Assembly: GCF_003019035.1 (NCBI RefSeq)
Contig: NZ_CP027447.1
Source of the DNA: Escherichia coli
GTDB lineage: Bacteria; Pseudomonadota; Gammaproteobacteria; Enterobacterales; Enterobacteriaceae
Strand: one strand, 5' to 3'
DNA length: 64,000 bases
In this document: positions 1 to 64,000 of the stretch, piece by piece
Numbering within the stretch: the stretch's first letter is position 1
How the letters are laid out: the number at the start of each line of letters is the position of its first letter
Made by a program: the position numbers and the translations under genes
Notes under the pieces: model-generated
Databases searched by the model: none
Told to the model about the DNA's origin: nothing
What the model saw: the letters and a program-made list of their open reading frames with translations, nothing else

Positions 1-16972: not shown

Positions 16973-18514
16973 TTACCAGGATTGGGTTGCTTTGAAGGAA
17001 TCGAGGATGCCTTTCAGCTTGCCTTCGATTTCGTCGTTGTAGCCACCGGTCTGGTTGATCTCTTGCATCAACGGAGCGTGATCACGGTCGACGTAAGCCA
17101 GCAGAGCGGCTTCGAAGCTGCCGATTTTCGACAGTTCAACATCCGCCAGGTAACCACGTTCTGCTGCGAAAAGAACCAAAGACTGTTGCGCTACGGACAT
17201 CGGCGCATACTGTTTCTGTTTCAGCAGTTCGGTCACTTTCTGACCGTGGTCAAGCTGCTTACGTGTTGCATCGTCAAGGTCGGATGCAAACTGAGAGAAC
17301 GCTGCCAGTTCACGATACTGTGCCAGAGCGGTACGGATACCACCGGACAGTTTTTTCATGATCTTGGTCTGTGCTGCACCACCAACACGGGATACGGAAA
17401 TACCCGGGTTAACCGCAGGACGAATACCGGCGTTGAACAGGTTGGTTTCCAGGAAGATCTGACCATCGGTAATGGAGATTACGTTGGTCGGAACGAACGC
17501 AGAAACGTCACCCGCCTGAGTTTCGATAATCGGCAGCGCGGTCAGAGAACCGGTTTTCCCTTTCACTTCACCTTTGGTGAAGGCTTCAACGTATTCGGCG
17601 TTAACACGCGCAGCACGCTCCAGCAGACGAGAGTGGAGGTAGAATACGTCGCCCGGGAATGCTTCACGTCCTGGCGGACGACGGAGCAGCAGGGAGATCT
17701 GACGGTAAGCAACAGCCTGTTTAGACAGGTCATCGTAAATGATCAGCGCATCTTCACCGCGGTCACGGAAGTATTCGCCCATTGCGCAACCAGCGTACGG
17801 TGCCAGATATTGCAGTGCAGCGGATTCAGACGCGGTTGCTACCACAACGATGGTGTTAGCCAGTGCGCCGTGCTCTTCCAGTTTACGTACCACGTTAGAA
17901 ATGGTGGACGCTTTCTGGCCGATAGCGACATAGATACATTTGATACCGGAATCGCGCTGGTTGATGATGGCATCGATAGCCAGTGCGGTTTTACCGGTCT
18001 GACGGTCACCGATGATCAATTCACGCTGACCACGACCAATTGGGATCATGGAGTCAACGGCTTTATAACCGGTCTGTACCGGCTGATCTACGGACTGACG
18101 TTCGATAACGCCCGGAGCGATTGCTTCTACAGCAGAGAAGCCGTCGTGATCCAGCGGACCTTTACCGTCGATTGGTGCACCCAGAGTGTTAACCACACGG
18201 CCCAGCAGGCCACGGCCAACCGGAACTTCCAGGATACGGCCAGTACACTTAACTTTCATGCCTTCGGCAAGGTCAGCGTACGGACCCATAACAACCGCAC
18301 CTACAGAGTCGCGCTCGAGGTTCAGTGCGATAGCGTAACGGTTACCCGGCAGGGAGATCATTTCACCCTGCATACAATCGGCCAGGCCGTGAATGCGGAT
18401 AACACCGTCACTTACAGAAACAATAGTACCTTCGTTGTGAGCTTCACTCACAACATTGAACTGAGCAATGCGCTGCTTGATCAGTTCGCTGATTTCGGTG
18501 GAATTCAGTTGCAT
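16973..18514 (-). CDS. atpA: ATP synthase F1 alpha subunit
   Basis: 513 aa ORF with P-loop GDRQTGKT. Confidence 0.98.
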
Positions 18515-18526
18515 GCTCCAGTCCCC

Positions 18527-19060
18527 TTAAGACTGCAAGACGTCTGCAAGGCGCTCAAGACGACCGCGTACGCTGCCATCAATGACCATATCACCCGCTC
18601 GGATGATAACGCCTGCCATTACAGACTTATCGATTTTGCAATTCAGCTTAACTTTGCGTGACAGACGTTTTTCCATCGCAGCAGAAATTTTCGCGAGCTG
18701 TTGTTCACTCAGTGCGGCAGCGGAAATGACGTCTACCTCAGCGGTAGCCTCACTCACAGCACGCAGGTGAATAAACTGCTCCAGAACATCCGGGAGCGCG
18801 TTAAGACGACCATTTTCGGCCATTACCCGAATCAGGTTCTGACCGTTTTCGTCCAGTTGCTCACCACAAACTGCGATAAACGACTCGGCGAGCGTTTCTG
18901 GCGCAAGCGCGCCAGAGAGAAGCTCTGCCATTTGTTCGTTTTTGGTTACCTCGGCGGCAAACGCCAGCATGTCCTGCCAGCGTTCTACACTTTGGTGTTC
19001 GACGGCAAAGTCAAAAGCTGCTTTGGCGTAGGGGCGAGCTACCGTAATAAATTCAGACAT
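18527..19060 (-). CDS. atpH: ATP synthase F1 delta subunit
   Basis: 177 aa ORF at the expected operon position. Confidence 0.95.
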
Positions 19061-19074
19061 CAGCCCCTCCCTCC

Positions 19075-19545
19075 TTACAGTTCAGCGACAAGTTTATCCA
19101 CGATGTCGCTGTTAGCAGCTTCATCCACGGAACGTTCGATGATCTTCTCGGCGCCAGCAACAGCCAGGATAGCAACTTGCTTACGCAGCTCTTCACGGGC
19201 ACGTTTACGCTCGGCTTCAATTTCCGCCTGCGCCTGGGCCACGATTTTAGTACGTTCCTGCTCTGCTTCAGCTTTAGCTTCGTCCAGAATCTGCGAGCGG
19301 CGTTTGTTCGCCTGCTCGATGATTACCTGGGCTTCCGCTTTCGCTTTTTTCAGCTGGTCGGTCGCGCTGGCCTTTGCAAGGTCAAGGTCCTTATGTGCTC
19401 GTTCTGCGGAAGCAAGGCCGTCAGCAATTTCTTTTTGACGTTTTTCGATGGCTGCCATTAATGGCGGCCATACGTACTTCATGCAGAACAGAACGAACAG
19501 GACAAACGCGATGGCCTGGCCGAGGATTGTTGCGTTAAGATTCAC
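19075..19545 (-). CDS. atpF: ATP synthase Fo b subunit
   Basis: 156 aa ORF with N-terminal membrane anchor and charged coiled-coil. Confidence 0.95.
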
Positions 19546-19589
19546 AGCACAATGCCTCTATTTAGTTAACGTTCTGATATTGCTCTTTA

Positions 19590-19864
<275 letters not shown>

Positions 19865-19892
19865 TCAGTTAAAACGTAGTAGTGTTGGTAAA

Positions 19893-21097
<1,205 letters not shown>

Positions 21098-21713
21098 CAC
21101 GTTTTTCACTCCTGCTCCCTTCGAGGTATGCCGCGTGTCGTATAAAACTTTCTTTAAGGCTTAGAGTCAAGCATCAAAAAGCGGTCAAATTATACGGTGC
21201 GCCCCCGTGATTTCAAACAATAAGTAGCCAAAAGGTGAATAAATGTTTAAATATTTTTCCAGTGCATACAATTGCGACTTTTCTGCAAACCCTGTTCGAT
21301 CATGAAAAACTGTAAATAACGCGTAAACACTGGTGATAAAGCGTGCTTCAGATCACATATTGAGCATGTTCGCGCACAGCATATTTATTTACTTGGCAAA
21401 TGATGCCTTTGCAAGTTTATGATATTTCAGTCTAAAAACAGATACTGTTTTAATAAATGACATTTACACAACAAAAACCACCCATTGACATTTTTAATAA
21501 TGTTTTAACAGCCAATGATGATTCTTAGCGCCGATTTTTAGCAGACTGATATTTTCACTTATGACTTATTTTCTGCTTACCAAAAAAAGCCACGTTACTT
21601 TGTTGATGCAAAAGAGTGAACGTGGCGTTAAATGTAACCAGTTATATCAGTAGAAAACCTGGTTGTTGTTAACAGTCTAACCGGTCAATTTTTTATGATT
21701 TTTTTGATAAAAA

Positions 21714-22337
21714 TTAAATTTTATTTGCTTTAATCATCACCAGATGACGTTCGCCATCCAGGGCCGGAACGTGAAGTTTAACCACTGATTCGACCTGATA
21801 TTCTTCGGGCAACAAAGCGATTTCATCTTCCGGCATTTGGCCTTTCAGCGCGTAGAAACGACCTTGCTCACCAGGAAGATGGTGGCACCAGCTCACCATA
21901 TCGTTCAGAGAGGCAAAAGCGCGGCTAATTACGCCATCAAATGGCGGCTCAGAAGGAAACTCTTCTACCCTGCTCTGTACTGGCTCAATATTCTCCAGTT
22001 TAAGCTCATGTTGCACCTGACGAAGGAAACGCACGCGTTTACCAAGGCTATCCAACAACGTGAAGTGGGCTTCAGGACGCACGATAGAGAGTGGAATGCC
22101 AGGCAGTCCTGGTCCGGTGCCGACATCGATAAACCGTTCACCTTGCAGATACGGAGCTACCACAATGCTATCGAGAATATGGCGTACCAGCATCTCATTA
22201 GGATCGCGAACCGAAGTCAGGTTGTACGCTTTATTCCATTTATGCAGCATATTCACGTAGGCAATAAGCTGGTTTTTCTGGTGATCGGTAAGCGAAATAC
22301 CTGCGTCTTTCAGCAGTAAGGAGAGTTTGTTGAGCAC
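21714..22337 (-). CDS. rsmG: 16S rRNA m7G527 methyltransferase
   Basis: 207 aa ORF with SAM-binding motif ([10 protein letters not shown]); downstream of mnmG. Confidence 0.95.
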
Positions 22338-22400
22338 GGTGATTACCTGTTCTTGATGCGTTGCCTGGTAAGCGGGTGCTTACCAGGCATTTTTAATGCG

Positions 22401-24290
22401 TTATGCGCTACGACGCAGCATACCCTGTTTTTTCAGCCACACCAGCAGAATGGAGATGGCCGCAGGCGTGACGCCAGAAATACGCGAAGCCTGACCGATA
22501 GAGGCCGGTTTGTGATCGTTAAGTTTGGCGATCACTTCGTTAGAAAGACCGGATACCTGGCGGTAATCCAGCGTCGCTGGTAGCAGGGTGTTCTCGTTAC
22601 GCAGTTGCTTTTCGATCTCATCTTGCTGGCGCGCGATATAACCTTCGTATTTAACCTGAATCTCAACCTGTTCCGCCGCCTGTTCGTCTGTCAACGCAGG
22701 GGCAAACGGCGTCAGCGTGGTTAATTTTTCATAAGTCATTTCCGGACGACGCAGCAGATCTTCACCACTGGCTTCACGGGAAAGTGGCGCAGTCAGGTGA
22801 GCATTCACTTCGGCTGCAGCTTCCGCCGACGGGGTTACCCAGGTCGATTTCAGACGCTGACGCTCACGCTCGATATTCTCAAGTTTCTCGTTAAAGCGCG
22901 CCCAACGTTCGTCATCCACCAGGCCCAGTTCACGACCGATTTCAGTCAAACGCAGATCCGCATTATCTTCGCGCAGCATCAGACGATATTCTGCGCGCGA
23001 GGTAAACATACGATACGGTTCTTTGGTTCCTAAAGTGCACAGGTCATCAACCAGTACGCCGAGATACGCCTGAGAACGCGCCGGAGCCCAACCTTCTTTG
23101 TCTGCAGACAGACGGGCAGCGTTAAGACCAGCCAGCAAACCTTGCGCAGCGGCTTCTTCGTAACCGGTAGTGCCGTTAATCTGACCAGCAAAGAACAGCC
23201 CCTGGATAAACTTGCTCTCCAGCGTCGGTTTCAGGTCGCGTGGATCGAAGAAGTCATACTCAATGGCATAACCCGGACGCACGATCTTCGCGTTTTCCAT
23301 CCCCTGCATGGAGCGGACGATTTGCATCTGCACATCGAACGGCAGGCTGGTGGAGATACCGTTCGGATAAATTTCATTAGAGGTCAGTCCTTCCGGTTCA
23401 AGGAAGATCTGATGCTGATTTCTGTCGGCGAAGCGCATGACTTTGTCTTCGATCGACGGGCAGTAGCGTGGGCCGACACCTTCGATCACCCCTGCATACA
23501 TTGGGCTACGATCGAGGTTACTGCGGATCACATCATGGGTTTTCTCGTTGGTATGAGTGATATAACACGGCACCTGCTGGGGATGCTGGGACGCATTGCC
23601 CATAAACGAGAATACCGGCATTGGGTTATCGCCATGCTGTTGCGCCAGCACACTAAAGTCGATAGTTCGAGCATCAATACGCGGTGGTGTCCCGGTTTTC
23701 AGACGACCAACGCGCAGCGGCAGTTCACGCAAACGGCGAGAAAGCGGAATGGACGGCGGATCACCAGCACGGCCACCGCTGTAATTATCCAGACCGATAT
23801 GAATTTTACCGTCGAGGAACGTCCCAACGGTGAGCACGACGGCTTTGGCACGGAACTTCAGTCCCATTTGGGTAACAGCACCGACCACGCGATCGTTTTC
23901 GACAATAAGATCTTCAACCGCCTGCTGGAAGATCATCAGGTTCGGTTGGTTCTCCAGCGCCGTACGTACCGCCTGACGGTAGAGCACACGATCCGCCTGA
24001 GCTCGGGTAGCGCGAACCGCCGGTCCTTTGCTTGCGTTTAGTATCCTAAACTGGATACCTGCTTGATCGATCGCTTTCGCCATCAGACCGCCGAGTGCAT
24101 CCACTTCTTTTACCAGATGTCCCTTCCCAATACCGCCGATCGCCGGGTTGCAGCTCATCTGCCCCAGAGTGTCGATATTGTGTGTCAAAAGCAGAGTCTG
24201 TTGACCCATACGCGCCGCGGCCATCGCGGCCTCGGTGCCTGCATGACCCCCGCCAATGATGATGACGTCAAAAGGATCCGGATAAAACAT
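22401..24290 (-). CDS. mnmG: tRNA uridine 5-carboxymethylaminomethyl modification enzyme
   Basis: 629 aa ORF with N-terminal FAD-binding motif ([15 protein letters not shown]). Confidence 0.97.
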
Positions 24291-24376
24291 GGTGATTGCC
24301 TCGCATAACGCGGTATGAAAATGGATTGAAGCCCGGGCCGTGGATTCTACTCAACTTTGTCGGCTTGAGAAAGACC

Positions 24377-24650
24377 TGGGATCCTGGGTATTAAAAAGAA
24401 GATCTATTTATTTAGAGATCTGTTCTATTGTGATCTCTTATTAGGATCGCACTGCCCTGTGGATAACAAGGATCCGGCTTTTAAGATCAACAACCTGGAA
24501 AGGATCATTAACTGTGAATGATCGGTGATCCTGGACCGTATAAGCTGGGATCAGAATGAGGGGTTATACACAACTCAAAAACTGAACAACCGTTGTTCCT
24601 TGGATAACTACCGGTTGATCCAAGCTTCCTGACAGAGTTATCCACAGTAG
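24377..24650. other. chromosomal replication origin oriC
   Basis: Three AT-rich 13-mers gatctatttattt (24401..24413), gatctgttctatt (24417..24429), gatctcttattag (24432..24444); DnaA boxes tgtggataa (24458..24466), ttatacaca (24564..24572), ttatccaca (24638..24646); dense GATC sites; lies between mnmG and mioC. Confidence 0.95.
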
Positions 24651-24668
24651 ATCGCACGATCTGTATAC

Positions 24669-25112
24669 TTATTTGAGTAAATTAATCCACGATCCCAGCC
24701 ATTCTTCTGCCGGATCTTCCGGAATGTCGTGATCAAGAATGTTGATCTTCAGTGTTTCGCCTGTCTGTTTTGCACCGGAATTTTTGAGTTCAGCCTCGAG
24801 TTTATCAATAGCCCCACAAAAGGTGTCATATTCACGACTACCAATACCGATTGCGCCAAAGCGGACCGCAGAAAGATCGGGCTTCTGTTCCTGCAATGCT
24901 TCATAGAAAGGAGAAAGGTTGTCCGGAATATCTCCGGCACCGTGGGTTGAGCTGATAACCAGCCAGATCCCCGAGGCAGATAAATCTTCCAACAGCGGAC
25001 CGTGCAGCGTTTCGGTGGTAAAACCCGCCTCTTCCAGCTTTTCAGCCAGGTGTTCTGCTACATATTCGGCACCGCCGAGGGTGCTGCCGCTGATAAGAGT
25101 GATATCTGCCAT
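24669..25112 (-). CDS. mioC: FMN-binding flavodoxin-like protein MioC
   Basis: 147 aa ORF (MADITLISGSTLGGAEYVAEHLAEKLEEAGF...) transcribed toward oriC. Confidence 0.96.
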   Translation of the reverse strand: MADITLISGSTLGGAEYVAEHLAEKLEEAGFTTETLHGPLLEDLSASGIWLVISSTHGAGDIPDNLSPFYEALQEQKPDLSAVRFGAIGIGSREYDTFCGAIDKLEAELKNSGAKQTGETLKINILDHDIPEDPAEEWLGSWINLLK

Positions 25113-25201
25113 AAACCGCCACCTTTATTAAGAGTGGCGTATTGTACGCTGTGAACGCGTTGGGATCTACCTGTGGAAAAGTATGGGATTAAAAAAGCCG
25201 A

Positions 25202-25660
25202 TCAGGGCTTGATGGTACGCATGATCGGGTTCTGCAGGACGATCAGTGTCTCGGTGGACTGAATTTCATCAATTGTTTGGATCTTGTTGATAAGTACATG
25301 CTGGAGAGCATCGATCGAACGGCACATCACTTTTATAAAGATGCTGTAGTGACCGGTGGTGTAATAGGCTTCAGTGACTTCATCGAGGCTTTCCAGCTTT
25401 GCCAGCGCGGATGGATAGTCTTTGGCGCTCTTTAATATAATGCCGATAAAGCAGCCTACGTCATAACCAAGCTGCTTCGGGCTGACATCAATACGCGCCC
25501 CGGTAATGATCCCCGCCTGCTTCATTTTCTCTACTCGAACGTGAATCGTCCCCGGACTGACGCCAAATTGTTTCGCCAGTTCGGCGTAAGCGGTGCGCGC
25601 ATTGCCCATTAATGCTTCCAGGATGCCTCGGTCCAGATTGTCGATCAGATAATTTTCCAT
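25202..25660 (-). CDS. asnC: Lrp/AsnC-family transcriptional regulator AsnC
   Basis: 152 aa ORF with helix-turn-helix and RAM domain; divergent from asnA. Confidence 0.95.
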   Translation of the reverse strand: MENYLIDNLDRGILEALMGNARTAYAELAKQFGVSPGTIHVRVEKMKQAGIITGARIDVSPKQLGYDVGCFIGIILKSAKDYPSALAKLESLDEVTEAYYTTGHYSIFIKVMCRSIDALQHVLINKIQTIDEIQSTETLIVLQNPIMRTIKP

Positions 25661-25811
25661 AGGATTTTCTTATGCGGATTGATGATTCATTCTATTTTAG
25701 CCTTCTTTTTTAATGAATCAAAAGTACGCGAGGCTTTTTATTGAATGATTATTGCATGTGTATCGGGTTTTGTTGCTTAATCATAAGCAACAGGACGCAG
25801 GAGTATAAAAA

Positions 25812-26804
25812 ATGAAAACCGCTTACATTGCCAAACAACGTCAAATTAGCTTCGTGAAATCTCACTTTTCTCGTCAACTGGAAGAACGTCTGGGGCTGAT
25901 CGAAGTCCAGGCGCCGATTCTTAGCCGTGTGGGGGATGGCACGCAGGATAACTTGTCGGGCTGTGAAAAAGCGGTGCAGGTAAAAGTGAAAGCTCTGCCT
26001 GATGCCCAGTTCGAAGTGGTTCATTCACTGGCGAAGTGGAAGCGTCAGACCTTAGGGCAACACGACTTCAGCGCGGGCGAAGGGCTGTACACGCACATGA
26101 AAGCCCTTCGCCCCGATGAAGACCGTCTTTCCCCGTTGCACTCGGTCTATGTAGACCAGTGGGACTGGGAACGCGTAATGGGCGACGGCGAGCGTCAATT
26201 CTCGACTCTGAAAAGCACGGTAGAGGCGATCTGGGCGGGAATTAAAGCAACCGAAGCTGCAGTTAGCGAAGAGTTTGGCCTGGCACCGTTCCTGCCGGAT
26301 CAGATCCACTTCGTACACAGCCAGGAGTTACTGTCTCGTTATCCGGATCTCGATGCCAAAGGGCGTGAGCGGGCGATTGCGAAAGATCTTGGCGCGGTAT
26401 TCCTCGTCGGGATTGGCGGCAAGTTGAGTGATGGTCATCGCCACGACGTGCGCGCACCGGATTATGATGACTGGAGCACCCCGTCAGAGCTGGGCCATGC
26501 GGGTCTGAACGGCGATATTCTGGTGTGGAACCCGGTACTGGAAGATGCGTTTGAGCTTTCTTCCATGGGGATCCGCGTGGATGCCGACACGCTGAAGCAT
26601 CAGCTGGCGCTGACCGGTGACGAAGATCGCCTGGAGCTGGAGTGGCATCAGGCGCTGCTGCGCGGTGAAATGCCGCAGACCATCGGCGGCGGTATCGGCC
26701 AGTCTCGTTTGACCATGCTGCTGCTGCAACTGCCGCATATCGGCCAGGTTCAGTGTGGTGTATGGCCAGCTGCTGTTCGCGAGAGCGTCCCTTCTCTGCT
26801 GTAA
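25812..26804 (+). CDS. asnA: aspartate--ammonia ligase (asparagine synthetase A)
   Basis: 330 aa ORF ([40 protein letters not shown]...). Confidence 0.97.
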
Positions 26805-26808
26805 TCAT

Positions 26809-28260
26809 TTATCGCCGCCAGCGTCTGAGCAGGCGGCTTCGCATCCCGGTATCAAAGCGCCAGATATGATCGAAAATGCGCATGATGCCGGGTTTGCCAT
26901 GTGCAGACATCGCCACGGCATGAAAGCGATACTGATGTACCCGCTGCAACTCTTTCACTTTGCTCGTCACGTCGTCAGGCAATCGCTGGGCGATAAAATC
27001 AGAAATCACCACCGCATCGGCATCAAACCATTCCCGGCTTTGCAAGCGTTCCATAATGGCGCGAAAACAACTGGCCAGATCGGTGCCGCCACGAAACTGC
27101 TGGCTTAAAAAACGGATTGCTTGTTCGATGCCTTGTGGGCCTGAAAGCTCATAACGGACGATCTCGGTGGAAAATAGCATAATATAACAGCGCCGGTTTT
27201 CAGCGAGAGCAATGCGCATCAAAGCCAGGCAGAACGCTTTCGCACACTGTTCATTAAAGCCGCCCATTGAGCCGGAAGTATCCACACAGACAATAAACGG
27301 TCCGCGCGGCTGTTCGTCGTAATCTTTATGTACTACCGGGCGTTCAATCACTTTTTCACGCCACGACTCACCGTGCAGGCGATAGGTGAGCAACTGTTTT
27401 TCCACCAGTCGACGGTAAAACTCATACTCCAGTTCTGTTATCCCTAGTGTCGCCAGTTCTGGCGGCAGGAGACGTAAAATATCATCGCTTTGTTGCAGAC
27501 CATCAACCTGCTCAGGAACCGTCGCCGGTTCGCGCACCATGGTGCGGAAGGTTTCCATCTGCGCATCGTTGCGCGGTATTGATTTGGCTTCCCGGGAACG
27601 CCCCAGCTGTTCTGCCAGACGTTTCAGTTCCGGCTGTTCGTTAAGAAATTCACCGTATTTCACAATCAACTGATAGTCGCCACGTTTAAGCTGACCGGCG
27701 CTCATATCCCACAGACGACCAGCTGCGGTATTGTTATCTGCGAGAATCGGTTCAAGTTGCCCGCTCAGCGTCATGCGTTCCTGAACTTCACTCAACAGTT
27801 GTTCGCGTTCTTCTTCTAATAGCTGCTGATTTAACGTCGTTGCTTGCACGATCAGGCTTAAACGCCAGCGCTGGAGAAAAAGCGTGTGTAACGCTGAAGT
27901 GATCGTACTGTTAGCATCAACCAACTGTCGGGCTTGTTCTGCCCATGGGGAATTCAGACGATGCAGTAAGTCCAGGATCTGTGGTAGCTGCACAATAAAC
28001 TGCGGCGTGGAGAGGAGCTGGCTTTGCTGATAGCACATCACCTCTTCGGTGAGTTCCGGCGGGACTCGGGCATCTTTCAGCCGACTGCGCAGCGCCTCAC
28101 GCCAGCGGGGAACATCATCAGTGATAGCCGCCTTCAGTCGTGGGAATTTTTCAAAGAAGACCGCCAGCTGCGGTGAGGCCAGCAGCGCGATGATCATCTC
28201 TTCGATCAATCCCTCTTCGCTGACGGCCAGCATCACATTAAGCGTATCCAGCGTTAGCAT
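26809..28260 (-). CDS. viaA: von Willebrand factor A domain protein ViaA
   Basis: 483 aa ORF immediately downstream of ravA and overlapping it by 7 nt. Confidence 0.93.
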
Positions 28261-29750
28261 TGTTGCGCCTGGCGAATCTGTGCACCGACATCCTGTAGGC
28301 TGGCTTCAATGCGACCTAACCAGTCGCCAGGGATAAACAGACATTTTTGCTGTTCGCTGAATAAAGCGTGTTGCTTGCGCCAGTCGCTTTCAAGCTCTTC
28401 CAGTTGTTGTTTTATTTCACCTGGCAGACCTTCAGCCGATGAACCGGGAAGTGCCAGCGTACTGCCTTGTAAACTTACATCGCGTACAACAAGATGTTGG
28501 GTGCTATCAACTTCCAGATTCAGTTTCTGGGCAAAGCCGATACCGTTTAGTTTGCCGCGAATTTCACCACCTTTGCTCAGCCACTGTTCCAGCGCGCTAC
28601 GCTCAAAGGTGATATGAACCACTTCCATATCATGCAGTTTTAACGGTTTTTGCAGCAGCAGAGTCAGAGTGGAAGCAGTAACGTTAACAGGGAGTTGATA
28701 CTGCTGACGACGGCTGAAAATGCCGCCCAGACGAATTACCGTTAAGGCTGTTTTATCGCTTTGTTGCTGCTGTAGTTGCAGGTGACGTTGCACAATCGCG
28801 CCCAGGCGGGTCAACATCCCTTGCTGTTGCCAGGCATGACCGGTCATCAATACATCGATTTGTTGTTGTATCAAATTCAGGCTTTGCGCGTCATACCACA
28901 GGCAATCTTTCAGCAAAATGAGATCAACCGGGGCAACAGCACTGCGACCGCTAAAAAAGGCGCTGGCCTGCAATAATCGAATCGCTTTTTTCCAGCGACG
29001 ATCCGAGACATAAGGCGCATCCGGTAATTTATCCAGTTGCTGGCGCAGCATAAAAATCAGCTCAAATACATGATCGGGCAGCGTAATTTCACCAATCTCT
29101 TTCTGCCAGCGTTCATATTCTTCATCTGTGACCTGCAAGGAGGCAGGAACCGGATTGTCGTTTTCATCCTGTTGACTGGTCAGCATGGAGCGGAAATTCG
29201 CTTTATCCTGCACTTTATCTAACCACAGACGAATCAGCATGCGGTCATATAACGCTTCCAGACTGCTGTCTGCTTCCGGCAGCTCGTTGGAGGCCGCCAC
29301 CAGCAGGCGCATCGGGATTTTTTCTACGTGTGCACCGTTGCGGAACTGGCGCTCGTTAATGGCGGTGAGCAGGGTATTAAGAATTGCCGGACCCGCTTTC
29401 CAGATCTCATCCAGAAAGACGATTTCTGCTTCCGGCAGGTAACCGCTGGTTAAACGTTCATAGCGCCCTTCATCTTTTAGCGCCTGAATAGAAAGGGGAC
29501 CAAAAACCTCTTCCGGCGTGGAGAAGCGAGTCATCAGATATTCAAACGCGCGGGCATTCTGAAAGGCGAATTTTAAGCGCCGGGCGATCAAACTTTTGGC
29601 AATACCTGGCGGGCCAAGGAGGAACACACTTTCACCACTTAATGCCGCTAATAAACACAAGCGGATGGCGTGGCTACGTTCATAAAGCCCCTTTTCCAAC
29701 GAACTGCTCAGGCGGGAAATTCTTTCCGCTAATAAATGAGGGTGAGCCAT
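28254..29750 (-). CDS. ravA: AAA+ MoxR-family ATPase RavA
   Basis: ORF 28254..29774 trimmed to the internal ATG ([27 protein letters not shown]...); Walker A GPPGIAKS. Confidence 0.93.
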
Positions 29751-29972
29751 AATGAAGTGGCGTCCTTTCGTCAAAAGTTCTGCGTAAATTGCGAGTATAG
29801 ACGTTTCTTGCTGGTGGCTAAAATAGTCTCAAAGGGGGGGTATTTTTCTTTGAGCCAGGTTAATGTGGCTGCATTTAGGAGTACGATTTTGCCGTTAATC
29901 GTGCATACTGTGCGCTTTTTTGTGGGCCAAGGGACTAAGCACACATTTCATATTTCAACGAAAGACTAGTCT

Positions 29973-31841
29973 ATGAGCACTGATAATAAGCAATCATTGC
30001 CCGCGATTACCCTCGCGGCGATTGGAGTTGTCTACGGCGATATTGGTACCAGCCCGTTATATACACTTCGTGAATGTTTGTCCGGCCAGTTTGGTTTTGG
30101 CGTTGAACGCGATGCCGTGTTTGGCTTTTTATCGCTGATCTTCTGGCTGCTAATCTTTGTGGTTTCCATTAAATATCTCACCTTCGTGATGCGGGCAGAT
30201 AACGCCGGTGAAGGGGGGATCCTGACGTTGATGTCGCTTGCCGGGCGTAACACGTCGGCGCGAACCACATCAATGCTGGTGATTATGGGGCTAATCGGCG
30301 GCAGCTTTTTCTATGGTGAAGTCGTCATAACACCCGCTATTTCGGTGATGTCAGCCATTGAAGGTCTGGAAATCGTCGCCCCGCAGCTGGATACCTGGAT
30401 AGTTCCCCTCTCAATTATCGTTCTCACTTTATTATTTATGATTCAAAAACATGGCACGGCTATGGTCGGTAAGCTGTTTGCGCCGATCATGCTGACCTGG
30501 TTTTTGATTCTGGCAGGGCTGGGGTTACGTAGCATTATTGCTAACCCGGAAGTGCTGCATGCACTGAATCCGATGTGGGCGGTGCATTTCTTCCTTGAAT
30601 ACAAAACGGTTTCTTTTATTGCATTAGGGGCAGTGGTGCTGTCGATTACGGGGGTCGAGGCGCTGTATGCCGATATGGGGCACTTTGGTAAGTTCCCTAT
30701 TCGCCTGGCGTGGTTCACCGTCGTATTACCTTCCTTAACCCTTAATTACTTCGGTCAGGGAGCGTTGTTGTTAAAGAACCCGGAAGCGATTAAGAACCCG
30801 TTCTTCCTGTTGGCACCGGACTGGGCGCTGATCCCACTGCTGATCATCGCCGCACTGGCGACGGTAATTGCCTCGCAGGCGGTTATCTCTGGCGTCTTCT
30901 CATTGACGCGTCAGGCGGTACGTCTGGGATATTTGTCGCCGATGCGCATTATTCACACCTCCGAAATGGAGTCAGGGCAAATCTATATTCCGTTTGTGAA
31001 CTGGATGCTCTATGTCGCGGTCGTGATTGTGATTGTCAGCTTTGAGCACTCCAGCAACCTGGCGGCGGCGTACGGGATTGCGGTGACCGGAACCATGGTG
31101 CTGACGTCTATTCTCTCGACTACCGTGGCACGTCAGAACTGGCACTGGAATAAGTATTTTGTTGCGCTGATCCTGATTGCTTTCCTTTGTGTCGATATTC
31201 CATTGTTCACCGCTAACCTCGATAAACTGCTCTCCGGCGGCTGGTTGCCATTGAGCCTCGGTACGGTGATGTTTATCGTGATGACCACCTGGAAGAGCGA
31301 ACGTTTCCGTTTGCTGCGGCGGATGCATGAACATGGTAACTCTCTGGAGGCGATGATTGCTTCGTTGGAGAAATCACCGCCCGTTCGCGTGCCCGGGACC
31401 GCGGTGTATATGTCACGTGCAATCAACGTCATTCCCTTTGCGCTGATGCATAACCTTAAACATAACAAGGTATTGCATGAGCGGGTGATTCTGTTAACTC
31501 TGCGCACCGAAGACGCGCCTTATGTCCATAACGTCCGTCGGGTACAGATTGAACAACTGTCGCCCACTTTCTGGCGCGTGGTGGCAAGTTATGGTTGGCG
31601 AGAAACGCCAAACGTGGAAGAAGTGTTCCACCGCTGCGGTCTGGAAGGATTAAGTTGCCGGATGATGGAAACCTCCTTCTTTATGTCGCATGAGTCGTTG
31701 ATTCTCGGCAAACGCCCGTGGTATTTGCGTCTGCGCGGTAAGCTGTACTTGCTGCTGCAACGTAATGCGCTGCGTGCGCCGGATCAATTTGAAATCCCGC
31801 CAAACAGGGTTATCGAACTGGGTACTCAGGTCGAAATCTAA
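29973..31841 (+). CDS. kup: low-affinity K+ uptake transporter Kup
   Basis: 622 aa polytopic ORF ([34 protein letters not shown]...). Confidence 0.97.
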
Positions 31842-31845
31842 CGCC

Positions 31846-31883
31846 AGACGCCTCCTTTCTCCATAAGGGGGCGTTTTTGTTTT
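31846..31883 (+). terminator. kup rho-independent terminator
   Basis: Stem acgcc...ggcgt followed by ttttgtttt just after the kup stop. Confidence 0.6.
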
Positions 31884-31976
31884 CATGGTTAATCACCATG
31901 TAAAACGTTTCGAGGTTGATCACATTTCCGTAACGTCACGATGGTTTTCCCAACTCAGTCAGGATTAAACTGCGGG

Positions 31977-31996
31977 TCAGCGAAACGTTTCGCTGA
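31977..31996. promoter_or_regulatory. rbs operator (RbsR binding site)
   Basis: Perfect 20-bp palindrome tcagcgaaacgtttcgctga directly upstream of rbsD. Confidence 0.85.
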
Positions 31997-32007
31997 TGGA
32001 GAAAAAA

Positions 32008-32427
32008 ATGAAAAAAGGCACCGTTCTTAATTCTGATATTTCATCGGTGATCTCCCGTCTGGGACATACCGATACGCTGGTGGTGTGTGATGCTGGTTTA
32101 CCCATCCCCAAAAGTACAACGCGTATCGATATGGCATTAACCCAGGGGGTACCTTCTTTTATGCAGGTGCTGGGCGTCGTCACAAATGAAATGCAGGTCG
32201 AAGCTGCCATTATCGCGGAAGAGATCAAACAACATAATCCGCAACTCCACGAAACGTTGCTCACTCACCTTGAGCAGCTGCAAAAACACCAGGGAAATAC
32301 CATTGAAATTCGTTACACCACGCATGAACAATTCAAACAACAAACCGCAGAAAGTCAGGCGGTAATTCGCAGCGGAGAATGTTCTCCGTATGCGAATATC
32401 ATTCTCTGTGCTGGCGTGACGTTCTGA
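32008..32427 (+). CDS. rbsD: D-ribose pyranase
   Basis: ORF 31996..32427 trimmed to the ATG at 32008 ([34 protein letters not shown]...); GGAG 7 nt upstream. Confidence 0.93.
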
Positions 32428-32434
32428 GGCCGTC

Positions 32435-33940
32435 ATGGAAGCATTACTTCAGCTTAAAGGCATCGATAAAGCCTTCCCGGGCGTAAAAGCCCTCTCGGGC
32501 GCAGCGTTAAATGTCTATCCGGGCCGCGTGATGGCGCTGGTGGGCGAAAACGGCGCGGGTAAATCTACCATGATGAAAGTGCTTACTGGTATCTATACTC
32601 GCGATGCCGGCACGCTTTTATGGCTGGGGAAAGAAACGACATTTACCGGGCCGAAATCTTCCCAGGAAGCCGGGATTGGGATTATCCACCAGGAACTGAA
32701 CCTGATCCCGCAGTTAACCATTGCCGAAAACATTTTCCTCGGTCGTGAGTTTGTTAATCGCTTTGGCAAAATTGACTGGAAAACCATGTATGCCGAAGCG
32801 GATAAATTGCTGGCTAAACTTAACCTGCGCTTTAAAAGCGACAAGCTGGTGGGCGATCTTTCCATCGGTGACCAGCAAATGGTTGAAATCGCCAAAGTGC
32901 TGAGCTTTGAGTCGAAAGTCATCATTATGGATGAACCGACCGATGCGCTGACCGATACCGAAACCGAATCCTTGTTCCGCGTCATCCGCGAGCTGAAATC
33001 GCAAGGCCGCGGTATTGTCTATATCTCCCACCGCATGAAAGAAATCTTCGAGATTTGCGATGACGTTACCGTTTTTCGTGACGGGCAATTTATTGCTGAG
33101 CGTGAAGTAGCATCACTGACCGAAGATTCGCTGATTGAGATGATGGTGGGTCGCAAGCTGGAAGATCAATATCCGCACCTGGACAAAGCGCCGGGAGATA
33201 TCCGCCTGAAAGTCGATAATCTCTGCGGACCTGGCGTTAACGATGTCTCTTTTACTTTACGCAAAGGCGAAATTCTTGGCGTCTCTGGTTTGATGGGCGC
33301 AGGTCGTACCGAACTGATGAAAGTGCTCTACGGCGCACTGCCGCGCACCAGCGGTTACGTCACCCTGGATGGGCATGAAGTCGTTACCCGTTCACCGCAG
33401 GATGGCCTGGCAAACGGCATTGTGTATATCTCCGAAGACCGTAAACGTGACGGTTTAGTGCTGGGCATGTCAGTAAAAGAGAACATGTCGCTGACAGCGC
33501 TGCGCTACTTCAGCCGCGCTGGCGGCAGTTTGAAGCATGCCGATGAACAGCAGGCAGTAAGTGATTTCATTCGTCTGTTTAATGTGAAAACGCCGTCGAT
33601 GGAACAGGCAATTGGTCTGCTTTCCGGTGGCAATCAGCAAAAAGTGGCGATTGCCCGTGGTCTGATGACACGCCCCAAAGTGTTGATCCTCGATGAGCCT
33701 ACCCGTGGCGTAGATGTCGGCGCGAAAAAAGAGATCTATCAACTGATTAACCAGTTCAAAGCCGATGGCTTGAGCATCATTCTGGTGTCATCGGAGATGC
33801 CAGAAGTATTAGGCATGAGCGATCGCATCATCGTCATGCATGAAGGGCATCTCAGCGGGGAATTTACTCGTGAGCAGGCCACCCAGGAAGTGTTAATGGC
33901 TGCCGCTGTGGGCAAGCTTAATCGCGTGAATCAGGAGTAA
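32435..33940 (+). CDS. rbsA: ribose ABC transporter ATP-binding protein (duplicated ABC domains)
   Basis: 501 aa ORF with two Walker A motifs ([18 protein letters not shown]). Confidence 0.97.
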
Positions 33941-33944
33941 AAAA

Positions 33945-34910
33945 ATGACAACCCAGACTGTCTCTGGTCGCCGTTATTTCACGAAAGCGTGGCTGATGGA
34001 GCAGAAATCGCTTATCGCTCTGCTGGTGCTGATCGCGATTGTCTCGACGTTAAGCCCGAACTTTTTCACCATCAATAACTTATTCAATATTCTCCAGCAA
34101 ACCTCGGTGAACGCCATTATGGCGGTCGGGATGACGCTGGTGATCCTGACGTCGGGCATCGACTTGTCGGTAGGTTCTCTATTGGCGCTGACCGGCGCAG
34201 TTGCTGCATCTATCGTTGGCATTGAAGTCAATGCGCTGGTGGCTGTCGCTGCCGCTCTCGCGTTAGGTGCCGCAATTGGTGCGGTAACCGGGGTGATTGT
34301 AGCGAAAGGTCGCGTCCAGGCCTTTATCGCTACGCTGGTTATGATGCTTTTACTGCGCGGCGTGACCATGGTTTATACCAACGGTAGCCCAGTGAATACT
34401 GGCTTTACTGAGAACGCCGATCTGTTTGGCTGGTTTGGTATTGGTCGTCCGCTGGGCGTACCGACGCCAGTCTGGATCATGGGAATTGTCTTCCTCGCGG
34501 CCTGGTACATGCTGCATCACACGCGTCTGGGGCGTTACATCTACGCGCTGGGCGGCAACGAAGCGGCAACGCGTCTTTCTGGTATCAACGTCAATAAAAT
34601 CAAAATCATCGTCTATTCTCTTTGTGGTCTGCTGGCATCGCTGGCCGGGATCATTGAAGTGGCGCGTCTCTCCTCCGCACAACCCACGGCGGGGACTGGC
34701 TATGAGCTGGATGCTATTGCTGCGGTGGTTCTGGGCGGTACGAGTCTGGCGGGCGGAAAAGGTCGCATTGTTGGGACGTTGATCGGCGCATTAATTCTTG
34801 GCTTCCTTAATAATGGATTGAATTTGTTAGGTGTTTCCTCCTATTACCAGATGATCGTCAAAGCGGTGGTGATTTTGCTGGCGGTGCTGGTAGACAACAA
34901 AAAGCAGTAA
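33945..34910 (+). CDS. rbsC: ribose ABC transporter permease
   Basis: 321 aa hydrophobic ORF. Confidence 0.96.
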   Translation: MTTQTVSGRRYFTKAWLMEQKSLIALLVLIAIVSTLSPNFFTINNLFNILQQTSVNAIMAVGMTLVILTSGIDLSVGSLLALTGAVAASIVGIEVNALVAVAAALALGAAIGAVTGVIVAKGRVQAFIATLVMMLLLRGVTMVYTNGSPVNTGFTENADLFGWFGIGRPLGVPTPVWIMGIVFLAAWYMLHHTRLGRYIYALGGNEAATRLSGINVNKIKIIVYSLCGLLASLAGIIEVARLSSAQPTAGTGYELDAIAAVVLGGTSLAGGKGRIVGTLIGALILGFLNNGLNLLGVSSYYQMIVKAVVILLAVLVDNKKQ

Positions 34911-34934
34911 TAACGACTACAGGACATCTTGAAT

Positions 34935-35825
34935 ATGAACATGAAAAAACTGGCTACCCTGGTTTCCGCTGTTGCGCTAAGCGCCACCGTCAGTGCGAAT
35001 GCGATGGCAAAAGATACCATCGCGCTGGTGGTCTCCACGCTTAACAACCCGTTCTTTGTATCGCTGAAAGATGGCGCGCAGAAAGAGGCGGATAAACTTG
35101 GCTATAACCTGGTGGTGCTGGACTCCCAGAACAACCCGGCGAAAGAGCTGGCGAACGTGCAGGACTTAACCGTTCGCGGCACCAAAATTCTGCTGATTAA
35201 CCCGACCGACTCCGACGCAGTGGGTAATGCTGTGAAGATGGCTAACCAGGCGAACATCCCGGTTATCACTCTTGACCGCCAGGCAACGAAAGGTGAAGTG
35301 GTGAGCCACATTGCTTCTGATAACGTACTGGGCGGCAAAATCGCCGGTGATTACATCGCGAAGAAAGCGGGTGAAGGTGCCAAAGTTATCGAGCTGCAAG
35401 GCATTGCCGGTACATCTGCAGCCCGTGAACGTGGCGAAGGCTTCCAGCAGGCTGTTGCTGCTCACAAGTTTAATGTTCTTGCCAGCCAGCCAGCAGATTT
35501 TGATCGCACTAAAGGTTTGAACGTAATGCAGAACCTGTTGACCGCACATCCGGATGTTCAGGCTGTATTCGCGCAGAATGATGAAATGGCGCTGGGCGCG
35601 CTGCGCGCACTGCAAACTGCCGGTAAATCGGATGTGATGGTCGTCGGATTTGACGGTACACCGGATGGCGAAAAAGCGGTGAATGATGGCAAACTAGCAG
35701 CGACTATCGCTCAGCTACCCGATCAGATTGGCGCGAAAGGCGTCGAAACCGCAGATAAAGTGCTGAAAGGCGAGAAAGTTCAGGCTAAGTATCCGGTTGA
35801 TCTGAAACTGGTTGTTAAGCAGTAG
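34935..35825 (+). CDS. rbsB: periplasmic ribose-binding protein
   Basis: ORF 34929..35825 (TTG) trimmed to the ATG at 34935 ([28 protein letters not shown]...). Confidence 0.95.
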
Positions 35826-35950
35826 TTTTAATCAGGTTGTATGACCTGATGGTGACATAAATACGTCATCGACAGATGAACGTGTAATATAAAGAAAAGC
35901 AGGGCACGCGCCACCCTAACACGGTGGCGCATTTTATGGACATCCCGAAT

Positions 35951-36880
35951 ATGCAAAACGCAGGCAGCCTCGTTGTTCTTGGCAGCATTAATGCTGACCA
36001 CATTCTTAATCTTCAATCTTTTCCTACCCCAGGCGAAACCGTAACCGGTAACCACTATCAGGTTGCATTTGGCGGCAAAGGCGCGAATCAGGCTGTGGCT
36101 GCTGGGCGTAGCGGTGCGAATATCGCGTTTATTGCCTGTACGGGTGATGACAGTATTGGTGAGAGCGTTCGCCAGCAGCTCGCCACTGATAACATCGATA
36201 TTTCTCCGGTCAGCGTGATCAAAGGCGAATCAACAGGTGTGGCGCTGATTTTTGTTAATGGCGAAGGTGAGAATGTCATTGGTATTCATGCCGGCGCTAA
36301 TGCTGCCCTTTCCCCTGCGCTGGTGGAAGCGCAACGTGAGCGTATTGCCAACGCGTCAGCATTATTAATGCAGCTGGAATCACCACTCAAAAGTGTGATG
36401 GCAGCGGCGAAAATCGCCCATCAAAATAAGACTATCGTTGCGCTTAACCCGGCTCCGGCTCGCGAACTTCCTGACGAACTGCTGGCGCTGGTGGACATTA
36501 TTACGCCAAACGAAACGGAAGCAGAAAAGCTCACCGGTATTCGTGTTGAAAATGATGAAGATGCAGCGAAGGCGGCGCAGGTACTGCATGAAAAAGGTAT
36601 CCGTACTGTACTGATTACTTTAGGAAGTCGTGGTGTATGGGCTAGCGTGAATGGTGAAGGTCAGCGCGTTCCTGGATTCCGGGTGCAGGCTGTCGATACC
36701 ATTGCTGCCGGAGATACTTTTAACGGCGCGTTAATCACGGCGTTGCTGGAAGAAAAAACATTGCCAGAGGCGATTCGTTTTGCCCATGCCGCCGCTGCGA
36801 TTGCCGTAACACGTAAAGGCGCACAACCTTCCGTACCGTGGCGTGAAGAGATCGACGCATTTTTAGACAGGCAGAGGTGA
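35951..36880 (+). CDS. rbsK: ribokinase
   Basis: ORF 35924..36880 trimmed to the ATG at 35951 (MQNAGSLVVLGSINADHIL...); PfkB-family motifs. Confidence 0.95.
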   Translation: MQNAGSLVVLGSINADHILNLQSFPTPGETVTGNHYQVAFGGKGANQAVAAGRSGANIAFIACTGDDSIGESVRQQLATDNIDISPVSVIKGESTGVALIFVNGEGENVIGIHAGANAALSPALVEAQRERIANASALLMQLESPLKSVMAAAKIAHQNKTIVALNPAPARELPDELLALVDIITPNETEAEKLTGIRVENDEDAAKAAQVLHEKGIRTVLITLGSRGVWASVNGEGQRVPGFRVQAVDTIAAGDTFNGALITALLEEKTLPEAIRFAHAAAAIAVTRKGAQPSVPWREEIDAFLDRQR

Positions 36881-36883
36881 CGC

Positions 36884-37876
36884 TTGGCTACAATGAAAGA
36901 TGTTGCCCGCCTGGCGGGCGTTTCTACCTCAACAGTTTCTCACGTTATCAATAAAGATCGCTTCGTCAGTGAAGCGATTACTGCCAAAGTTGAAGCGGCG
37001 ATTAAAGAACTCAATTACGCGCCATCAGCTCTGGCGCGTAGCCTCAAACTCAATCAAACACATACCATTGGCATGTTGATCACTGCCAGTACCAATCCTT
37101 TCTATTCAGAACTGGTGCGTGGCGTTGAACGCAGCTGCTTCGAACGCGGTTATAGTCTCGTCCTTTGCAATACCGAAGGCGATGAACAGCGGATGAATCG
37201 CAATCTGGAAACGCTGATGCAAAAACGCGTTGATGGCTTGCTGTTACTGTGCACCGAAACGCATCAGCCTTCGCGTGAAATCATGCAACGTTATCCGACA
37301 GTGCCTACTGTGATGATGGACTGGGCTCCGTTCGATGGCGACAGCGATCTTATTCAGGATAACTCGTTGCTGGGCGGAGACTTAGCAACGCAATATCTGA
37401 TCGATAAAGGTCATACCCGTATCGCCTGTATTACCGGTCCGCTGGATAAAACTCCGGCGCGCCTGCGGTTGGAAGGTTATCGGGCGGCGATGAAACGTGC
37501 GGGTCTCAACATTCCTGATGGCTATGAAGTCACTGGTGATTTTGAATTTAACGGCGGGTTTGACGCCATGCGCCAACTGTTATCACATCCGCTGCGTCCT
37601 CAGGCCGTCTTTACCGGAAATGACGCTATGGCTGTTGGCGTTTACCAGGCGCTGTATCAGGCAGAGTTACAGGTTCCGCAGGATATCGCGGTGATTGGCT
37701 ATGACGATATCGAACTGGCAAGCTTTATGACGCCACCATTAACCACTATCCATCAACCGAAAGATGAACTGGGGGAGCTGGCGATTGATGTACTCATCCA
37801 TCGGATAACCCAACCGACCCTTCAGCAACAACGATTACAACTTACTCCGATTCTGATGGAACGCGGTTCGGCTTAG
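36884..37876 (+). CDS. rbsR: LacI-family ribose operon repressor
   Basis: 330 aa ORF with N-terminal helix-turn-helix ([32 protein letters not shown]...). Confidence 0.96.
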
Positions 37877-39269
37877 ATTTACGCTGTCTTTTGATCAAAT
37901 TATTACCATCGGTTGTTTTCAGAAGCATGAACATTGCTGCTGAAGCAACAGTAATAATGCCCATCGTGATAAACGTATAGTGGAATTGTTCGACAGTCGT
38001 TGTGCCTTCCATCCCTTCATAAACGCGAAGGACGGCCGCACTTACAGCAACGCCTAAACTGATAGACAGTTGCTGCGTGACCGCCAGAACACTGTTACCG
38101 CTGCTGGCGTTGTCATCGGTCAGATCGGCAAGTGTGATGGTATTCATCGCGGTAAATTGCGTCGACATAGCCATCCCTAATATAAACAACGGCAAGATCA
38201 GCATCCATATCGCCATTGCCGGTGATTGCAAAGAGAACTGAGCGATCATTAGCCCAATAATCACCGTGATCCCAACTAACGTATGGCGATAGCCCAGACG
38301 ACGTAAGACTTGGGTAACCATCGATTTTGCAATAATGGAACCTAACGCTGTCGGTGCCATCATACAGCCGGCAATAAACGCCTGATAACCAAATCCTACC
38401 TGTAACATCAATGGCATAAGGAACGGTACACAACCGGTCCCCAGACGGGTTGCAATATTGCCTACGATACCGATCGAGAAAGTGCGGGTTTTAAATAAAT
38501 CTAATGAAATTAATGGGTTTGGCGTGCGTCGTGCATGGAGAATATAGAGAAGCAGTAACCCGATGCTGGTGACAATTACCGTCAAGGCAATCCAACTGGC
38601 GACAATCTTTTCCCCAAATAGCTCTATTCCGCTTGAGAAGAGAACAAGGCTAAGGCCAAACAGCAAAAAGCCAGTGATATCGAATCTGCGTCGTGCGGTG
38701 GTGAAATTGGGCATATGTTTGCGCGCGTAAAGAAGGCCCGCAATACCTATGGGGATATTGATTAAAAATATCCAGTGCCAGGTTGCCCAGGTGACCAGCA
38801 CGCCGCCAAGAACGGGGCCTAAAATTGGCCCCACCAGACCCGGCATGGCGACAAAATTCAATACAGGAAGAAGCTCATTACGAGGATAAGCGCGCAGTAA
38901 GGCCAGCCGAGCAACAGGCATCATCATTGCGCCGCCTATCCCCTGAATAACCCGGAAGACAACCAGCTGTGGTAGCGAGTTAGAAAGTGCGCAGGCCAGA
39001 GAACCCAACGTGAACAGACTCACGGCAAGGGTAAATATGCGACGCGTACCGAAGCGATCGGCTAGCCATCCGCTTACCGGAATAAGCATCGCCACCGTCA
39101 GCGTATAACTGATGATGGCTGATTGCATCGCGAGAGGAGAACGATTAAGGCTATGAGCGATTGCGGGTAAGGCGGTATTCAGAATAGTGGCATCAAGTGC
39201 CTGCATGAAGAAGGCCATCGCCGCGATCCACGGCAAACCCGCCATACTGCGCTTCTTTTTATCGCTCAT
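37842..39269 (-). CDS. hsrA: MFS efflux transporter HsrA (YieO)
   Basis: 475 aa 14-TMS-type MFS ORF; convergent with rbsR with a 35-nt 3' overlap. Confidence 0.9.
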
Positions 39270-39291
39270 TCAATGTCCTGTTATCGGGGTG

Positions 39292-39984
39292 TCACTTATC
39301 AGGTGAGCGTAGCAGCGCCTGACAAGCTTTAAATGCCGCGTCGCCATCGCTTTGGATAATCGCGTCAACAATCGCCTGGTGCAGATCCAGCTTTATCACT
39401 GTGTCGCTGGTAATTGACGTGAAGTAAGTGTGATAAACCGAATGGAATAGCGAGGCGAATGAGGTCAAAAACGGATTGGCGCTCATTTCATAGATATGCT
39501 CATGCCAGGCCATATCGACTTCGATCCAGCGTTCACGGCGAAAGTTCTCTTTTAATGCCGCCATTTCGGCCATTAACGTATTGAGATGCGCCTTCTGTTC
39601 CGCGGTGCCAACCGTTGCTGCCAGTAGGCAAGCTTGCGGCTCCAGACAGATACGCATAACCAGAAAGTGATCGATGACCTGATGAAAGTTCTCTTCTGTC
39701 ATCCACCAGGTAAGCAATTCCTGATCAAGAAAATTCCAGTTTGATTGTGGCATGACCCGGGTACCAATTCGCGGTCGCGGTAAAACCATCCCTTTTGCCG
39801 TTAACGTTTTGACCGCTTCGCGTACCGCTGTACGACTCACTCCAAATTGCTCGCCCAGCTCAATCTCACCAGGCAAAATGGTGCCGGGTTCATATTCACC
39901 TTTTAAGATGCGTTGCGCCAGCTTCTCAGCCAGAACATACGAAAGGTTTTTCTGTGCAGCTAACTGTTGTGCGCTTAAAGGCAT
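39292..39984 (-). CDS. yieP: GntR/FadR-family transcriptional regulator YieP
   Basis: 230 aa ORF with N-terminal winged helix-turn-helix (…GEIELGEQFGVSRTAVREAVKTL…). Confidence 0.9.
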   Translation of the reverse strand: MPLSAQQLAAQKNLSYVLAEKLAQRILKGEYEPGTILPGEIELGEQFGVSRTAVREAVKTLTAKGMVLPRPRIGTRVMPQSNWNFLDQELLTWWMTEENFHQVIDHFLVMRICLEPQACLLAATVGTAEQKAHLNTLMAEMAALKENFRRERWIEVDMAWHEHIYEMSANPFLTSFASLFHSVYHTYFTSITSDTVIKLDLHQAIVDAIIQSDGDAAFKACQALLRSPDK

Positions 39985-40135
39985 TACTAATCTTCCTTTT
40001 TCTTTTTATTCCTCCTTAGTATGCCACCAGGAAGTGTGATTACGGTTGCAAAAAAGGCAAATTGCTTGTTTTATGGCACATTAACGGGGCTTTTGCTGAA
40101 AAAATGCGCGGTCAGAAAATTATTTTAAATTTCCT

Positions 40136-40163
40136 CTTGTCAGGCCGGAATAACTCCCTATAA
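40136..40163 (+). promoter_or_regulatory. rrn P1 promoter (-35 ttgtca, -10 tataat) with upstream AT-rich UP element
   Basis: ttgtca at 40136..40141 and tataat at 40158..40163 with 16-bp spacing; aaaattattttaaatttcct upstream. Confidence 0.85.
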
Positions 40164-40254
40164 TGCGCCACCACTGACACGGAACAACGGCAAACACGCC
40201 GCCGGGTCAGCGGGGTTCTCCTGAGAATCTCAACAGAGAAAAGCAAAAAAATGC

Positions 40255-40282
40255 TTGACTCTGTAGCGGGAAAGCGTATTAT
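40255..40282 (+). promoter_or_regulatory. rrn P2 promoter (-35 ttgact, -10 tattat)
   Basis: ttgact at 40255..40260 and tattat at 40277..40282. Confidence 0.8.
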
Positions 40283-40463
40283 GCACACCCCGCGCCGCTG
40301 AGAAAAAGCGAAGCGGCACTGCTCTTTAACAATTTATCAGACAATCTGTGTGGGCACTCGAAGATACGGATTCTTAACGTCGCAAGACGAAAAATGAATA
40401 CCAAGTCTCAAGAGTGAACACGTAATTCATTACGAAGTTTAATTCTTTGAGCATCAAACTTTT

Positions 40464-42005
<1,542 letters not shown>

Positions 42006-42090
42006 CCTTAAAGAACTGTGCTTTGCAGTGCTCACACAGATTGTCTGATAGAAAGTGAAAAGCAAGGCGTCTTGCGAAGCAGACTGATAC

Positions 42091-42166
42091 GTCCCCTTCG
42101 TCTAGAGGCCCAGGACACCGCCCTTTCACGGCGGTAACAGGGGTTCGAATCCCCTAGGGGACGCCA
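42091..42166 (+). tRNA. gltU: tRNA-Glu (UUC) in the 16S-23S spacer
   Basis: gtccccttcgtctagaggcccaggacaccgccctttcacggcggtaacaggggttcgaatcccctaggggacgcca. Confidence 0.95.
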
Positions 42167-42359
42167 CTTGCTGGTTTGTGAGTGAAAGTCACCTGCCTTA
42201 ATATCTCAAAACTCATCTTCGGGTGATGTTTGAGATATTTGCTCTTTAAAAATCTGGATCAAGCTGAAAATTGAAACACTGAACAACGAGAGTTGTTCGT
42301 GAGTCTCTCAAATTTTCGCAACACGATGATGAATCGAAAGAAACATCTTCGGGTTGTGA

Positions 42360-45264
<2,905 letters not shown>

Positions 45265-45357
45265 ACAACGCCGAAGATGTTTTGGCGGAAGAGAGAAGAT
45301 TTTCAGCCTGATACAGATTAAATTAACCGGCGACAAGCGGGTTAATAAAACAGAATT

Positions 45358-45477
45358 TGCCTGGCGGCCGTAGCGCGGTGGTCCCACCTGACCCCATGCC
45401 GAACTCAGAAGTGAAACGCCGTAGCGCCGATGGTAGTGTGGGGTCTCCCCATGCGAGAGTAGGGAACTGCCAGGCAT
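45358..45477 (+). rRNA. rrfC: 5S ribosomal RNA
   Basis: tgcctggcggccgtagcgcggtggtcccacctgacccc...gggaactgccaggcat, 120 nt. Confidence 0.97.
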
Positions 45478-45529
45478 CAAATTAAGCAGTAAGCCGGTCA
45501 TAAAACCGGTGGTTGTAAAAGAATTCGGT

Positions 45530-45606
45530 GGAGCGGTAGTTCAGTCGGTTAGAATACCTGCCTGTCACGCAGGGGGTCGCGGGTTCGAGTCCCGTCCGTT
45601 CCGCCA
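45530..45606 (+). tRNA. aspT: tRNA-Asp (GUC)
   Basis: ggagcggtagttcagtcggttagaatacctgcctgtcacgcagggggtcgcgggttcgagtcccgtccgttccgcca. Confidence 0.95.
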
Positions 45607-45614
45607 CCCTAATT

Positions 45615-45690
45615 AGGGGCGTAGTTCAATTGGTAGAGCACCGGTCTCCAAAACCGGGTGTTGGGAGTTCGAGTCTCTCCGCCCCTGCCA
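45615..45690 (+). tRNA. trpT: tRNA-Trp (CCA)
   Basis: aggggcgtagttcaattggtagagcaccggtctccaaaaccgggtgttgggagttcgagtctctccgcccctgcca. Confidence 0.95.
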
Positions 45691-45695
45691 GAAAT

Positions 45696-45726
45696 CATCC
45701 TTAGCGAAAGCTAAGGATTTTTTTTA
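45696..45726 (+). terminator. rrn operon rho-independent terminator
   Basis: Stem atccttagc/gctaaggat with gaaa loop, followed by a T-run of 8. Confidence 0.85.
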
Positions 45727-45784
45727 TCTGAAATAACCTCTCCGAAGTAAATCCTTCTACCAGCATCCTTGCCAGCCATTCAGA

Positions 45785-46624
45785 TTAATACACTTCATCC
45801 AGCACGTTAATTTTCAATAGATCGCGAATCAACGCATTTTTATCGCTATTTTGCAGCCATATGGCATAAAGCGGCCGTGAAAGTGTTGTGCTATCGACAA
45901 CGGTATGCAGGCCGCCCTTTTTACGCGCCCAACTGACGGGTAGCCAGGTGCAACCATTAAGCATCGCAATCTGTTGCTGTGCCAGTTCAGCAGAACTGGT
46001 TGTCAGAATGGGAACTTCGTCAGCACCGATCAAACCTGCCTCATGCTGTTGAAAATCTGGCCCCCACTCCAGTCGCAGATAGTTAAGATCTCCCTTTAGT
46101 TTAGAAGGGGCACTGGTATAAAGCGCTAAAGTGAAATACCCCAGCAACTGACTACTAAATTCGTCCATTTTGGGCGCTTCAGTGGTAATAAGAAGATCAA
46201 GCTGGCGTTCATGCAGCTGTTTTACCAGAGACTGTCGTTGGGCAATTCGCGCTTCGAACTGTAAGCCTGTATGGGCATCTTGATTTTGATACAAGCGTCC
46301 CAGCCACTGATTAAGCATACATTCCCACAATGAGGCGCTGGCACCGATAGAAAACTCGTTATGTCGTGAGGTATGCGCCACCTCCTTACGGGCGGCCTGC
46401 CAGGTGCTCATGAGCGTTTCTGCATAAGGCAGTAGTTTTTCACCGGCAGCGGTTAAACGGATATTGTTTCTGTGGCGGGTGAAAAGGTTCACACCCAGTT
46501 GATTTTCCAGTTGTCTGATTCGAAAGCTCACTGCTGACTGGGTCAGATAGAGCGATTCAGCCGCTCGACCAAAGTGACGCGTTCGGCTAACTTCCAGGAA
46601 AGTTTTTAACAATTCCGTATCCAC
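45785..46624 (-). CDS. hdfR: LysR-family transcriptional regulator HdfR
   Basis: 279 aa ORF ([40 protein letters not shown]...). Confidence 0.93.
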
Positions 46625-46742
46625 AGTGCTCTCCGCAAAATTATTTGTCGTTATGATTTAAATGTTTTGTTTTACACTCTGTCAAGCGTAACTAATACTC
46701 CGCGCCATAACTAGCTCGGTCAAAGAATTAGGAGCGTGCAGG

Positions 46743-47081
46743 ATGGCGGAAAGCTTTACGACGACTAATCGATATTTCGACAATAAACATTATCCACGTG
46801 GATTCTCTCGTCATGGTGACTTCACCATCAAAGAGGCACAACTGCTTGAGCGTCATGGTTATGCCTTCAATGAGTTGGATCTTGGCAAACGCGAGCCGGT
46901 TACCGAGGAAGAGAAACTCTTCGTAGCAGTATGCCGTGGCGAACGTGAGCCAGTGACAGAAGCAGAACGCGTGTGGTCCAAGTATATGACGCGTATCAAG
47001 CGTCCAAAACGTTTTCACACCCTTTCCGGCGGTAAACCGCAGGTTGAAGGTGCTGAAGACTACACCGATTCTGACGATTAA
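46743..47081 (+). CDS. yifE: DUF413-family protein YifE (MaoP)
   Basis: 112 aa acidic ORF ([42 protein letters not shown]...). Confidence 0.9.
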
Positions 47082-47082
47082 T

Positions 47083-47107
47083 AAAAAGGGCGAAATGCCC
47101 TTTTTTT
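47083..47107. terminator. bidirectional terminator between convergent yifE and comM
   Basis: aaaaagggcgaaatgcccttttttt: stem gggc/gccc flanked by an A-run and a T-run. Confidence 0.75.

Positions 47108-64000: not shown

What the first reader, a model, noticed from the sequence alone, without database searches (positions are those of the whole stretch)
24377..24650. oriC lies in this window
The three AT-rich 13-mers, multiple DnaA boxes and a high density of GATC sites are all readable directly. The window therefore spans the replication origin, with mioC transcribed into it and mnmG transcribed away from it. A few bases in the R2-R3 interval appear to differ from my recollection of the K-12 sequence (for example aacaaccgttgttcc), which I cannot confirm.
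Basis: partly seen in the sequence, partly recalled or inferred. Interest (0 to 1): 0.35.

Follow-up and report, generated by a model that had tools for sequence, protein, structure and literature searches.

The report
E. coli chromosomal origin oriC, confirmed
This is the ordinary, textbook replication origin (oriC) of an Escherichia coli chromosome, carrying two single-base differences from the K-12 laboratory strain that are a common, already published natural variant.

Summary
The observation and the interpretation are both correct. Window 24401-24646 is the minimal E. coli oriC. It holds three 13-mers, DnaA boxes R1, R5M, R2, R3 and R4, the low-affinity site arrays, IHF and Fis sites, and 11 GATC sites. 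It lies between mnmG (22401-24290, minus strand, transcribed away) and mioC (24669-25112, minus strand, transcribed into it).

The 421 bp around it are 418/421 identical to MG1655, where this stretch is annotated as the origin. They are 100% identical to many other E. coli chromosomes. GATC density is about 9 times the window average. The cumulative GC skew of the window reaches its minimum at 24254.

- A>C at 24591, the centre of the Fis 15-mer.
- T>C at 24599, which changes R3 from TTATCCAAA to TTATCCAAG and lies inside C3.

This haplotype occurs in 1,101 of about 5,421 complete E. coli genomes, about as many as the K-12 haplotype (1,136). The R3/C3 change was already reported in 10 of 59 strains by Frimodt-Moller et al. 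2015.

Verdict: already known, low interest. In passing, the window holds a five-gene island between ilvC and ppiC found in only 31 of 5,426 complete genomes.

The parts
24389..24400 (+). AT-rich cluster (TATTAAAAAGAA) just left of the L 13-mer, outside minimal oriC
   Evidence: Identical to MG1655. Named as the AT-rich 12-bp element flanking L-DUE in PMC10380432.
24401..24444 (+). DNA unwinding element: L (24401-24413), M (24417-24429) and R (24432-24444) 13-mers, each starting with GATC
   Evidence: Identical to MG1655. AT content of 24385-24444 is 73%.
24458..24466 (-). DnaA box R1, TTATCCACA (high affinity)
   Evidence: Perfect consensus match. Identical to MG1655.
24485..24497 (+). IHF-binding site core (GATCAACAACCTG) between R1 and R5M
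   Evidence: Only IHF-like match (2 mismatches to WATCAANNNNTTR) in the R1-R5M gap. The location agrees. Identical to MG1655.
24513..24554 (-). Left low-affinity DnaA array with 2-bp spacing: R5M 24513-24521 (TCATTCACA), tau2 24524-24532, I1 24535-24543, I2 24546-24554
   Evidence: The register comes from the published 2-bp spacing rule. The resulting mismatch counts (I1 = 3, I2 = 4) equal those stated in PMC4585315. Identical to MG1655.
24564..24572 (+). DnaA box R2, TTATACACA (high affinity)
24573..24598 (+). Fis-binding region: two overlapping 15-mers. 24573-24587 has 1 mismatch. 24584-24598 (GAACAACCGTTGTTC) is a perfect match to GnnYAnnnnnTRnnC. The variant A>C at 24591 is its central, unspecified base.
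   Evidence: Fis consensus from PMC10380432. Two Fis sites between R2 and C3, one overlapping C3, are described in PMC8488378.
24593..24634 (+). Right low-affinity DnaA array with 2-bp spacing: C3 24593-24601 (TTGTTCCTT; K-12 TTGTTCTTT), C2 24604-24612, I3 24615-24623, C1 24626-24634
   Evidence: Register from the 2-bp spacing rule. C3 has 4 mismatches in both alleles, as stated.
24599..24607 (-). Classical DnaA box R3, here TTATCCAAG (K-12 TTATCCAAA). It overlaps C3 and C2. The variant T>C at 24599 is its ninth base.
   Evidence: Mismatch count goes from 1 to 2, as reported for 10 of 59 strains.
24638..24646 (+). DnaA box R4, TTATCCACA (high affinity); right end of minimal oriC
24380..24653 (.). 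GATC (Dam/SeqA) cluster of 13 sites starting at 24380, 24401, 24417, 24432, 24445, 24471, 24485, 24503, 24520, 24527, 24549, 24617 and 24650
22401..24290 (-). mnmG (gidA), transcribed away from oriC
   Evidence: NCBIfam TIGR00136 equivalog, 1017 bits. Annotated as mnmG in the near-identical genome SCU-301.
24669..25112 (-). mioC, transcribed towards and into oriC
   Evidence: NCBIfam NF006531 equivalog, 245 bits. Annotation.
25172..25180 (-). DnaA-box-like 9-mer TTTTCCACA in the mioC promoter region
   Evidence: One search reports it as 1 mismatch to TTATNCACA, and it has none to TTWTNCACA. A role in mioC control rests on my memory of the K-12 literature and was not tested.

Best explanation
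Window 24401-24646, plus the AT cluster from 24389, is the single chromosomal replication origin oriC of an E. coli strain. The strain is closest in the collection to SCU-301.

The mechanism below is inferred by near-identity to K-12, where it was shown experimentally. It was not shown here.
1. DnaA sits permanently on R1, R2 and R4.
2. DnaA-ATP then fills the two oppositely oriented low-affinity arrays: R5M-tau2-I1-I2 on the left and C1-I3-C2-C3 on the right.
3. Fis, bound between R2 and C3, delays this filling. IHF, bound between R1 and R5M, promotes it.
4. The complex melts the three 13-mers and loads DnaB.
5. The 11 GATC sites allow SeqA to sequester the hemimethylated origin after firing.

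The origin carries a natural haplotype, C at oriC position 213 and C at position 221. It leaves every consensus-specified Fis base and the C3 mismatch count unchanged, and it weakens only the classical R3 box.
For: - 418/421 identity to MG1655 across the annotated origin.
- 100% identity over 421 bp to many chromosomes, including ATCC 8739, strain C and O121 RM8352. The sequence is single-copy and chromosomal in 5,424 of 5,426 genomes.
- Conserved gene order rsmG-mnmG-oriC-mioC-asnC-asnA.
- GATC is about 9-fold enriched, P about 1e-8.
- 3 of the 7 perfect DnaA boxes in the window fall within 189 bp.
- The cumulative GC skew minimum is at 24254, with a sign change there.
- Haplotype counts for the 86-mer 24555-24640 are 1,101 for the window allele, 1,136 for the K-12 allele and 747 for C213/T221.
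- The R3/C3 change was already described in 10 of 59 strains.
Against: Nothing in the sequence argues against it. Two limits apply:
- Origin firing itself is inferred from K-12 experiments, not observed.
- GC skew could be computed only over 64 kb, not over the whole replicon.
Confidence: 0.98

Rival explanations
1. The two substitutions (24591 A>C, 24599 T>C) are functionally meaningful. By changing the core of the Fis site and the R3/C3 overlap, they would shift Fis/DnaA competition and so the timing or synchrony of initiation in the lineages that carry them.
For: - Both changes fall in the region where Fis and the right-hand DnaA array compete.
- Engineered C3 mutations shift initiation age in slow growth.
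- Position 213 has three alleles (A, C, G) among the 8 origins compared.
Against: - 24591 is an unspecified base of the Fis consensus.
- C3 keeps 4 mismatches in both alleles.
- The allele is in about 20% of complete genomes, as common as the K-12 allele. That fits a neutral or nearly neutral polymorphism.
- Chromosomal oriC tolerates deletion of R3 or of the Fis site.
Confidence: 0.12
2. The differences from K-12 are sequencing or assembly errors in the window.
For: None beyond their being isolated single-base changes.
Against: The identical 86-mer is in 1,101 independent complete genomes. The identical 421-mer is in many. The same R3 change is published.
Confidence: 0.01
3. The motif cluster is an inactive oriC-like copy, and the active origin lies elsewhere on the replicon.
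For: None.
Against: - The sequence is single-copy in nearly all genomes, with a median of 1 place per genome.
- It has the canonical mnmG-mioC context.
- The GC-skew minimum coincides with it.
Confidence: 0.01

Closest known systems
E. coli K-12 MG1655 oriC (NC_000913.3 3925744-3925975, between mnmG and mioC)
   Same: - The element order and all spacings are the same.
- Identical in sequence: all three 13-mers, R1, R5M, tau2, I1, I2, R2, C2, I3, C1, R4, the IHF site and all GATC sites.
- 418/421 identity overall, with no indels.
   Different: - 24591 A>C (oriC position 213, centre of the Fis 15-mer).
- 24599 T>C (position 221): R3 changes from TTATCCAAA to TTATCCAAG and C3 from TTGTTCTTT to TTGTTCCTT.
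- 24686 C>T, inside mioC.
oriC of E. coli ATCC 8739, strain C, O121 RM8352, SCU-301 and others; the R3/C3 variant class of Frimodt-Moller et al. 2015 (PMC4585315)
   Same: 100% identical over window 24300-24720. The paper describes 10 of 59 strains whose R3 has two mismatches rather than one while C3 is no worse, which is exactly what is seen here.
   Different: Nothing in oriC. I did not open the paper's supplementary figures to confirm that the published base change is the same T>C. The match rests on the identical mismatch counts.
Other natural E. coli oriC haplotypes (EDL933, MS7163, EcPF7, L1PEag1, 22F46, 89-3156)
   Same: Same length and architecture, with no indels over 686 bp.
   Different: - They carry T at position 221.
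- Position 213 is C, G or A.
- Some have G>T at 24614.
- MS7163 has A>G at 24535, inside I1.
- EDL933 has G>T at the first base of the R 13-mer, which removes one GATC.

Membership tests
E. coli-type chromosomal origin oriC (DnaA-dependent, mnmG-mioC locus) | AT-rich duplex unwinding element with three tandem 13-mers (GATCTnTTnTTTT-like) | tested here: met
   The 13-mers at 24401, 24417 and 24432 have 1, 1 and 2 mismatches. They are identical to MG1655.
E. coli-type chromosomal origin oriC (DnaA-dependent, mnmG-mioC locus) | Three high-affinity DnaA boxes R1, R2 and R4 matching TTATNCACA, in K-12 spacing and orientation | tested here: met
   24458 (-), 24564 (+) and 24638 (+), all perfect matches. 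These are oriC positions 80-88, 186-194 and 260-268.
E. coli-type chromosomal origin oriC (DnaA-dependent, mnmG-mioC locus) | Two arrays of four low-affinity DnaA sites separated by 2 bp (R5M-tau2-I1-I2 and C1-I3-C2-C3) | tested here: met
   Seven of the eight sites are identical to MG1655. C3 differs at one base but keeps the same mismatch count. The register was checked against the counts.
E. coli-type chromosomal origin oriC (DnaA-dependent, mnmG-mioC locus) | IHF site between R1 and R5M, and Fis site between R2 and C3 | tested here: met
   The IHF-like core at 24485-24497 is identical to K-12. The Fis 15-mer at 24584-24598 matches GnnYAnnnnnTRnnC perfectly in both alleles. Protein binding itself was not tested.
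E. coli-type chromosomal origin oriC (DnaA-dependent, mnmG-mioC locus) | Dense GATC cluster (11 in the minimal origin) for Dam/SeqA sequestration | tested here: met
   11 GATC in 24401-24646 and 12 in 24377-24650, against 1.29 expected; the maximum elsewhere is 7.
E. coli-type chromosomal origin oriC (DnaA-dependent, mnmG-mioC locus) | Position between mnmG (gidA) and mioC, with mioC transcription entering the origin | tested here: met
E. coli-type chromosomal origin oriC (DnaA-dependent, mnmG-mioC locus) | GC-skew sign switch at the origin | tested here: met
   Within the window, the cumulative minimum is at 24254. The 4-kb skew is -0.041 to the left and +0.016 to the right. A whole-replicon skew cannot be computed from a 64-kb window.
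E. coli-type chromosomal origin oriC (DnaA-dependent, mnmG-mioC locus) | Supports DnaA-dependent initiation (autonomous replication, copy-number peak) | not testable with these tools
   Inferred from near-identity to the experimentally characterised K-12 origin.

The most novel reading that the evidence does not exclude
The C213/C221 oriC haplotype, present in about one fifth of complete E. coli genomes, might be more than neutral. It would weaken R3 and alter the Fis-site core and C3, measurably retuning Fis/DnaA competition and initiation timing in those lineages. It would also serve as a natural experiment showing that C3, not R3, is the functional site.
Probability: 0.1. Interest if true: 0.25.

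Novelty: already known. Interest (0 to 1): 0.05.

Why it matters
It matters little as a discovery. oriC of E. coli is among the best-characterised DNA elements in biology, and this copy is identical to those of many sequenced strains.

Its practical value is as an anchor. It fixes the window as the origin-proximal region of an E. coli chromosome, sets the leading and lagging strand assignment for every gene in the window, and identifies the oriC haplotype.

The one point of mild biological interest is the R3/C3 polymorphism, which has already been used in print to argue that C3 rather than R3 is the functional DnaA site (PMC4585315).

Tried and rejected
- I tried to read Rozgaja et al. 2011 (PMC3192301) and Hengen et al. 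2003 (PMC275571) for the exact published coordinates of C1-C3 and the Fis sites. Neither is held.
- A full-text search for the R3 sequence TTATCCAAA with 'oriC' returned only irrelevant papers.
- I therefore derived the register of the low-affinity sites from the published rule of four sites separated by 2 bp. I checked it against the per-site mismatch counts given in PMC4585315 (I1 = 3, I2 = 4, C3 = 4, R3 = 1 or 2). All agree.
- Window-wide counts of loose motifs are not informative. DnaA box with 1 mismatch gave 57 against 49 expected. The 13-mer with 3 mismatches gave 196 against 172 expected. Only the local clustering is significant.
- The Fis consensus alone is too degenerate to prove anything, with 56 plus-strand matches in the window. 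Its value here is positional.
- PMC4585315 states that the Fis site is 'completely conserved' in 59 strains. Position 213 nevertheless varies (A/C/G). This is compatible if only consensus-specified bases, or a differently delimited site, were scored. I could not check their supplementary figure.
- I considered sequencing error and a decoy origin, and rejected both (see rival explanations).

Full report
**What is in the sequence**

Reading window 24100-24900 shows the complete architecture of the E. coli origin.
- An AT-rich cluster, TATTAAAAAGAA, at 24389-24400.
- Three tandem 13-mers, each starting with GATC: L at 24401-24413 (GATCTATTTATTT), M at 24417-24429 (GATCTGTTCTATT) and R at 24432-24444 (GATCTCTTATTAG).
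- Perfect DnaA boxes at 24458-24466 (minus strand, R1), 24564-24572 (plus, R2) and 24638-24646 (plus, R4), with R5M (TCATTCACA) at 24513-24521.

In the classical numbering, with position 1 at the BamHI site at 24379, this is positions 23-268.

**Is it more than chance?**

Loose motif counts over the whole window are not significant. The DnaA box with one mismatch gave 57 matches against 48.6 expected. The 13-mer with three mismatches gave 196 against 172.

The clustering is significant.
- Three of the seven perfect TTATNCACA matches in 64 kb (both strands) lie within 189 bp.
- There are 12 GATC sites in 24377-24650, against 1.29 expected from the window-wide density. The Poisson tail is about 1.3e-8, or about 3e-6 after correcting for the number of windows. 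No other 274-bp stretch in the window has more than 7.
- The 60 bp covering the unwinding element are 73% A+T.

**Identity with the known origin**

MG1655 carries an annotated origin_of_replication feature at 3925744-3925975, between mnmG and mioC. Aligning window 24300-24720 with the corresponding MG1655 stretch gives 418 identical positions out of 421 and no gaps. The annotated feature maps to window 24401-24632.

A megablast search of the same 421 bp against all complete RefSeq E. coli genomes finds it in 5,424 of 5,426 genomes. The median is one place per genome, always on chromosomes and never on plasmids. Many matches are 100% identical, including ATCC 8739, strain C and O121 RM8352.

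**Flanking genes and direction of transcription**

The ORFs at 22401-24290 and 24669-25112, both on the minus strand, hit the NCBIfam equivalog models for MnmG (1017 bits) and MioC (245 bits). The next ORFs are RsmG and AsnC.

The closest complete genome, SCU-301, is 100.0% identical over window 1-24000 in a single aligned piece that is 2 bases shorter than the query. It is annotated with the same order: atp operon, rsmG, mnmG, mioC, asnC, asnA. This matches MG1655.

**GC skew**

- Skew in 2-kb bins is negative through about 22 kb, near zero across 22-30 kb, and mostly positive beyond that.
- In 4-kb bins it is -0.041 for 20001-24000 and +0.016 for 24001-28000.
- The base-by-base cumulative G-C curve reaches its minimum at 24254, about 150 bp from the unwinding element.

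This is the expected signature of an origin with the plus strand leading to the right. Only the 64-kb window could be analysed, not the full replicon.

**The differences from K-12**

Inside oriC there are exactly two substitutions: 24591 A>C (oriC position 213) and 24599 T>C (position 221). A third, 24686 C>T, lies in the 3' end of mioC.

To place the two changes I laid out the known sites. The Leonard/Grimwade papers state that each gap between high-affinity boxes holds four low-affinity sites separated by 2 bp. They also state that Fis binds between R2 and C3, with one of two Fis sites overlapping C3. Applying that rule gives:
- R5M 24513-24521, tau2 24524-24532, I1 24535-24543, I2 24546-24554
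- C3 24593-24601, C2 24604-24612, I3 24615-24623, C1 24626-24634

In this register the mismatch counts to TTWTNCACA are I1 = 3, I2 = 4, C3 = 4 and R3 (K-12) = 1. These are exactly the numbers given by Frimodt-Moller et al. 2015, which supports the register.

Using the Fis consensus GnnYAnnnnnTRnnC, the 15-mer at 24584-24598 is a perfect match in both alleles (K-12 GAACAACAGTTGTTC, window GAACAACCGTTGTTC). A second 15-mer, 11 bp upstream at 24573-24587, has one mismatch.
- The 24591 change is the central, unspecified base of the Fis 15-mer.
- The 24599 change is the ninth base of classical R3 (TTATCCAAA becomes TTATCCAAG, going from one mismatch to two). It is also the seventh base of C3 (TTGTTCTTT becomes TTGTTCCTT, four mismatches in both).

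**How common the allele is**

I used the 86-mer 24555-24640, chosen so that a single mismatch drops identity below 99%. Exact matches among about 5,421 complete genomes were:

| Haplotype | Genomes with exact match |
|---|---|
| Window (C213/C221) | 1,101 |
| MG1655 (A213/T221) | 1,136 |
| Intermediate (C213/T221) | 747 |

The remainder carry other haplotypes. A comparison of eight origins over 686 bp shows no indels. Position 213 has three alleles (A in K-12 and L1PEag1, G in EDL933, C elsewhere). C at 221 is specific to the window's class.

The window allele is thus a major natural haplotype, not an error and not new. Frimodt-Moller et al. 2015 surveyed 59 genomes. They reported that 10 had changes in the R3/C3 boxes that made R3 a poorer match (two mismatches) while C3 was not worsened. 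They used this to argue that C3 is the functional site. The frequencies, 17% there and 20% here, agree.

The same paper says the Fis site is completely conserved. Position 213 nevertheless varies, which is compatible if only consensus-specified bases, or a differently delimited site, were scored. I could not check their supplementary figure.

**Mechanism**

Nothing about function was measured here. By near-identity to K-12, the established model applies.
1. DnaA is constitutively bound at R1, R2 and R4.
2. DnaA-ATP progressively and cooperatively fills the two low-affinity arrays.
3. Fis between R2 and C3 delays this, and delays IHF binding, until DnaA growing from R4 displaces it.
4. IHF then bends the R1-R5M gap, and the 13-mers are unwound for DnaB loading.
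5. After firing, the hemimethylated GATC cluster is sequestered by SeqA.

A functional effect of the two substitutions is possible, because engineered C3 changes shift initiation age in slow growth. It is unlikely to be large. No consensus-specified Fis base changes and the C3 mismatch count is unchanged. Chromosomal oriC tolerates deletion of R3 or of the Fis site, and the allele is as frequent as the K-12 one.

**Verdict**

The feature is already known, in this exact sequence, and interest is low. Its use is as an anchor for the window: it identifies the species and locus, sets the strand polarity of replication, and gives the oriC haplotype.

**Rest of the window**

The window runs from phoU-pstBACS through glmSU, the atp operon, rsmG-mnmG, oriC, mioC-asnCA, viaA-ravA, kup, rbs, mdtD/hsrA, yieP, rrnC, hdfR, maoP, yifB and the ilv genes to ppiC and the start of rep.

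Compared with MG1655 there are two insertions of about 5.4 kb each.
- 5071-10497: the lpf-O113 fimbrial operon, between pstS and glmS.
- 58046-63440: a five-gene cluster between ilvC and ppiC. It encodes a GntR/FCD regulator, a PfkB kinase, an RraA-like aldolase, a D-2-hydroxyacid dehydrogenase and an MFS transporter. It is present in only 31 of 5,426 complete genomes.

Noticed in passing
window 58046-63440: A 5.4-kb insertion relative to MG1655 between ilvC and ppiC. All five genes are on the minus strand: GntR/FCD regulator, PfkB sugar kinase, RraA-like aldolase, D-isomer 2-hydroxyacid dehydrogenase and MFS transporter. It looks like a sugar-acid or keto-acid utilisation cluster. It is rare: only 31 of 5,426 complete E. 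coli genomes have it, all at 99% identity or more and all chromosomal. Substrate and origin are unknown.
   Followed up: partly
window 55534-58045: The ilvY-ilvC stretch just left of the rare island is only 95.1% identical to MG1655. The 45 kb before it is 98.3% identical. The ppiC and rep-upstream pieces right of the island are 95.0% and 93.7% identical. This suggests the island arrived with diverged flanks by recombination.
   Followed up: no
window 5071-10497: The lpf-O113 long polar fimbria operon (lpfA, lpfB, lpfC and a fimbrial protein gene) is inserted between pstS and glmS relative to MG1655, in a low-GC stretch. The usher ORF is intact here (6294-8816, 840 aa). The near-identical SCU-301 record annotates it as frameshifted. 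About 1,933 of 5,426 genomes cover at least 80% of window 1-24000, so roughly a third carry this operon.
   Followed up: partly
window 49216-50862: ilvG is an intact 548-aa ORF. In MG1655 it is the well-known frameshifted pseudogene.
   Followed up: no
window 24591 and loci L004-L009: oriC position 213, the centre of the Fis 15-mer, has three alleles (A/C/G) among eight E. coli origins. EDL933 has G>T at the first base of the R 13-mer (window-equivalent 24432), which removes one GATC. MS7163 has A>G at 24535, inside I1. [quoted passage not shown]
   Followed up: partly
window about 1998 (pstB-pstA intergenic): MG1655 has about 84 bp between pstB and pstA (L010 3468-3551) that are absent from the window. 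The two alignment blocks abut at 1991-1998. It is probably a REP-type intergenic element, but I did not examine it.
   Followed up: no
window 13945-14102, 42244-42352, 48907-49196: Rfam matches at gathering score: sRNA STnc410 in the glmU-atpC intergenic region, StyR-44 in the 16S-23S spacer of rrnC, and 'Rev39 5'UTR' over the ilv leader region. The rrnC rRNAs (40464-45475) and three tRNAs were also found. All are expected for this locus.
   Followed up: no
window 39001-64000: The window is 100.0% identical to SCU-301 over 1-24000 but only 99.7% over 39001-64000, where strain GF131 is closer at 99.8%. The source strain is therefore neither of these, or it is a mosaic of close relatives.
   Followed up: no

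Follow-up and report, generated by a model that had tools for sequence, protein, structure and literature searches.

Gene order and geometry of the overlap

The window analysed here, a stretch of 64,000 nucleotides of Escherichia coli DNA (contig NZ_CP027447.1), carries rbsR, which encodes the ribose repressor, and hsrA, which encodes a transporter, as convergent neighbours; their coding sequences run into each other at the 3' ends. The genes and features at the junction are as follows.

36884..37876, + strand: rbsR coding sequence, LacI-family ribose operon repressor of 330 aa, with its stop TAG at 37874-37876 (open reading frame list and RefSeq)
37842..39269, - strand: hsrA coding sequence, DHA2-type MFS transporter of 475 aa, with its stop TAA at 37844-37842 (seen as 'tta' on the + strand)
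37842..37876: convergent overlap of the rbsR and hsrA coding sequences, 35 nt tail to tail (from the sequence)
37845..37874, - strand: C-terminal tail of HsrA, residues 466-475, lineage-specific and antisense to the last codons of rbsR
39292..39984, - strand: yieP, a FadR/GntR-family regulator (open reading frame list and annotation)

Both products are recognised by their family profiles. RbsR scores 697.2 bits against the NCBIfam equivalog NF007743 (cut-off 531), with a match over residues 1-330 of 330, and contains the Pfam LacI and Peripla_BP domains. HsrA reaches 458.6 bits against NF007799 (cut-off 426) and 264.9 against TIGR00711 (cut-off 230.2), and is also matched by Pfam MFS_1; the NF007799 match spans residues 13-465, so that the last 10 residues of the protein fall beyond the family profile.

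The sequence-only reading had described a tail-to-tail overlap of 35 nt at 37842-37876 that leaves no room for a terminator between rbsR and hsrA. According to our analysis both statements are correct: the coordinates agree exactly with the open reading frame list, the sequence and RefSeq, there is no intergenic space at all, and the terminator scans and folds given below are negative. The two stops also lie where that reading had put them, since homology, RefSeq and thousands of genomes agree on their positions, and the pair thus consists of two genuine opposite-strand genes with common 3' coding nucleotides. The codon registers of the sequence place the overlap in phase (123:132) for rbsR:hsrA (nomenclature of PMC2174442), in which the wobble sites of rbsR face the second codon positions of hsrA. 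On the other side of hsrA, yieP and hsrA form an operon with yieP as its first and hsrA as its second gene (PMC11340327), and transcription of this operon heads into rbsR.

A word on nomenclature may be useful here, as in most E. coli genomes PGAP labels the HsrA protein 'multidrug transporter subunit MdtD', by way of the NF007799 subfamily model, while its K-12 name is HsrA. However, mdtD is properly the name of another gene, a member of the mdtABCD operon, and the use of both names for one protein can mislead.

Occurrence in Escherichia coli

The same arrangement is found in nearly all complete genomes of the species. In the RefSeq annotation of K-12 MG1655 rbsR occupies 3938227..3939219 (+) and hsrA 3939185..3940612 (-), which gives an identical 35-nt overlap, and RefSeq annotates the matching strain in the same way; the offset between window and MG1655 coordinates is 3,901,343 and was verified. 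Between 36800 and 39400 the window differs from MG1655 by 34 substitutions and zero indels, with none of the substitutions inside the overlap. A 2.6-kb query was 100% identical to strain SCU-301. Of 5426 complete E. coli genomes, 5424 had a match to this query and 5401 contained 80% or more of it, and a 141-nt query covering the junction was found with at least 95% identity in 5393/5426.

The rbsR-hsrA overlap is therefore already known, both from the standard E. coli annotation and from a published catalogue of excludons. What is new in this analysis is the evolutionary origin of the overlap, the footprint of dual coding in rbsR, and the connection with a published region of Rho termination.

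The junction across Enterobacteriaceae

With each species represented by a single genome, a scan yielded 80 Enterobacteriaceae loci where hsrA and rbsR lie next to each other in convergent orientation. Both stops were located at each locus, the stop calls being anchored on the conserved KDGxNLI motif, and 83 sequences were classified in all. Their junctions span from a 3-nt gap up to a 53-nt overlap.

35-nt overlap, n=37: Escherichia, Salmonella, Citrobacter, Enterobacter, Leclercia, Intestinirhabdus
4-nt overlap, n=26: many genera, including the basal Buttiauxella, Franconibacter and Siccibacter
2-nt gap, n=7: Kluyvera, Phytobacter
9-nt overlap, n=6: Kosakonia
53-nt overlap, n=5: Lelliottia, Huaxiibacter
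24-nt overlap, n=1: Kosakonia oryzendophytica
3-nt gap, n=1: an Enterobacteriaceae MAG (UBA3516)

None of the 80 species has intergenic terminator space between the two genes. The RbsR C-terminus reads ...LTPxLxxRGS(A/V) before the stop throughout and its length is constant, except in the 53-nt class where RbsR is longer, and it is the HsrA tail that varies. Species with short overlaps end HsrA as ...KDGRNLIKERHK(x) directly before the stop; those of the 35-nt class add about 10 extra residues (KPxxxPSExE, then the stop). The 53-nt class (five Lelliottia and Huaxiibacter loci: L030, L033, L034, L036, L044) corresponds to the 35-nt state with a lost rbsR stop, which has changed from TAG to TCG, by which RbsR gains six residues and ends in ...RGSVSAGGDL.

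These data also bear on the most trivial explanation, namely that an error in sequencing or in the setting of a frame has misplaced one of the two stops and that the genes do not truly overlap. We consider such an annotation artefact refuted by the sequence and population data, to the point of practical certainty, and found no point in its support: homology secures the two frames up to at most 10 residues from their ends, the identical sequence recurs in thousands of independent genomes, and the hsrA stop is kept as TAA or TGA at the same position in 42/42 distinct long-overlap sequences.

Some records in the collection deserve a separate remark. The record L035 (CACSKA010000004.1), titled Chryseobacterium sp. 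18061, bears an Enterobacteriaceae rbsR-hsrA locus with an HsrA 86% identical to that of E. coli, and this locus is near-identical to that of L027, 'Citrobacter sp. 18056'; the L035 assembly is probably mislabelled or contaminated. Several records named 'Enterobacter sp.', as well as 'Escherichia sp. ESNIH1', group apart from the genera whose names they carry.

Proposed origin of the 35-nt overlap

In the 4-nt class both stops lie within one tetramer of the junction DNA, TTAA, CTAA or TTAG, and such a double-stop tetramer is a well-known arrangement (PMC2174442). The His codon is separated from the stop of rbsR by 5 (or 8) bases in the 4-nt species as against 4 (or 10) in the 35-nt species, and because of this difference in base count the ancestral hsrA stop is out of frame in the 35-nt class. 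The stop that the latter class uses is TAA (TGA in two species), which is the complement of the rbsR Leu-Thr codons CTT/CTC-ACT.

From these observations we propose the following course of events. Throughout the Enterobacteriaceae rbsR and hsrA have been packed stop to stop, and the ancestral state was likely the 4-nt shared-stop tetramer (TTAA/CTAA). A frame change of 1 nt just past the hsrA codons for ...ERHK would then have bypassed the old stop in the Escherichia/Salmonella/Citrobacter and Enterobacter lineages, and the HsrA reading would have run on for about 10 codons, on the strand opposite the final rbsR codons, to give the overlap of 35 nt. In random sequence a run of 10 codons before the next stop has a probability of about (61/64)^10 = 0.6, and for this reason an overlap of this length is unremarkable once the frame of hsrA has changed near its end.

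A neighbour-joining tree of both proteins, rooted on Buttiauxella and drawn without support values, places the short overlaps basally and the long ones in two clades, Escherichia-Salmonella-Citrobacter and Enterobacter-Leclercia-Lelliottia, with short-overlap genera (Kluyvera, Raoultella, Pluralibacter and others) sitting between them. The separation of the two long-overlap clades implies either one origin with a later reversal or two origins.

The proposed route can be compared with what has been described for convergent overlaps as a class. There are 58 convergent CDS overlaps in E. coli, with intrinsic terminators predicted for 20% of the genes involved (Lillo & Krakauer 2007, PMC2174442); change of a stop codon is the chief origin of such overlaps, and (123:132) is their commonest phase under 50 bp (PMC2174442). 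The rbsR-hsrA pair resembles this class in the opposite strands, the 3' overlap of less than 50 bp, the phase (123:132), the bypass of a stop and the relatives with a 4-nt TTAA/CTAA junction, and, as judged by these class features and not by name, it would count among the 58 (PMC2174442). It is unlike the class only in the route, as its stop was bypassed by a frame change and not by a point mutation of the stop.

Evidence of selection on the shared coding sequence

In the phase (123:132) the wobble sites of rbsR are paired with second codon positions of hsrA, and one would therefore expect any selection that acts on the HsrA tail to freeze synonymous sites in rbsR. Such a footprint is present. 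In long-overlap species (40 sequences) the rbsR codons of the overlap have a normalised synonymous-codon entropy of 0.31 vs 0.67 at the 133 other codons (Mann-Whitney p = 5e-4), and the overlap is the lowest-entropy of 134 sliding windows of the gene. The same rbsR codons have values of 0.61 vs 0.69 elsewhere in short-overlap species (41 sequences, p = 0.14), and the paired difference between the classes is greater inside the overlap (p = 0.017); the sequences compared are phylogenetically related, and the control is an internal one (other codons of the same sequences) and not a formal phylogenetic codon model.

The constraint can be followed to particular codons of rbsR.

Leu codon: CTT/CTC in 40/40 long-overlap species, as against six Leu codons in the short-overlap species; the restricted choice preserves the hsrA stop
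Thr codon: ACT in 39/40 long-overlap species; preserves the terminal Glu of HsrA
Ser codon: TCG in 36/40 long-overlap species; preserves a Pro in HsrA

With the hsrA stop conserved and the rbsR entropy low, both frames of the overlap are selectively maintained. Judging from these sequence comparisons, the two frames both appear to be translated, and some purifying selection appears to act on the HsrA tail; this selection on the extra tail would make the synonymous sites of rbsR as unusually conserved as they are.

Transcript ends around the junction

Two consensus scans, which covered several hundred nt around the junction, were negative on both strands for a hairpin and T-run resembling a terminator, and a bidirectional intrinsic terminator, recognisable as a G+C-rich hairpin with an A-run on one side and a T-run on the other, is absent from the junction itself. 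The 161-nt junction folds no better than its shuffles on both strands (z = -0.65 and -1.04), and a scan of the junction against Rfam returned zero families even at E<=1. Because there is neither intergenic space nor a junction terminator, each of the two transcripts must end inside the other gene.

The idea of a cryptic bidirectional intrinsic terminator, hidden within the overlapping coding sequence and ending both transcripts at the junction, draws on the fact that intrinsic terminators are predicted inside coding sequence in 23/116 convergent overlapping E. coli genes (PMC2174442). At rbsR-hsrA, however, scans and folds gave nothing above chance on either strand, Term-seq gives no + strand 3' end at the junction, and the - strand end is sensitive to bicyclomycin, i.e. 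Rho-dependent, and located some 260 nt further on. We thus regard a hidden terminator at this place as very improbable.

The - strand end comes from the work of Adams et al. 2021, in which DirectRNA-seq was performed with and without bicyclomycin (BCM) (PMC7815308). A Rho termination region on the - strand, annotated as 'antisense rbsR', is reported at MG1655 3938923, i.e. at window position 37580, with a Rho score of 2.78 and p 7.6e-6 (PMC7815308, Supplementary file 2); the underlying evidence is a single dataset of modest read depth (102/32 against 164/143), and the 800-nt windows make its resolution low. By coordinate conversion this region lies inside rbsR, 262 nt past the hsrA stop. The composition profile of the hsrA-strand RNA adds one further feature just upstream of it.

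37602..37721, - strand: candidate Rho loading region, inferred from C-rich, G-poor RNA

In this stretch, 120-240 nt after the hsrA stop, C makes up 0.30-0.34 of the RNA and the C/G ratio rises to 1.6, values that are modest and have similar counterparts elsewhere. The stretch is compatible with a Rho loading site and is not strong evidence for one.

Termination of mRNAs by Rho within antisense regions of neighbouring genes was reportedly described by Peters et al. in 2012. The hsrA-strand signal is like the cases of Rho antisense termination in PMC7815308 in being BCM-sensitive, designated 'antisense rbsR', positioned after the stop codon and situated just past a modest C-rich stretch; it is unlike them in being weak and without a precise 3' end, and in having a partner strand without a mapped terminator. 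On these published data the yieP-hsrA mRNA is terminated by Rho once it has run a few hundred nt antisense to rbsR, and by extension we infer that the rbsR mRNA would be ended by Rho inside antisense hsrA. On the + strand the tables of PMC7815308, for LB and glucose media, list no Term-seq 3' ends between 36982 (in rbsR) and 40348 (the rrnC leader); the rbs operon is little expressed in the LB and glucose media sampled. The SMRT-Cappable-seq supplements have zero entries for rbsR or hsrA.

Three further features of the region deserve mention. Near the start of rbsR (codons ~25-33), window 36957-36982 contains a perfect 8-bp hairpin, ATCGCTTC-loop-GAAGCGAT, and a + strand Term-seq 3' end maps 4 nt beyond it (MG1655 3938325, window 36982), followed by a further Rho termination region at window 37044 (PMC7815308). 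Read on the - strand, the same hairpin is next to a T-rich run and scores as terminator-like. It may be a site inside rbsR at which transcripts of the rbs operon end prematurely, and it could possibly also stop read-through from the hsrA strand. Between rbsB and rbsK the K-12 annotation has the sRNA RbsZ, at window 35702-35935 (+) (MG1655 3937045-3937278), with a strong Term-seq 3' end at 35935; Rfam had no match for RbsZ in the scanned range. Finally, Rfam RF02849 (Yersinia sRNA Ysr197) has a full-length match at 40092-40342 (+) with 89.7 bits and E 8e-21, the gathering score of the family being 167. The match lies upstream of the 16S rRNA gene, in the promoter/leader region of rrnC, and on the strength of this position the 'sRNA' family probably models the leader of an rRNA operon.

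Possible regulatory coupling

The concept of the convergent excludon has its paradigm in Listeria. In E. coli the rbsR-hsrA pair is among the 165 convergent excludons of MG1655, found in at least 50% of 58 transcriptomes (ExcludonFinder 2025, PMC12288877, Table 1). Like other members of that explicit list (PMC12288877), it consists of neighbouring convergent units with overlapping transcripts. The mutually exclusive expression and RNase III processing that define an excludon belong to the known excludons, and rbsR-hsrA is likened to them by transcript overlap alone. The listing is no evidence of regulation, because overlap of the coding sequences makes overlap of the transcripts unavoidable.

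The proposal that convergent transcription couples the expression of rbsR and hsrA, which had already been raised by the sequence-only reading and is implicit in the ExcludonFinder listing (PMC12288877), is plausible, though we would give it only a slender chance. In its fuller form it says that the locus is a functional convergent excludon in which rbs and yieP-hsrA are mutually antagonistic through collision of RNA polymerases and/or cleavage of the duplex by RNase III, so that ribose regulation would be linked to YieP/HsrA efflux. The membership of the pair in the MG1655 'excludome' (PMC12288877) speaks for this, as do transcription of the hsrA strand at least about 260 nt into antisense rbsR before Rho acts (PMC7815308) and the terminator-less stop-to-stop packing, which is kept in 80/80 species. 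However, overlap of the transcripts follows automatically once the coding sequences overlap, and the extent of the overlap shifts freely among genera, from -3 to +53 nt, as expected of a neutral junction. The Rho region at 37044 together with the Term-seq end at 36982 suggests that much of the rbs transcription stops short of the junction in LB. Full-text literature searches retrieved no paper that reports a phenotype of rbsR-hsrA, a dependence on RNase III or reciprocal expression of the two genes, and no functional link between the RbsR and HsrA products is known. On balance we hold a functional excludon to be unlikely.

A stronger version, to which we assign an even smaller chance, would have selection itself keeping rbsR and hsrA without a terminator spacer, mutual read-through tuning RbsR and HsrA reciprocally, and a part of the synonymous constraint on rbsR reflecting RNA pairing. 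If true, it would make the locus a conserved convergent excludon tying ribose/purine regulation to an efflux module.

The simpler reading, which we prefer, is that overlapping antisense 3' ends would be inevitable at a junction of this kind, and any effect on expression may be taken as a by-product until shown otherwise.

Conclusions

Taken together, the rbsR-hsrA junction is very probably an ordinary annotated convergent overlap of two real genes, at which a dedicated regulatory device is not evidenced. Were the coupling to prove true, the locus would be one further case for the excludon list. The significance of the finding is small, and we see the junction as a worked example of how convergent overlaps arise and persist.
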